Assembly: GCA_947629265.1 (NCBI GenBank)
Contig: CANRCZ010000003.1
Span: 8,359-72,358 of the forward strand
Direction: 5' to 3'
Source: an uncultured Bacilli bacterium
GTDB taxonomy: Bacteria; Bacillota_I; Bacilli_A; RF39; UBA660
Length of the DNA: 64,000 nt
The translations under genes were made by a program, and so were the position numbers. Position 1 is the first letter of the stretch; every line of letters starts with the position of its first letter. The notes below the pieces were generated by a model. It was given only the letters and a program-made list of their open reading frames with translations. It did not search any database and was not told where the DNA came from. This document shows, piece by piece, positions 1 through 64,000 of the stretch.

Positions 1-323
1 TCTAATTGATTTTTTAAAATTCCCATTTCTTTTAATAATTCTGGAGTAATAACTGCATCATTTTCAAATTTATTTAAGTCACTTAAATTGATTACGGCAT
101 ATTCTGTTTTAAATCTAGCATTAGTAAATCCTCTTTTACCAATTCTTCTGAATAATGGAGTTTGACCACCTTCAAAACCTAATCTAACTCCACCACCACT
201 TCTGGCGTTTTGTCCTTTATGTCCATGTCCAGATGTTTTTCCTGTTCCACTACCAGGACCTCTACCAACTCTTTTAGCTACAGTAGTAGCGCCAGCGTTT
301 GGTTTCATAGTATGAAGTTTCAT
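1..323 (-). CDS. rplO: 50S ribosomal protein L15, N-terminal part; gene continues beyond the window start. It directly follows rpsE with no rpmD (L30) between them.
   Basis: Reverse translation from 323 gives [44 protein letters not shown]..., a typical L15 N-terminus. Position is downstream of rpsE in the spc operon. Confidence 0.85.
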
Positions 324-904
324 TAAATCTCCTCTACTTTCTTACCGCGAAGTCTTGCAACCTCTTCTTTTGTTTTTTGAACTTTTAATGCATTTAAAGT
401 TGCATATGCCATATTAATTTTAGTATTTGAACCAAGTGATTTAGATAAAATATCTTTTACACCAGCTAATTCAAGTACATAACGTACTGGACCTCCAGCT
501 TTAATTCCTGTACCTTTTAAAGCAGGTTTAATGATTACTTTACTTGCACTTTGTACACCAATAGCTTCATGTGGTACAGTACCATTTACGATTGATACAT
601 TAATAATGTTTTTAGTAGCAGCTTCTGCAGCTTTTTTAATTGCATCTGGTACTTCGTTAGCTTTACCAGTTCCAATTCCAACTTTTCCTTTTCTATTACC
701 TACAACAACAGTAGCTGAGAAACGGAAATGTCTACCACCTTTAGTAACCTTAGTTACTCTTTTGATGTCGATAACTTCTTCATCATATAATTTGATTTTC
801 TTTGGACGTGGTTCTCTTTTTTTAGCATCTCTAGGTCTTTTATTGATTGGTTTTGTATTTTCCCTAGAATTTGCGTTTTCCACTACTTTATTAGTTTCTT
901 CCAC
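323..904 (-). CDS. rpsE: 30S ribosomal protein S5 with a ~40-aa basic N-terminal extension
   Basis: 193-aa ORF containing the S5 motif [22 protein letters not shown]; operon position. Confidence 0.9.
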
Positions 905-916
905 TTAAATCCTCCT

Positions 917-1279
917 TTAGAATATTAGACCGTTTTCACGTGCAGCCTCTGCTAAAGCTTTTACACGACCGTGATATAGATATCCACCTCTATCGAAAAC
1001 GACTTTTTCTATTTTTGCTTTCTTAGCTCTTTTAGCTATAAGTTCCCCTACTTTAGTAGCAGCTTCAATGTTACCACCATTTTCAAGTTTTAACTCTTTA
1101 TCGATTGTAGAAGCACTTACTAATGTAACACCTTTTTCATCATCAATGATTTGAGCAAAGATATTACTATTTGATCTAAACACATTAAGTCTTGGAACAC
1201 TAGCTGTGCCTTCAACTTTAGCTCTAACACGAGCATGTCTAGCTTGACGAACTTCATTACGAGCTACTTTTTTTATCAT
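917..1279 (-). CDS. rplR: 50S ribosomal protein L18
   Basis: 120-aa ORF with an L18-like C-terminus ([17 protein letters not shown]); spc operon order. Confidence 0.9.
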
Positions 1280-1304
1280 AAGTATATCTCTCCTTTACTA
1301 AAAG

Positions 1305-1835
1305 CTATGCTGCTTTCTTTCCTTCTTTACGACGAATATATTCGTCTTTATAACGGATACCTTTTCCTTTATAAGGTTCAGGTTGTCTTATCTTTCTAAT
1401 TTGTGCAGCAAATTCTCCAACAAGACATTTATCTATACCCTTAATTACCATTTCAGTATTACTTGGTACCTCAACAGTTAAACCCTCAGGTACATCGACA
1501 TACACAGGATGTGAATATCCAGCATTTACAGTAATTTTATTACCTTGTACAGCGAAACGATATCCAACACCTACGATTTCTAATCTTTTTTCATAACCAT
1601 CTGTAACACCTATAATCATATTTTTGATATTTGCATTAGCAGTACCATGAAATTTTTTATAAGCATCACTAGAACGTTTTACAGTTACTTCATTGTCGGT
1701 AACATCTATTGTTATATTTTCGTTAATTTCAGTAGAAAGTTCTCCTTTAGGACCTTTTACTGTAACGATATTGCCATTATTTGTAACTGTAACACCATTA
1801 GGTATTGTTAGTATTCTATTACCAATACGACTCAT
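1305..1835 (-). CDS. rplF: 50S ribosomal protein L6
   Basis: 176-aa ORF, L6-like; operon order. Confidence 0.9.
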   Translation of the reverse strand: MSRIGNRILTIPNGVTVTNNGNIVTVKGPKGELSTEINENITIDVTDNEVTVKRSSDAYKKFHGTANANIKNMIIGVTDGYEKRLEIVGVGYRFAVQGNKITVNAGYSHPVYVDVPEGLTVEVPSNTEMVIKGIDKCLVGEFAAQIRKIRQPEPYKGKGIRYKDEYIRRKEGKKAA

Positions 1836-1851
1836 AAATAATCCTCTCTTT

Positions 1852-2241
1852 CTACCAAATGTATGCTAATACCTCGCCACCTAAAGATTCTTTTTTAGCT
1901 TCTTTTCCAGTCATAACACCTTTAGATGTTGACACGATAGCGATACCTAAACCATTTAAAACAGTTGGTATTTCTTCAGATTTAGCATATACACGTAATC
2001 CTGGTTTTGAAATTCTTTTCAATCCAGTAATAATACGTTCTTTATTGTTATATTTTAATGTTAGTACAATAATATTTTGAATATTATTTTTCTTAATTTT
2101 ATAATCAGATATAAATCCTTCTTCTTTTAAGATACGTGCTATATCTTCTTTGATCTTAGATGCAGGTACCTCAACTTCTTTATATCTCATTTGGTTTGCG
2201 TTACGAATTCTCGTAAGCATATCTGCAATTGGATCTGTCAA
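1852..2241 (-). CDS. rpsH: 30S ribosomal protein S8
   Basis: 129-aa ORF, S8-like; operon order. Confidence 0.9.
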
Positions 2242-2253
2242 ATTAATTCCTCC

Positions 2254-2439
2254 TTACCAACTAGATTTTTTCATTCCTGGAATTTGTCCTTTGTATGCTA
2301 ATTCTCTAAAGCATATACGACAAATACCATATTTTTTAAGTACAGCATGTGGTCTACCACAACGAGTACATCTAGTATATTCGCGTACTTTAAATTTTGG
2401 TTTTCTTGATTGTTTTATTTTCATGCTTAATTTAGCCAT
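2254..2439 (-). CDS. rpsN: 30S ribosomal protein S14, type Z (zinc-binding, 61 aa)
   Basis: 61-aa ORF with a CxxC...CxxC zinc ribbon ([20 protein letters not shown]); operon order. Confidence 0.9.
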
Positions 2440-2454
2440 AATTTCCTCCTAATC

Positions 2455-2994
2455 CTACTTTTTGAAAGGCAAACCGATGCCTTTTAAAAGAGCTAGAGCT
2501 TCTTCATTAGTTTTTGCAGTAGTAACAAATACGATGTCCATACCACGAACCTTAACAACATTGTCAAATTCAATTTCGGTAAAGATTAATTGTTCATTAA
2601 GTCCTAACGTATAATTACCTCTACCGTCGAATGATTTTGGTGATATACCTCTAAAGTCCCTTACACGTGGTAGTGTAATACTTATTAATTTATCTAAGAA
2701 ATTATACATATTTTCACCACGTAGTGTTACTTTACATCCAATTCCTTGTCCTTCTCTAATTTTAAATCCTGCTATAGCTTTTTTAGCTTTAGTTATAACT
2801 GGTTTTTGACCTGTTATTATCTCTAAGTCTTGCATTGCAGCTTCTAACATTTTAGAATTACCTGCTGCATCACCAACACCCATATTAATGACAATTTTAT
2901 CTAATTTAGGTATTTCCATAACATTTTTATAAGCAAACTGTTCTTTTAAACTAGGTACGATTTCTTTATTATATTTTTCTTTTAGGCGGTTCAT
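2455..2994 (-). CDS. rplE: 50S ribosomal protein L5
   Basis: 179-aa ORF, L5-like; operon order. Confidence 0.9.
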
Positions 2995-3011
2995 AAATTT
3001 CCTCCTCTCAG

Positions 3012-3320
3012 CTAATCAAGACTTTCGCCTGATTTTTTTGCAATTCTAATTTTTTTACCTTTTTTATCAATTTGATGTCCTACTCTGGTTCTCTTCTTAG
3101 TCTTTGGATCGATCATCATTACATTTGAAGCGTGAATAGCTGCTTCTCTTTCTTCGATACTACCAGCTGATTGTCCATTACCTTTAACATGTTTTTTAAC
3201 GATGTTAACTCCCTCAACAACAACGCGGTTATCTTTCTTTAATACCTCGATAATCTTTCCTTCTTTACCTTTATCTTTACCAGCTATGACAACAACTTTA
3301 TCTCCTGTTTTAAAGTTCAT
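3012..3320 (-). CDS. rplX: 50S ribosomal protein L24
   Basis: 102-aa ORF with a KOW-like N-terminus ([21 protein letters not shown]). Confidence 0.9.
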
Positions 3321-3337
3321 GTTCTTCCTCCTTCAGG

Positions 3338-3706
3338 CTATAACACTTCTTTTGCAAGTGATACAATCTTCATATAATCTTTATCACGAATTTCACGTGC
3401 TACTGGTCCGAAAACACGAGTGCCAACAGGTGACTTATCATCTTTGATAATTACACATGCGTTATCATCAAACTTGATATATGACCCATCTTTTCTTCTA
3501 AGACCAGATTTTGTTCTAACAATAACAGCCTTAACAACTTTACCTTTTTTGACTGTTCCGTTAGGTATTGCTTTTTTAACAGTAACAACAACTGTATCTC
3601 CAATATTACCTGTTTTAACTTTGCTGCCACCTAGAACACGGATGACTGATACTTCACGAGCTCCAGAATTGTCAGCGACTTTTAAACGGCTTTCTTGTTG
3701 AATCAT
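3338..3706 (-). CDS. rplN: 50S ribosomal protein L14
   Basis: 122-aa ORF starting [17 protein letters not shown], characteristic of L14. Confidence 0.92.
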
Positions 3707-3725
3707 ATTCGGTCCTCCTTTACAA

Positions 3726-3986
3726 TTATAATATAATTGCTTTCTCTACTATTTCCACTAAACGATAGTGTTTTGTTCTAGATAGTGGTCTTGTTTCAGT
3801 AATACGTACTGTATCACCGATTTTAGCTTCATTTTTTTCATCATGAACAGCATATTTTTTTGAACTTTTTACACGTTTTCCATATAATGGGTCTTTTTTA
3901 TAAGTCTCTACTAATACAGTAATAGTTTTATCAGTTTTATCGCTGACTACTTTACCAACTAGTCCTTTTTTTACATTCTTTTCCAT
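3726..3986 (-). CDS. rpsQ: 30S ribosomal protein S17
   Basis: 86-aa ORF, S17-like; operon order. Confidence 0.9.
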
Positions 3987-4198
3987 TATTTTACCTCCCC
4001 ATCTAATTCACGTTCTTTTAAAACTGTTTTCATACGTGCAACTAATTTTCTAAGTTCTCTTATTCTTGAAGGTTTTTCTAAGCTTCCTGTAGCTTGACTA
4101 AAACGAAGATTGAATAATTCATGCTCAGTTTCTTCGATTTTCGCATTTATTGCTTCATTAGATAATTCTCTAATTTCTGTCATCTTCATTTTTATCAC
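3986..4198 (-). CDS. rpmC: 50S ribosomal protein L29. The true start is probably an internal Met, because the ORF overlaps the rplP stop.
   Basis: 70-aa ORF, L29-like ([29 protein letters not shown]). Confidence 0.85.
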
Positions 4199-4610
4199 CG
4201 CTTTCTTTCTTTACAAATTTACATTTGATTGGAAGCTTGTGCATTGCAAGTCTTAAAGCTTCACGAGCTACAGCTTCTTCAACACCTGCAACCTCAAACA
4301 TTATTTTACCTTCTTTTACAACAGCTACCCATTGTTCTGGTTGACCTTTACCTTTACCCATACGAGTTTCTAATGGTATTTTAGTTAATGATAAGTGTGG
4401 GAAAATATTAATCCAAATTTTACCACCACGTTTCATATAACGGTTCATAGCTACACGAGCAGCTTCGATTTGTTGTTGTGTAATCCATGCACCCTCCATA
4501 GCCATTAAGCCATAGTCACCAAAATGAAGAGTAGTATTACCTTTAGCTTTACCTTCATATGGTAGACGATGTGGTCTACGATATTTAGTTCTTTTTGGTA
4601 TTACTGCCAT
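4170..4610 (-). CDS. rplP: 50S ribosomal protein L16
   Basis: 146-aa ORF, L16-like ([19 protein letters not shown]). Confidence 0.9.
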
Positions 4611-5262
4611 TTACATTACCTCCTTTTTGTTTTGAGGTAAGGATTTCACCTTTATATATCCATACTTTAACACCGATTTTACCATAAGTTGTATTAGCTT
4701 CTTTATGGGCATAATCGATATCAGCTCTTAATGTATGTAAAGGGATAGTTCCTTCTGTATAACCTTCTGTACGAGCCATATCTGCTCCGCCTAAACGACC
4801 TGATACGGAAGTTTTAATTCCTAATGCTCCAGCTTTCATTGTATTTCTAATAGCTTTTTTCTGAGCTATTCTAAATGATACTCTGTTTTCAATTTGATGA
4901 GCTATATTTTCTGCTACTAGATTAGCATCGATATCAGGTTTTTTAATTTCTTTTATTGATATTTGAACATCTTCATCAGACACTTTAGATAAATCTGCTT
5001 TTAATTTATCAATCTCTTCACCACCATGTCCAATAATGACACCTGGTTTAGCTGTATTGATTATAACGTTAGTTTTACCGTTAGCTCTTTCAATTAAAAT
5101 ACTTGAAACAGCTGCGTTTTTTAACTTTTTATCTAAAAACTCTCTGATTTTGATATCTCTATTTAAGTATGTAGCAAAATCTTTATTTTCTGCATACCAA
5201 TCTGATTGCCAAGTTTTATTAATTCCTAATCTCATTCCATTAGGATTTACTTTTTGACCCAC
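4585..5262 (-). CDS. rpsC: 30S ribosomal protein S3
   Basis: 225-aa ORF with an S3 N-terminus ([24 protein letters not shown]) and a KH domain. Confidence 0.92.
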
Positions 5263-5277
5263 GAGTTTTCCTCCTTA

Positions 5278-5613
5278 CTATTTTTCATCACTAACAACGA
5301 TTGTTATATGACTTGATCTTTTCTTGATTGGATCGATGTGTCCTCTTGATCCAAATTTGAATCTTTTTAATGTTCTTCCTTCGTTAACATATGCTGTTTT
5401 AACATATAAATTAGCTTTGTTTAAGCCTAAATTATTTTCAGCATTAGCTACTGCAGAAGTTAATACTTTTTTAGTAATTCTTGCTGCTTCTTTATTTAGA
5501 TTACTTAATATTTTGTCAGCTTCAGTGACATCTTTTCCTCTAATTAAATCTACTACTAAACGGGTTTTACGAGGAGAGATGCGAACACCTTTAGCGATTG
5601 CTCTTGCTTCCAT
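5278..5613 (-). CDS. rplV: 50S ribosomal protein L22
   Basis: 111-aa ORF, L22-like. Confidence 0.9.
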   Translation of the reverse strand: MEARAIAKGVRISPRKTRLVVDLIRGKDVTEADKILSNLNKEAARITKKVLTSAVANAENNLGLNKANLYVKTAYVNEGRTLKRFKFGSRGHIDPIKKRSSHITIVVSDEK

Positions 5614-5634
5614 TTATATTCTCCTTCCTAATCC

Positions 5635-5907
5635 CTATTTTTTAACTTTGTCATCGCCATGTCCACCAAATTTGCGTGTCAATGCGAATTCTCCTAATTT
5701 ATGTCCAACCATATCTTCTGTTACATAAACAGGAATAAAATCTTTACCATTATGAACAGCAAATGTGTGTCCTACAAATTCAGGAAAAATTGTTGAACGG
5801 CGAGACCATGTTTTTATAACTTCTTTTTTGTTATCTTCATTTAATTTTTGAACCTTATCAAATAAATGTTTATCAACAAAAGGTCCTTTTTTAATACTTC
5901 TTGCCAT
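5635..5907 (-). CDS. rpsS: 30S ribosomal protein S19
   Basis: 90-aa ORF, S19-like ([15 protein letters not shown]). Confidence 0.92.
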
Positions 5908-5922
5908 CTAAATCATCCTTTC

Positions 5923-6753
5923 CTATTTTTTACGACGACGTACAATTAACTTATCAGATGCATTTTTATTTTTACGAGTTTTATATCCAAGAGCTGGTTT
6001 ACCCCAAGGAGTAACTGGCCCTTTACGTCCGATAGGTGCACGACCTTCACCACCACCATGTGGATGGTCATTAGGGTTCATAACAGAACCACGAACAGTT
6101 GGACGAATTCCCATGTGTCTTTTACGTCCTGCTTTTCCTAAATTAACTAATTCATGATCAGCATTTCCTACCTCACCAATAGTAGCACGGCAAGTACTTA
6201 ATACTTTTCTAACCTCACCACTAGTTAAACGAAGTAATGTATATTTTCCCTCACGTCCTAATATTTGAACGCTTGAACCAGCTGAACGAGCCATTTGGCC
6301 ACCTTTGCCAGCCATTAGTTCAACATTGTGAACCATTGTTCCTTCAGGAATGTTTGCAAGTGGTAAGCAGTTACCAACTTTGATATCAGCATTTTCGCCA
6401 CTTTCTATTTTATCTCCAACTTTTAAATTTTTAGGAGCTATAATATATCTTTTTTCGCCATCAGCGTAAGTAATTAAAGCAATGTTTGAACTTCTATTTG
6501 GATCGTATTCGATTGATGAAACTGTTCCGATAACACCGTCTTTATTTCTTTTGAAATCGATGATACGATATTTTCTTTTAGCTCCACCACCTTGGTGTCT
6601 TACTGTAATACGACCTTGATTGTTACGACCTCCGTTTTTCTTTAGTGTAACAGTCAATGATTTTTCTGGTGTTGACTTGGTAATTTCTTCATTGACTAAT
6701 GTTGTCATACCACGTCTACCAGGTGTTGTTGACTTATAACTTTTTATAGCCAT
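5923..6753 (-). CDS. rplB: 50S ribosomal protein L2
   Basis: 276-aa ORF, L2-like ([16 protein letters not shown]... [12 protein letters not shown]). Confidence 0.95.
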
Positions 6754-6764
6754 GTTATCTCCTC

Positions 6765-7046
6765 CTAGTTAAGTTCAATAGAACTTCCTTCTTTTAATTT
6801 AACAATTGCTTTCTTTACTTTATTTGTTTTACCAGTATAACGTCCAACACGTTTTTTCTTAGGTTTAACGTTAACTGTATTTACTTTTTCAACTTGAACG
6901 TCGAATAATTTTTCAACAGCTTGTTTAATTTGTGTTTTATTAGCATTGACGTCAACGCTAAATACAACAACATTGTTTTCTGCTAAAGAAGCTGTCTTTT
7001 CAGTTATGATTGGTGACTTAATTACTTTTCTATAAGCACTATTCAT
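6765..7046 (-). CDS. rplW: 50S ribosomal protein L23
   Basis: 93-aa ORF, L23-like; operon order. Confidence 0.9.
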
Positions 7047-7669
7047 TAAGCAAGCACCTCCTCGATAGCTTTAATAGCTTTCTCAGTAATGATCATGTTA
7101 TCTGAAGCAACAACATCATAAGTATTGATTTCATCGCTTTGTAATAAGATGACATTACTTAAATTACGTGTAGCTAAAATCATATTTTCATTTAATTCTT
7201 CTACAACGATAATAACTTTTTTATCAACTTTTAAGTTTTCTAGTACTTTCTTCACATCTTTAGTTTTGTTAGTTTCGATATTGAAATTGTCGATAACGAT
7301 TAGTTCTTTATCGATTACTTTGTAAGCTAAAGCTGATTTAAGTGCTAATCTTCTTTCTTTACGATTCATCTTTTTATCGTAACTTCTTGGATGTGGTCCA
7401 AATACGACTCCACCTTTTATCCATTGTGGTGCACGTGTACTACCTTGACGAGCACGTCCTGTACCTTTTTGACGCCATGGTTTTCTTCCACCACCGCTTA
7501 CCTCACTACGTGTTTTAGTATCATGAGTACCTTGTCTTAAAGAATTTCTAGTTAAAGTTAAAGCATCATATAAAACTGCATCATTTGGAACTATTCCCCA
7601 AATTTCTTCATTTAAAGTAATGTCCCCTACTTTTTTACCTTCAATATTTAAAACATCTTGTTTTTTCAT
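7046..7669 (-). CDS. rplD: 50S ribosomal protein L4
   Basis: 207-aa ORF, L4-like. Confidence 0.9.
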
Positions 7670-7678
7670 ATTAACCTC

Positions 7679-8461
7679 CTAGTTATTTTCACTTTCTTGA
7701 GTTTCTTCAGTTGTTTCTGGAGTTTCTTCTATATCACTTGGTTCTTCTGTAACAGTTTCTTGAACAGGTGTTACCTCTTCTACAGTCTCAACCTCAGTAA
7801 TGTATGAATTTAATTCTTCAGTTTCATTTACTTTATCAGGATTTTTTACAGCAGTTTTAATAATTACTAATCCTTTTTTAGGTCCTGGAATATTACCTTT
7901 AACTAAAATAACATTGTTTTCTAAATCAACTTTAACAATTTCAAGATTTTGAATTGTAACAGTATCTGTACCCATATGACCTGGTAAAGCTTTGCCTTTA
8001 AATACACGCATTGGTCTCATTGTACCCATTGAACCTGGTCCTCTATGATAATGTGAACCATGTCCCATAGGTCCTCTTGATTGGTTGTGTCTTTTAATAA
8101 CACCTTGGAACCCTTTACCTTTAGAGGTTCCTGTTACATCAATAACTTCTCCCTCAGTGAAGATATCAGCTTTGATTTCATCTCCAACTTTGTAATTATT
8201 GATATCTACACCTCTTATTTCTCTAAAGAAGCGCTTAGGTGTAGTATTAGCTTTGTTAGTAATACCAACAGAAGCTTTTGTAGCTAACTTTTCTCTCTTT
8301 GTATCAAATCCTAATTGAATTGCCTCATAGCCATCGTTTTCGATAGTTTTAACTTGTGTTACCACATTTGGTTCTACCTCGACGATAGTTACAGGAATTA
8401 ATTTGCCGGATTTTGTAAATACTTGAGTCATATCGCCTTTACGGCCTAAGATTCCTTTCAT
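7679..8461 (-). CDS. rplC: 50S ribosomal protein L3 with a ~50-aa acidic E/T-rich C-terminal extension
   Basis: 260-aa ORF with an L3 core; the tail ...[36 protein letters not shown] is non-canonical. Confidence 0.9.
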
Positions 8462-8475
8462 ATTTCCTCCTTATA

Positions 8476-8784
8476 TTATAGCTTTATTTGAATATCAACA
8501 CCGCTTGGAATTTCTAGATGTTGTAACGCATCTATAGTTTCCTTACTTGGATTATTGATAACAATAAGTCTCTTGTGTGTTTTTTTTTCGAATTGTTCAC
8601 GTGAATCTTTATATTTGTGAACAGCTCTTAAAATAGTAATTTTTTCTATTTCGGTTGGTAGTGGTACTGGACCGCTTACTTCTCCGCCTGTTCTTTTAAC
8701 AGTTTCAACGATTTTAGCGCAAGCATTATCTAATTTTCTATGTTCAAATGCTTTTAATCTAATGTTTACTTTTGTTTTAGACAT
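8476..8784 (-). CDS. rpsJ: 30S ribosomal protein S10
   Basis: 102-aa ORF, S10-like; first gene of the S10 operon. Confidence 0.92.
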
Positions 8785-8925
8785 TATTGTATATCCTCCT
8801 TTCGCCTATATCTAGTATAGACTTGCTCCGTGTAAAAACCTGATTTACCAGTTTCAACTTTTATTTTTTTACAACTTAACCTGGCGTATCAGCAACCTCA
8901 CACATCTAAGCATGCCACACTCATC

Positions 8926-8954
8926 ATTATACATAATAAATATATGAAAATCAA
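8926..8954 (-). promoter_or_regulatory. Sigma-A-type promoter of the S10 operon: TTGATT, 17-nt spacer, TATAAT. About 140-nt leader to rpsJ.
   Basis: On the minus strand: ttgattttcatatatttattatgtataat. Plus-strand coordinates: -10 at 8926-8931, -35 at 8949-8954. Confidence 0.5.
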
Positions 8955-8987
8955 GCTTTTTTTAAACTTTTTTTATTTTTATTTCAA

Positions 8988-9012
8988 AAAAAATAAAAAC
9001 ACCTTAGTGTTT
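8988..9012 (-). terminator. AT-rich hairpin (AAACAC-N4-GTGTTT) followed by a T-run, immediately downstream of the LicD-family gene.
   Basis: The minus strand reads aaacactaaggtgtttttatttttttt. Confidence 0.35.
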
Positions 9013-9996
9013 CTATTTATTCAAATAATACATTAAAGTTATTCCTAATATACATAGGGATATTCCTAAGAAGATAAAACTTAGATCGTCCCATATTACA
9101 AGGGCAATAATACCAAAAACTAATGTATAAAAGAAACCGATTTTCGATTTTACTACCTTATTAGGTTTATCAGATTTTAAATTTATATCATATGTATGTT
9201 TACAATATCTTTTATTAACAGGTGGAAATTCCATATAAGAATTACCATATTTACCAACTAGATAATTATGAGGATTATTCACGATAGGTAACTCAGTATC
9301 TTCAAATTTAACATATTGAACTGGATATATATCACTATATTTATAAGTAAAAGGTTTATTAGGATTTTTAAATGTCCATGTTAAATCATCAGCGAAATAT
9401 TCTGAATTTTTACATAACTTACCATAAAATTTAGCATTAAAACGATATAGAGCTTTTAAAGGAATAGGATTTATATATAGTGTTTCAAAGAATATAATAA
9501 TCGGCATCAAGATCGTATTAAATAATCTAAATGGTAAATCAATATATTTTTTATTAGACATGTGATCATATATAAATATATCAATAAAAATACCATCACA
9601 ATCCTTTAGACGATTTGGTAATAAACGACTATTTATCTCTCTTATATAAGTTTTCTTCTTTCTAATTTTCATAGCTGGCCAAGTAACAGTATATTTTTTG
9701 CTTTTTTCATAACAATGGTAACAATACTTACGTTTTGGTAAATCTTTGTCTAAAGCTTTTATAAATTTTTTAAACTCATCTCTAGACATAGCTATATCCA
9801 TATCATCATCCCATGGAATAAAGCCTTTATGTCTAACAGCTCCTAGACAAGAACCTGATGATAAAAAATAAGTAATATTATGTTTTTTACATATTGCATC
9901 AATATCTTTCATCATCTCTAAAAGTTCTAACTGTAATTCACGAACTGTTACCTTGCTGCCATCAGCGAACTGTTTTACAATATACTCATTTTCCAT
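9013..9996 (-). CDS. LicD-family (phosphocholine/phosphotransferase-like, DxD nucleotidyltransferase fold) protein with a C-terminal transmembrane segment
   Basis: 327-aa ORF with a WDDDMDIAM motif and a hydrophobic C-terminal helix; by the size and motif it matches the LicD family. Confidence 0.65.
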   Translation of the reverse strand: MENEYIVKQFADGSKVTVRELQLELLEMMKDIDAICKKHNITYFLSSGSCLGAVRHKGFIPWDDDMDIAMSRDEFKKFIKALDKDLPKRKYCYHCYEKSKKYTVTWPAMKIRKKKTYIREINSRLLPNRLKDCDGIFIDIFIYDHMSNKKYIDLPFRLFNTILMPIIIFFETLYINPIPLKALYRFNAKFYGKLCKNSEYFADDLTWTFKNPNKPFTYKYSDIYPVQYVKFEDTELPIVNNPHNYLVGKYGNSYMEFPPVNKRYCKHTYDINLKSDKPNKVVKSKIGFFYTLVFGIIALVIWDDLSFIFLGISLCILGITLMYYLNK

Positions 9997-10135
9997 AATA
10001 AATCCTCACTTCTTTCAAATTATATCATAATAATTATTATATTTGCAATAAATTACTTTGTCTTAAAATTCATCTATTAAAATTATATAGTTGTTAATTT
10101 ATTTTAATAACACAATAAAAAATAAGCCGTATGAC

Positions 10136-10354
10136 TTATTTAACAAATGGAATTAATCCCATAAAACGAGCTTTTTTTATCTCATTCGCTATATGTCTTT
10201 GATGTTCTGCACAAGCACCTGTAATTCTTCTTTGTAGAATTCTACCTTTATCGTTACTTATATATTTTTTTATAACTTCTACATTTTTATAATCAACTGG
10301 CTTACCAGCACACATTTGACAAACTTTTTTCTTTTTTCTACGAAATTCTGCCAT
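10136..10354 (-). CDS. rpsR: 30S ribosomal protein S18
   Basis: 72-aa ORF; rpsF-ssb-rpsR arrangement. Confidence 0.9.
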   Translation of the reverse strand: MAEFRRKKKKVCQMCAGKPVDYKNVEVIKKYISNDKGRILQRRITGACAEHQRHIANEIKKARFMGLIPFVK

Positions 10355-10370
10355 GTTTATCCTCCTTTAT

Positions 10371-10823
10371 TTATTCTAGGAAGTTATCATCGATCGATAC
10401 ACTATCACCAAATTCAGCGAAAGGATCGTTATCATTAATGTCGACATTTGGTGTATTATCAGGTATATATGTTGGTTCTGGTTGGTAATCATATGGTGAT
10501 GAATTATTAGTGTTTCTAGAACCTAAAAATTCAATCCTCTCAGCAACGATATCCGTCGTATAGACCTTTGCGCCATCTTTTTCATAACTCCCCGTTTGAA
10601 TACGTCCCTCAACCGCTATTTGTGAACCTTTATCTTGAAATTTACATAAATTTTCAGCTTGTTTATTCCAAACGACAATGTTTGGAAAATCAGCTGTAAC
10701 ATTACCATTTTTATCAGGCATACGATTTATACCGATACTAAAACGGCAATATGGAACATTGGCACCTGTATATTTCAATTCAGGTTTAGCTGTTAAACGA
10801 CCTATTAACATTACTCTATTCAT
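10371..10823 (-). CDS. ssb: Single-stranded DNA-binding protein
   Basis: 150-aa ORF with an OB-fold N-terminus (MNRVMLIGRLTAKPELKYT) and an acidic C-terminal tail ending DDNFLE. Confidence 0.9.
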   Translation of the reverse strand: MNRVMLIGRLTAKPELKYTGANVPYCRFSIGINRMPDKNGNVTADFPNIVVWNKQAENLCKFQDKGSQIAVEGRIQTGSYEKDGAKVYTTDIVAERIEFLGSRNTNNSSPYDYQPEPTYIPDNTPNVDINDNDPFAEFGDSVSIDDNFLE

Positions 10824-10834
10824 AATATTACCTC

Positions 10835-11125
10835 TTAATTTTCAATTTTTGTTATTAAATGACGAATAATATCACCACTTATTAATGCTAAACGATCAAA
10901 TTCATTTATAGCTTTATCATCTTCGCTTTCAATAGTGAATAGGTAATAATGACCACTCTTGAACTTTTTGATTTCATAAGCTAAATCTTTTTGACCTAAA
11001 TCTTGTTTATCGATTAATTTAGATCCATTTGATGTTATAACATTTTCAAAATTAGCAACAGTTTTTTCCATGTCATCATCGCTTAATGTTGGTCTAACAA
11101 TAAACATAATTTCATATTTACGCAT
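10835..11125 (-). CDS. rpsF: 30S ribosomal protein S6
   Basis: 96-aa ORF starting MRKYEIMFIVRP, an S6 signature. Confidence 0.9.
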   Translation of the reverse strand: MRKYEIMFIVRPTLSDDDMEKTVANFENVITSNGSKLIDKQDLGQKDLAYEIKKFKSGHYYLFTIESEDDKAINEFDRLALISGDIIRHLITKIEN

Positions 11126-11193
11126 TTCTACACCTCCTTACGGTCTATTGGCTTTTATAATAAAAGCAAGGAGCAAATTAATACTCGCTTAAG

Positions 11194-11222
11194 ATTATAA
11201 CAAATTAATTTATTTTTGTAAA
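11194..11222 (-). promoter_or_regulatory. Promoter of the rpsF-ssb-rpsR operon: TTTACA, 17-nt spacer, TATAAT.
   Basis: The minus strand reads tttacaaaaataaattaatttgttataat. The leader includes a GCTTTTATAATAAAAGC palindrome at 11150-11166. Confidence 0.5.
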
Positions 11223-11239
11223 CACTTTATAATCAAATT

Positions 11240-12337
11240 TTAAACATTAAATCTAAATAAGCAGATATCGCCATCTTGCATTACGTATTCTTTGCCCTCG
11301 ATACGTAACTTTCCAGCTTCTTTTACTTTTAATTCATTACCATATTCTTTTAGATCATCATAGCTCATAACCTCAGCTTTAATAAATCCTCTTTCAAAAT
11401 CACTATGAATAATACCTGCACAACTTGGTGCTTTCATACCTCTTTTAAAAGTCCAAGCTTTAACCTCATCCTTACCAGTTGTAAAGAATGTCGCTAAACC
11501 TAAAAGTTTATATGTAGCTTTTATAAGTTTATCTAAACCACTTTCTTTAATACCTAAATCAGCTAAAAATTCCATTTTATCATCGTCGTTTAATTCACTT
11601 AATTCCGACTCTATTTTAGCACTGACGATAACGACCTCAGAATCTTCACCCTTAGCATATTCTATGACACGATCAACATATTCATTACCATTAACGATAT
11701 CCGTTTCATCCACATTAGCCATATATATTATCGGTTTAAGAGTTAAAAAATTAAAATTTTTGATTAACTTTAGCTCATCTTCTTTAAATTCTAACTTTCT
11801 AAGTGGTATATTTTTTTCTAAAGCCTCTTTTATTCTAGTTAATAAACCAGCCTCTAATTTAATATCTTTATCACCAGTCATCATAGCTTTTTTACCAATT
11901 CTATTTAATCTAGTATTAGTTACCTCTAAATCAGATAACATAAGTTCAACATTGATTATCTCAATATCTCTAATTGGATCGACACCACCCTCGACATGAA
12001 TTATATTATCATCTTCAAAACACCTTACTACCTCGACGATCGCATCAACCTCTCTAATATGGCTTAAAAATTGATTACCAAGTCCCTCACCTAAAGATGC
12101 TCCTTTAACTAAACCAGCGATATCAGTAAATTCATATGAGGTCGGTGTTAATTTATTTGGCATATATAAATCTTCTAGTAACTCCAAACGTCTATCAGGT
12201 ACTGTTACGGTACCGACATTAGGATCAATAGTTGCAAAAGGGTAATTAGCCGCTAATATATTTTTTTTCGTAATCGCATTAAATAGGGTTGATTTTCCAA
12301 CATTTGGTAATCCTACTATTCCTGCTGTTAAACTCAT
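11240..12337 (-). CDS. ychF: Ribosome-binding ATPase YchF (Obg-family GTPase)
   Basis: 365-aa ORF with a G1 motif (GIVGLPNVGKSTLFNAIT) and a C-terminal TGS domain. Confidence 0.9.
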   Translation of the reverse strand: MSLTAGIVGLPNVGKSTLFNAITKKNILAANYPFATIDPNVGTVTVPDRRLELLEDLYMPNKLTPTSYEFTDIAGLVKGASLGEGLGNQFLSHIREVDAIVEVVRCFEDDNIIHVEGGVDPIRDIEIINVELMLSDLEVTNTRLNRIGKKAMMTGDKDIKLEAGLLTRIKEALEKNIPLRKLEFKEDELKLIKNFNFLTLKPIIYMANVDETDIVNGNEYVDRVIEYAKGEDSEVVIVSAKIESELSELNDDDKMEFLADLGIKESGLDKLIKATYKLLGLATFFTTGKDEVKAWTFKRGMKAPSCAGIIHSDFERGFIKAEVMSYDDLKEYGNELKVKEAGKLRIEGKEYVMQDGDICLFRFNV

Positions 12338-12357
12338 AAAATCACTCTTTCTATATA

Positions 12358-13887
12358 TTAAATAGTTGTATAAGTACCAACACCAATTGGGAAATTAATT
12401 AAATACCATAAACAAATTAATAATAACCAGAAAATCATAACACATAAAATGATAGGTAACATAACTTTTAAAGTTCCAAAAATACTAACTTGTTTCTTCT
12501 CATCAACGCGGTATTTCTCTAAGAACGCTAACATAATTATGAAATAAACAAAGAATGGAGTTATAGATTTACCGATAGCATCCGCTACTTTATAAATGAA
12601 CAATGTAAAGTTTGGTGTTATATTAGCACGCATAAATAAAGGTACGATCGTTGGTGTTATCAATTGCCATTTAGTTATTACATCTGGTATAAAAATACTG
12701 ATTATAATAACGACAAAGAAGAAAACGATAATAAGGGGTAAACCTGATATTTGTAATGTGCTTACCATTTCCACTAACTTAGCCCCAATAACCTCACCGA
12801 TATTAGTCCAATTTATAATCGCTGTAAGTTGTGATATAAAGAACATAAGAACAAACATAAAACCTAAATTTTCAAAGTTCTTAGATAAACTCAAACTATA
12901 ATCGTTACTACTTTTGATATTTCCTGATATCTTACCATAGATGAAACCGCTTATCATCATAATCAATGCTAGAATGATAACAATTCCCTCTTTAAATGGT
13001 GAACCATCACCGAACAATTTAGCGACATATGTACTAGCATCGTGATTTAATAATAATCCAGCTCCTGGTAAGTCAATATCGATTATCATGTAGATTATAA
13101 ATAATACAAACAATAAACTTGATATTGTTGCACAAATAACACCTTTTTTAGAAATATTTAATTCTTGTTCTTCTTTAAGGGCTATTTGACGTTTTGGATA
13201 TTTAGGTAAAATAAACCTACCAATTAACATAGTTAAGAAATAAGTTAAAATAACTGTTGATGCAATCATTATATATATATTAGAATATAGACTATAAGTA
13301 TAAGATTTATCGACATCAAAGGAAGCTGATAATTGGGTTATATCACCTAATAAATAATCATTATAATTAAAAATAATTCCTGTTCCATATCCTAAAGTAA
13401 TACCTAAATAAACGGTTATAATACCGATAATAGGATTTTTATCTAAGTATTTATACGCTACACCGACAAACGGTAACAAAAATAAATAGCTGTAGTCACC
13501 TATTACGGTACTTATGATACCTATTAGTACAGTTACAAAGATAATAACGTTTAATTTAACTTTCTTAATAGGTGAAAAAACAGCATTAAGTAGACCACTT
13601 TTTTCACATATACCAATTCCAAGTAGTGATATAATAACTACTACTAATGGTAAAAAATTTTGAAAGTTACTAATAACATTACCTATTAAATATTTAATAC
13701 CACTTACACTGATAATATTTTTAACTGTTACTATATTATCTTCTAAGACACCATTATTTATGATTGTTTTACTAGCTTGAAAACCGACAAATTTTAAAAT
13801 AAAACTCAAAATAGCTATAACAACAGCTAGTACTATAATGGTGGACACGGGACCATGAGTACTATTTTTTTTCTTTTTATTTCTCAT
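12358..13887 (-). CDS. Polytopic integral membrane transporter; family uncertain (possibly AbgT/YfcC-like)
   Basis: 509-aa ORF with about 12 predicted hydrophobic helices. No diagnostic motif recognised. Confidence 0.55.
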   Translation of the reverse strand: MRNKKKKNSTHGPVSTIIVLAVVIAILSFILKFVGFQASKTIINNGVLEDNIVTVKNIISVSGIKYLIGNVISNFQNFLPLVVVIISLLGIGICEKSGLLNAVFSPIKKVKLNVIIFVTVLIGIISTVIGDYSYLFLLPFVGVAYKYLDKNPIIGIITVYLGITLGYGTGIIFNYNDYLLGDITQLSASFDVDKSYTYSLYSNIYIMIASTVILTYFLTMLIGRFILPKYPKRQIALKEEQELNISKKGVICATISSLLFVLFIIYMIIDIDLPGAGLLLNHDASTYVAKLFGDGSPFKEGIVIILALIMMISGFIYGKISGNIKSSNDYSLSLSKNFENLGFMFVLMFFISQLTAIINWTNIGEVIGAKLVEMVSTLQISGLPLIIVFFFVVIIISIFIPDVITKWQLITPTIVPLFMRANITPNFTLFIYKVADAIGKSITPFFVYFIIMLAFLEKYRVDEKKQVSIFGTLKVMLPIILCVMIFWLLLICLWYLINFPIGVGTYTTI

Positions 13888-13896
13888 TATATCCTC

Positions 13897-14079
13897 CTAT
13901 AATTTAATTACTTTTTTTATTTTTTTATTAAAATCAATTCTAGATAACATAATACACCTACCACATTTAACACATTTTATTTTTATATCAGCACCTATCC
14001 TTACAATAGCAAATTCATTAGTTCCACAAGGATGGTCTTTCTTCATCATGACGATGCTACCTAGTTTATAATCATGCAT
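13897..14079 (-). CDS. DUF951-family small protein (Bacillus YyzM-like)
   Basis: 60-aa ORF with Cys pairs (CGTNEF...CVKCGRC); its position next to ychF/parB matches Bacillus synteny. Confidence 0.5.
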   Translation of the reverse strand: MHDYKLGSIVMMKKDHPCGTNEFAIVRIGADIKIKCVKCGRCIMLSRIDFNKKIKKVIKL

Positions 14080-14887
14080 TATGGATCACTAGTTTGTTGT
14101 ATGGTATTTCGATATTATGTTTATCTAGTTCTAATTTAATCTCACGCCTTAATTTTCTAGCTACCTCAAGATGCCTCATTGGTTTAGTTTCAACTGAAAT
14201 TTGATATTCGATACCAGATGAATTCAAATTAGAAATACCTAGTAATGTTACCTCACTTTTAATGTATTCTAATTCATCAGTTAATCTTATGCATAATTGA
14301 TTTAAAATCTTTTCTACTTTTTCAATTTTCATCTCATAAGCTACCTCAAAAGATACTAATGCTAATGAAGACTCTAAACTATGATTTATAACTTGTGTTA
14401 TATTGTGATTAGCGATGATTAAAACCTCACCAGTATGTGACTTAATTTTAGTCGTTTTTAATCCTAAAGCGATAACCTCACCTTTAAAGTCATTGATAGT
14501 TACAACATCACCAACTGCATATTGATTTTCTAATGTAATAGAAGCTCCTTGTAAAATATCTTTTAAGATATCTTGGAAAGCTAAACCGATTACAGCACTG
14601 ACTAATCCTAATGAGGTAATTATACTACTTGTTTGAATACCAAATATTTGTAAAATAACGATTACATTGATAATAATTATCAAACATTTTGCAATATTGT
14701 TAATAAGTACCTCGATAGATCTAGATCTTCTTTTATCGATATATCTATTTTTTTTACGGAACACTTTTTTAGTAATTTTTTTAATTAATGTATAAACTAT
14801 GAAAGAAATTAATATAGAAAAAATCGGACCGATAATTTCTTTTATTAAAATTGGTTCGTAAATGTTTTTAAGATCAGTAAAAAACAT
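14072..14887 (-). CDS. Small-conductance mechanosensitive channel (MscS family)
   Basis: 271-aa ORF with an N-terminal TM region and an MscS-like pore-helix segment (GLVSAVIGLAFQDILKDILQG). Confidence 0.75.
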   Translation of the reverse strand: MFFTDLKNIYEPILIKEIIGPIFSILISFIVYTLIKKITKKVFRKKNRYIDKRRSRSIEVLINNIAKCLIIIINVIVILQIFGIQTSSIITSLGLVSAVIGLAFQDILKDILQGASITLENQYAVGDVVTINDFKGEVIALGLKTTKIKSHTGEVLIIANHNITQVINHSLESSLALVSFEVAYEMKIEKVEKILNQLCIRLTDELEYIKSEVTLLGISNLNSSGIEYQISVETKPMRHLEVARKLRREIKLELDKHNIEIPYNKLVIHNA

Positions 14888-14891
14888 TTTA

Positions 14892-15773
14892 TCACTCCTT
14901 TATGTTTAATACTTCTAAAATACGATTTAGATCAGCTACATTAGTAAATGATATGATTATTTTTTTATCTTTTATTTTTATTTTAGTATCTAATTTATCT
15001 CTTAACATATTTTCAACATAAGTATAATCGTTATTATCATTATGTTTAGGTTTGTTGATTTTGACTTTTTTTTCTAAGTTTTCATCGGAAGCGATATTTT
15101 CGATATCACGAACATTCATATTTTCATCGACGATTTTATTCGCTAATTCGATAATTTTATTATCATCTTCTAATTTACTTAATATTCTAGCATGTCCCAT
15201 CGTTATATCTTTACTGTTTACCATGTTTTGAACCTCTAATGGTAATCTTAATAAACCTAAGATATTAGTGATATGACTACGGCTTTTACCTACTTTTTTA
15301 GCTAATTCATCTTGGGTTAAATGTAGTTCATCTAACATTAATTTATAAGCTGAAGCTTCTTCGACAGCTGATAAGTTTTCTCTTTGTAAATTTTCAAGTA
15401 AAGCGATCTCCATCATCTGTTCATCGGAAAAATCTCTTATAATAGCTGGTATTTTAGTAAGTCCGGCTTTTTTAGCAGCGCGAAATCTTCTTTCACCAGC
15501 GATGATATAGTAACCTTTAATACTTTTTTTAATTAGGATTGGTTGAAAAACACCATGTTCTTTTATAGACTCGGTTAATTCATCCAAAGCTTCGTTATCA
15601 AAAGTTTTTCTAGGTTGATATGGATTTGGTCTTAATTCATCTAAGTCTATCTCAAATATTTCTTCGTTATTTATGTTATCGTAAATATTTTTTTCAAATG
15701 ACTCGATATCTAGGTTTTCGGTATTGAATAATTGTTCTAAACCTCGACCTAAAGCTCTTTTTTTATTCTCCAT
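14892..15773 (-). CDS. parB: Chromosome partitioning protein ParB/Spo0J
   Basis: 293-aa ORF with the ParB N-terminal box GERRFRAA and an HTH. Immediately downstream of parA, with overlapping ends. Confidence 0.9.
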   Translation of the reverse strand: MENKKRALGRGLEQLFNTENLDIESFEKNIYDNINNEEIFEIDLDELRPNPYQPRKTFDNEALDELTESIKEHGVFQPILIKKSIKGYYIIAGERRFRAAKKAGLTKIPAIIRDFSDEQMMEIALLENLQRENLSAVEEASAYKLMLDELHLTQDELAKKVGKSRSHITNILGLLRLPLEVQNMVNSKDITMGHARILSKLEDDNKIIELANKIVDENMNVRDIENIASDENLEKKVKINKPKHNDNNDYTYVENMLRDKLDTKIKIKDKKIIISFTNVADLNRILEVLNIKE

Positions 15774-16560
15774 TACGTTCGATCACTTCCTTAGCTAAGT
15801 TAAGATATGCTTCTGTTCCTCTACTTGTTGAATCGTATAGTATTATTGGTTTTCCATGACTTGGTGCTTCTGATAGTTTAACAAGTCTAGGTATTATTGT
15901 ATCGTATACTCTTTCTTTAAAGTAACTTTTTATTTCTTCTACTACCTCTAATCCTAAGTTTGTTCTAGCATCTAACATTGTAAGAAGAACGCCCTCGATA
16001 TCTAAGGTTGGATTTATGTCTTTTTGAGCTAGCATAATTGTACTTAATAGTTGCATTATTCCCTCTAGTGCAAAGAATTCACATTGTACAGGAATAATAA
16101 CTGAATCAGCAGCTGTTAAAGCGTTTATGGTAAGAATACCTAATGATGGTGGACAATCGATTATTATGTAATCGAATAGATCTTTCGCTGGTAGCAAGTG
16201 TTTTTTTAGTTGACCACCTGATTTAAATGATGGATCTAATTTTGATTTTTCAACTAATTCTGTATCGATACCAGCTAGGTTAATAGTAGCTGGTATAGCA
16301 TATAGATTTTTACTTTTAGTTTTGATTACTACGTCTGATAATTCAGCTCTATCATTTAACAAATCGTATACACTTAAATTATAATCACTTTTTGAAATAC
16401 CTACTCCTGTTGTTGAATTTCCTTGTGGATCTAGATCAACTAGTAGGACTTTCTTTTTTAGATATCCAAGTGATGCGGAAAGGTTAATACTGGTTGTTGT
16501 TTTACCTACGCCACCCTTTTGATTAACTAATGCTATAATTTTCCCCATATTCTTCACCAT
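15763..16560 (-). CDS. parA: Chromosome partitioning ATPase ParA/Soj
   Basis: 265-aa ORF with a deviant Walker A (KGGVGKTTTSINL). Confidence 0.9.
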   Translation of the reverse strand: MVKNMGKIIALVNQKGGVGKTTTSINLSASLGYLKKKVLLVDLDPQGNSTTGVGISKSDYNLSVYDLLNDRAELSDVVIKTKSKNLYAIPATINLAGIDTELVEKSKLDPSFKSGGQLKKHLLPAKDLFDYIIIDCPPSLGILTINALTAADSVIIPVQCEFFALEGIMQLLSTIMLAQKDINPTLDIEGVLLTMLDARTNLGLEVVEEIKSYFKERVYDTIIPRLVKLSEAPSHGKPIILYDSTSRGTEAYLNLAKEVIERNGE

Positions 16561-16671
16561 CTCTTTAATAATCTACTATCCATTTTATCATAAATAGTTA
16601 TAAAAATCTATCATTTTATGACAATTATTTTATGACATGAAATCATTGTTATAATAAAAAAAGAAGATAAT

Positions 16672-17559
16672 CTATAACTTTTCGATTTCTTCTATACTTA
16701 AGCCTGTGTTTCTAGATATAACGTCAAAAGGAATACCATCAGTTTTTAGATTTTTAGCGATTTCGTTGGCTTTTTTCAATTCTCCTTGATTTATTCCTTG
16801 TTCTAAGCCATCTTCTCGAGCTTCGATGATTAGAGTGTTTCTTTCCATTTCTTCACGACTATAATCTGTGTATAGTTCCACAATGTCTTTATCCCTACTC
16901 CTTTTCTCTATCTCTTCTACTAGTTTTCCTTTTGTTTCTTTTGACATTAGATCATCACCTATCGCTTCCTCTATTTCTTCTAAGCTTGTTGCAGTTAATA
17001 ATTTGCACAATCTCGCTTTCTTTTCTTCATCTTTAGTATAACACATTTTTATCCCTCTTACCATATCTACGGAGATTATTTCGATATTTTCACTTAATAT
17101 TTTTCCACTTTCGTTTCTTAAATAATATCTTGAACATATCTTTTCTTGTCCACAATCAAAATTATTTAAACCTATTTGAATGGTCTTATTAATCTGACTA
17201 TAGTTATTATCTCCTCTTTCTAATTGTCTAGAGTGTACATTACATAAGTATACTAAATTTCTCTCTTGTATTCCTCTAGAACTATTATTATTTAATTCGA
17301 TATTTATCATATCGCCATCGTAGTCTAACAATAAGTCTACTTGTTCTCTTCTTTCTTTTTTGTTATATAACTCCAATTCCCTAGTTTTGATTTTCAATCT
17401 TCCTGTTATTTTTTCTAGAGGAATATCTGTTATAATCGATATTAAACTTTCTAGTATGTCGACATTCTTTTCCCTATTTAAAATATCAGTAAATACGAAA
17501 TCAAATGTCATTGGCAGTAACTTTAATTCTTTTTTATTTATGGTATTAATATTTTTCAT
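16672..17559 (-). CDS. Rpn-family recombination-promoting nuclease / putative transposase (PD-(D/E)XK, YhgA-like)
   Basis: 295-aa ORF. Has the N-terminal conserved region of Rpn/transposase_31 proteins and a C-terminal repeat-like tail (EQGINQGELKK...). Confidence 0.7.
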   Translation of the reverse strand: MKNINTINKKELKLLPMTFDFVFTDILNREKNVDILESLISIITDIPLEKITGRLKIKTRELELYNKKERREQVDLLLDYDGDMINIELNNNSSRGIQERNLVYLCNVHSRQLERGDNNYSQINKTIQIGLNNFDCGQEKICSRYYLRNESGKILSENIEIISVDMVRGIKMCYTKDEEKKARLCKLLTATSLEEIEEAIGDDLMSKETKGKLVEEIEKRSRDKDIVELYTDYSREEMERNTLIIEAREDGLEQGINQGELKKANEIAKNLKTDGIPFDVISRNTGLSIEEIEKL

Positions 17560-17889
17560 AATACCCTCCTTTCTGAAACCATGATATAAAAATCAAAAAT
17601 ATTTTTCAAATTACAGTTTTTCGCATTTTTGTTTAAAAAAATCGGCCTAAACTCAATTTCTGCTTAAGCAGAAATTAACGTTTTTTTCAAATTTCTGAGC
17701 GATTTTTGAATTTCTGTAATTTTTAAAAAATCGTACGCCATTATTCGACAATCGCTAGTTTACCCTTTAATTTCAACATAAAACCATACTAAAAATTTTT
17801 TTTAAATTTTTATACAAAATTTCAGATTTATTAAGAAAATACCATTTTTCAACATATTTTGACCAACGTTTTTAAATGTAAATCATTGA

Positions 17890-18762
17890 TTATTGGGGTG
17901 GTAATATTAAATTCCATGCATCTTGTCCAAATTCATCGTGTACTTTGCCTGTAGTTTGAATACCAGATTTTAGAACAATGACGGGCCGGAACCCGAGTGG
18001 GTGATAGCTGTAGCAGTAGGAAGAACCACCTTTCGAAGTCGCGTAAAGCAAGCAAGAGTCACCGTTACCGAGATCAGTTCCAGTATAGGTAGTAGCAAAC
18101 CAATACTCTGATCCAGTTGTTCGTAATGAATTACTAGCAGGAGTAATAGCGTCAAACTCAGCTTTAGTCATAGCATATGCATGCTCTGCATATGTTGAAT
18201 TTAAATATTGGTCTTTGGCACGTGCATCTAAGTTAGCTATACTATCACTTGCCTTAGGTCCATGATAGTAACATTCAGGTTGGCCGGCGTGGACTAGATA
18301 AACTTTTCCACTTTGTTTTTTTAATACACGCCAACCTTTTAACGTTGTTTTTAAATTTTCGCTCGAACACCATTCTACACTTGAATTTTTACTCTGTCCA
18401 CTTTTATAACCACCAAATCCTACTTGTGCTGGAATATCAGCTGATGAACTCCATGTACCTGCATTATACGCTACATAATCCCCTACTTGTGCTTTTTCTG
18501 ATAAATCATATGGAACTTTTTTCTCTAAATCAGATACTTGCTTCTTTAAATCATCAATTTGTACTAATGATTTATTAATTACGTCATCTAAAGCAGCTTT
18601 TACAGTTGTAGTTTTTCCATCTTTTCCAGTATAGCTCACTCCTGCACTAGTATATTCATCTAGTCCTCTACTTACACCATTCATTAATGCTACTCCTATT
18701 AATAGTCCAAAAGCAAAGACAAATCTTTTTTTATCAAAAATTCTTGTTAATATTTTTTTCAT
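17890..18762 (-). CDS. Secreted/surface protein, paralogue 1 of a four-member family in this window (N-terminal signal/TM, coiled-coil, Cys-containing globular domain)
   Basis: 290-aa ORF. Motifs shared with 54715.., 55710.. and 63792..: DGVSY, AL D[DE]LIN[KT]SL, GDYV.Y.AG.W, FGGYKA.TSKN.SV, GWRVLKK, YLVHAGQPECYYH, GFRPV[IV]VLKSG, DEFGQ.AW[KN]L. Confidence 0.8.
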   Translation of the reverse strand: MKKILTRIFDKKRFVFAFGLLIGVALMNGVSRGLDEYTSAGVSYTGKDGKTTTVKAALDDVINKSLVQIDDLKKQVSDLEKKVPYDLSEKAQVGDYVAYNAGTWSSSADIPAQVGFGGYKSGQSKNSSVEWCSSENLKTTLKGWRVLKKQSGKVYLVHAGQPECYYHGPKASDSIANLDARAKDQYLNSTYAEHAYAMTKAEFDAITPASNSLRTTGSEYWFATTYTGTDLGNGDSCLLYATSKGGSSYCYSYHPLGFRPVIVLKSGIQTTGKVHDEFGQDAWNLILPPQ

Positions 18763-18909
18763 TTAATCACCTCTATTATTAAAATAAATATTACTATATC
18801 TAAATATTACCATTTAATTTGACAAAATAATTTTATTGTAACCATTTAGTTTCATGTTATTTTTTAAGGATAGCCTAACAGTTACAATTTAAATAAAAGG
18901 TGATTTTAG

Positions 18910-19116
18910 GTGTATCTAAAAAATTTAAAAAAGCTAAGGTTAGAGAACGAATACACTCAAGAATATATTGCGAAATATTTAAAAATAAATCGTGTCGTTT
19001 ATTCTAGATATGAAACTGGTGTTAGAGATATACCAGTAGACTTACTAATCCAACTATCAAAGCTTTACAACAAAAGTATAGATTATATTGTAGAAAACGA
19101 AAAAAAGTTAGACTAA
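18910..19116 (+). CDS. XRE-family (Cro/C1) HTH transcriptional regulator, divergent from family paralogue 1
   Basis: 68-aa ORF with an HTH (TQEYIAKYLKINRVVYSRYETG). GTG start with RBS aaaaggtga. Confidence 0.7.
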   Translation: MYLKNLKKLRLENEYTQEYIAKYLKINRVVYSRYETGVRDIPVDLLIQLSKLYNKSIDYIVENEKKLD

Positions 19117-21107
19117 TCATCTAACTCTTTAAGCTTGTCAATTAATTCATTCTTCTTCATAGAAGAATATCCTTTAATACCTTTTTCCTTTGCTAAATCC
19201 TTTAAATCAGCTATAGATAAATCATCGATACTAGCTTCCTTAAAATCAGACTCATCAATTTCACCATCATCATTAGGTAGACAACCATTATTAACTAAAT
19301 ACTTAATTTGTTCCTTAGTTAAAGTTTCTTTCTCTAATAACGCATTAGCAATTAAATCCAATAAATCCATATTTTCCTTAATTACCTTAGTAGCTTTTTT
19401 ATAACAATCATCAATAATAGAACGCATCTCTTGATCGATTTCAAAAGCTACCTGACTTGAGAAATTACGGCTTTTATTATAATCTCTACCTAAGAAGACA
19501 CTACCTTGTTGTTGCTCTAACTGCATAGGACCTAACTTACTCATACCATACTCAGTAACCATAGCACGAGCTATCTTAGTAGCTTGCTCAAAATCATTGT
19601 GAGCTCCCGTTGTTACCTCTTTAAAAATCAACTCTTCAGCGATACGACCACCAAGTAGACCACATATCGTTTCAAGTAACTCATTCTTAGTAGATAAGAA
19701 AGTTTCCTCCTTAGGTAACATTAAATTGTAACCACCAGCTTGCCCTCTTGGTATAATAGTTATCTTTTGAACCTCATTAGCGCCATCTAACTTAATACCT
19801 AAAACAGCATGACCAGCCTCATGATAAGCTACTACTTTCTTCTCATGTTCCGTATACTTACGACTTACCTTAGCTGGACCCATCAAAACACGATCATGAG
19901 CTTCATCGATCTCAGCCATCGTAATCGCTTTCTTACCACGTCTAACCGTAAGCAAAGCTGCCTCATTAAGTAAATTTTCAAGATCAGCACCACTAAAACC
20001 TACTGTTCTTTCAGCTATATTTTTTAAAGTGATACCCTCAGCAAAAGTCTTGTTTTTAGCATGAACCTCAAGTATTTCCTCACGACCTTTTTTATCAGGA
20101 AGAGATACCTGTACTTGCCTATCAAAACGTCCTGGACGTAGTAAAGCTGGATCTAAGACGTCAGGTCTATTAGTTGCAGCAATAATGATAATTCCCTCAT
20201 TAGCACCAAAACCATCCATCTCAGTTAATAATTGGTTAAGTGTTTGTTCTCTCTCATCATGACCACCACCGATACCAGAACCTCTTTGACGTCCAACAGC
20301 ATCGATCTCATCAATAAAGATCAAACATGGAGCACTATGCTTAGCTTGTTTAAACATATCACGAACACGGCTAGCTCCAACACCGACAAATAATTCAACA
20401 AAATCAGAACCACTTATATAATAAAATGGTACATTAGCTTCCCCAGCTACCGCTTTAGCTAATAAAGTTTTACCAGTTCCAGGAGGACCTACTAATAAAA
20501 CACCCTTAGGTATTCTAGCGCCCATCTTTTGGAACTTAGCAGGATTTTTAAGAAAATCAATTAACTCTTGAACTTCCTCTTTTTCCTCAGCTAAACCAGC
20601 TACATTCTTAAATGTTACTTTATCCTTATCTTCATTCAAACGAGCTCTACTTTTACCAAAATCCATTGACTTATTAGCATTACCCATTTGTTTATTTATA
20701 AAGAAGAAAGCTACCGCTACAATAATAACAAGTGGCAAAACATTCGCCAAAAATAACAAGATCGTACTTGATGATGGATCAGCTTTTGTATTGATCGTAA
20801 ACGATTTCAATCTACTAGCTGATAAAACTTGATTCATTACTTGATCAGATAAAGGAACTCTTAAAAAGAAACTCTCATTTTTATCATAATCACTAGTTTT
20901 ACCAACGATTTCATAAACACTAGCATTTGACTTAGGTGTAATAGTTATTTCCGTAACTTTTCCCTTATTTACTTGCGTCATAAATTCATCATAACTCAAA
21001 TAATTTACCTTAACATTCGCTAAATTGATAAAATATAAAATACCAATCATAATAACAAATATTAATAAATAAGGTGCTAAACCCCTTCTAACAGTTTTCT
21101 TATTCAT
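19113..21107 (-). CDS. ftsH: ATP-dependent zinc metalloprotease FtsH with a C-terminal Rho_N/SAP-like appendix
   Basis: 664-aa ORF with an AAA Walker A ([13 protein letters not shown]), an SRH motif and the HEAGHA zinc motif. The tail ...[31 protein letters not shown] resembles the Rho N-terminal domain. Confidence 0.95.
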
Positions 21108-21120
21108 TGACTTTCCTCCT

Positions 21121-22446
21121 TTAATAGTACCTTAGTATTATATCATACTTTTCACTATTTGTTTTATTAAATTGCGATTTTTTTAGATTAGGTAACCAAA
21201 CAACGTTGTCATTACTATCGACAACCACTGGCCACATATCCCTTTTTATTTTGTCAATTTTACTATCGATAAAAATATCGTTAATTTTTTTACTACCATT
21301 CATATTCTTAACATACATTCTATCACCATTATGGCGAGTTCTAACCCTAAGTGGTAATTTAATATCATTACTATTTAAACGACATATATCATTACCATTA
21401 CTATCACACTCATCAACTATATCAATACAGTGACCATTAGGTAAACTAACATGATCAATAATTTCGATTTCATAACCATCCGCTACCTCTAACTCAGGTG
21501 TAAAACTAATCTTATCATATTTCTTAACCACCTTAATATTATTAGGTAAATAAATATAACCATTACCTTTCTTACTTACAATTAAATCACTAATTAACTG
21601 TTCATGTCTATCCGTAATAAGCATTAAATCATCTTGATAAATAATCTCTAAAATTTTATCGATTACCCTCGTTTTAATTAAATCATCCAAACCATTAAAA
21701 TCCTTTAAATATAAAGTATTATCTTTATATAACGTATCAAAAACTTTATCAACCTCTTTATCTATATAATTATTATATGCTAATATCGTTCTACTAAACT
21801 TATAAAATTTTTTATGAACATTTTTATCTTCCTTTTTAAGCATAGGTACAACATACTTACGATATCTATTTCTCGTATAAACGTCCTTTTTATTAGAATT
21901 ATCAATAGCATAAGGTATACCATTAATATTGTCATAATCTTCAAGTTCCTCTTTAGTCATCTCAATTAACGGTCTTATAATCTTATAACCATTCATATCA
22001 GATAATTTAGCAAAACCGGCATACCCTCTTAAAGTAGAACCTCTAACTAGACGCATTAAAATCGTTTCCATTAAATCATCAGCATGATGCGCTGTAAGTA
22101 AATAATTAGAATTATATTTTTTAATAAGCTCTTCAAAATAATTATACCTTTTTACCCTAGCTTCATTATGAAAATTATCATCACCATAACTATCGATGAT
22201 CATATATTCAAATATGACCTTATTTTGATGACAATACTCTTCAACATTTAAAGCCTCATCAAAACTTTCCTTTCTAACATTATGATTAACATGAGCACAG
22301 ATAATATTTATACTTATTTTTTCTCTTAACTTTATTAATAAATGTAATAAAGCCATCGAATCAGGTCCACCACTAACCGCTACAACAACATTATCATTTT
22401 CCTTAAATCCAACACCTTTTAATAGATAATTATACACATTCTTCAT
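21121..22446 (-). CDS. tilS: tRNA(Ile)-lysidine synthetase
   Basis: 441-aa ORF with a PP-loop (VAVSGGPDSMALLHLL). Confidence 0.85.
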   Translation of the reverse strand: MKNVYNYLLKGVGFKENDNVVVAVSGGPDSMALLHLLIKLREKISINIICAHVNHNVRKESFDEALNVEEYCHQNKVIFEYMIIDSYGDDNFHNEARVKRYNYFEELIKKYNSNYLLTAHHADDLMETILMRLVRGSTLRGYAGFAKLSDMNGYKIIRPLIEMTKEELEDYDNINGIPYAIDNSNKKDVYTRNRYRKYVVPMLKKEDKNVHKKFYKFSRTILAYNNYIDKEVDKVFDTLYKDNTLYLKDFNGLDDLIKTRVIDKILEIIYQDDLMLITDRHEQLISDLIVSKKGNGYIYLPNNIKVVKKYDKISFTPELEVADGYEIEIIDHVSLPNGHCIDIVDECDSNGNDICRLNSNDIKLPLRVRTRHNGDRMYVKNMNGSKKINDIFIDSKIDKIKRDMWPVVVDSNDNVVWLPNLKKSQFNKTNSEKYDIILRYY

Positions 22447-22449
22447 AAA

Positions 22450-23112
22450 TTACCACTCGATTTCTTTCATATTATTATCCTTTAAAAACTTATTAGTTCT
22501 AGAAAATGGTCGACTACCAAAAAAACCACGATTAGCGGATAAAGGAGATGGATGGACACTTTCAATAATTAAATGTTTTTTATTTTTAATTAAATCTTTC
22601 TTGCTTCTAGCATAACTACCCCATAAAATAAATACCATCGGTTCTTCCCTAGCGCCTAATTTTTCAATTACCTTATCAGTAAACTCTTCCCAACCTTTAC
22701 CTTTATGTGATAGAGGACTATCCTTAACAACAGTCATAATAGAATTTAATAAAAGTACCCCTTGAATAGCCCAATCAGTTAGATCAGTATTATTTCTTTT
22801 AATCCCTAAATCATTATATAATTCAATAAAAATATTTCTTAAAGATGGTGGCATAGCAACTCCTTGTTTAACCGAAAAAGATAAACCATGTGCCTCATTT
22901 TCTCCATGATATGGATCTTGCCCTAAAATAACCACTTTAACTTTATCAAAATCAGTATATTTCATCGCATTAAATATATTTTTATATTCTGGATAAATAA
23001 TTTTATTTTTATATTCACTTTTAACAAATATACCTAAATCTCTAAAATAATCTTTTTTATATTCATCTTCTAATTCCTTATCCCACATTTCATTAATCAT
23101 AAAGATCACCAC
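22450..23112 (-). CDS. ung: Uracil-DNA glycosylase (family 1)
   Basis: 220-aa ORF with GQDPYHG and HPSPLSA motifs. Confidence 0.85.
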   Translation of the reverse strand: MVIFMINEMWDKELEDEYKKDYFRDLGIFVKSEYKNKIIYPEYKNIFNAMKYTDFDKVKVVILGQDPYHGENEAHGLSFSVKQGVAMPPSLRNIFIELYNDLGIKRNNTDLTDWAIQGVLLLNSIMTVVKDSPLSHKGKGWEEFTDKVIEKLGAREEPMVFILWGSYARSKKDLIKNKKHLIIESVHPSPLSANRGFFGSRPFSRTNKFLKDNNMKEIEW

Positions 23113-23116
23113 TTAA

Positions 23117-24433
23117 TTATTCTACCATATTTTTAGATTTATAACAATCCGTCTCTAAAACTACCACCTCAACTAAATTAAGTAGTGCATAGATATTGAT
23201 AATCGATAATATCGCAACAAAACTATCGATAATATTCCATAATAAATTCGCTGGCGCTATCGAACCAATAAACAATAAAAATAAAACGATCATTTTAAAT
23301 AATAATAATTTTTTAGAACTAATCTTACTAACTAAAAAATTTAAACTAGCTTCCCCATAATAATAACCAGTTAAAATTGTCGAAAAAGAAAATAAAAAAA
23401 TAAAAACAAACAATATCATATTACCTATTTGACCAAAATGATAAGTAAACGCTAAAGAGATAATCTCAATACCATTAATATCATCTAAAATTAAACTTTG
23501 ATAAGGACTTAATAATATTAAAAAACAAGTCGCTGTACAAATTAATAAACCCGTAATATAGACACCTAATATCTGAACATAACCTTGCTTACTAGGTATT
23601 TTAGTATTAGATGAAGCCGATAAAATAGCTGCCGTACCGACACCTGCTTCACTAGAAAATATACCCCTTTGAATACCAACTATAATAGTAGTGATAATAC
23701 CACCATGAACAGCCTTAAAATTTAAACCACTTTTAACAATACTAACAATAATACCAGGTACTTTATCAATATTTATAACTACAACATATAAAACGACCAA
23801 CATATAAAGTAAAGACATTATAGGAACTAACTTACTACTTACTTTAGCAATCTCCTTAGCCCCACCAATAATACATAAACCCGTAATAATAATAATTACC
23901 ATACCAACAATCATCGGATTAATACTTATAATAGCATTAACAGACTTAGCTATCGTATTAGCTTGTATCCCTAAAAAACCACCGATATAGCTGATAATTA
24001 TAATGATACTATAAATGATACCTAGTTTTTTAAGTCCTAAACCATTAGTAATATAATAACTTGGTCCACCTTTATTAAGCTTATCATCCTTTTTCCGATA
24101 AATTACACCTAAAACTGTTTCCGCATACGCTAAAACACTACTTAATATCGTAATAATCCATAACCATAAAATACTACCAACTCCACCAATATAGATACCT
24201 AAAGCGATACCAGCTATACTACCAACTCCAATTTTACCACCCAAAGTCATCATTAAAGTTTCCAAAGTTGTAAGACCACTACCCGTACTTTTATCCTTTA
24301 AATTACGAAATATTTCCTTAAAATCAAACTGAATAAACCGTAATTTATAAGTATAATAAATGCTTGATAAAATTAGTAATGAGGTGGCAATCGCCCATAA
24401 TATTTTATTTGTTAATACTAACACATGTATCAC
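23117..24433 (-). CDS. Alanine/glycine:cation symporter (AGCS family)
   Basis: 438-aa polytopic membrane ORF with an AGCS-like segment (GGVGSILWLWIITILSS...YRKKDD). Confidence 0.65.
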   Translation of the reverse strand: MIHVLVLTNKILWAIATSLLILSSIYYTYKLRFIQFDFKEIFRNLKDKSTGSGLTTLETLMMTLGGKIGVGSIAGIALGIYIGGVGSILWLWIITILSSVLAYAETVLGVIYRKKDDKLNKGGPSYYITNGLGLKKLGIIYSIIIIISYIGGFLGIQANTIAKSVNAIISINPMIVGMVIIIITGLCIIGGAKEIAKVSSKLVPIMSLLYMLVVLYVVVINIDKVPGIIVSIVKSGLNFKAVHGGIITTIIVGIQRGIFSSEAGVGTAAILSASSNTKIPSKQGYVQILGVYITGLLICTATCFLILLSPYQSLILDDINGIEIISLAFTYHFGQIGNMILFVFIFLFSFSTILTGYYYGEASLNFLVSKISSKKLLLFKMIVLFLLFIGSIAPANLLWNIIDSFVAILSIINIYALLNLVEVVVLETDCYKSKNMVE

Positions 24434-24502
24434 CTATAATATTATATGATTTTTTATTGTCAAATAATTGGATATTAAGTAGATAATAAAAACATCCAAT
24501 TA

Positions 24503-25333
24503 TTACTGAATGTTTAAATTATTCGCTAAATCAATAAAAATATCGATACTTAACTGTTCCGCTCTAGCAGTTAAATCAAAATTATATTTTTTTAATACCT
24601 CATTTACTTTATCTAAGTCATAATCCTTTAAATTATTTCTAAGATTTTTTCTTTTCATTTTAAAAGCATCCTTTACTAACTTAAAAAATAAAGTTTCATC
24701 ATTAACTTTTAAATTATTTTCTTTTTTATTAAACATTACTACAATACTATCGACATTTGGTTTAGGCATAAATACATTTTTAGAAATATCTAATACCTTT
24801 TTAATATCATAATAATAACTTAAATAAATAGATAAAGAAGAATAATCCTTAGAATTAGGTTTAGCTTTAAACCTATCACCTACCTCTTTTTGAACCATAA
24901 CGACGATCTTATCAGGTAATATCTTATCTTCAATTAATTTAATAATGATCGGTGTCGTTATATAATATGGTAAATTCGCTACGACATAAAGTTTTTTATA
25001 ACTATATTTTTTAATATCTTCTTTAACATTAGATAATAAGAAATCTTCATATTTAATCTCTAAATTATCACTTTGTACCATATGATCTAATATTGGTTTT
25101 AATCGCGTATCTATCTCATAACATAAAACATTTTTAGCCTTTTCAACTAACGAACCTGTTAAAGCCCCAGCTCCTGGTCCAATCTCTATTACTAAAGTAT
25201 CTTTATCGATTTCTGATTTATTTATAATACTATTAATTATATTAGCATCAATAATAAAATTTTGACCGTACATTTTTTTAAAATCAAAACCATTACTATC
25301 TAGTATTTCCTTTAATTTTGTAATTGAATACAT
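24503..25333 (-). CDS. rsmA: 16S rRNA (adenine1518/1519-N6)-dimethyltransferase
   Basis: 276-aa ORF with GQNFIID and the SAM motif IEIGPGAGALT. Confidence 0.9.
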   Translation of the reverse strand: MYSITKLKEILDSNGFDFKKMYGQNFIIDANIINSIINKSEIDKDTLVIEIGPGAGALTGSLVEKAKNVLCYEIDTRLKPILDHMVQSDNLEIKYEDFLLSNVKEDIKKYSYKKLYVVANLPYYITTPIIIKLIEDKILPDKIVVMVQKEVGDRFKAKPNSKDYSSLSIYLSYYYDIKKVLDISKNVFMPKPNVDSIVVMFNKKENNLKVNDETLFFKLVKDAFKMKRKNLRNNLKDYDLDKVNEVLKKYNFDLTARAEQLSIDIFIDLANNLNIQ

Positions 25334-25347
25334 AAAATCACTTCCAA

Positions 25348-26109
25348 TTATATATTAAAAATATTTTTAGCATTTTTAAAAGTTTCATCAAAAACTTTTT
25401 CTATATCAATACCTTTGATACTAGCGATTTCTTTAGCCACATAATATACATTATAAGGTTCATTTTTCATACCTCTAAATGGTTCAGGTGTTAAATAAGG
25501 ACTATCTGTTTCTAAAACTAGATGAGATAAATCAGTATTTAATACTACCTCTTTTATTTTTGAACTATTTTTAAAAGTCAAAACTCCACCAATACCTAAA
25601 TACATACCTAAATTAATAAATTTTTTAGACATTTCTAAACTATAACTATAACAGTGCATAATCGCCTTAGTATCTAAATATTTTTCTAGTATTTCATAAG
25701 TATCTAAAGCTGCATCCCTCGAATGAACAACAATCGGACATTTTAATTTATTCGCTAAAAGGATCTGTTTAATAAAAGCATCATGTTGTCTATCTTTATC
25801 AGTATCATCATAATGATAATCCAAACCGATCTCACCAATACCTACTATCTTAGGATTTTTTAATTGTTCCTCTAATATATTTAAACTATCAGAAGAAAAA
25901 TCATCTAACTCACTAGGATGAAAACCGATTGTACCATAGATATTAGGATATTTGTTTACTAAGTCAATAACCTCTAAATTAGATTTACTATCATACCCAC
26001 TAGCGATAATAATATTATCTTTCATCTTCATAATAATATCATCTAAATTATCATAATCCTCTTTCAAAAGATGACAATGTGTATCTACCATCATACTGAT
26101 CACTCCCAT
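25348..26109 (-). CDS. tatD: TatD-family metal-dependent DNase/hydrolase
   Basis: 253-aa ORF with MVDTHCHL and GEIGLDYH motifs. Confidence 0.85.
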   Translation of the reverse strand: MGVISMMVDTHCHLLKEDYDNLDDIIMKMKDNIIIASGYDSKSNLEVIDLVNKYPNIYGTIGFHPSELDDFSSDSLNILEEQLKNPKIVGIGEIGLDYHYDDTDKDRQHDAFIKQILLANKLKCPIVVHSRDAALDTYEILEKYLDTKAIMHCYSYSLEMSKKFINLGMYLGIGGVLTFKNSSKIKEVVLNTDLSHLVLETDSPYLTPEPFRGMKNEPYNVYYVAKEIASIKGIDIEKVFDETFKNAKNIFNI

Positions 26110-26185
26110 TCAAATTTGTAATCGATATAAATATCATACCATAGTTATAACTAAATTACATCAGCCAAAAGAAAAAAGTTACATA

Positions 26186-26380
26186 TCAGTAACTATCATC
26201 TATATCATCCATTTTTCCCCATACTTTAACATAAACCAATCGAACACCACAAAAAAGCATTAAAAATAAATACAAAATATCGATTGATTGCTTACTATTT
26301 ACAGCTTCTAAAAAAACTAAAGACATTAAAACTAAAAACGTTAAAGACACAATTCTTTCCTCCATTTTAGTTGCTTTCAT
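26186..26380 (-). CDS. Small hypothetical membrane protein
   Basis: 64-aa ORF with two hydrophobic segments. No other support. Confidence 0.3.
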   Translation of the reverse strand: MKATKMEERIVSLTFLVLMSLVFLEAVNSKQSIDILYLFLMLFCGVRLVYVKVWGKMDDIDDSY

Positions 26381-26479
26381 AAATATCTCCTTTTTTCGCT
26401 ACAAGACCATCATATCATATATTTTTAAAACATTTGTAAAAAAGTGTCGAAAGTTTATAATAAAGTGTAAAGGAAATAT

Positions 26480-27010
26480 CTATTCACTTAAATACTTGTT
26501 AAAAAAGTTAGCTGCTATCAAAGCTATTTTCTCTTCTAATTCCGTAATCTTATCATCAGTCGATAAAATAATAACCATACCCATCATATCACCATTGACA
26601 ATGATCGGTTTCATAACATAAGTACATTCAATTTCCTTATCTTGAACGATTTCCAACGTTTTCTTATGCTTTTCTAGTATATTCTCTCTTCTAGTTATTA
26701 AATTTATCATCTTTTCACTCAATTCCTTATTTTGAAAATCCTTTTTCAAACTACCTGATACAGCGATAATACTATCATTATCAGTAATAATTACATTATG
26801 TTTCAAAAAAGAATGCATAGAATCTGTAAAGTCTTGAGCAAAATCACCTAACCTTTTAACTAATGAATACTTTCTTAAAATAATTTGATCATGATCAACA
26901 TATATCTCAACATTTTCCCCATCTCTAATACGCATTGTTTTTCTAATTTCTTTTGGTATAACAATTCTACCTAATTCATCGATTCTTCTAACAACTCCAG
27001 TTGTTTTCAT
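26480..27010 (-). CDS. AbrB/SpoVT-family regulator (SpoVT/AbrB N-domain plus a GAF-like C-domain)
   Basis: 176-aa ORF with the swapped-hairpin motif GVVRRIDELGRIVIPKEIRKTMRI. Position downstream of mfd matches mfd-spoVT synteny in Bacillus. Confidence 0.7.
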   Translation of the reverse strand: MKTTGVVRRIDELGRIVIPKEIRKTMRIRDGENVEIYVDHDQIILRKYSLVKRLGDFAQDFTDSMHSFLKHNVIITDNDSIIAVSGSLKKDFQNKELSEKMINLITRRENILEKHKKTLEIVQDKEIECTYVMKPIIVNGDMMGMVIILSTDDKITELEEKIALIAANFFNKYLSE

Positions 27011-27065
27011 CTTTTTACCTCCTTAATTTTATTGTGAATAAAATTAAAGAAAATATACCAAAATA

Positions 27066-30000
27066 TTAATGTGTATTTTTTACATTATATACTTTTTTAA
27101 CCGTTTCTAACAGTTTTATTAAATAATAAATAAAGTGTTCATCTAAATTAATCGTATCTAAAGTGATAATTAAACATTTTTGTTTCATACTAAAACGGAA
27201 TTTACGACTTATATCATTGACAGCCATAAATAACTCATCACCATCGATATTATTAGTAATTTCTTCTGGTAAAGTAATTTCAATAAAATTAGGTGTCTGT
27301 CTAACCTTAGTAATATTTAGATCACCGGCTAATTTTTCAAACCACTCTTCATGCATATAGATTAACATATTATCAGATATACGACCAAATCTATCCTCAA
27401 TATTCTCTTTTACTTTTAATAATTTCTCATAAGAATCGATCGAATTGATTTCTTTATGAATTTCGATTTTTAAATCAGTATCTGCTACATACTCATCATC
27501 GATCGTAGTCGCCACATTAATAAGCGATTTTTCGGTGTTTATCTCTTTTTTAACGGGTATACCTTTTAATTTATTAACCTCTTCATTAAGCATACTAAGA
27601 TATAACTCGATACCGACACTATCGATAAAACCAGCTTGTTCACTACCTAAAATATCACCAGCACCTCTAATCGATAGATCACGCATAGCAATACTAAAAC
27701 CACTACCTAATTCAGTAAATTCTTTGATCGTTTCTAGCCTTTTACTAGCGGTTTCAGAAATATTCTTATTAGGTTTATACATTAAATAACAATAAGCGAT
27801 TTTATCACTACGACCAACTCGGCCTCTTAATTGATATAGTTGTGATAAACCAAATTTATCAGCATCGATAATAATTAAAGTATTGACGTTAGGCATATCG
27901 ATACCTGTTTCAATAATAGTTGTACATAGCAAAATATCAAATTCCTTATTCATAAATTTAATCATGATATTTTCTAATTCATCTTTTTGCATTCGACCAT
28001 GAGCATAAACGATCTTAACGTCAGGCATCAATTTTTGTAATTCACTTTTTTTATTTTCGATCGTTTCAACACTATTATATAAGATAAATACTTGACCATC
28101 ACGGGCTAATTCCTTATAAATAGCGTCCTTAATGATAACACTATTTTCTTCTAACACATAAGTTTGGACAGGATATCGATTTACTGGTGGTGTTTCAATT
28201 AAAGATAAACTCCTAATACCTGCCATCGACATTTGCAACGTACGAGGAATTGGTGTAGCCGATAAAGTTAAAACGTCAATATTATTTTTATAACTTTTAA
28301 TCTTCTCCTTATGTTTTACACCAAAACGTTGTTCCTCATCAATTACTAGTAAACCTAAATCTTTAAAAATAATATCGTCACTTAGTATCCGATGAGTACC
28401 TATTAAAATATCGATTTTACCCTCTTTAACGTCTTCGATAATCTCTTTCATTTTTTTAGTTGATACAAAACGATTTAATAACGCTATATTAACACCTGTA
28501 TTTTCAAATCTTCTTATCGCATTTTTATAATGTTGACTAGATAATATCGTCGTAGGACATAAATATGCCACTTGTTTTTTAGATAAAACCGCTTTATACA
28601 TAGCTCTAAAAGCTACCTCGGTTTTACCATATCCAACATCACCACATAACAAGCGATCCATCGGATGATTTGACTCCATATCTCTTTTGATTTCTTCACT
28701 AACACGGTGTTGATCGACCGTCTCTTCATAATCAAAATGACTTTCAAATTCGTATTGATCTTGATCATCTTTAATAAACGCAAAACCTTTACTATTTTCT
28801 CTTTTAGCATATAGTTTTAATAAATCAGATGCGATACTTTCAATTTTCTTTCTAACTCTTAACTTAGTTTTAGCCCAATCACTACTACCTAATTTATTTA
28901 CCTTTGGTACGATACTATCATTAGATGAATACTTACTTAACAAATCGATTTTTTCAACGGGAATATATAATTTATCGCCACCTTGATATTCGATAGTAAG
29001 ATAATCTTTTAAAATTTTATTTTGATTTAAAGTTTTTAACCCGATATAGCGTCCAATACCATGAACACTATGAACAATATAATCCCCAATATTAAGTTTG
29101 GTTAAATCTTTAATTTTCGTACCATATTTAAAATTACTTTTATAATGGGCTACTGACTCTTTTTTATTAAATATTTCAGCTTCACTTATGACGACATAAT
29201 TATCAAATAGAAAACCGAACTTAATTTTTTTAATTATCAAGTTAATTTTTTTATCATAAATTTCATTTTCATTAGTTACGACAAAATTTTTATTTTCTAT
29301 GTTGTCGATAATTCGATTTATTTGGTATCTACTAGATAGACAGATAATGACCGTTTTATTTTTTTCGATATACATATTAAGTCGTTTATTGACGTCGACT
29401 AAACTATTAGAAAATGGTTCGATCGCATATGTATTATAATTATCTAATGATTTAGCGAAATTTACTTTATTATCATATTTGGTAAAATAAATACTTTTAA
29501 TTTTATTAACCTCATCTAAATTAAACATGTATTTATCATCAGTTTCATTACTTATATTATAATCATTTATCTCATCTAATAATATCTTATTTTCATTTAA
29601 AATATCATTGTAATCTTCATAAAATAAAACTGGATTTTTTAAATAATTACTAAGATTAGCGACGATTTCATATTTAGGTAAATGCTTTTGATTTTTATCA
29701 TCGACACTTTTTGAGGTAATAAATTCTGTATTAGGTTTTATGATTACGTCTAAAGTATTATCGATTGTCTTTTGAGTATCAGCATCAAAAATACGAATTG
29801 AATCTAAAGTATCACCCCAAAATTCTAATCTGATTGGATTAGTAGCGGTTATCGGAAAAATATCGATAATGTAACCTCGAACAGCGATATCACCTGTCTT
29901 ATTTACGACGGTTGTATTTTCATAGCCGATATCATATAGATCAGATACTAGTTTTTTCATATTATATTCATTATCTTTTTTAATACTTATATATCTTTTT

Positions 30001-30359
30001 TCATAAGCTTTTTTAAGTGGTAAATATCTTAAGTATCCCATTAAATTAGTAATTACTATCTGTTTATCATCATTAATTAAAGAATCTAAAGTTTCTAAAC
30101 GAGTAATTTTAAATTCAGGACTGATGGCGATTGACTCACTAGTTAAAAAATCATCCATAGGAAATAATAAAACATTATCAGTATAATTATTTAAAATTTG
30201 ATACATTTTATTAGCTTGATATAATGTGCTTGTTAAAACGATAATACCACAATTATTTTTTTTATAATAATTATATACATATATACCCTTTAACTCATCT
30301 GTTAAACCAGCTACGTTTTCACTATCATAATTATCAAACATTTTATCTATGAAAGACAT
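27066..30359 (-). CDS. mfd: Transcription-repair coupling factor
   Basis: 1097-aa ORF with UvrB-like N-domains, a superfamily-2 helicase core (GDVGYGKTEVAFRA, DEEQRFG) and a TRG motif. Confidence 0.95.
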   Translation of the reverse strand: MSFIDKMFDNYDSENVAGLTDELKGIYVYNYYKKNNCGIIVLTSTLYQANKMYQILNNYTDNVLLFPMDDFLTSESIAISPEFKITRLETLDSLINDDKQIVITNLMGYLRYLPLKKAYEKRYISIKKDNEYNMKKLVSDLYDIGYENTTVVNKTGDIAVRGYIIDIFPITATNPIRLEFWGDTLDSIRIFDADTQKTIDNTLDVIIKPNTEFITSKSVDDKNQKHLPKYEIVANLSNYLKNPVLFYEDYNDILNENKILLDEINDYNISNETDDKYMFNLDEVNKIKSIYFTKYDNKVNFAKSLDNYNTYAIEPFSNSLVDVNKRLNMYIEKNKTVIICLSSRYQINRIIDNIENKNFVVTNENEIYDKKINLIIKKIKFGFLFDNYVVISEAEIFNKKESVAHYKSNFKYGTKIKDLTKLNIGDYIVHSVHGIGRYIGLKTLNQNKILKDYLTIEYQGGDKLYIPVEKIDLLSKYSSNDSIVPKVNKLGSSDWAKTKLRVRKKIESIASDLLKLYAKRENSKGFAFIKDDQDQYEFESHFDYEETVDQHRVSEEIKRDMESNHPMDRLLCGDVGYGKTEVAFRAMYKAVLSKKQVAYLCPTTILSSQHYKNAIRRFENTGVNIALLNRFVSTKKMKEIIEDVKEGKIDILIGTHRILSDDIIFKDLGLLVIDEEQRFGVKHKEKIKSYKNNIDVLTLSATPIPRTLQMSMAGIRSLSLIETPPVNRYPVQTYVLEENSVIIKDAIYKELARDGQVFILYNSVETIENKKSELQKLMPDVKIVYAHGRMQKDELENIMIKFMNKEFDILLCTTIIETGIDMPNVNTLIIIDADKFGLSQLYQLRGRVGRSDKIAYCYLMYKPNKNISETASKRLETIKEFTELGSGFSIAMRDLSIRGAGDILGSEQAGFIDSVGIELYLSMLNEEVNKLKGIPVKKEINTEKSLINVATTIDDEYVADTDLKIEIHKEINSIDSYEKLLKVKENIEDRFGRISDNMLIYMHEEWFEKLAGDLNITKVRQTPNFIEITLPEEITNNIDGDELFMAVNDISRKFRFSMKQKCLIITLDTINLDEHFIYYLIKLLETVKKVYNVKNTH

Positions 30360-30406
30360 ATTAAACTCCTCCTTTTAATTAACGACCAAAAAGGATACTA
30401 TTCGTA

Positions 30407-30967
30407 TCACTTACGGTTATATTTATTCATTAAGTTATCGAACGACATATTCAAATAATCATTAAATATATCAGGTACGATATCGATAATTTCTTTGATT
30501 TTATTTGCTTCATCAAGTGGTATTTTACCTAGTACATAATCTTTAGTATCGGCATTTTTATCATTTGATATACCTATTTTTAAACGTTTATATTCATTTG
30601 TTTTTAAATTATGCTCGATATTTTTTAAACCATTATGACCACCGCTACTACCTTTTTGCTTTAGTTTATATTTACCAACTGGTAAATCTAAGTCATCACA
30701 GATGATTAAGATATCATCAATAGGTATTTTAAAATAATTAACATAATTTATTAAAACGTCACCTGATAGATTTATATACTTTTGGGGTTTCAATAAGATT
30801 ATATCTTCATCATTAATCTTTATTTTAGTGAATTTACCACCAAATTTATCTTTATCGATTGCAGTATGATATTTTCTAGCGATATTATCAATAGCTTGAA
30901 AACCGACATTGTGTCTGGTGTGTTCATACTCTCTTCCAATATTTCCCAATCCGACTATTAATTTCAT
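30407..30967 (-). CDS. pth: Peptidyl-tRNA hydrolase
   Basis: 186-aa ORF starting MKLIVGLGNIGREYEHTRHNVGF. Confidence 0.9.
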   Translation of the reverse strand: MKLIVGLGNIGREYEHTRHNVGFQAIDNIARKYHTAIDKDKFGGKFTKIKINDEDIILLKPQKYINLSGDVLINYVNYFKIPIDDILIICDDLDLPVGKYKLKQKGSSGGHNGLKNIEHNLKTNEYKRLKIGISNDKNADTKDYVLGKIPLDEANKIKEIIDIVPDIFNDYLNMSFDNLMNKYNRK

Positions 30968-31806
30968 TCTTCACCTCGATGATATATTTTATATATTTCA
31001 CTTTTTGATATTTTCCGCAATTTTGCAACCTCTTTAATAGCTTGTTTTGAATCATAACCTTGAGCTATAAATTCTTCAATATGTTCAGTAATTGACAAGT
31101 TGTCATAGTTTTTCTCTTTTATTTCACCATCCACGATTATTACTAATTCACCTTTAATGTCAACCATTTGTCCTTTGATTTCTGAAACGGTTCCGCGATA
31201 TATTTCTTCGTATTTCTTTGATATTTCCCGGGAAATTGATATTTTTCTATTTCCCAGAATTTCTAATATATCGTCTAAGGTTTCAATTATTCGATGGGGT
31301 GACTCATAAAAAATCATAGTGTATGGTAGATCACTTAATTTTTGTAATTCTTTTTGTTTTTTAGAATGTTTATTATTTAAAAAACCATAAAATAAAAATG
31401 GTTGTGAACTTAATCCTGATGTAATTAAAGCTGGTATCAAAGCGGTTGGTCCAGGTAAGGCTACAACATTGTAATTATTTTCGATCGCTATTTTGACTAG
31501 TTCATAACCGGGATCACTTATAATAGGAGTGCCTCTATCAGTTACAATACCGACATCAAAACCATTTTTTAAATAAGATAGCAGTTTATTATCGTTTTTA
31601 TGTTCATTGAAATTGTGACTAGATATTAGTTTTTTATTTATATCTAAGGATTTTAATAATAAACCAGTTACTCTTGTATCTTCGGAAAAAATAACCTCGA
31701 CTTTTTTTAATGTATTGATAGCCCGCAAAGTTATATCTTCCATATTGCCGATGGGGGTTGGTATTAGATAAACTGTTGGACTATTATCATAACTTTTTTG
31801 TGACAT
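30964..31806 (-). CDS. rsmI: 16S rRNA (cytidine1402-2'-O)-methyltransferase (tetrapyrrole-methylase fold)
   Basis: 280-aa ORF, YabC/RsmI-like (LYLIPTPIGN, SDPG). Confidence 0.85.
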   Translation of the reverse strand: MSQKSYDNSPTVYLIPTPIGNMEDITLRAINTLKKVEVIFSEDTRVTGLLLKSLDINKKLISSHNFNEHKNDNKLLSYLKNGFDVGIVTDRGTPIISDPGYELVKIAIENNYNVVALPGPTALIPALITSGLSSQPFLFYGFLNNKHSKKQKELQKLSDLPYTMIFYESPHRIIETLDDILEILGNRKISISREISKKYEEIYRGTVSEIKGQMVDIKGELVIIVDGEIKEKNYDNLSITEHIEEFIAQGYDSKQAIKEVAKLRKISKSEIYKIYHRGEE

Positions 31807-31816
31807 AATTCACCCT

Positions 31817-32536
31817 CTAACTAAAGTATTTTTTAATTTGATCGGTATAACTGCCATCATCATTATGTGTATAAAGTGGTTCTAATATTTTAAGATCGGG
31901 TTTACCGTTTTTGACACCCTCGATTAATAAAATATTAGCTTCTTTATTTTGATTAGGATAAACTAATTGAATTTTTTTAGGTTCGATATTGTATTTTCGC
32001 ATTACCTCAATTATATCAACAAGTCTCTCAGGACGATGAACTAGTGATAAGATACCATTATTTTTAAGTAATTTGCGACTTATTTTAAGTATATCTTCTA
32101 ATGTTAATTTAACCTCATGACGTGCTATTACTTTGTACTCACTATCATTAAAAGCTGATTTATCATTTATTTTAAAGTAAGGTGGATTACAGGTTATTAA
32201 ATCATAACTTTCAGTTGGTTGTAAGTTTGCATATTCTTTTATATCTTGATTTATTATTTTAATCTGTTTTTCTAAATTGTTGTATTGTACTGATTTAACT
32301 GCTAAAGTTGATACCTCTTTTTGAATTTCAATACCTGTAATTTTTGCCTTAGTTTTTAATGATAGAATTATCGGTATAATAGCATTGCCTGTTCCAATAT
32401 CTAAAATATTTTTAACAGTTTTATTTATCGTTACAAAGTTTGGGAGAAGAATAGAATCTAATGAAAATTTAAACATATCAGTATTTTGATATATTTTAAT
32501 ATTTTCATAACCTAATATGTAATTTAAGTCTTCCAA
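31817..32536 (-). CDS. SAM-dependent methyltransferase, YabB/TrmN6-like
   Basis: 239-aa ORF with the N6-MTase motif NPPY (CNPPYFK) and SAM motif DIGTGNAIIP. Confidence 0.7.
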   Translation of the reverse strand: MEDLNYILGYENIKIYQNTDMFKFSLDSILLPNFVTINKTVKNILDIGTGNAIIPIILSLKTKAKITGIEIQKEVSTLAVKSVQYNNLEKQIKIINQDIKEYANLQPTESYDLITCNPPYFKINDKSAFNDSEYKVIARHEVKLTLEDILKISRKLLKNNGILSLVHRPERLVDIIEVMRKYNIEPKKIQLVYPNQNKEANILLIEGVKNGKPDLKILEPLYTHNDDGSYTDQIKKYFS

Positions 32537-33214
32537 CTATTTTACCTCTTCTGTTTCTTTATAACAATCGTTTTCATATCTTAAACAACATAGTAATCTT
32601 CCACATATACCGTTTACTTTATTAGGTGTTAGTGCTAAATTTTGTCTTTTAGCCATCGAAATTGAAACACTATCAAATTCTTTTAAAAATCTAGCACAAC
32701 ATAATTTTTGACCACATACGCCATAACCACCAACTTGTCCAGCTTTGTCACGTACACCCATTTGTCTTAGTTCGATACGGGTATGATAGATACTTGCTAA
32801 GTCTTTGGCTAAGTCTCTAAAGTCAACTCTTTTTTCAGCATAAAATCTAAAAATCAATTGTTCTCTATTGAAAGTATAAAAAGCATCGATCAATTTCATA
32901 TCTAATTTGTATTTTTTTATTAATTCGTTACATTTTTTTAAAGCATATTTGGATTCTTTGAGATTTTCAACATGTTTAAGATAATCTTTTTTAGTTGCTA
33001 ATTTAACGATTTCAGTTAATTCTTTATTTAATTTAGTTTCATCGATATTGTGAATTTCGGTAACTATTTTACCAAATTGTAATCCTATATCGGTTTTAAC
33101 TAAAACATTGTAACCTTTTTTAATTTGTTTTTCATATTTTTCATTGACAATAAAGTAAGTCATTCGACCATTTTTTTCAAATGTTACTCCAACTATCTTC
33201 TTCAACTTTGTCAC
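32537..33214 (-). CDS. ricT: PSP1-domain protein (YaaT/RicT-like)
   Basis: 225-aa ORF with a Cys-rich C-terminus. Position between holB and yabB/rsmI as in Bacillus. Confidence 0.65.
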   Translation of the reverse strand: MTKLKKIVGVTFEKNGRMTYFIVNEKYEKQIKKGYNVLVKTDIGLQFGKIVTEIHNIDETKLNKELTEIVKLATKKDYLKHVENLKESKYALKKCNELIKKYKLDMKLIDAFYTFNREQLIFRFYAEKRVDFRDLAKDLASIYHTRIELRQMGVRDKAGQVGGYGVCGQKLCCARFLKEFDSVSISMAKRQNLALTPNKVNGICGRLLCCLRYENDCYKETEEVK

Positions 33215-34148
33215 CCCTTACTATGTCTATAATGTATTTATCTATTAGTAAATTTGTATTTGCATTGTAGTTTATTTTATCTTTGGTATCAATTGAAATT
33301 AATAATTTATTATTTAAGGTTTCTAGTGTGTTATTATTTTTAATGTCATCGGTATCGTAATTGTTAAAGAATTCTTTTTTTTGATTGATTTTTTCGTTGA
33401 TGATATCTTTATAGTATAGAATTATGATATCGAATGCAAAAATTATTTCATTTTTTTCTTTAAAAATACTATGAAATAATTTATTAGTATATATTATACT
33501 ATCTAATTTTTTATTTTCAATAGTATTTATAAATGTAATGACATTTTGAATTTTTTCTTTTAGTAAGTCAGTATCTTCGGTTATATCAAATGGTATTTTG
33601 ATGGTATCTTGTAATTTTTGGATATAATCTAGTTCGTTATTTTGATTTTTATTGAAATTGATAATTTGACAACGTGATATGATCGTATCTTTAACTTGGT
33701 ATAGGTTGTCCGCTATTAATAAGGCGATTACGTTAGCTTCTGGTTCTTCGATAAATTTTAAAATTGAATTGGCTGATGATTCATTTAGCCTATCGGCATT
33801 TTTTATTATATATATTTTTTTATTAGCTTCGACGGCTTTATAGCTGAATTCTTGTTGTAGTTCTTCTAATTGTTCTTTTTTTATCCAAAGACCATCTGGT
33901 TCGATTATTTTTAGTTCTGAAAAGATATTTTTATCGATTTTTTCACATTGTGTACATTTTCCGCAATCTGTTTTAAGTGTTTTATTATAAGGACATAGTA
34001 TATATTTTACAAATGCTATGATCATGTTATAAGCATTTTTATTACCTTTGGTTTCAAACAGGTAAGCATGGCTTAATCTATCTTTTTTTATAGCATTTTT
34101 TAATATTTGATAAACGATTTTTTGTTCTTCTTTATAATCATCAAGCAT
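33177..34148 (-). CDS. holB: DNA polymerase III delta' subunit
   Basis: 323-aa ORF with an AAA+-like N-terminus (LSHAYLFETKGNKNAY) and a Cys cluster (CGKCTQCEKI); synteny. Confidence 0.75.
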   Translation of the reverse strand: MLDDYKEEQKIVYQILKNAIKKDRLSHAYLFETKGNKNAYNMIIAFVKYILCPYNKTLKTDCGKCTQCEKIDKNIFSELKIIEPDGLWIKKEQLEELQQEFSYKAVEANKKIYIIKNADRLNESSANSILKFIEEPEANVIALLIADNLYQVKDTIISRCQIINFNKNQNNELDYIQKLQDTIKIPFDITEDTDLLKEKIQNVITFINTIENKKLDSIIYTNKLFHSIFKEKNEIIFAFDIIILYYKDIINEKINQKKEFFNNYDTDDIKNNNTLETLNNKLLISIDTKDKINYNANTNLLIDKYIIDIVRGDKVEEDSWSNI

Positions 34149-34159
34149 ACTACCCTCCT

Positions 34160-34348
34160 TTAAAATACTAAAACGTGAATTATTATAAACGCTAATAATG
34201 CTGGAAAACCTAAAATGGTTGTTACGAGCAGTGTAATTACATTTATAGGTATAATTATTTTAAGTGGTGCTGCTAGGATATTATATCCATATAGTAGAAA
34301 ACCACTGAAAACTAATTTTTTTAGAAACAACCATCCTTTTTTTAACAT
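34160..34348 (-). CDS. Small hydrophobic membrane protein. The slot between recR and holB is occupied by bofA/yaaL in Bacillus.
   Basis: 62-aa ORF with two TM helices. Confidence 0.3.
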   Translation of the reverse strand: MLKKGWLFLKKLVFSGFLLYGYNILAAPLKIIIPINVITLLVTTILGFPALLAFIIIHVLVF

Positions 34349-34385
34349 ATTATCACCTAATCTATCATATTTGATAGATATGATT

Positions 34386-34988
34386 TTATGCTACGTCTTT
34401 ACGATTTTCTAGGGCCATTTCTAGTGTTAGGCTATCTAGGTATTCCATTTCAACACCAAGTGGAACACCATGGGCGATTTTGGTAACTTTGACATTTTTA
34501 TTTTCTAACATTTTTGATATGTATAATGTCGTTGTTTCTCCCTCGATACTAGGTTTAACGGCTATGATTATTTCTTTTATTTTTTCTTTTTCAATTCTAT
34601 CTAATAATGAAAAGATATTTATATCTTCAGGATTGATACCATCTAGTGGTGATATTAATCCATCTAGGACATGATACATTCCGTGATAGCTTCCTAATTT
34701 TTCAAATAAAATAACGTTTTTAGGATCTTCGACAATACATATTGTTTTGGTATCTCTATCTTTTTCGTGTTTGCATATTTCGCATAAATCAGAATCGGCT
34801 AAATTATTACATTTTTTACAACGGGTTATCTTTTTTTTGACATTTTTTAATGATTCAGCAAATAGATTTAGTATTTCATCATCCATATCTAAAGTTGAAA
34901 GTGCTAAACGTTCAGCACTTTTTTCACCGATGGATGGAAATTTTTTAAAACATTCGATTAAATCAATTATTATTTTTGGATAATTCAT
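34386..34988 (-). CDS. recR: Recombination protein RecR
   Basis: 200-aa ORF with a C4 zinc finger (CKKCNNLADSDLCEIC) and a Toprim domain. Confidence 0.9.
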   Translation of the reverse strand: MNYPKIIIDLIECFKKFPSIGEKSAERLALSTLDMDDEILNLFAESLKNVKKKITRCKKCNNLADSDLCEICKHEKDRDTKTICIVEDPKNVILFEKLGSYHGMYHVLDGLISPLDGINPEDINIFSLLDRIEKEKIKEIIIAVKPSIEGETTTLYISKMLENKNVKVTKIAHGVPLGVEMEYLDSLTLEMALENRKDVA

Positions 34989-35284
34989 TAAAATAAACCT
35001 GGCATTCCATTTGTATATTTTCCTAATTTATCATTAGTTTCTTTGTCTATTTGTTTTATACAATCATTTACTGCTACCATAATCATATCTTGTAAGGCTT
35101 CGATATCGTCTTTTTCTAATGAATCAACGTCAATTTTGACATCGGTTATTTCTTTAGTACCTTTCATTTTTATTTCGACAAATGAAGATTTACTTGTGTA
35201 TTCTTTTTCATCGATTTCGTTTTTTGTATTCATCATTTCTTTTTGTAATTTTTGTGCTTGTTTAAGCATAGCTTGCATATTCAT
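34988..35284 (-). CDS. ybaB: Nucleoid-associated protein YbaB/EbfC
   Basis: 98-aa ORF lying between dnaX and recR. Confidence 0.85.
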   Translation of the reverse strand: MNMQAMLKQAQKLQKEMMNTKNEIDEKEYTSKSSFVEIKMKGTKEITDVKIDVDSLEKDDIEALQDMIMVAVNDCIKQIDKETNDKLGKYTNGMPGLF

Positions 35285-35299
35285 ATTCTTTCCCTCTTT

Positions 35300-36949
35300 C
35301 TAGCTATATTCGATTATTTCATCGAATAGTTCTTCTATTTCTGTATTTTTTTTCATATCTAATGTAGGTTCTTCAATATATTCGTATTTTTTTAATTTAT
35401 TATTAAATTCTTGTTTTATGTTATTCCAGTTTTCTTGGTCAACAGCGACGGTTTTATATTGTTTATCAAATTGCTCTGACAACATTTTATCTATTTCGTA
35501 CATTTTTTCATTAAAGTTATCACTGTCGCGACTATTACCAAAGACGAAGATTATATATTCATCGCTTGCAGCTTTTAATTCACCATCGATGATCATTGCT
35601 GCTAGTTCACTATAATCTGGATTGATTATCAACAATCTAATTTCTTCTATCTTGCTTTTCAAGGATAAAAGTTGCTTTTTGTCAAATTTACACAAACAAT
35701 TATTTATCCTTATATTTACTAATTTTTCAAGATTTTTATCTTTTATTTTTTCAGTTTTTGGTTCTATCTTTTTATTTTGTTTTTCTACTTTTTTATTTTC
35801 TTCTTGTTGTGGTTTATTATTTATTTGTTCTTGTTTTATTACCTGTATATTTTGGATATTTTCTTGTTTTGGTTGTTTATAATTGATTATTTCGATTAAA
35901 GTCATTTCAAAGATAATTTTTACATTGCTGGCTTTTTTCATATTGTATATTGCTTCATTAAATATTTTTATATATCGTATAATTTTTTCGTTATCAAATT
36001 TTTTACTTAATTCATCGTATATACTTTTTTCTTCACTATCTTCGACAAAGAAATTTTCAACATTAATATTTAATAAAACATTTTTTAAAAATAAAATAAT
36101 TTCTTCGGTTAATTTTATAAAATTTTTACCATCATTATCATACTGTTCGATCAATTTGAAAGTATATTCATAATCGTTATCTACTATTGCTGTAATGAAT
36201 TCTTTTAGTTTAGCTTGCGCGATCGTTCCATTTATTTCATGGACATCATCGATTGTTATTTTATCATCGGCATACGCTACTACTTGATCTAAAATGCTTA
36301 AAGCATCACGCATACATCCATCAGATAGTCTTGAAATTTCTTTTAAAACATTATCTTCTGCATCGATATTTTCTTGTTTAATAATGTATTTAAGTCGATC
36401 TATCATATTATTTAAACCGATTTTTTTGAAATCGAAGCGTTGACACCTCGATAAAATGGTAATAGGTATTTTATGAGGTTCTGTGGTAGCTAAAATAAAG
36501 ACTGCGTGGTTTGGTGGTTCTTCTAATGTTTTTAGTAAGGCATTGAAAGCACCAGTTGTTAACATATGAACCTCATCTATTATATATACTTTATATTTTC
36601 CAACTGATGGTACTAAATTAACTTTGTTTCTTAGTTCTCTTATTTCATCGACACCATTGTTGGAAGCTGCATCGATTTCGATTATATCAATTGTTTGTTT
36701 ATTATTTATTTGTGTACAACTAACACATTTATTACAAGGTATATATTCTTTAAGGTTTTCGCAGTTTATTGTCTTAGCTAATATCTTTGCAACGCTTGTT
36801 TTACCAGTTCCTCTAGGACCAGTAAATAGATATGCATGACTTAGTTTATTTTTTAATATTGCGTTTTTTAATGTTTTTATAATAACGTCTTGTCCTACTA
36901 CCTCATCAAAGTTATTAGGTCGATATTTTCTATACAACGTTTGATACAA
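35300..36949 (-). CDS. dnaX: DNA polymerase III subunits gamma/tau
   Basis: 549-aa ORF with an AAA+ Walker A (GPRGTGKTSVAKILAK) and a zinc module (CNKCVSC). Confidence 0.92.
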   Translation of the reverse strand: MYQTLYRKYRPNNFDEVVGQDVIIKTLKNAILKNKLSHAYLFTGPRGTGKTSVAKILAKTINCENLKEYIPCNKCVSCTQINNKQTIDIIEIDAASNNGVDEIRELRNKVNLVPSVGKYKVYIIDEVHMLTTGAFNALLKTLEEPPNHAVFILATTEPHKIPITILSRCQRFDFKKIGLNNMIDRLKYIIKQENIDAEDNVLKEISRLSDGCMRDALSILDQVVAYADDKITIDDVHEINGTIAQAKLKEFITAIVDNDYEYTFKLIEQYDNDGKNFIKLTEEIILFLKNVLLNINVENFFVEDSEEKSIYDELSKKFDNEKIIRYIKIFNEAIYNMKKASNVKIIFEMTLIEIINYKQPKQENIQNIQVIKQEQINNKPQQEENKKVEKQNKKIEPKTEKIKDKNLEKLVNIRINNCLCKFDKKQLLSLKSKIEEIRLLIINPDYSELAAMIIDGELKAASDEYIIFVFGNSRDSDNFNEKMYEIDKMLSEQFDKQYKTVAVDQENWNNIKQEFNNKLKKYEYIEEPTLDMKKNTEIEELFDEIIEYS

Positions 36950-37020
36950 TTTATCACCTCATTTACCTATATAGTATAACATTTTTAAGCTTATTTTTAA
37001 AGAAAAGAATTTATTATAAA

Positions 37021-37543
37021 AAATATGTTTCACGTGAAACATTGGTCATTCGTTTTATTATTTTTATTACGTTGATTCTATGTTTCACGTGAAACATTAG
37101 CTATTCGTTTTATTATTCTTACTACGTTATGTTTATGTTTCAAGTGAAACATTAGTTATTCGTTTTATTATTTTTATTACGTTGATTTTATGTTTCACGT
37201 GAAACATTGATTATTCATTTAATTATTTTTATTACGTTGATTTTATGTTTCACGTGAAACATTGATTATTCATTTAATTATTTTTATTACGTTGATTTTA
37301 TGTTTCACGTGAAACATTAGCTATTTACTTTATTATTCTTACTACGTTAAGTTTATGTTTCACGTGAAACATTGGTTATTCATTTTACTATTTTTATTAC
37401 GTTAGTTTTATGTTTCACGTGAAACATTAGCTATTTGTTTTATTATTTTTATTACGTTAGTTTTATGTTTCACGTGAAACATTAGTTATTCGTTTTATTA
37501 TTCTTACTACGTTAATTCAATGTTTCACGTGAAACATTGATCA
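37021..37543. repeat. parS: Tandem array of 10 copies of a ~55-bp unit. Each unit contains the palindromic parS consensus TGTTTCACGTGAAACA. Copies start at 37026, 37081, 37137 (CAAGTG variant), 37191, 37246, 37301, 37356, 37411, 37466 and 37521.
   Basis: Read directly from the sequence. The 16-bp palindrome is identical to the canonical ParB-binding parS. The inter-palindrome segments are near-identical to each other, so they are not unique spacers. Confidence 0.85.
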
Positions 37544-37972
37544 TCATCTTAATGATTTAAAAAAATCTTTCAATAATCCTGCTGTTTCTTCTGATAGAAT
37601 ATCACCAACAATATTTATTTTTTTTATATCACTATTGTGTATTGCACCAAAATTTTCATTTATACTACCATATACTATATTATTAATTCTTGATTGCATT
37701 ATAGCCCCTAAACACATACTACATGGTTCAATAGTTGTATATAACGTACAATTATCAAGATGCCATGTTTTTAATTTCTTACACGCTTTTTCAATTGCTA
37801 TAATTTCAGCATGCTTAGTAGCTATATTTTTATATTCTTTTTGATTGTACCCCCTAGCTATTACCTTATCGTTATATACGATAATAGCCCCTATAGGTAC
37901 ATCACCTTTTTTTAAAGCTTTCTTAGCTTCTTTTATAGCTAATGCCATATATTTTTCATGCATTTTTATCAC
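37544..37972 (-). CDS. tadA: tRNA-specific adenosine deaminase
   Basis: 142-aa ORF with CDA zinc motifs HAEIIAI and PCSMC. Confidence 0.9.
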   Translation of the reverse strand: MIKMHEKYMALAIKEAKKALKKGDVPIGAIIVYNDKVIARGYNQKEYKNIATKHAEIIAIEKACKKLKTWHLDNCTLYTTIEPCSMCLGAIMQSRINNIVYGSINENFGAIHNSDIKKINIVGDILSEETAGLLKDFFKSLR

Positions 37973-37979
37973 CTACAAA

Positions 37980-38060
37980 AAAGCACACACATTAAGTGAT
38001 CCTTAAGGCTGCTGTTTTCCAACTCTGACCTGGTTCGAATATTAATGTTGTGCTATCTAT
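37980..38060 (-). ncRNA. ffs: Small bacterial SRP RNA (4.5S/scRNA), about 75-85 nt
   Basis: The minus strand reads ...GAACCAGGUCAGAGUUGGAAAACAGCAGCC..., the conserved domain-IV motif. A terminal helix forms between AGCACAACAUUAA and UUAAUGUGUGUGCU. Position adjacent to tadA/dnaX matches Bacillus. Confidence 0.6.
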
Positions 38061-38090
38061 AATATATAATAATTAAAAAAAATAATCAAT

Positions 38091-38106
38091 GTTTCACGTG
38101 AAACAT
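38091..38106. promoter_or_regulatory. parS: Isolated 11th perfect parS site (TGTTTCACGTGAAACA). It overlaps the -35 (TTGATT) of the putative ffs promoter on the minus strand.
   Basis: Exact palindrome in the sequence. On the minus strand downstream: ttgatt-N17-tatatt-N6-AGCACA. Confidence 0.75.
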
Positions 38107-38123
38107 TGACCACTTTTTTTAAA

Positions 38124-40574
38124 TTAATTTTCTTCGATTTCTTCTTCATCTACTTTTTCAATTTTTTCAATAATAGCTACAGAACTTACTTTTTGTTCAT
38201 CTTTCAAATTAATTAATTTAACACCTTGAGCTACTCTACCAGTTACTGATATTTGCTCAATTGGTAATCTTATTATAATTCCACTATTAGTAATAATCAT
38301 TAGATCCTCTTCACCAGTTGTTGTTTTAAACGCTACTATATTTCCGTTTTTAGATGTTACATTTAGAGCTTTAACACCTTTGCTTCCTCTATGAGTCATT
38401 CTATATTCTTCTAACTTAGTACGTTTTCCATATCCATTTTCAGTTACTACTAAAATTTCATCATCTGGTTTAGCAATTTCACAACCTACACATATACCAT
38501 CACCAACATCGATTCCTTTAACACCAGTAGCTGTACGTCCAGTTATTCTTATTTCTTTTTCTTCATATCTAATCATACGACCATTGCTAGATGCCATTAA
38601 TATCTCATCATTACCACTAGTCTTTTTAACAGATATCAATTGATCATCATCTCTTAAGGTTATAGCTATCTTACCATTAGATCTTATATTATCGAACTCT
38701 TTTATGTTGGTTCTCTTGATTAAACCATTTTGTGTACAAAATACAATATATTTATTTTGTTCTTCTTTTTCAACCTTTAGTATAACTTTAACCTCTTCAT
38801 CTTTCTCAATTGGTAATAAATTGATAATTGGTAAGCCTTTAGATTGACGATTAAATAATGGTACCTCGTATCCTTTGATACGGTAAACTTTACCTCTATT
38901 TGTAAAGATTAATAAGTAATCATGAGTTGTCATCGAAATTAAACTTTGAGCGAAATCTTCTTCGTTAGTTGTCATTCCTTTAATTCCGACTCCACCACGG
39001 TTTTGACTTTTATATGTTTCACTTGGTGTACGTTTTATATATCCTTTGTTAGTAAGTGTTATAACGATATCTTCGACTGGTATTAATGATTCATCTTCAA
39101 TATAATCAATAGCTGTCATATCGATCTTAGTTCTTCTTTCATCAGAATATTTATTTTTAATTTCTGTAAGTTCATTTTTAATTATTTCAAGAATCTTTTC
39201 TTCACTAGCTAAGATAGCTGTTAATTCTTCGATAGTTGCTAATAATTCTTTTAATTCTTCTTCAATTTTATCTCTTTCTAAGCCTGTTAAACGACGTAAT
39301 TTCATTTCAAGAATAGCTTTAGCTTGAGTTTCTGTCAAGTTAAATCTTGAAATTAATTGTTCAGTTGCTTCTAAATCGTTTTTAGCAGCTTTAAGTAAAG
39401 CGATTACAGCATCGATATTATCTAAGGCTATTTTTAACCCCTCTAAGATATGTGCTCTTGCTCGAGCTTTTTCTAATTCAAATTTAGTTCTTCTAATAAT
39501 GACTAATTTTTGATGATCGACATACTTTTCTAGCATTTCTTTTAATGATAATATTCTTGGTTCATTATCGACTAAAGCTAGGGTATTTACACCATATGAC
39601 GTTTGTAGTGAGGTATGTTTATATAAATTATTTAATACGACATTGGCATTTGCATCTCTTTTTAAATCGATTATAATTTTTATACCACTACGATCTGATG
39701 ATAAATCTCTAATATCGGTAATACCATCGATAATTTTTTCTTTAACTAAATCAGCGATTCTTTCGATTAAAGAAGCCTTATTTACCATATAAGGTATTTC
39801 GGACACAATTATTTGTTGCTTATTATTTGATAAGGTTTCTATCTCAGCTTTACTGCGGATAGTGATAATTCCTTTACCTATTTCATAAGCTTTCTTAATT
39901 GAACTATTACCTAAAATTAAACCACCGGTTGGAAAGTCAGGACCTTTAATATATTCCATTAATCCTAATGTATCAATATCAGGATTATCGATTAAAGCGA
40001 TCGTTCCATCGATAACCTCACCTAAATTATGTGGTGGAATATTAGTTGCCATACCAACAGCGATACCAGTTGAACCATTAACTAAAAGGTTAGGAAATCT
40101 TGATGGTAAAACGGTTGGTTCTTTTTCCGTTTCATCAAAGTTAGGAATAAAATCGATCGTATCTTTATTAATATCTCTTACTAATTCGATACTTAGTTTT
40201 GACATACGAGCTTCGGTATAACGCATAGCGGCAGCGCCATCACCATCGATTGAACCAAAGTTACCATGACCATCGACTAAGGTATAACGATATGAGAAAT
40301 CTTGAGCCATTCTAACTAAAGCCTCATAGATACTTGAGTCACCATGAGGGTGATATTTACCCATGACGTCTCCGACGATACGAGCTGATTTACGATAAGG
40401 AGCACTAGCATTCGTACCAACTAATTCACTTAAACCATAGATAATTCTTCTTTGAACAGGTTTTAAACCATCTCTTACATCAGGTAAGGCACGTGATGCT
40501 ATAACACTCATAGCATAATCTATAAAAGAATTTTCAATTTCTTTGGAAAATTTTATTGTTTCTAATCTATCCAT
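38124..40574 (-). CDS. gyrA: DNA gyrase subunit A
   Basis: 816-aa ORF with the active-site region AAMRYTEAR and C-terminal beta-pinwheel repeats. Sits downstream of gyrB. Confidence 0.95.
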
Positions 40575-40583
40575 AATACCCTC

Positions 40584-43638
<3,055 letters not shown>

Positions 43639-43795
43639 ATAACACCCTCTTTTTTAATTTTAATGCCGTTTTTTTTAAAAATGACCTTAACATGTACTCC
43701 TATACACATATATAATTATACCATAAAAATAAAGAAAAAATAAGCCTTTTTTATCTTTTAAGCTTATTTTTTATAACAAATTATTCTGTTTTATT

Positions 43796-44323
43796 TTAGA
43801 TGATTATTTTTTCTTGATACATCTCATTTTTTCGTGTATTTATTATCTCTTTTAATAGTTTAGCTTTTTTTAATTGATTGTTAACTGTATAGTAAGATTT
43901 ATCAACTTGGATAGTAGAACCATTGGTAAAACATATTTGTGTATTTTTACCACATTTATTGATTTGGCTTAAATTCGCTAAATTAATCCATATACACCGA
44001 TCATCTCTAGTTGATGATAATGGAAAAAATATTATGTTGTTACTTTCTTCTATAATAATCGGTAATTTAGAGTTTAATCCAATTATATTTTTTGTTCCTG
44101 TAATCCGTCCAATATAAGAACTACCATAATAGTTACAATTATAATCTAGGATATTGATAATTTTATCTTCGATATGGTAACTATGTTTAGTTTCGATTAT
44201 ATGAACCATATTTCTATTTTTTCCAATCAATGCTAAGGTATCTTTAGTTATATTGTATTTAGACATACCATAACCCCCTCCCCAGCTAATATTAAATAAT
44301 ATTTTATTGTCGATAATTATCAA
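43796..44323 (-). CDS. comK: ComK-family competence transcription factor homologue
   Basis: 175-aa ORF with blocks resembling B. subtilis ComK: YYGSSYIGRITGT (cf. FFGSSYAGRKAGT), IFFPLSSTRDDRCIWI (cf. FLFPTLSSTRPQCGWI), FTNGSTIQVDKSY (cf. FSNGKTMELPISY). The comparison is from memory of the ComK sequence. Confidence 0.55.
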   Translation of the reverse strand: MIIIDNKILFNISWGGGYGMSKYNITKDTLALIGKNRNMVHIIETKHSYHIEDKIINILDYNCNYYGSSYIGRITGTKNIIGLNSKLPIIIEESNNIIFFPLSSTRDDRCIWINLANLSQINKCGKNTQICFTNGSTIQVDKSYYTVNNQLKKAKLLKEIINTRKNEMYQEKIII

Positions 44324-44346
44324 AAAAACTCTCTTTACGAAAGTTT

Positions 44347-45468
44347 TTATATTGTTCTAATTGGAACGACTAATTGAATAAGTTTATCATCGTCGACATT
44401 TTTAATAATAATTGGTCTAATATCACCACTGAATAATAATTCGATATTTTCACATTCTAAGGCTTTTACTGCTTCCATCATAAATTTAGAAGAGAATGAT
44501 ATGTTTATATTTTCATCATTATTTTTAGTAGCATCGATCTGTTCTTCGACATTTCCGATTTCAGGAATATTTGATGATATGACGATTTCATTTTCTTTGG
44601 TTACTAAGTTAATAGTATTTTTTTCTTCTTCGTTAGTAAATAATGAAGCTCGATCTAGTGCATTATAAAATTCATTTAAGTTAAGTTGAACTTTTAAGAA
44701 ATAATCAGTTGGTATTAATGCGGATAAGTTTGGAAAATTACCATTGATCAATCTAGACATAAAGATAATGTTATCAAATTTAAAGATTATTTTATTGCTG
44801 AAGATATGTAATTCGATATTATCTTCGTTATCACTTAATAGACGCATTAATTCGTTTAAGTTTCTAGTTGGAATGATGATATTGATTTCTTCTTTTAATG
44901 ACTCTGGTAATTCGACGATTTTTTTACTAGCGCGGTAAGAGTCAGTTGCACTTATTTCCATAATATTATTTTCACATTTAAAATTGATACCCATTAAAAC
45001 TGGTTTAGATTCTTGATTTGATGAAGCAAAGGCTGTTTGTCTAATGATATTTTTAAATGTTTGTTTATTTAATATGATAGGATCTTTATTTTCTTTTAAA
45101 TCTAAGATAGGAAATTCTGATGGAATATTACAATTTAAGTTTGTTGATGATTGTTTAGTTTCAATAATGATCTTATTATCGATTACCTCTTCAATATGGA
45201 TGATATCGTTTGGTAATTTTTTTACTATTTCATATATATATCTACCTGATACTAATATTTCACCATATGAATTTATTTTAGCGATATCTTTTTTATCGAT
45301 AAAAGTTTTAATAGCGATATCGTTATCGGTACTTAATAGATATAATCCCTCTTCGGTTAATTCAAATTTTATACAGTTTAAAACTGGTATCATATTTTTT
45401 GTAGATATTCCTTTAATTACATAGTTTAAATGTTCAATTAAAATACTTTGTTTGATTTCTAAATTCAT
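44347..45468 (-). CDS. dnaN: DNA polymerase III beta sliding clamp
   Basis: 373-aa ORF immediately downstream of dnaA, with a three-domain clamp-like sequence. Confidence 0.9.
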   Translation of the reverse strand: MNLEIKQSILIEHLNYVIKGISTKNMIPVLNCIKFELTEEGLYLLSTDNDIAIKTFIDKKDIAKINSYGEILVSGRYIYEIVKKLPNDIIHIEEVIDNKIIIETKQSSTNLNCNIPSEFPILDLKENKDPIILNKQTFKNIIRQTAFASSNQESKPVLMGINFKCENNIMEISATDSYRASKKIVELPESLKEEINIIIPTRNLNELMRLLSDNEDNIELHIFSNKIIFKFDNIIFMSRLINGNFPNLSALIPTDYFLKVQLNLNEFYNALDRASLFTNEEEKNTINLVTKENEIVISSNIPEIGNVEEQIDATKNNDENINISFSSKFMMEAVKALECENIELLFSGDIRPIIIKNVDDDKLIQLVVPIRTI

Positions 45469-45607
45469 AAATCCTCCTTTATATTTATTTTAATTATATT
45501 TATATTATAGGTGTAGAAAATGTTTAAAACTTAGTTTGATATTATAATACAACCAATTAAGTGTGTCAATAAGTTTATTTATTAAACATTTTATCGACAT
45601 TTATTTG

Positions 45608-46957
45608 TCAGTTAATGGTCTTAATCAATTTTTTTATTTCAATTTCTAGGTTAGGATCTTTCGCTATCTGTTTTTTAATCTTTTCAACAGCATGCATAAC
45701 GGTCGTATGGGTTTTTCCACCAAATTCGATACCTATTTTAGCGAGTGGTTGATCGAATTCTAGTCTACATATGTACATAGCTATTTGTCTAGGGGTATTG
45801 ATATTCGCTAATCTTTTAGTACCTCTTATTTCTTCAAGGGTTATATTATAATGTTCGGCTACAACTTGTTGGACTTGTTGAATTTTATTTTTAGAATGAA
45901 GATTGTCTTTAAATTCTTCTTTTAAAGCTTCCATCGCGATATCTAAAGTAATAATACCGGAGTTCATCATCGTTGCATAAGCGACAACTCTCGTGATCGT
46001 ACCCTCTAGTTTTCTTATGTCACTAGTACAGTTACTAGCGATATATTCTTTAACATTTTGTGGAAAATTACCGTTTATCATGTGACCCGCTACTTTATTG
46101 TCGATAATATCCATCCTTAAATTAAATTCTGGTGGTAGAATATCGATGCTTAAGCCCCATGTAAACCTAGTTCTAAGTCTTTCTTCTAGTAATTTTAAGT
46201 CTTCTGGCGATCTATCTGATGATATTATTATTTGTTTATTATTGTCGTGTAGGACATTAAAGGTATTGAAAAATTCTTGTTGTGTCTGATTAGCGCTACC
46301 TAAGTACTGAATATCATCGATAATAAGAACGTCAATATCTCGGTATTTCTTTTTGAAAAATTCGACATTATCAAAGTTATTATTAGCTTTTTTACGACTA
46401 ATACCGACAAAATCATCAACAAATTGTTCACAAGTAACATATAGAACTTTTTTCTTGCTGTTATTTACAATATAGTTACCAATAGCATGCATCAGGTGGG
46501 TTTTACCAAGTCCGCTCGAACTATACATAAATAAAGGATTATACATTGTACCTGGGTGTTCAGCGACTGCTAAAGCTGTAAGTTTCGCTAATCTGTTGCT
46601 CTCTCCTACGATGAAATTATCGAATGTATATTTAGAATTTAAGTTCGATTCAAATGCTAAAGTTGATGGAACACCGATATCATCAGTATCAATTTCAATA
46701 TTTTTTTCGATTTCTTCTGGTAATAGATATTCAAATTTAAAGTTAGAACCCGCGATTTCATTAAATATTTCTACTATTAATGAGTTATAGTTTTCTTTTA
46801 AATTCTTTTTAGTGACATGATAAGGTACGATGACCTTGGCGGTATCACCACTTAAATCATATAGTTCGGTATTAGAAAACCATGTTTCAAATGCCATCGG
46901 AGATAATTCTGGTTTGATTTTTTCTAAAAATGCATTCCATAGTTTTATCTTATCCAC
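45608..46957 (-). CDS. dnaA: Chromosomal replication initiator DnaA (GTG start)
   Basis: 449-aa ORF with an AAA+ domain (GLGKTHLMHAIGN) and a C-terminal DnaA-box-binding HTH. Confidence 0.95.
   Translation of the reverse strand: MDKIKLWNAFLEKIKPELSPMAFETWFSNTELYDLSGDTAKVIVPYHVTKKNLKENYNSLIVEIFNEIAGSNFKFEYLLPEEIEKNIEIDTDDIGVPSTLAFESNLNSKYTFDNFIVGESNRLAKLTALAVAEHPGTMYNPLFMYSSSGLGKTHLMHAIGNYIVNNSKKKVLYVTCEQFVDDFVGISRKKANNNFDNVEFFKKKYRDIDVLIIDDIQYLGSANQTQQEFFNTFNVLHDNNKQIIISSDRSPEDLKLLEERLRTRFTWGLSIDILPPEFNLRMDIIDNKVAGHMINGNFPQNVKEYIASNCTSDIRKLEGTITRVVAYATMMNSGIITLDIAMEALKEEFKDNLHSKNKIQQVQQVVAEHYNITLEEIRGTKRLANINTPRQIAMYICRLEFDQPLAKIGIEFGGKTHTTVMHAVEKIKKQIAKDPNLEIEIKKLIKTIN
46949..46957 (+). promoter_or_regulatory. 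Perfect consensus DnaA box TTATCCACA overlapping the dnaA start codon
   Basis: The sequence reads cttatccacaacc; the last three bases (CAC) are the reverse complement of the dnaA GTG start. Confidence 0.5.
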
Positions 46958-47440
46958 AACCAGTCACCTCCATATAAAGTTAAATCTACTTACATTGTAC
47001 TACCTTTTTAAGTAAAAAAAAAGAAAAAATGTCGAAAAAAGTAATAAAAAATGAAATAAACAGACTTTTGAACATTAAATTTATCATATTTTATCAAAGT
47101 TTAGAAAGTTTTGAACAATTTTGTCGACAATTTTAATTAAAATTAGCCTAATGTTGAAAGTTTTATACACTAAAATGTTCAAAACTATGTATATTTATTA
47201 AAATACTTGATGATTTGAATGTTTAAAACTATGTTAAAAGATAAAAATTAGAATAATTTTGATAATCTGATATGTTCAATACTAATTATTTATCCAAATT
47301 TTAGACATTAAATAATTAAAAAATTAGAAATAATACTAAAAAAGCTATAATAAACATAAACTTTTAATTGACAAAAGCAGATTTAATCTATATAATTGAA
47401 AGAGCAATGCAAAAATTATAGATAATAGGAGGTGTATGCT
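46958..47440. other. oriC: Candidate oriC / divergent promoter region between dnaA and rpmH. Very AT-rich, with repeated AATGTT(C/T)AAAACTATG and TTTTGAACA motifs and a TTATCCAAA box.
   Basis: dnaA-rpmH divergent arrangement. Motifs at ~47061, 47108, 47174, 47218, 47270 and 47291. A related copy sits at ~45521 in the dnaA-dnaN spacer. Confidence 0.45.
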
Positions 47441-47563
47441 ATGAAAAGAACATTCCAACCTAATAATAGAAAAAGAAGTAAAAAACAAGGTTTTTTTTCT
47501 CGTATGAAATCTGGAATAATAAATCGTAGAAGAAAAAAAGGAAGAAAAGTATTATCTAGATAA
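47441..47563 (+). CDS. rpmH: 50S ribosomal protein L34 (40 aa)
   Basis: ATG preceded by AGGAGG. Translation [40 protein letters not shown]. Upstream of rnpA. Confidence 0.85.
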
Positions 47564-47610
47564 ATCAACCACTTTTTAGTGGCTTTTTCTTTAGAAAGAC
47601 GAGTGATGTA

Positions 47611-47934
47611 ATGAAAAAAATCAACATTTTAAAATCAAATCTTGATTTTAATCGAATAATTAGAACTTATAAACCAATCAAAAGTAAAAATTTTGTAATA
47701 TATTTTGAATATAATACTAATGACACTTATCATTTTGGTATATCAGTATCTAAAAAAATCGGTAATGCTGTTACTAGAAATAAATATAAAAGAAGAATAA
47801 GATCCATAATTTCTAAAAAAAGCTATAAAAATAATTTCAATTGTATTATAATATTAAAGAAGAGTGTTTTAGAATGTAGTTATAAAGAATTAGAAGAGGA
47901 ATTATTAGATAATATGAAAAAGGTGATTAAATGA
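47611..47934 (+). CDS. rnpA: Ribonuclease P protein component
   Basis: 107-aa basic ORF between rpmH and yidC. Confidence 0.85.
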   Translation: MKKINILKSNLDFNRIIRTYKPIKSKNFVIYFEYNTNDTYHFGISVSKKIGNAVTRNKYKRRIRSIISKKSYKNNFNCIIILKKSVLECSYKELEEELLDNMKKVIK

Positions 47935-48947
47935 AAAAGAACATAATAAAGATAAGTGCCATTATTTTGATGGTTATCAGTTTAACAGGTTGTACCAAAT
48001 ACGTAAAAATTAACAAAAATCAGATTAAAAATAACGAAACCGGTCAAGTATTAGTTAAAAATATCTTGTGTAAAACCGATAATATCGAAAAAGAATACGA
48101 TAAAGCTTTTAAAGAATATTATGATAAATTAGATAAAGATGAAAAAATTAAAGATAAAGATAAAAAAGAAGCATTAAATTCAATTGAAAAAGTAACGAAA
48201 GAAATGAATATTTCTAAACTACAAAATTGTCAAGATATGAAAATTGTCGGTACTTACGATGGTTTATGGACAACTTTCTTCGTAAGACCACTAGCGTGGA
48301 TTATCATTAACTTAGGTAAATTAGTAAAAAGCTACGGTCTATCACTTATCATTATAACTATTCTAATTAGATTGATCGTTTGGCCATTTACTAAAAAGAC
48401 CGCTATGCAATCTGAAAATCTAAAGAAAGCGCAACCAGAATTAGAAAAATTAGAAAAGAAATATCGCAATAAAACTGATCAACAAAGTCAGATGCAAAAA
48501 AGTCAAGAAATGTTATTCATATATAAGAAATATAACATTAATCCAATGTCCAGCTGTCTATTTGCTTTCATTCAAATTCCATTATTCTTTGCATTCTTAG
48601 AAGCTATAAATAGAATACCAGCTATCTTTGAAGAAACGTTCTTAGGTTTCCAATTAGGAACGAGTCCTTTAACCGCTATCTTAAAAGGTGAATATATATA
48701 TATAATATTGATAGTTATTATCCCCGTAGCGACATATTATTCATTTAAGTTAAATGCTACAGCATCGATGAATAAAGAGCAGGAAGCTCAAATGAAGATG
48801 ATGACTAATATTATGGTCGTATTTATGACTATTACCGCTGGTAGTATATCAAGTGGTATCGCTATATACTGGATCGTCTCACAATTATTTACTATAGCAC
48901 AAAACTTATTAGTTAAAAGGAGTAAGGATAATGTTAAAAATAAATGA
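47931..48947 (+). CDS. yidC: Membrane protein insertase YidC/Oxa1 (lipoprotein-type signal, LTGC)
   Basis: 338-aa ORF with a lipobox N-terminus and about five TM helices; synteny rnpA-yidC-jag. Confidence 0.85.
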   Translation: MKKNIIKISAIILMVISLTGCTKYVKINKNQIKNNETGQVLVKNILCKTDNIEKEYDKAFKEYYDKLDKDEKIKDKDKKEALNSIEKVTKEMNISKLQNCQDMKIVGTYDGLWTTFFVRPLAWIIINLGKLVKSYGLSLIIITILIRLIVWPFTKKTAMQSENLKKAQPELEKLEKKYRNKTDQQSQMQKSQEMLFIYKKYNINPMSSCLFAFIQIPLFFAFLEAINRIPAIFEETFLGFQLGTSPLTAILKGEYIYIILIVIIPVATYYSFKLNATASMNKEQEAQMKMMTNIMVVFMTITAGSISSGIAIYWIVSQLFTIAQNLLVKRSKDNVKNK

Positions 48948-49545
48948 GTTCGAGGGTAAAACCTTAGAAGAAGCAACTAATAAAGCTATAACAGAATTAA
49001 ATGCTAACTTAGATGAAATATTTATTAGTGATAGTGTCGAAGAAACTGGAAAATTATTTAAAAGTACCAAACATGTGATTAAAGTTATCGAGGTAACAGA
49101 ATTAAAAAGATATATAAAGGAGATCATCGCTGATTTAAGTAGATTATTAGAAATTGATCTAAATTCAGAAATAAGAGTTCATGAAAATATCTTCAATGTT
49201 CTACTAGTATCATCAAATAATGCTATATTAATAGGAAAAGAGGGTAAAACTTTAGAAGCTATCCAAACTTTAATAAGACAGATTGTTCAAAACAATACTG
49301 ATATGGATATAAAAGTCAATATCGATATCGCTGATTATAAAAATAATAAAATTAAAAACTTAGAACGCGTTGTTAAAAAAATAGCATATGAGGTTCAAAA
49401 AAGTAAAGTTGAAGCTTCATTAGATCCAATGAATTCTTTTGAAAGAAGAGCTATTCATAATTTAATTAAAGATATGGATCATTTAACAACCGAAAGTATC
49501 GGTGAGGGTAAAAATAGACATATCGTCATAAAATATGTAGAATAA
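48931..49545 (+). CDS. jag: RNA-binding protein Jag/KhpB (KH + R3H domains)
   Basis: 204-aa ORF; synteny after yidC. Confidence 0.8.
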   Translation: MLKINEFEGKTLEEATNKAITELNANLDEIFISDSVEETGKLFKSTKHVIKVIEVTELKRYIKEIIADLSRLLEIDLNSEIRVHENIFNVLLVSSNNAILIGKEGKTLEAIQTLIRQIVQNNTDMDIKVNIDIADYKNNKIKNLERVVKKIAYEVQKSKVEASLDPMNSFERRAIHNLIKDMDHLTTESIGEGKNRHIVIKYVE

Positions 49546-49582
49546 TGTTTTATAACATTATTTTTTTAAGAAAGGTGATTAA

Positions 49583-50080
49583 ATGAAAAAAAAATATTAC
49601 GAAGAATATTTAAAAATCATTGATCCTATTATAAATAACGAAGAATATATCAAAAGAAAAACGTACCGTCATCATCAAAATAAAACCGTCTATGATCATT
49701 GTCTTCAAGTATCTTACTTATCTTATAAAATTGCTAGACCTATACCTTATATTGATGAAAAAAGTGTAGCTATCGGCGGTATCTTACATGATTTTTATAA
49801 TGAACCTTGGATGCATAAAAAAGAAAGAGCACCTTTTTTTAAAAAGCATGGTTTTGTTCATGCTAAAGAAGCTTTAGATAATTCCTATAAATATTTTCCC
49901 GAGTTAATGAATAAAAAAACCGCTAATGTCATCTTAAGACACATGTTTCCTCTTAATATCGTTCCACCTAAATATTTAGAAAGTTGGATTGTAACGATGG
50001 TCGATAAGATTGTTTCGATGGAAATTTTCTTTCAAAAAGAAACCTTGTCACAAATATTTAAAATAGGAAGGAGTGTCTAA
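49583..50080 (+). CDS. HD-domain phosphohydrolase-like protein
   Basis: 165-aa ORF with H...HD-type residues (GGILHDFYNEPW). Confidence 0.45.
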   Translation: MKKKYYEEYLKIIDPIINNEEYIKRKTYRHHQNKTVYDHCLQVSYLSYKIARPIPYIDEKSVAIGGILHDFYNEPWMHKKERAPFFKKHGFVHAKEALDNSYKYFPELMNKKTANVILRHMFPLNIVPPKYLESWIVTMVDKIVSMEIFFQKETLSQIFKIGRSV

Positions 50081-51436
50081 ATGGATACAACTATAGCAGC
50101 GATTTCAACCTCTTTATCACCATCTTCGATATCGATAATAAGAGTAAGTGGTAAAGATGCCATATCTATAACTAATAAGATATTTAAAGGTAAAGATTTA
50201 GATAAAGTAAAAAGTCATACGATTAATTATGGTTATATCGTCGATAATGATGAAATAGTCGACGAGGTATTAGTATCAGTTATGCGAGCTCCTAAAACTT
50301 TTACGATGGAAGATGTAACCGAAATAAATTGTCACGGTGGAATTATTCCTACTAAAAGAGTCCTAGAATTATTATATCTAAATGGCTGTGTTCCCGCTGA
50401 ACCTGGTGAATTTACTAAAAGAGCATTTTTAAATGGTCGCATTGATTTATTAGAAGCTGAATCAGTTATGGATTTAATCGAAGCTAAAACCGATGAAATG
50501 GGAGCTATCGCTATCAATCAACTAAGTGGACAAGTTTCTAATATGATAAAAGAATTAAGAAATGAGGTTATGGATGTTCTAGCGAATATCGAGGTTAATA
50601 TCGATTATCCAGAATATGATGATATCGAACAAATAACTAATAAAAAAGTTTTTGATAAATTAAATAATATCAAAGATAAAATTGAAATAATTTTAAAAAA
50701 TAGTGAAAATGGTCAACTATATAAAACCGGTATTAAAACAGCCATCATCGGTAAACCAAATGTCGGTAAAAGTAGCTTACTTAATAATTTATTAGAAGAA
50801 GAAAAAGCGATTGTAACTGATATCGAGGGTACAACTAGAGATATTGTCGAGGGACAGATCAATTTAAACGGTGTAATTTTAAATCTAATCGATACCGCTG
50901 GTATAAGAAAAACTAATGATATTATCGAAGAAATCGGTGTAAATAAAAGTATTAAAATGATCGAAGAAGCTGATTTAATACTATATTTATTAAATAATAA
51001 TGAAGAAATTACCGAAAACGATATCAAATTAATTAATGAAATAAAAAATAAAAATCATATTATCATTATCAATAAAATCGATTTAGAAAATAAATTAAAC
51101 ATTGATAATTTAAATTTAGATAATGTTATTAAAATAAGTATTAAAGAAAATACTGGTATCGATGATTTAAAAAATAAGATAATTGAATTATTCAATTTAA
51201 ACAAAATCACTAATAAAGATATGAAATATTTAACTAATGCTAGAAGCATATCCCTTTTAAGACAATCATTAGATATTGTAAATGAAATACTATCTAATAA
51301 CTATGAAGACGTATTGATCGATATGTTAGAAATAGATATTAAATCACTATGGGAAAAACTAGGTTCAATTATCGGTGAAACATATGATGATGAATTAATA
51401 GATCAAATATTCAGTCGCTTTTGTCTTGGAAAATAA
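50081..51436 (+). CDS. mnmE: tRNA modification GTPase MnmE
   Basis: 451-aa ORF with a G-domain (GKPNVGKSSLLN, DTAG) and a C-terminal ...CLGK tail. Confidence 0.9.
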   Translation: MDTTIAAISTSLSPSSISIIRVSGKDAISITNKIFKGKDLDKVKSHTINYGYIVDNDEIVDEVLVSVMRAPKTFTMEDVTEINCHGGIIPTKRVLELLYLNGCVPAEPGEFTKRAFLNGRIDLLEAESVMDLIEAKTDEMGAIAINQLSGQVSNMIKELRNEVMDVLANIEVNIDYPEYDDIEQITNKKVFDKLNNIKDKIEIILKNSENGQLYKTGIKTAIIGKPNVGKSSLLNNLLEEEKAIVTDIEGTTRDIVEGQINLNGVILNLIDTAGIRKTNDIIEEIGVNKSIKMIEEADLILYLLNNNEEITENDIKLINEIKNKNHIIIINKIDLENKLNIDNLNLDNVIKISIKENTGIDDLKNKIIELFNLNKITNKDMKYLTNARSISLLRQSLDIVNEILSNNYEDVLIDMLEIDIKSLWEKLGSIIGETYDDELIDQIFSRFCLGK

Positions 51437-51513
51437 TTCACAAAAATGTGAATTTTTTTAAGATATCATTTGTAATTAAAATATATAAATAGTATAATAC
51501 AAAAAGACAGGAA

Positions 51514-53397
51514 GTGACCAAATTGAAATATGAAATAATCGTTGTCGGTGGTGGTCATGCTGGATGTGAAGCATCGTTAGCATGCGCTAGAAAAAATCAT
51601 CAAACATTATTAATAACTGGTAATATAAATAATATCGCTGATATGCCTTGTAATCCATCAATTGGTGGATCCGCTAAAGGAATTGTCGTAAGAGAAATCG
51701 ATGCCTTAGGTGGTGAAATGGGTAAAAATGCTGATAAAGCTCAAATTCAAATTAAAATGTTGAACTATAAAAAAGGTCCAGCTGTTCAAGCTTTAAGAGC
51801 CCAAGCTGATAAAATAACTTATCCTAAAGAAATGTTAAAAACATTAAAAAGTACGAAAAATCTAGAAATTAAAGAAGCTATGGTTGAAGACTTAATCGTA
51901 AGTGATAATAAAATTAAAGGTGTTATTTTAAGTAACGGTGAAAAAATTTATTGTGATGCTTTAATTTTAACAACTGGTACTTATTTAAAAGCTGATATAT
52001 TAGTAGGTAATACTAGAAGAAGAGAGGGACCACATGGTGAAAAGCCATCTAATTATTTAAGTGATAACTTAAAAAAATTAGGTTTTAAAATTAAAAGATT
52101 AAAAACAGGAACACCACAGCGTATCGCGAAAGATAGTATCGATTTTGAAAAAACAAAAATTGAATACGGTGATGATACCTATCATACCTTTAGTTTTGAT
52201 GATAAACCTAATTATAAAATTGAAGATCAAATACCATGTCATTTAGTATATACAAATGCCCTTACCCATAAAATAATAAGAGATAATTTAAGTAAATCTA
52301 GTATGTATGGTGGTTTAGATGATATTGAGGGAGTTGGTCCTAGATATTGTCCATCTATTGAAGATAAAGTCGTACGTTTCGCTGATAAAGAAAAACACCA
52401 GTTATTTTTAGAGCCAGAAAGTTTATATTATGATGATATCTATATCCAAGGTTTTTCAACATCGATGCCTCATGATATCCAAGAAGAAATGGTTCATAGT
52501 ATCGTTGGTCTTGAACATGCTAAAATCTTAAAATATGCTTATGCTATCGAATATGATGCTATCTACCCTACTCAGTTAAAAAGGTCACTAGAAACAAAAA
52601 TAATTGAAAACTTATTTACCGCTGGTCAAATAAATGGAACGAGTGGTTATGAAGAAGCTGCTTGTCAAGGTTTAATCGCTGGAATAAATGCTTCTTTAAA
52701 ACTAGAGGGTAAAGAACCATTAATATTAAAAAGAAATGAAGCTTATATTGGTGTTTTAATCGATGATTTAGTTTCAAAAGGTATTAAAGATCCATATCGA
52801 TTACTTACCTCACGAGCTGAATATAGATTATTATTACGTCACGATAATGCTGATTTAAGACTTAGAGAACATGGTTATCAAGTTGGTTTGATCGATGAAG
52901 AACGTTATCAAAAATATTTAGATAAAATTAAAGATATTGAAAAATTGAAAGAAGAATTAAAAATCACTAAATTAAAACCAACGGAAGAGGTCAATAATTA
53001 CTTAATATCATTATCATCCGCTCCTTTAAAAGATGGTATATCATTATATGATTTATTAAAAAGAACGGAAATAAATTTTGAAAATATTGAAAAATACTTT
53101 AAATTTGATTACGATGATGAGATTAAAGAAGAGGTTTTAATTCAAATTAAATACGAGGGTTATATTAAAAAAGCGAACGCTGAAGCTTTAAAAATGATAA
53201 AATTAGAAAATCAAAAAATACCTGATGATATCGATTATCAAAAAATAAGAAATATCGCTAGTGAAGCTAGGCAAAAATTAGAAGAGGTTAGACCAGAATC
53301 AATCGGTCAAGCTATAAGAATAAGTGGTGTAAATCCAACTGATATATCAATATTATCAGTATATATTAAAAAGGAATATCGAAATGAACAAAGATAA
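51514..53397 (+). CDS. mnmG: tRNA uridine 5-carboxymethylaminomethyl modification enzyme MnmG. The probable real start is the TTG at 51523, preceded by AGGAAG.
   Basis: 627-aa ORF with an FAD motif (IVVGGGHAGCEA). A TATAAT sits at 51493-51498. Confidence 0.93.
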   Translation: MTKLKYEIIVVGGGHAGCEASLACARKNHQTLLITGNINNIADMPCNPSIGGSAKGIVVREIDALGGEMGKNADKAQIQIKMLNYKKGPAVQALRAQADKITYPKEMLKTLKSTKNLEIKEAMVEDLIVSDNKIKGVILSNGEKIYCDALILTTGTYLKADILVGNTRRREGPHGEKPSNYLSDNLKKLGFKIKRLKTGTPQRIAKDSIDFEKTKIEYGDDTYHTFSFDDKPNYKIEDQIPCHLVYTNALTHKIIRDNLSKSSMYGGLDDIEGVGPRYCPSIEDKVVRFADKEKHQLFLEPESLYYDDIYIQGFSTSMPHDIQEEMVHSIVGLEHAKILKYAYAIEYDAIYPTQLKRSLETKIIENLFTAGQINGTSGYEEAACQGLIAGINASLKLEGKEPLILKRNEAYIGVLIDDLVSKGIKDPYRLLTSRAEYRLLLRHDNADLRLREHGYQVGLIDEERYQKYLDKIKDIEKLKEELKITKLKPTEEVNNYLISLSSAPLKDGISLYDLLKRTEINFENIEKYFKFDYDDEIKEEVLIQIKYEGYIKKANAEALKMIKLENQKIPDDIDYQKIRNIASEARQKLEEVRPESIGQAIRISGVNPTDISILSVYIKKEYRNEQR

Positions 53398-54088
53398 ATT
53401 TATAGAAGAATTAAAAAAAATTAATATTGTAATTAATGATGATCAACTTGATAAGTTAGAAGAATATTACAATATATTGATTGAACAAAATAAAGTTATG
53501 AATTTAACAGGTATAACCTTAAAAGAAGACGTTTATTTAAAACACTTTTATGATAGTTTAACTTTAAATAAAATCATTGATCTTAATAATATAACTACCC
53601 TACTTGATATGGGAACAGGTGCTGGTTTTCCAGGTTTAGTAATTAAGATTGTCTTTCCAAATATTAAAGTAACTTTAGTTGATGCTTTAAATAAACGGGT
53701 AAATTTTTTAAATATGGTTAAAGAAAAATTAGGATTAGATGATTTAGAAATCATTCATGCAAGATGTGAAGAATATGCTAAAGAAATAAAAGAAAAATAT
53801 GATCTTGTAACCGCTAGAGCGGTCGCTCATCTATCTAATTTATTAGAGTATTCAGCTTCAACTATTAAAATAAATGGTTATTTTGTAGCTATGAAAGCTA
53901 ATATCGATGAGGAATTAAAAGAAAGTGAAAATGCTTTAGAAAAGTTAAATTTAAAATTGGATGAAAAATTAGAATTTAATTTACCGATTGAAAATAGTAA
54001 AAGAACTTTGTTAAAATTTAAAAAAATTTCTAAAACAAGTAGTAAGTATCCTAGAAATTATAATGAAATTAAAAAGAAAAGGTTATAA
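53384..54088 (+). CDS. rsmG: 16S rRNA (guanine527-N7)-methyltransferase
   Basis: 234-aa ORF with the SAM motif LDMGTGAGFPGLV; synteny after mnmG. Confidence 0.9.
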   Translation: MNKDKFIEELKKINIVINDDQLDKLEEYYNILIEQNKVMNLTGITLKEDVYLKHFYDSLTLNKIIDLNNITTLLDMGTGAGFPGLVIKIVFPNIKVTLVDALNKRVNFLNMVKEKLGLDDLEIIHARCEEYAKEIKEKYDLVTARAVAHLSNLLEYSASTIKINGYFVAMKANIDEELKESENALEKLNLKLDEKLEFNLPIENSKRTLLKFKKISKTSSKYPRNYNEIKKKRL

Positions 54089-54124
54089 AATACGTCATAA
54101 TGATAGACGTATTTTTAATACACT

Positions 54125-54568
54125 TTATAAATTGTTGTTAGTAGGAACTATATAGCCATCACAGTGTTTACATTTAAAGATCGGTTCGGAATTTAATTGA
54201 TTACCTACTTTATTAGCGGTTTTGATTAATTCAACTAGATCGTAAGGAATTTCTGTTTCATAATCGCATCTATTACATTTATATTTTTTAAAGTTATTAT
54301 TATCTATGTTATTAGTTTCTAAATTTTTATTATCTTCATCGATAAAAAATTTATACATATCAACGCCTAATATTAAGGAAATTCTATATAAAGCACCTAA
54401 TGAAAAAGATTGGTGTTTTTTACTTTCTAATCCTGAAACAAATGAAAGAGAATAGTTTATTTTTTCCGCTAATTTGGCTTGTGTTAACTTTTTTTCTTTA
54501 CGATATTTTTTAACATTTAAACCAACAACTCCATATATATAATTTTCATCATCTTTATTAAATGTCAT
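54125..54568 (-). CDS. XRE-family HTH regulator with a C-terminal CxxC...CxxC zinc-ribbon-like domain, divergent from family paralogue 2
   Basis: 147-aa ORF with an HTH (LTQAKLAEKINYSLSFVSGLE) and Cys pairs (CNRCDYE...CKHCDG). Confidence 0.6.
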   Translation of the reverse strand: MTFNKDDENYIYGVVGLNVKKYRKEKKLTQAKLAEKINYSLSFVSGLESKKHQSFSLGALYRISLILGVDMYKFFIDEDNKNLETNNIDNNNFKKYKCNRCDYETEIPYDLVELIKTANKVGNQLNSEPIFKCKHCDGYIVPTNNNL

Positions 54569-54714
54569 AATCCACCTCTAGTAATATTATCTAATATAAA
54601 TGTCATTAATTTATAGTAATATTTGTACAATTATTATTTAATTTTTTATAAAAATTGTAAAAATAATACAACTTTTCATATAATTATGGTATAATATTGT
54701 AAAAATAGAGGGAG

Positions 54715-55593
54715 ATGATTATGAAAATGTTTAATTATTTGAAAAAATATTACAAGTTAGTTATATCATTTGTTTTAGGTGTAATGATAACTACTATGGT
54801 AGGTTATGGAGTTGGTTATGCTGTTGATAATATACCTAGTGATGGTGTTAGTTATGTAAAGAATAATAAAACTATTACTGTTAAACAAGCTTTAGATGAG
54901 TTAATAAATACGTCACTAACTAGAATTGATGATTTGGAAGCAAAGGCTAAAATTTATAAGTATGCTTATTTATATGATGCCGTTAATGTTGGAGATTATG
55001 TAGATTATGATGCTGGTAATTGGACAGCTGACGTTCCAATACCAAGTGTAGTAGGAGAATTTGGTGGATATAAAGCTAATACAAGTAAAAATGCTAGTGT
55101 GGTATGTTGGGAGCCAAGAGGTACAACAGACTTGAAAGGCTGGCGTGTACTTAAAAAAGTAAATAACCAAGTCTACCTAGTCCACGCTGGCCAACCTGAG
55201 TGTCATTATCACAAAAATGGATATAATGATACAAGTATCGAAGCTTTAAATAAACGAGCAAATGAATATAAGAATGAATATGCGGTGTCCGCTCATGCTA
55301 TGAATTATCAAGAAGCATATGATATTGATAAAACTGAATTAGATGTTGCTACCAATAATGATTTACGAAAAACTGGAGCATTTTATTATCTGGCAACACC
55401 TTACCAAACTGAAGATGATAAAAATTGGTTGTATGGTGTTAGGCAAGATGGTGCTATAACTTATATAGGTTATGCAACTGGTCTAGCGACTGGCTTTCGT
55501 CCTGTTGTAGTTTTAAAAGCAGGTATTTTAACGACAGGAAAAGGAACAGATGAATTTGGACAACCTGCATGGAAACTAGTTGAAATGAAATAA
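54715..55593 (+). CDS. Secreted/surface protein, paralogue 2 (intact ATG start, no poly-G)
   Basis: 292-aa ORF sharing the family motifs. RBS gagggag. A TGgTATAAT extended -10 sits at ~54680. Confidence 0.8.
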   Translation: MIMKMFNYLKKYYKLVISFVLGVMITTMVGYGVGYAVDNIPSDGVSYVKNNKTITVKQALDELINTSLTRIDDLEAKAKIYKYAYLYDAVNVGDYVDYDAGNWTADVPIPSVVGEFGGYKANTSKNASVVCWEPRGTTDLKGWRVLKKVNNQVYLVHAGQPECHYHKNGYNDTSIEALNKRANEYKNEYAVSAHAMNYQEAYDIDKTELDVATNNDLRKTGAFYYLATPYQTEDDKNWLYGVRQDGAITYIGYATGLATGFRPVVVLKAGILTTGKGTDEFGQPAWKLVEMK

Positions 55594-55709
55594 TGTAGTT
55601 GAGCTGATAATTCAACTTTTTTTCTTTCACCAAAATAAAACAGTATTGAAAATATAATATAAATTTAGTATAATTGATATGTAAAATAAAATAGGAGTAG
55701 ACAAGAAAA

Positions 55710-56514
55710 ATGAAAGAGAAAATAAAGCTTGGGGGGGGGTTATCTACTAATAATTTTGGTACTATTAGTAGTAACTAATGGTATTACGTATGGAGCTAGT
55801 CAGTTAACTAGCGATGGTGTGAGCTACCAGAAAAATGGTGAAACTATAACAGTGACGAAAGCGCTAGACGATTTAATCAATACGTCACTAACTAAAATTG
55901 ATGAATTAGAGGCAAAAGCTAAAATTTATAGATATGCTGAATTGGTAGACGTTGTTGAAATTGGAGATTATGTAAATTATGATGCTGGTAAATGGTCTAC
56001 GTCGAAAACAAAGCCAGAAAGTCAGGGGCAGTTCGGTGGATATAATGCTAATACTAGCAAAAATGCCAGTGTTGCATGTTACGAAGAAACAGCTCCAAAA
56101 TATCAAGGATGGAGAGTTTTGTCAAAAGATACAAATTCTAGAACTGTAACTATCATTCATGCTGGTCAACCCGAATGTTATTATCATGCTAGTGGATATA
56201 GCGATGCAAGTGTAGAACTTTTAAATAAAGAAGCAGAACAATATATGAATACATATGCAAAGTCAGCACGTTCAATTATTGGAGATGACATAAATTCTTT
56301 GGGTGGTAATGATTTAAGAAATATCGGATCAGAATATTGGTTGGCGTCTAAGAATGGTCAATACCATTTATATATGGTTCGTGCATCAGGTGGAGAAGCA
56401 TGGTCTCATACTGCTGCAATGGGTTTCCGTCCAGTAATTGTCTTAAAATCTGAAACATTAACCAATGGTAAAATAAAAGATCAATTTAATAATGATGCTT
56501 GGAAACTAATTTAA
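55710..56514 (+). CDS. Secreted/surface protein, paralogue 3. Putatively phase-variable and currently out of frame: ATG...poly-G(9) in frame 1, the rest of the ORF in frame 2.
   Basis: ATG at 55710 with RBS taggag. MKEKIKLGGG then runs into a stop. The 261-aa ORF 55729-56514 is in the +1 frame; G8 instead of G9 would fuse the two. Confidence 0.7.
55731..55739 (+). repeat. Homopolymeric G(9) tract in the 5' coding region; candidate slipped-strand phase-variation switch
   Basis: Counted directly: gctt-GGGGGGGGG-ttatc. Confidence 0.9.
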
Positions 56515-56610
56515 CTATATATATAAAAGATTAATCACTAACAAAATTAATCTTTTTTTATTATTTCCCAAAAATTGATTGCATTATTTTCAAAAATATA
56601 GTATCATTGT

Positions 56611-58176
56611 ATGTATAAGAATAAGAAAGGGTGTACTGGTATGAATATAGAAAGAGAAGTACAAATTTTAAATATAAATGATATTTTGCCTAATAGATTT
56701 CAACCAAGAATTACCTTTGATGAAAAAGCTATCATGGAATTAGCGGAATCAATCAAAACTCATGGTGTAATTCAACCAATTGTCGTAAGAAAAGTAGCAG
56801 ATAAATATGAAATTATCGCTGGTGAAAGAAGATATAAAGCTAGTATCATCGCAGGTAAAACAACCATTCCAGCTATTGTAACTGATTTAGATGATAAAGA
56901 TAGTGCCGAGGTAGCGTTAATTGAAAACGTTCAAAGACAAGATTTAACACCTATCGAAGAAGCTATATCTTATAAAAAAATCTTAGATATGGGATATCTA
57001 AATCAATCAGAACTAGCAACAAAATTAGGCAAAACACAATCAACAATCGCTAATAAACTACGTCTTTTAAATTTAACAGACGAGGTTCAAGAAGCATTAT
57101 TAAAAGAAAAAATATCTGAAAGACACGCCCGTTCTTTATTAAAATTGGATAAATCTAAACAAAATGAAATGCTTAATCGTATTATAACTGAACGAATGAC
57201 AGTTAGAAAAACCGATGAAGAAATTGCAAAAATAACTAACAACGTCGAAATGTTAGATTTCGGCAAAAAGGAGGATGTGTCTATGAATAATCAAATAAAT
57301 AGTTCTAATATTCCAACTTCACCAATAATTGAACCAAATCCTATGAATAACGTGCCAAACGTACCAAATGTTTCTCAAGACTTAAATGTTGATAATATGG
57401 TACCAGAACCAAATATCGAACCATTCAATATCGATACTTTATCTACTAATGATAATCTTCAAACAGTACCAACATCAAATAGCTATTTAGATGAAATACC
57501 AACAACAGAAACTATCAATCCAGGATTTATGGATATTAATAAAATCGAAGCTGAAGCTACTAATATCAATCCTACTATGGGTAATAGCGGTTCATTCATT
57601 AATAATGAACCAAACCAAAACCTAGATAGCATAATTAATCAACCAACATATACAACACCAATTGATCAACCAAATGATAATGGTCAACCAGCAGGTGGAA
57701 GATTTTTCTCTAATCAAATAGAAGAACCTAATCAACCTCAAGATAATAATTTAGATAATATGTTTGATAGTAACAACATATTTACTCAAGATATGAATTT
57801 TAATCAACCACAATTTGATCAACCATATCAAAATCAAACCAATAACGCTAACAACAATGCTGGCTTTAACCCAGCTTTAGCAAGTTTTAACTTAGGTAGT
57901 CAACCACAATTTGATGCTCCACAACCAGAACCAGCACCACAAAATATAAATACAAGTGTTGTTGAACTTGGTGGAACAGGATTTATGAACGAAGAACCAA
58001 TCTTACAACCATTAATGAACAATAACGAACCAGTTGTTAGACATGATATGAAAGAAGCTATATCAATAATTAGAAGCTGTTCAAAACAAATTGAAAACTT
58101 AGGATTTAAGTTAGACGTTGAAGAGATAGATTTTGAAAATTTCTATCAAGCAACATTCAAAATCGAAAAACCATAA
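56611..58176 (+). CDS. ParB/Noc-family paralogue: ParB N-domain, HTH, then a ~300-aa N/Q/P-rich low-complexity region and a short C-terminal domain. The likely start is the ATG at 56641 after RBS agaaaggg.
   Basis: 521-aa ORF. GERRYKAS arginine patch, HTH (QSELATKLGKTQSTIANKL), then ...NNQINSSNIPTSPIIEPNPMNNVPNVPNVSQ...QPQFDQPYQNQTNNANNNAGFNPA... Confidence 0.75.
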   Translation: MYKNKKGCTGMNIEREVQILNINDILPNRFQPRITFDEKAIMELAESIKTHGVIQPIVVRKVADKYEIIAGERRYKASIIAGKTTIPAIVTDLDDKDSAEVALIENVQRQDLTPIEEAISYKKILDMGYLNQSELATKLGKTQSTIANKLRLLNLTDEVQEALLKEKISERHARSLLKLDKSKQNEMLNRIITERMTVRKTDEEIAKITNNVEMLDFGKKEDVSMNNQINSSNIPTSPIIEPNPMNNVPNVPNVSQDLNVDNMVPEPNIEPFNIDTLSTNDNLQTVPTSNSYLDEIPTTETINPGFMDINKIEAEATNINPTMGNSGSFINNEPNQNLDSIINQPTYTTPIDQPNDNGQPAGGRFFSNQIEEPNQPQDNNLDNMFDSNNIFTQDMNFNQPQFDQPYQNQTNNANNNAGFNPALASFNLGSQPQFDAPQPEPAPQNINTSVVELGGTGFMNEEPILQPLMNNNEPVVRHDMKEAISIIRSCSKQIENLGFKLDVEEIDFENFYQATFKIEKP

Positions 58177-58256
58177 AATTACATTTATTATGTAATTTTT
58201 TTAATCTTTAAATTATCACAATTATATGATATTATATATCAAGAAAGAGGAATAAT

Positions 58257-58688
58257 ATGGACTTATATAATATGCTTACTAATATATCAAATATCGATAT
58301 TGAAACCGAAATAAAAAATGCAATCACTAAAATAAAAAAAGAATACAACAATCTAACAACCGATAGAACATGTTTTATATATAGTAGTTTAATATATGAA
58401 GAACTATCAAAAAAACATATTTTAACAAAAATAATAAGTACTAAAGATTTTAATATGGAATATGAGCATCGTTTTATCTTAATCCCCTATCAACAAGATA
58501 ACTACTTTTTAATCGATTTAACATATCAACAATTCTTTAATAAAGTACCTACTTATTTTCAAAGTTTAATCGAAAATGGTTATCAACTAGTAACTAAAGA
58601 TGATATTAAATTTTATATCGATTTAATTATAAACGCTACGTCAAAAAAGATTACTAATAATGAACAAAATAAATATAGTTCCAAATAA
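58257..58688 (+). CDS. Hypothetical protein
   Basis: 143-aa ORF with no recognisable motifs. Confidence 0.45.
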   Translation: MDLYNMLTNISNIDIETEIKNAITKIKKEYNNLTTDRTCFIYSSLIYEELSKKHILTKIISTKDFNMEYEHRFILIPYQQDNYFLIDLTYQQFFNKVPTYFQSLIENGYQLVTKDDIKFYIDLIINATSKKITNNEQNKYSSK

Positions 58689-58701
58689 AAAATAGGTTAT
58701 C

Positions 58702-59205
58702 CTATTTTTTTATAAATAATTTTTTAATTTTATCTAATAATCCACTTAAATATAAAATATTTAAGATTAAACAAATTAATGTTAAAGATAGTGCAAAATC
58801 TTTCATATTTTGACAAGGTCTACTAGGAATATAACCAAAACCATTTGTTATTTCAAGTAAAAGATAAAATACAAAGATGATTAAAGTTCCTAATGACATA
58901 TCAAGTATTTTCATTTTTAAAACCTTTTTTTCAATATCACTATATTGTGCAACCTTTGTTAATATATCCTTTGTTTCACTATTCATTTTATCACTCTTCC
59001 TCTCTCCATTAATGATTTCTCTAATATCGACGTCATAAAAATCCGCTAATTCAACTATAATACTTAAATCAGGCATATTATTCCCTGTTTCCCAACGAGA
59101 TACGGTTCTGTTTGATACATTAAATTTTTCAGCTAATTGTTCTTGAGTTAAATTTTTTTCTATTCGTAATCTTTTTAAGAAAATTCCAATTTTTCCTTGA
59201 TCCAT
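58702..59205 (-). CDS. Membrane-anchored XRE-family HTH regulator (N-terminal HTH plus two C-terminal TM helices)
   Basis: 167-aa ORF with an HTH (LTQEQLAEKFNVSNRTVSRWETG) and hydrophobic C-terminal segments. Confidence 0.6.
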   Translation of the reverse strand: MDQGKIGIFLKRLRIEKNLTQEQLAEKFNVSNRTVSRWETGNNMPDLSIIVELADFYDVDIREIINGERKSDKMNSETKDILTKVAQYSDIEKKVLKMKILDMSLGTLIIFVFYLLLEITNGFGYIPSRPCQNMKDFALSLTLICLILNILYLSGLLDKIKKLFIKK

Positions 59206-59351
59206 ATTTTGTAACTCCTCCTTTCAAATTAATCATAATATAATTGATTAATAAATTACACGACATAAAATGAGAATGACATTTTTAATAGATTTTATCT
59301 TAAAAATTTATTTAATTATAACATTATTCATAAAAAAACATCAATTGATGT

Positions 59352-60305
59352 TTATATAACAAAGACTAGTGTATAGTAAACAGCGAATAAAACTAACATT
59401 ATACCACCCTCTAATTTAGTAATTTTTCTATCTGTTGTTGCAAAGATAAAGATTAATAAAGAAGAGATAATCAACATAACTAAATCCATCATTTGAAAAC
59501 TTGTCGGTGTAATCGTTCCAAATATCGCTACTGGAATACCTAAGACTACACAAATATTAAATATGTTACTACCGATAATATTACCAACTAATAGATCCTG
59601 CTCCCCTTTTTTAGAAGATACGATAGTCGTAACTAATTCTGGTAATGACGTACCAAACGCTATGATAGTAAGAGCGATAATTCTATCACTTAATCCTAAT
59701 ATCCTAGCGATACTTGATGCATTATCAACTACTAGATCACTACCGATAATTATACCGATAATACCTACTATTACTAAAATAAGCGATTTACCTAATCTAA
59801 ATTGTGGTTTTTCATTATCTTTTTTTTCTTTTTTTTGTAATGCTAATGTAATTAAATAATAGACGAATACAGTAAAAAATAACAATATAACTAAAGCATC
59901 AGAACGAGTTATTTGATTTACAGTATAATTCGCTAATTTAACATCCAAAAATATTACTACTAATAAGGTCGATATTAATAATGCAAGTGGTAATTCTTTA
60001 CGTACAGTATTATCCTTAATTTTAATTGGACATATAATAGCCGCAATACCTAAAATTAATAAAATATTTAATATATTACTACCGATGACGTTTCCTAAAA
60101 CCATATCCGTACTACCAGACGCTAAAGCACTCATCGATACAGCAAATTCAGGAGCACTAGTACCAAAAGCTACGATCGTTAAACCTATCAACATTTTAGG
60201 AACTTTAAAATTTTGAGCAGTTGAAGATGCTCCGTCGACAAAAATATCAGCACCTTTAATTAAAAATATAAATCCAAGTATCAATAATAAAATATTGAAA
60301 AACAT
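59352..60305 (-). CDS. Ca2+/Na+ antiporter (CaCA family, YrbG-like)
   Basis: 317-aa ORF with two alpha-repeats (GNVIGSNILN, GNIIGSNIFN). Confidence 0.8.
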   Translation of the reverse strand: MFFNILLLILGFIFLIKGADIFVDGASSTAQNFKVPKMLIGLTIVAFGTSAPEFAVSMSALASGSTDMVLGNVIGSNILNILLILGIAAIICPIKIKDNTVRKELPLALLISTLLVVIFLDVKLANYTVNQITRSDALVILLFFTVFVYYLITLALQKKEKKDNEKPQFRLGKSLILVIVGIIGIIIGSDLVVDNASSIARILGLSDRIIALTIIAFGTSLPELVTTIVSSKKGEQDLLVGNIIGSNIFNICVVLGIPVAIFGTITPTSFQMMDLVMLIISSLLIFIFATTDRKITKLEGGIMLVLFAVYYTLVFVI

Positions 60306-60568
60306 TTTATCACTCTCCTACTATGTAATTGTATCATAAAATTTATAGTTATTGAATTATAATTTAATTTATTATATATAAATATATATTGTTTATAATA
60401 TTTTTATATGAAAGTTTAGTTACCTTGTCTTATCATAAAATAAATGTTAAAATAAATTATTGGAAAGTATCTTATTATTTTGTGATAACATTTGTATTCT
60501 ATTAAAAAAGTTAGATTTTAAAAATAAAATTTAGATACGAATTTTATAGTTATAGTAAGGAGGCATTT

Positions 60569-62518
60569 ATGTTTAAACTAGTATCAAAATATAAACCAAG
60601 TGGTGATCAACCCCAAGCTATTAAAAAACTAGTAGATGGTGTTAATAATGGTGAAAAATATCAAGTATTACTAGGAGCTACTGGAACTGGTAAAACTTTT
60701 ACTATCGCTAATGTTATAAAAGAAATTAATAAACCAACTTTAGTTTTAGCTCATAATAAAACTTTAGCTGGCCAACTTTATGCTGAATTAAAAGAGCTAT
60801 TTCCAGATAATCATGTTGAATATTTTGTATCCTACTACGACTATTATCAGCCTGAAGCATATGTCGCTAAAACTGATACATATATCGAAAAAGATGCCGC
60901 TATCAACGATGAAATAGATGAATTAAGACATGCAGCAACCTCAGCCTTATTAAACAATCAAGACGTCATTGTCGTAGCTAGTGTATCATGTATCTACGGT
61001 ATTGGTGAAATAGAAGACTATCGCGACAAAATGCTAACTTTAAACGTCGGTGATGAAATATCAAGAGAAGAAACGATGGTAAAATTAGTTGATATGTTGT
61101 ATGAAAGAAACAATATCGAACTTAAAAGAGGAACTTTTAGAGCTCGTGGTGATGTCTTAGAAATAATGCCCATAAATCAACATGGTAAAGCTATTAGAGT
61201 TGATTTTTTCGGTGATGAAATCGATAAAATCGTCGAATATGATACCCTTACTGGTACAGTTACAAGTAATAAAAAAAGTATATCCCTTTTTCCAGCTAGT
61301 CACTTTGTAACTAGTGAAGAAAAATTACATAAAGCTGTCGATAATATTAAAATAGAATTAGAAGAGAGATTAAAATATTTTAAAGAAAACAATAAATTGT
61401 TAGAATATCAACGTTTGATGGAAAGAACTAATTACGATATTGAAATGTTGTTAGAAACAGGATCATGTAGAGGTGTTGAAAACTACTCAAGACATATGGC
61501 TTTAAAAGAAGCTGGCGCTACCCCTACTACCCTAATCGATTTTTTTCAAGGTGATTACTTATTAATCGTCGATGAATCACATGTTACCTTACCTCAAGTA
61601 AGAGGTATGTATAATGGTGATCAAGCTAGAAAAAAAGTATTAGTTGATTATGGTTTTAGATTACCAAGTGCTATGGATAACCGACCATTAAAATTTGATG
61701 AATTTGAAAAGAAAATTGATCAAGTTATCTGTGTATCCGCTACCCCAGGTGATTATGAACTAGAAAAATCTAACAATGTCGTTGAACAGATAATTAGACC
61801 AACTGGTTTATTAGATCCTCTAATCGAGGTTAAACCAACCAAAGGTCAAATTGATGATTTATTAGAACAGATTAATAATACTAAAGCAAAAGATGAAAGA
61901 GTTTTAATTACAACCTTAACTATTAGAATGGCTGAAGAACTAACTAGTTACCTTAAAAATTTAGATATTAAAGTAGCATATCTTCATAGTGAAATTAAAA
62001 CCTTAGAAAGACTTAAAATTATTAGAGATTTAAGATTAGGTAAATACGACGTTTTAGTTGGTATAAACTTATTAAGAGAGGGTTTGGATATACCAGAGGT
62101 ATCTTTAATTGCTATTATGGATGCTGATAAACAAGGTTTTTTAAGAAGCTCAAGGAGTTTAATTCAAACTATAGGTAGAGCCGCTAGAAATAGTAACGGA
62201 AAAGTTATCATGTATGCTGATAGTATCAGTGAATCGATGGAATACGCTATTAATGAAACTAAAAGACGACGTGAAATTCAAGAAAAATATAATAAAGAAC
62301 ATAATATTGTACCAAAGACTATTATTAAAGAAATAAGGGATGTAATCTCTAATAATAATGAATTAGAAGAAACTAATGAGCAACAATTAACTAAAGAAGA
62401 AAGAGCTAAAATGATTGTCGATGTTGAAAATGAAATGCATAAAGCAGCTAAGGAACTAGATTTTGAAAGAGCTATGGAATTAAGAGATATTTTATACGAA
62501 TTAAAACAAAATAAGTAA
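60569..62518 (+). CDS. uvrB: Excinuclease ABC subunit B
   Basis: 649-aa ORF with Walker A ([10 protein letters not shown]), helicase motifs and a C-terminal UVR domain. Confidence 0.95.
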
Positions 62519-62540
62519 AATATGTTATAATAGTAAAGAG

Positions 62541-62942
62541 ATGATGAAAATGAAACGAATAGATAAAATTTTAGAAACAGGTATTTATATAGTAGGTTAT
62601 GCTTTAATTTTGGTAGCTATGTCGCAAATATTTGTTAAGACGATTCAAATAGATAATAGTTTATTTGGATTATGGGGATTATTGATATCGTTAGTTATCT
62701 TTATAATGAATAAAACTGTTAAACCGATTATCTTTAAATTAACCCTACCAATAACCGCTTTAACCTTAGGAATATTTTATCCGTTTATTAACTTGTTTAT
62801 ATTAAAACTAGTAGATTTTATCTTTTTAAATCATTTTAATATCAGAGGTATCGTTATGAGTTTTTTAATCGCTATATTAATATCATTTGTTAATATGGTT
62901 ATGGACAAGATAATCATTCAACCATTATTAAGGAGGAGATAA
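62541..62942 (+). CDS. Small integral membrane protein (possibly DUF360/YvlD-like)
   Basis: 133-aa ORF with 3-4 TM helices, upstream of lgt. Confidence 0.4.
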   Translation: MMKMKRIDKILETGIYIVGYALILVAMSQIFVKTIQIDNSLFGLWGLLISLVIFIMNKTVKPIIFKLTLPITALTLGIFYPFINLFILKLVDFIFLNHFNIRGIVMSFLIAILISFVNMVMDKIIIQPLLRRR

Positions 62943-62943
62943 A

Positions 62944-63720
62944 ATGAACCCTATCGCTATTAAAATAGGAATTGTTAGTATTTATTGGTATTCAATTATT
63001 TTAGTTGTAGCTTTTTTATTAGGAGGTTTACTAGCTTTAAAAGAAGCTAAAAAAAGAAATATTCAAACTGACGTTATGATCGATTATTTCTTTTATTTAG
63101 TACCTATTTCATTAATTGGAGCTAGGTTATATTATGTAATTTTTAACTTTAGTTATTATCAAGAAAATTTGATAGATATTTTTAAAGTATGGGAAGGTGG
63201 ATTAGCTATTCATGGTGGTGTTATAGCCGGTTTACTTGTAACTTATTTTTATACTAAGAAAAAAGATATACCTCTTTTAAAAATGACTGATATTATGGTA
63301 GTTAGTTTAATATTAGGACAAGCTATTGGTAGATGGGGAAATTTTTTAAATCAGGAAGCTTATGGACCAGCTATATCATTAAGTGGACTTGAAAGTTTAC
63401 ATATTCCTAAATTTATTATTGATGGAATGAATATCGGTGGTGTTTATTATCAACCAACTTTCTTGTATGAGTCAATATGGTGTTTAATTGGTTTTATCAT
63501 TATTTATTTAATTAGAAGATTTAAAAAGAATAATGTTGGTGAGGTCACATCATATTATTTGGTATGGTATGGCATTGGTCGATTATTGATTGAGGGTTTT
63601 AGACAAGATAGTTTAATGTTATTTGATTTTAAAGTAGCTCAAATTGTATCAGCTATTATGATATTAGTTGGTATTATTATATTTAATTATTCTCTTAATA
63701 AAAATGTCAAGTATGAATAG
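62944..63720 (+). CDS. lgt: Prolipoprotein diacylglyceryl transferase
   Basis: 258-aa ORF, Lgt-like (YWYSIILVVAF, GARLYYVIFN, GGLAIHGG, signature QEAYG). Confidence 0.85.
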   Translation: MNPIAIKIGIVSIYWYSIILVVAFLLGGLLALKEAKKRNIQTDVMIDYFFYLVPISLIGARLYYVIFNFSYYQENLIDIFKVWEGGLAIHGGVIAGLLVTYFYTKKKDIPLLKMTDIMVVSLILGQAIGRWGNFLNQEAYGPAISLSGLESLHIPKFIIDGMNIGGVYYQPTFLYESIWCLIGFIIIYLIRRFKKNNVGEVTSYYLVWYGIGRLLIEGFRQDSLMLFDFKVAQIVSAIMILVGIIIFNYSLNKNVKYE

Positions 63721-63791
63721 TTAATATGTTGAAAATATGATATAAATATTATATAATTAGGATGTAAAATAAAGAAAAGGAGACAAGAGAA

Positions 63792-64000
63792 ATGAAAGAA
63801 AAAATAAGGCTTGGGGGGGGGTTATTTACTAATAATTTTAATACTATTAGTGGTAACTAATGGTATAACGTATGGAGCTAGTCAGTTGACTAGCGATGGT
63901 GTGAGCTACCAGAAACAAGATGGAAATTTAACAACGGTGAAAAGTGCGTTGGATGAGTTGATAACCAAATCATCTAAAGTTAATGATTTGGAGAAAAAAG
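63792..64000 (+). CDS. Secreted/surface protein, paralogue 4, 5' part. Carries the same ATG...poly-G(9) arrangement and is out of frame, so putatively phase-OFF. Continues beyond the window.
   Basis: RBS aaaggag. ATG at 63792: MKEKIRLGGG then a stop. The +1 frame encodes GGGYLLIILILLVVTNGITYGASQLTSDGVSYQKQDGNLTTVKSALDELI..., which matches the family. Confidence 0.7.
63813..63821 (+). repeat. Homopolymeric G(9) tract; second candidate phase-variation switch
   Basis: Counted directly: ggctt-GGGGGGGGG-ttatt. Confidence 0.9.

What the first reader, a model, noticed from the sequence alone, without database searches (positions are those of the whole stretch)
56611..58176. Second ParB/Noc-like protein with a ~300-residue N/Q/P-rich, prion-like low-complexity linker
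The N-terminal ~200 aa are a bona fide ParB N-domain plus HTH (GERRYKAS...). They are followed by a long asparagine/glutamine/proline-rich region (many PN, QP and NN repeats) before a short structured C-terminus. The position near rsmG corresponds to noc in Bacillus, but Noc has no such linker. Such regions often drive condensate formation or are slippage-prone. Combined with the unusual parS array, this suggests a non-standard partition/nucleoid-occlusion system.
Basis: partly seen in the sequence, partly recalled or inferred. Interest (0 to 1): 0.6.

Follow-up and report, generated by a model that had tools for sequence, protein, structure and literature searches.

The report
Noc protein with giant disordered tether
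This gene encodes a relative of the Bacillus cell-division safeguard Noc whose two folded parts are joined by a roughly 260-residue floppy, acidic tether and which lacks Noc's usual membrane anchor; hundreds of uncultured gut bacteria share this design, and nobody has studied it.

Summary
A 511-aa protein (probable start 56641; the ORF can extend to 56611) has a ParB N-domain, a ParB HTH, a 262-aa disordered N/Q/P-rich acidic segment and a 47-aa folded C-terminus.

It belongs to the Noc lineage and is not a second partition ParB:
- Its best solved relatives are the Noc structures.
- Its DNA-reading residues are Q-K-N-R (Noc is QKKR, ParB is RTAG).
- Its C-terminal domain is Noc-type (hhalign 98%).
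- Relatives sit in the order mnmG-rsmG-noc-(parA-parB).
- The Bacillus Noc-binding site TATTTCCCGGGAAATA is strongly enriched in this clade: 14 perfect sites in 958 kb, against none in shuffles.

Two features break the Noc pattern. The N-terminal membrane-targeting helix is absent. The short basic linker is replaced by a long acidic disordered tether.

The tether is present in all 186 relatives examined, with total protein lengths of 311-804 aa. Acidity and three short motifs in fixed order are conserved. N/Q richness is not (11 of 186). One motif, GG[KR]FF, repeats the R-F-F core of Noc's membrane helix.

"Prion-like", "slippage-prone" and the link to the parS array are not supported.

Verdict: a new variant of a known kind, of moderate interest.

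The parts
56575..56602 (+). Promoter-like TTGATT-16 nt-TATAGT just upstream of the gene
   Evidence: Consensus scan. The number of such sites in the region does not exceed the shuffle expectation, so this is weak evidence. It would place the transcription start near 56611 and so argues against the 56611 ATG as the start codon.
56641..58176 (+). Coding sequence of the Noc-lineage protein (511 aa plus stop). The longest possible ORF starts at 56611 (521 aa).
   Evidence: P0001 is 100% identical and 511 aa; SD-like AAAGGGTG before 56641.
56656..56934 (+). ParB-type N-terminal (CTP-binding) domain, with GERRYKAS at 56821-56844 and ENVQRQ at 56923-56940
   Evidence: Pfam ParB_N E 6e-33. G61 E62 R63 R64 and E95 N96 Q98 R99 are invariant in 39 relatives. 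Aligned to the Noc structures 7NG0, 7NFU and 7OL9.
56938..57237 (+). HTH DNA-binding domain, with the recognition segment GKTQSTIANKLRLLNL (57028-57075) and SERHAR (57115-57132). Specificity residues are Q, K, N, R.
   Evidence: Pfam HTH_ParB E 8e-32. Alignment to Noc. QKNR in 118 of 120 homologues against QKKR in 119 of 119 canonical Nocs. The rule that Q173 and R201 need only one lysine at position 179 or 184 comes from PMC7383237.
57241..58026 (+). 262-aa disordered, acidic, N/Q/P-rich tether (aa 201-462)
   Evidence: Composition and charge. pLDDT below 50. No Pfam hit. 39% identity to the nearest relative, against 93% for the N-terminal half.
57283..57333 (+). Motif A, MNNQINSSNIPTSPIIE (family consensus MNNDxLKEFNIPTxPIIE)
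   Evidence: I-P-[TS]-x-P-I is conserved at over 90% in the contexts that matched.
57514..57567 (+). Motif B, INPGFMDINKIEAEATNI (family consensus INPGFMD[IV]xKIxxEAxDI). It is the only helix predicted in the tether.
   Evidence: found in 102 of 185 relatives, always before motif C. AlphaFold2 helix at 299-305 with pLDDT about 70. No relative in the PDB.
57694..57720 (+). Motif C, GGRFFSNQI (family consensus GG[KR]FF[NT]MF). It contains the only arginine of the tether and the window of highest helical hydrophobic moment.
   Evidence: Found in 45 of 70 long-linker representatives, against 7.9 expected from shuffled linkers. The R-F-F tripeptide equals R7-F8-F9 of the B. subtilis Noc helix.
57712..57951 (+). 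Most Q/N-rich 80-aa stretch (32 Q/N, no K/R, 10 P, 9 D/E)
58027..58173 (+). Noc-type C-terminal dimerisation domain (helix plus two strands)
   Evidence: AlphaFold2 pLDDT above 90. Matches positions 211-255 of the 255-position NCBIfam Noc model. Family CTD profile against canonical Noc CTD profile gives hhalign 98.2%, E 5.6e-14. It has no hit to Pfam ParB_C, whereas the window's own ParB does.
31222..31237 (.). Predicted binding site TATTTCCCGGGAAATT, a perfect 14-bp NBS core
   Evidence: It is the only match with up to 2 mismatches in the window.

Best explanation
The gene encodes a member of the Noc branch of the ParB family.

Shown by sequence:
- It keeps the CTP-binding N-domain, an HTH with the residues that read the Noc-binding site (NBS), and the Noc-type dimerising C-domain.
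- NBS sites are conserved in its clade.
- The N-terminal amphipathic membrane helix and the helix that follows it are missing.
- The short basic DBD-CTD linker is replaced by a 262-aa acidic, disordered tether. The tether carries three conserved peptides in a fixed order.

Inferred working model:
- Dimers load at NBS sites, bind CTP, close into sliding clamps and spread, as Noc does.
- The two long acidic tethers enlarge and loosen the clamp and keep the C-domain away from DNA.
- The tethers display the three peptides as contact points.
- GG[KR]FF is the most likely membrane or partner anchor, and may stand in for the lost N-terminal helix. Through it, chromosome-bound complexes could still hinder division over the nucleoid.

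My probabilities for the steps:
- Noc-lineage NBS binder: about 0.9.
- The conserved peptides mediate a specific contact with membrane or protein: about 0.6.
- That contact is the membrane, through GG[KR]FF: about 0.3.
For: Identity:
- The best PDB hits are Noc (7NG0 E 1e-59, 7NFU, 7OL9), ahead of all ParBs.
- The NCBIfam Noc model scores 282 bits, against 242 bits for the window's true ParB.
- The specificity residues are Q/K/N/R. PMC7383237 shows that Q173 and R201 plus one lysine are enough for NBS binding.
- The CTD is Noc-type.
- The order mnmG-rsmG-gene-(uvrB or parA-parB) holds in most of the 80 GTDB loci.
- There are 14 perfect NBS cores and 23 with at most one mismatch in 958 kb. Twenty shuffles gave 0 perfect cores and a single one-mismatch site.

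Missing helix:
- Only 14-19 residues precede LPNRFQPR in nearly all relatives, allowing for a few doubtful start codons. Canonical Nocs have 36-56 residues there and begin MKH[PS]FSRFFGLGEKE.

Tether:
- All 186 relatives have an acidic linker, with net charge -10 to -81 and length 63-555 aa.
- The three motifs are conserved, and motif B comes before motif C in 102 of 102 cases.
- [KR]F[FIVL] occurs in 45 of 70 long-linker representatives, against 7.9 expected.
- An MTS-like N-terminus occurs in 24 of 52 short-linker representatives but only 1 of 70 long-linker ones.
- R7E and F9E abolish Noc membrane binding, and a foreign helix on a flexible linker can replace the native one (PMC4331003).
Against: - The score is below NCBIfam's Noc cut-off (282 against 315).
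- Position 184 is N, not K.
- An HMM of motif C finds nothing significant at the N-termini of short Nocs. The resemblance therefore rests on one tripeptide and on general hydrophobicity.
- About a quarter of relatives lack a recognisable motif C.
- AlphaFold2 does not predict motif C as structured.
- In the window protein motif C is degenerate (GGRFFSNQI rather than GGKFFNMF).
- In a neighbour-joining tree the nearest sister groups are short Noc-like proteins that also lack an N-terminal extension. The helix may therefore have been lost before the tether grew, without any relocation.
- A strongly acidic tether should be repelled by anionic membranes.
- No functional data exist for any member.
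Confidence: 0.5

Rival explanations
1. The tether is a prion-like or condensate-forming domain. Its N/Q-rich sequence would drive phase separation or aggregation of the DNA-bound protein, and that would be its function.
For: The window protein has 32 Q/N in its best 80-aa window, with no K/R there and several F/Y. The whole segment is predicted to be disordered.
Against: Only 11 of 186 relatives reach 30 Q/N per 80 aa. N ranges from 3 to 30% and Q from 0 to 15%, so the composition is lineage-specific. The tether is strongly acidic (net -29) and 11.5% proline, which from general knowledge disfavours amyloid-type prion domains. The conserved features are charge and short motifs, not Q/N content.
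Confidence: 0.12
2. The tether is a largely neutral spacer. It would have grown by indels in AT-rich, reduced genomes, and only its presence as a flexible connection would matter. The apparent motifs would be leftovers with no separate role.
For: The linker is 39% identical between the closest relatives, against 93% for the N-terminal half, and has many indels. Length varies nine-fold and composition drifts. One member of the clade has shrunk back to a 31-aa linker (P0365).
Against: The net charge is negative in 186 of 186 relatives and K/R are about nine-fold depleted. Motifs A, B and C are conserved across relatives that differ widely elsewhere in the linker, and keep an invariant order. Motif C is far above the shuffle expectation.
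Confidence: 0.2
3. It is a second partition ParB that works on the unusual ten-fold parS array in the window.
For: It is a ParB-family paralogue close to the origin. A 10-copy parS array lies 19 kb away.
Against: It has Q and R where parS readers have R and G. It has no N-terminal ParA-contacting LGRGL peptide, no adjacent parA and no ParB_C domain. The window already has a canonical ParA/ParB pair.
Confidence: 0.03
4. The long linker is an assembly, frameshift or sequencing artefact.
For: None found.
Against: The reading frame is uninterrupted. The identical gene occurs in an independent ENA contig. More than 180 relatives have the same architecture and a conserved C-domain in frame.
Confidence: 0.01

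Closest known systems
Nucleoid occlusion protein Noc of Bacillus subtilis and Geobacillus thermoleovorans (PDB 7OL9, 7NFU, 7NG0, 6Y93; NCBIfam TIGR04285)
   Same: ParB-type CTP-binding N-domain with intact GERR and ENxQR boxes. HTH with Q173, K179 and R201, and a nearly identical recognition segment (GKTQSTIANKLRLLNL against GKGQSTIANKLRLLKL). Noc-type C-domain. Gene located after rsmG. The same NBS sequence is present in the genomes.
   Different: It lacks the N-terminal amphipathic membrane helix and the second helix, so it is about 23 residues shorter at the N-terminus. The DBD-CTD linker is 262 aa and acidic, rather than 2-13 aa and basic. Position 184 is N, not K. It scores below the curated family cut-off.
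Chromosomal ParB/Spo0J (the window's own copy at 14892-15773, minus strand)
   Same: Same N-domain and HTH fold, 49% identity over 184 residues.
   Different: ParB has R/G specificity residues, an N-terminal LGRGLEQLF peptide, a Pfam ParB_C domain, an adjacent parA and a short linker.
Short Noc-like proteins without an N-terminal extension (252-270 aa; e.g. P0253, P0275, P0258)
   Same: They are the nearest sister groups in the neighbour-joining tree and also lack the N-terminal helix.
   Different: Their linkers are short and mostly basic or neutral. Their function and hosts are unknown, because the library gives no names.
FtsZ C-terminal linker and SSB disordered linker (functional analogues only; from general knowledge, not tested here)
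   Same: A disordered tether whose length and composition vary widely, joining a folded core to conserved short peptides that bind membrane anchors or partner proteins.
   Different: These are unrelated proteins. Here the conserved peptides lie inside the tether, and a folded dimerisation domain follows it.

Membership tests
Noc (nucleoid occlusion protein) | ParB-type N-domain with CTP-binding boxes (GERRxR; ENxQR) | tested here: met
   Pfam ParB_N E 6e-33. GERRY and ENVQR are invariant in 39 relatives. Aligned to Noc structures.
Noc (nucleoid occlusion protein) | HTH with NBS-specificity residues Q173 and R201, plus a lysine at position 179 and/or 184 | tested here: met
   Q, K, N, R. The rule comes from PMC7383237.
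Noc (nucleoid occlusion protein) | NBS sites (TATTTCCCGGGAAATA) present in the genome | tested here: met
   One perfect core in the window. Fourteen perfect cores in 958 kb of window plus related loci, against 0 in 20 shuffles.
Noc (nucleoid occlusion protein) | Gene located next to rsmG (gidB), upstream of soj-spo0J | tested here: met
   It is directly after rsmG in most of the 80 related loci, and many then continue with parA-parB. In the window, three genes (2.5 kb) are inserted between rsmG and this gene, and parAB lies elsewhere.
Noc (nucleoid occlusion protein) | Highly conserved N-terminal amphipathic membrane-targeting helix (aa 1-15), which is required for function | tested here: not met
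   An upstream stop codon limits the N-terminus. Sixteen residues (26 with the longest ORF) precede PNRFQPR and contain no hydrophobic motif. Canonical Nocs start MKH[PS]FSRFFGLGEKE. The requirement for function is from PMC4331003.
Noc (nucleoid occlusion protein) | Noc-type C-terminal domain | tested here: met
   NCBIfam Noc model positions 211-255, E 0.015. Profile-profile comparison gives 98.2%.
Noc (nucleoid occlusion protein) | Score above the curated NCBIfam TIGR04285 cut-off (315 bits) | tested here: not met
   282 bits. The tether splits the match. Public records name relatives only as 'ParB/RepB/Spo0J family partition protein'.
Noc (nucleoid occlusion protein) | CTP-dependent clamp closure, membrane binding and inhibition of division over the nucleoid | not testable with these tools
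   Needs biochemistry and cell biology.
Chromosomal partition ParB/Spo0J | parS-reading residues (R173, G201), an N-terminal ParA-contacting peptide, a ParB_C domain and an adjacent parA | tested here: not met
   All four features are found instead in the ParB at 14892-15773.
Prion-like / Q/N-rich domain | At least 30 Q/N in an 80-residue window (criterion recalled from Michelitsch & Weissman 2000, not checked here) | tested here: met
   32 Q/N in aa 358-437.
Prion-like / Q/N-rich domain | The Q/N-rich character is conserved among orthologues | tested here: not met
   11 of 186 relatives reach 30 per 80 aa. N ranges from 3 to 30% and Q from 0 to 15%.
Prion-like / Q/N-rich domain | A positive score from a prion-domain predictor (PLAAC or PAPA), or amyloid or condensate formation | not tested
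   No such tool was available. The net charge of -29 and 11.5% proline argue against it.

The most novel reading that the evidence does not exclude
In a large clade of uncultured gut Bacilli, Noc has been rebuilt. The CTP-gated N-terminal membrane helix is gone. The DNA clamp is instead closed by two 60-550-residue acidic disordered tethers that carry conserved peptides. One of these, GG[KR]FF, would be the relocated membrane or partner anchor. The clamp would then have a very large lumen and a polymer-brush surface. It would occlude division, or organise the origin region, by a mechanism different from that of the Bacillus protein.
Probability: 0.25. Interest if true: 0.7.

Novelty: new variant of a known kind. 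Interest (0 to 1): 0.55.

Why it matters
[quoted passage not shown] This work identifies a mostly monophyletic sub-family that keeps the CTP domain, NBS reading and the C-domain. It covers at least 80 GTDB species, and the pattern scan suggests hundreds more. It also makes up about half of the 150 most Noc-like 50%-identity clusters. The sub-family has no N-terminal helix and has a tether 10-40 times longer than normal and of opposite charge.

This gives natural material for three open questions:
- How long and how charged the DBD-CTD tether of a ParB-family clamp can be.
- Whether membrane attachment must come from the N-terminus.
- What nucleoid occlusion looks like in small-genome, uncultured gut Bacilli.

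It also shows that current annotation rules file these proteins as generic ParB.

Tried and rejected
1. An HMM of motif C was searched against short Noc-like proteins, to test whether it matches their N-terminal helices. Scores were about zero and no better than on reversed sequences. There is therefore no statistical support for homology, and the relocation idea remains an inference.

2. A motif B consensus was searched against the PDB. Only chance-level hits were found.

3. Pfam was run on the tether alone and gave no family.

4. Tandem-repeat and slippage explanations were rejected, because only two trivial micro-repeats are present.

5. The parS-binding second-ParB reading was rejected on specificity residues and domain content.

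6. The artefact reading was rejected because an independent contig is identical.

7. The literature search found no paper describing long-linker Noc proteins.

8. NCBI taxonomy for the named relatives (Candidatus Ventrenecus, Candidatus Coprovivens) gives no order-level placement. My assignment of the clade to RF39-like Bacilli is from memory and was not tested.

9. The promoter scan around the gene does not exceed the shuffle expectation.
Full report
**Observation.** The ORF 56611..58176 (+) is real and encodes 521 aa. No ORF of 60 aa or more overlaps it on the opposite strand. The upstream sequence has a Shine-Dalgarno-like AAAGGGTG before the second ATG, at 56641. A promoter-like TTGATT-16-TATAGT ends at 56602. 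Public gene calls for the identical protein use 511 aa (P0001). I therefore take 56641 as the start and number residues on the 511-aa form.

Pfam finds ParB_N (E 6e-33) and HTH_ParB (E 8e-32) and nothing further along.

Residues 201-462 contain N 19.8%, P 11.5% and Q 8.0%, about 3-4 times the level in the other ORFs of the window. This segment has only 4 K/R against 33 D/E, a net charge of -29. QP and EP dipeptides exceed what the composition predicts, while PN and NN do not. The DNA has no meaningful tandem repeats.

AlphaFold2, run with a 39-sequence alignment, gives a confident fold for residues 1-200. Residues 203-462 have pLDDT below 50, except for one short helix at 299-305. Residues 470-509 form a confident helix-strand-strand domain.

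An independent ENA contig carries the identical gene. The linker is about 260 residues rather than about 300.

**What it is.** The window holds a canonical ParA (15763-16560, minus strand) and ParB (14892-15773, minus strand). That ParB has an N-terminal LGRGLEQLF peptide and a Pfam ParB_C domain. The protein under study is different in several ways:

- Its best solved relatives are the Noc proteins of Geobacillus and Bacillus (E 1e-59 to 1e-50), ahead of every ParB.
- The NCBIfam Noc model scores it at 282 bits over model positions 1-211, against 242 bits for the window's ParB.
- Its last 52 residues on their own match model positions 211-255.
- A profile of the family's C-domains matches a profile of canonical Noc C-domains with 98.2% probability, E 5.6e-14.

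The protein is therefore a Noc with a roughly 260-residue insertion exactly at the DBD-CTD linker.

The four specificity positions defined by Jalal et al. 2020 are RTAG in ParB and QKKR in Noc. Here they read Q-K-N-R. QKNR occurs in 118 of 120 close homologues, and QKKR in 119 of 119 canonical Nocs. That paper shows that Q173 and R201 need only one lysine, at position 179 or 184, to read the NBS.

The NBS itself is present. There is one perfect ATTTCCCGGGAAAT core at 31223 in the window. Across 958 kb of window plus related loci there are 14 perfect cores and 23 with at most one mismatch. Twenty composition-preserving shuffles gave no perfect core and a single one-mismatch site. Most of the real sites carry the full Bacillus 16-mer TATTTCCCGGGAAATA.

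In most of the 80 GTDB loci the gene directly follows mnmG-rsmG. In many it is then followed by parA-parB, which is the Bacillus gidA-gidB-noc-soj-spo0J order. In the window, three extra genes sit between rsmG and this gene.

**What is unusual.** Canonical Nocs begin MKH[PS]FSRFFGLGEKE and have 36-56 residues before the PNRFQPR motif. Adams et al. 2015 describe this N-terminus as extremely conserved, predicted as an amphipathic helix in all homologues they examined, and required for function. In that work K2E, F5E, R7E and F9E abolish membrane localisation. Jalal et al. 2021 show that CTP gates this helix.

Here an upstream stop codon limits the N-terminus to 16 residues (26 with the longest ORF) before the motif, and these contain no hydrophobic motif. 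Nearly all 120 database homologues and the 67 parsed GTDB loci likewise have only 14-19 residues there, allowing for a few doubtful start codons. A defining Noc feature is therefore tested and not met.

The second unusual feature is the linker. It is 2-13 residues and net basic in 120 canonical Nocs. In this family it is 63-555 residues (median 298) and net acidic in 186 of 186 members, from -10 to -81.

**What is conserved in the tether.** It is not the N/Q content. N ranges from 3 to 30%, Q from 0 to 15% and P from 2 to 21%. Only 11 of 186 relatives reach 30 Q/N in any 80-residue window, although the window protein does, with 32.

Between the closest relatives the N-terminal half is 93% identical, the C-domain 80% and the tether 39%, with many indels. 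Against this background three islands stand out:

- Motif A: MNNDxLKEFNIPTxPIIE.
- Motif B: INPGFMD[IV]xKIxxEAxDI. This is the only helix AlphaFold2 predicts in the tether.
- Motif C: GG[KR]FF[NT]MF.

Motif B precedes motif C in 102 of 102 proteins that have both.

In the window protein motif C reads GGRFFSNQI. It holds the only arginine of the tether, and it is the 10-residue window with the highest helical hydrophobic moment (0.60). The value for the first ten residues of Bacillus and Geobacillus Noc is 0.50-0.55. Its R-F-F core is the same tripeptide as R7-F8-F9 of the Bacillus helix.

**Wider family.** B. subtilis Noc was searched against 1.84 billion representative proteins. Of the 150 best clusters, 122 could be parsed, and they fall into two classes.

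| Feature | Short linker (52 clusters) | Long linker (70 clusters) |
|---|---|---|
| N-terminal extension of 6 aa or more | 37 | 4 |
| MTS-like N-terminus | 24 | 1 |
| Linker charge | 48 of 52 net zero or basic | 69 of 70 net acidic |
| [KR]F[FIVL] in the linker | 1 | 45 |

For the long-linker class, shuffled linkers give 7.9 [KR]F[FIVL] matches on average, with a maximum of 14 in 200 shuffles.

In a neighbour-joining tree of the N-terminal half, 68 of 71 long-linker proteins form one clade that contains a single short member. The nearest sister groups are short proteins (252-270 aa) that also lack an N-terminal extension. The helix may therefore have been lost before the tether expanded.

The hosts are uncultured gut Bacilli MAGs from human, mouse, rabbit, ruminant and chicken. 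They are variously labelled Bacilli, Tenericutes, Mollicutes or Erysipelotrichaceae. NCBI names the proteins only as generic ParB-family partition proteins.

**How it most likely works.**

Shown by sequence:
- An intact CTP-binding N-domain.
- NBS-type recognition residues.
- A Noc-type dimerisation domain.
- Conserved NBS sites in the clade.

Inferred:
- The protein loads at NBS sites, closes into a CTP-dependent clamp and spreads, as Noc does.
- The two long acidic tethers cannot bind DNA electrostatically, unlike the basic linker of Noc.
- They should enlarge the clamp lumen and act as flexible spacers that present motifs A-C.

I consider it likely (about 0.6) that these motifs make specific contacts. 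It is possible (about 0.3) that motif C supplies the membrane contact that the missing N-terminal helix provides in Bacillus. A foreign helix on a flexible linker can replace the native one in Bacillus, so the position of the anchor may be tolerant.

Evidence against:
- An HMM of motif C does not detect the N-termini of short Nocs.
- About a quarter of relatives lack motif C.
- AlphaFold2 does not predict it as structured.
- The acidic context should weaken binding to anionic lipids.
- The sister groups lack the helix without having a tether.

**Rivals.**
- Prion-like or condensate role: the composition is not conserved, and charge and proline content are unfavourable. I give it 0.12.
- Neutral spacer: this fits the rapid divergence, but not the universal acidity or the conserved, ordered motifs. 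I give it 0.2.
- Second partition ParB for the parS array: contradicted by the specificity residues and domain content. I give it 0.03.
- Artefact: excluded.

**Comparison and novelty.** The protein works like Noc, and descends from Noc, in DNA recognition, nucleotide binding and dimerisation. It fails two membership tests: the N-terminal helix and the curated score cut-off. I found no paper describing this architecture. I rate it a new variant of a known kind.

It would interest ParB/Noc specialists for three reasons:
- It contradicts the reported universality of the N-terminal helix.
- It offers a natural extreme of tether length and charge in a CTP clamp.
- It is common among uncultured gut Bacilli.

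The mechanism remains untested.

Noticed in passing
window 37026-37536 and 38090-38105: Ten copies of a 55-bp tandem unit each carry the perfect parS palindrome TGTTTCACGTGAAACA; the copy at 37136 has one mismatch. An eleventh, isolated perfect parS lies at 38090, beside the SRP RNA gene and just downstream of the 3' end of gyrA. With up to 2 mismatches allowed, 0.09 matches are expected by chance and 22 are found, counting both strands. This is presumably the loading site for the canonical ParB at 14892-15773. The regular 55-bp spacing is unusual.
   Followed up: partly
window 54715-55593 (+), 55729-56514 (+), 17890-18762 (-): Three paralogous proteins of about 260-290 aa have an N-terminal membrane anchor or signal sequence. 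They share motifs (DGVSY..TITVK.ALD.LI, GQPECYYH, GFRPV[IV]VLK) and have no Pfam or NCBIfam hit. Two are inserted between rsmG and the noc-like gene. The third lies two ORFs upstream of parA, next to the ORF at 16672-17559.
   Followed up: partly
related loci L006, L007, L033, L043, L074 (about 100-330 bp before the noc-like gene) and L045, L056, L070, L074, L079 (positions about 1870-1900): Perfect NBS sites recur at similar positions in different species. One group lies inside or just after the 3' end of rsmG, immediately upstream of the noc-like gene. Another lies about 1.5 kb upstream of mnmG. This suggests conserved, possibly autoregulatory or origin-proximal, loading sites.
   Followed up: partly
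representative proteins P0253, P0258, P0266, P0273, P0275, P0291 (252-270 aa) and P0267 (675 aa): A group of short Noc-like proteins has Q..R specificity residues but no N-terminal extension at all. P0267 is a separate 675-aa protein with an N-terminal MALFNRKDK and a 420-aa linker of net charge -85. Its C-terminus differs from that of the family studied here.
   Followed up: no
window 57001-60000: GC skew turns negative (-0.17 at 57-58 kb) on what should be the leading strand to the right of the origin. Within 57-58 kb this coincides with the C-rich Pro and Gln codons of the tether.
   Followed up: no
window 45608-47934: This looks like the replication origin region. dnaA (45608-46957, minus strand) faces rnpA (47611, plus strand) across a 650-bp AT-rich gap, and the cumulative GC-skew minimum lies at about 46-47 kb. 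The Noc-like gene lies about 10 kb to one side. The parS array lies about 9 kb and parAB about 30 kb to the other side.
   Followed up: no
window 54125-54568 (-) and 58702-59205 (-): Two XRE-type HTH proteins flank the noc-like region. The first has a C-terminal CxxC...CxxC zinc-ribbon-like tail. The second has C-terminal hydrophobic segments. Together with ORF 58257-58688, which has no family hit, they are absent from this position in most related loci and look like local insertions.
   Followed up: no
window 37968-38064 (-) and 8802-8916 (-): Rfam finds a bacterial small SRP RNA (59.6 bits) and an S10-Clostridia ribosomal protein leader (36.1 bits, just above threshold).
   Followed up: no
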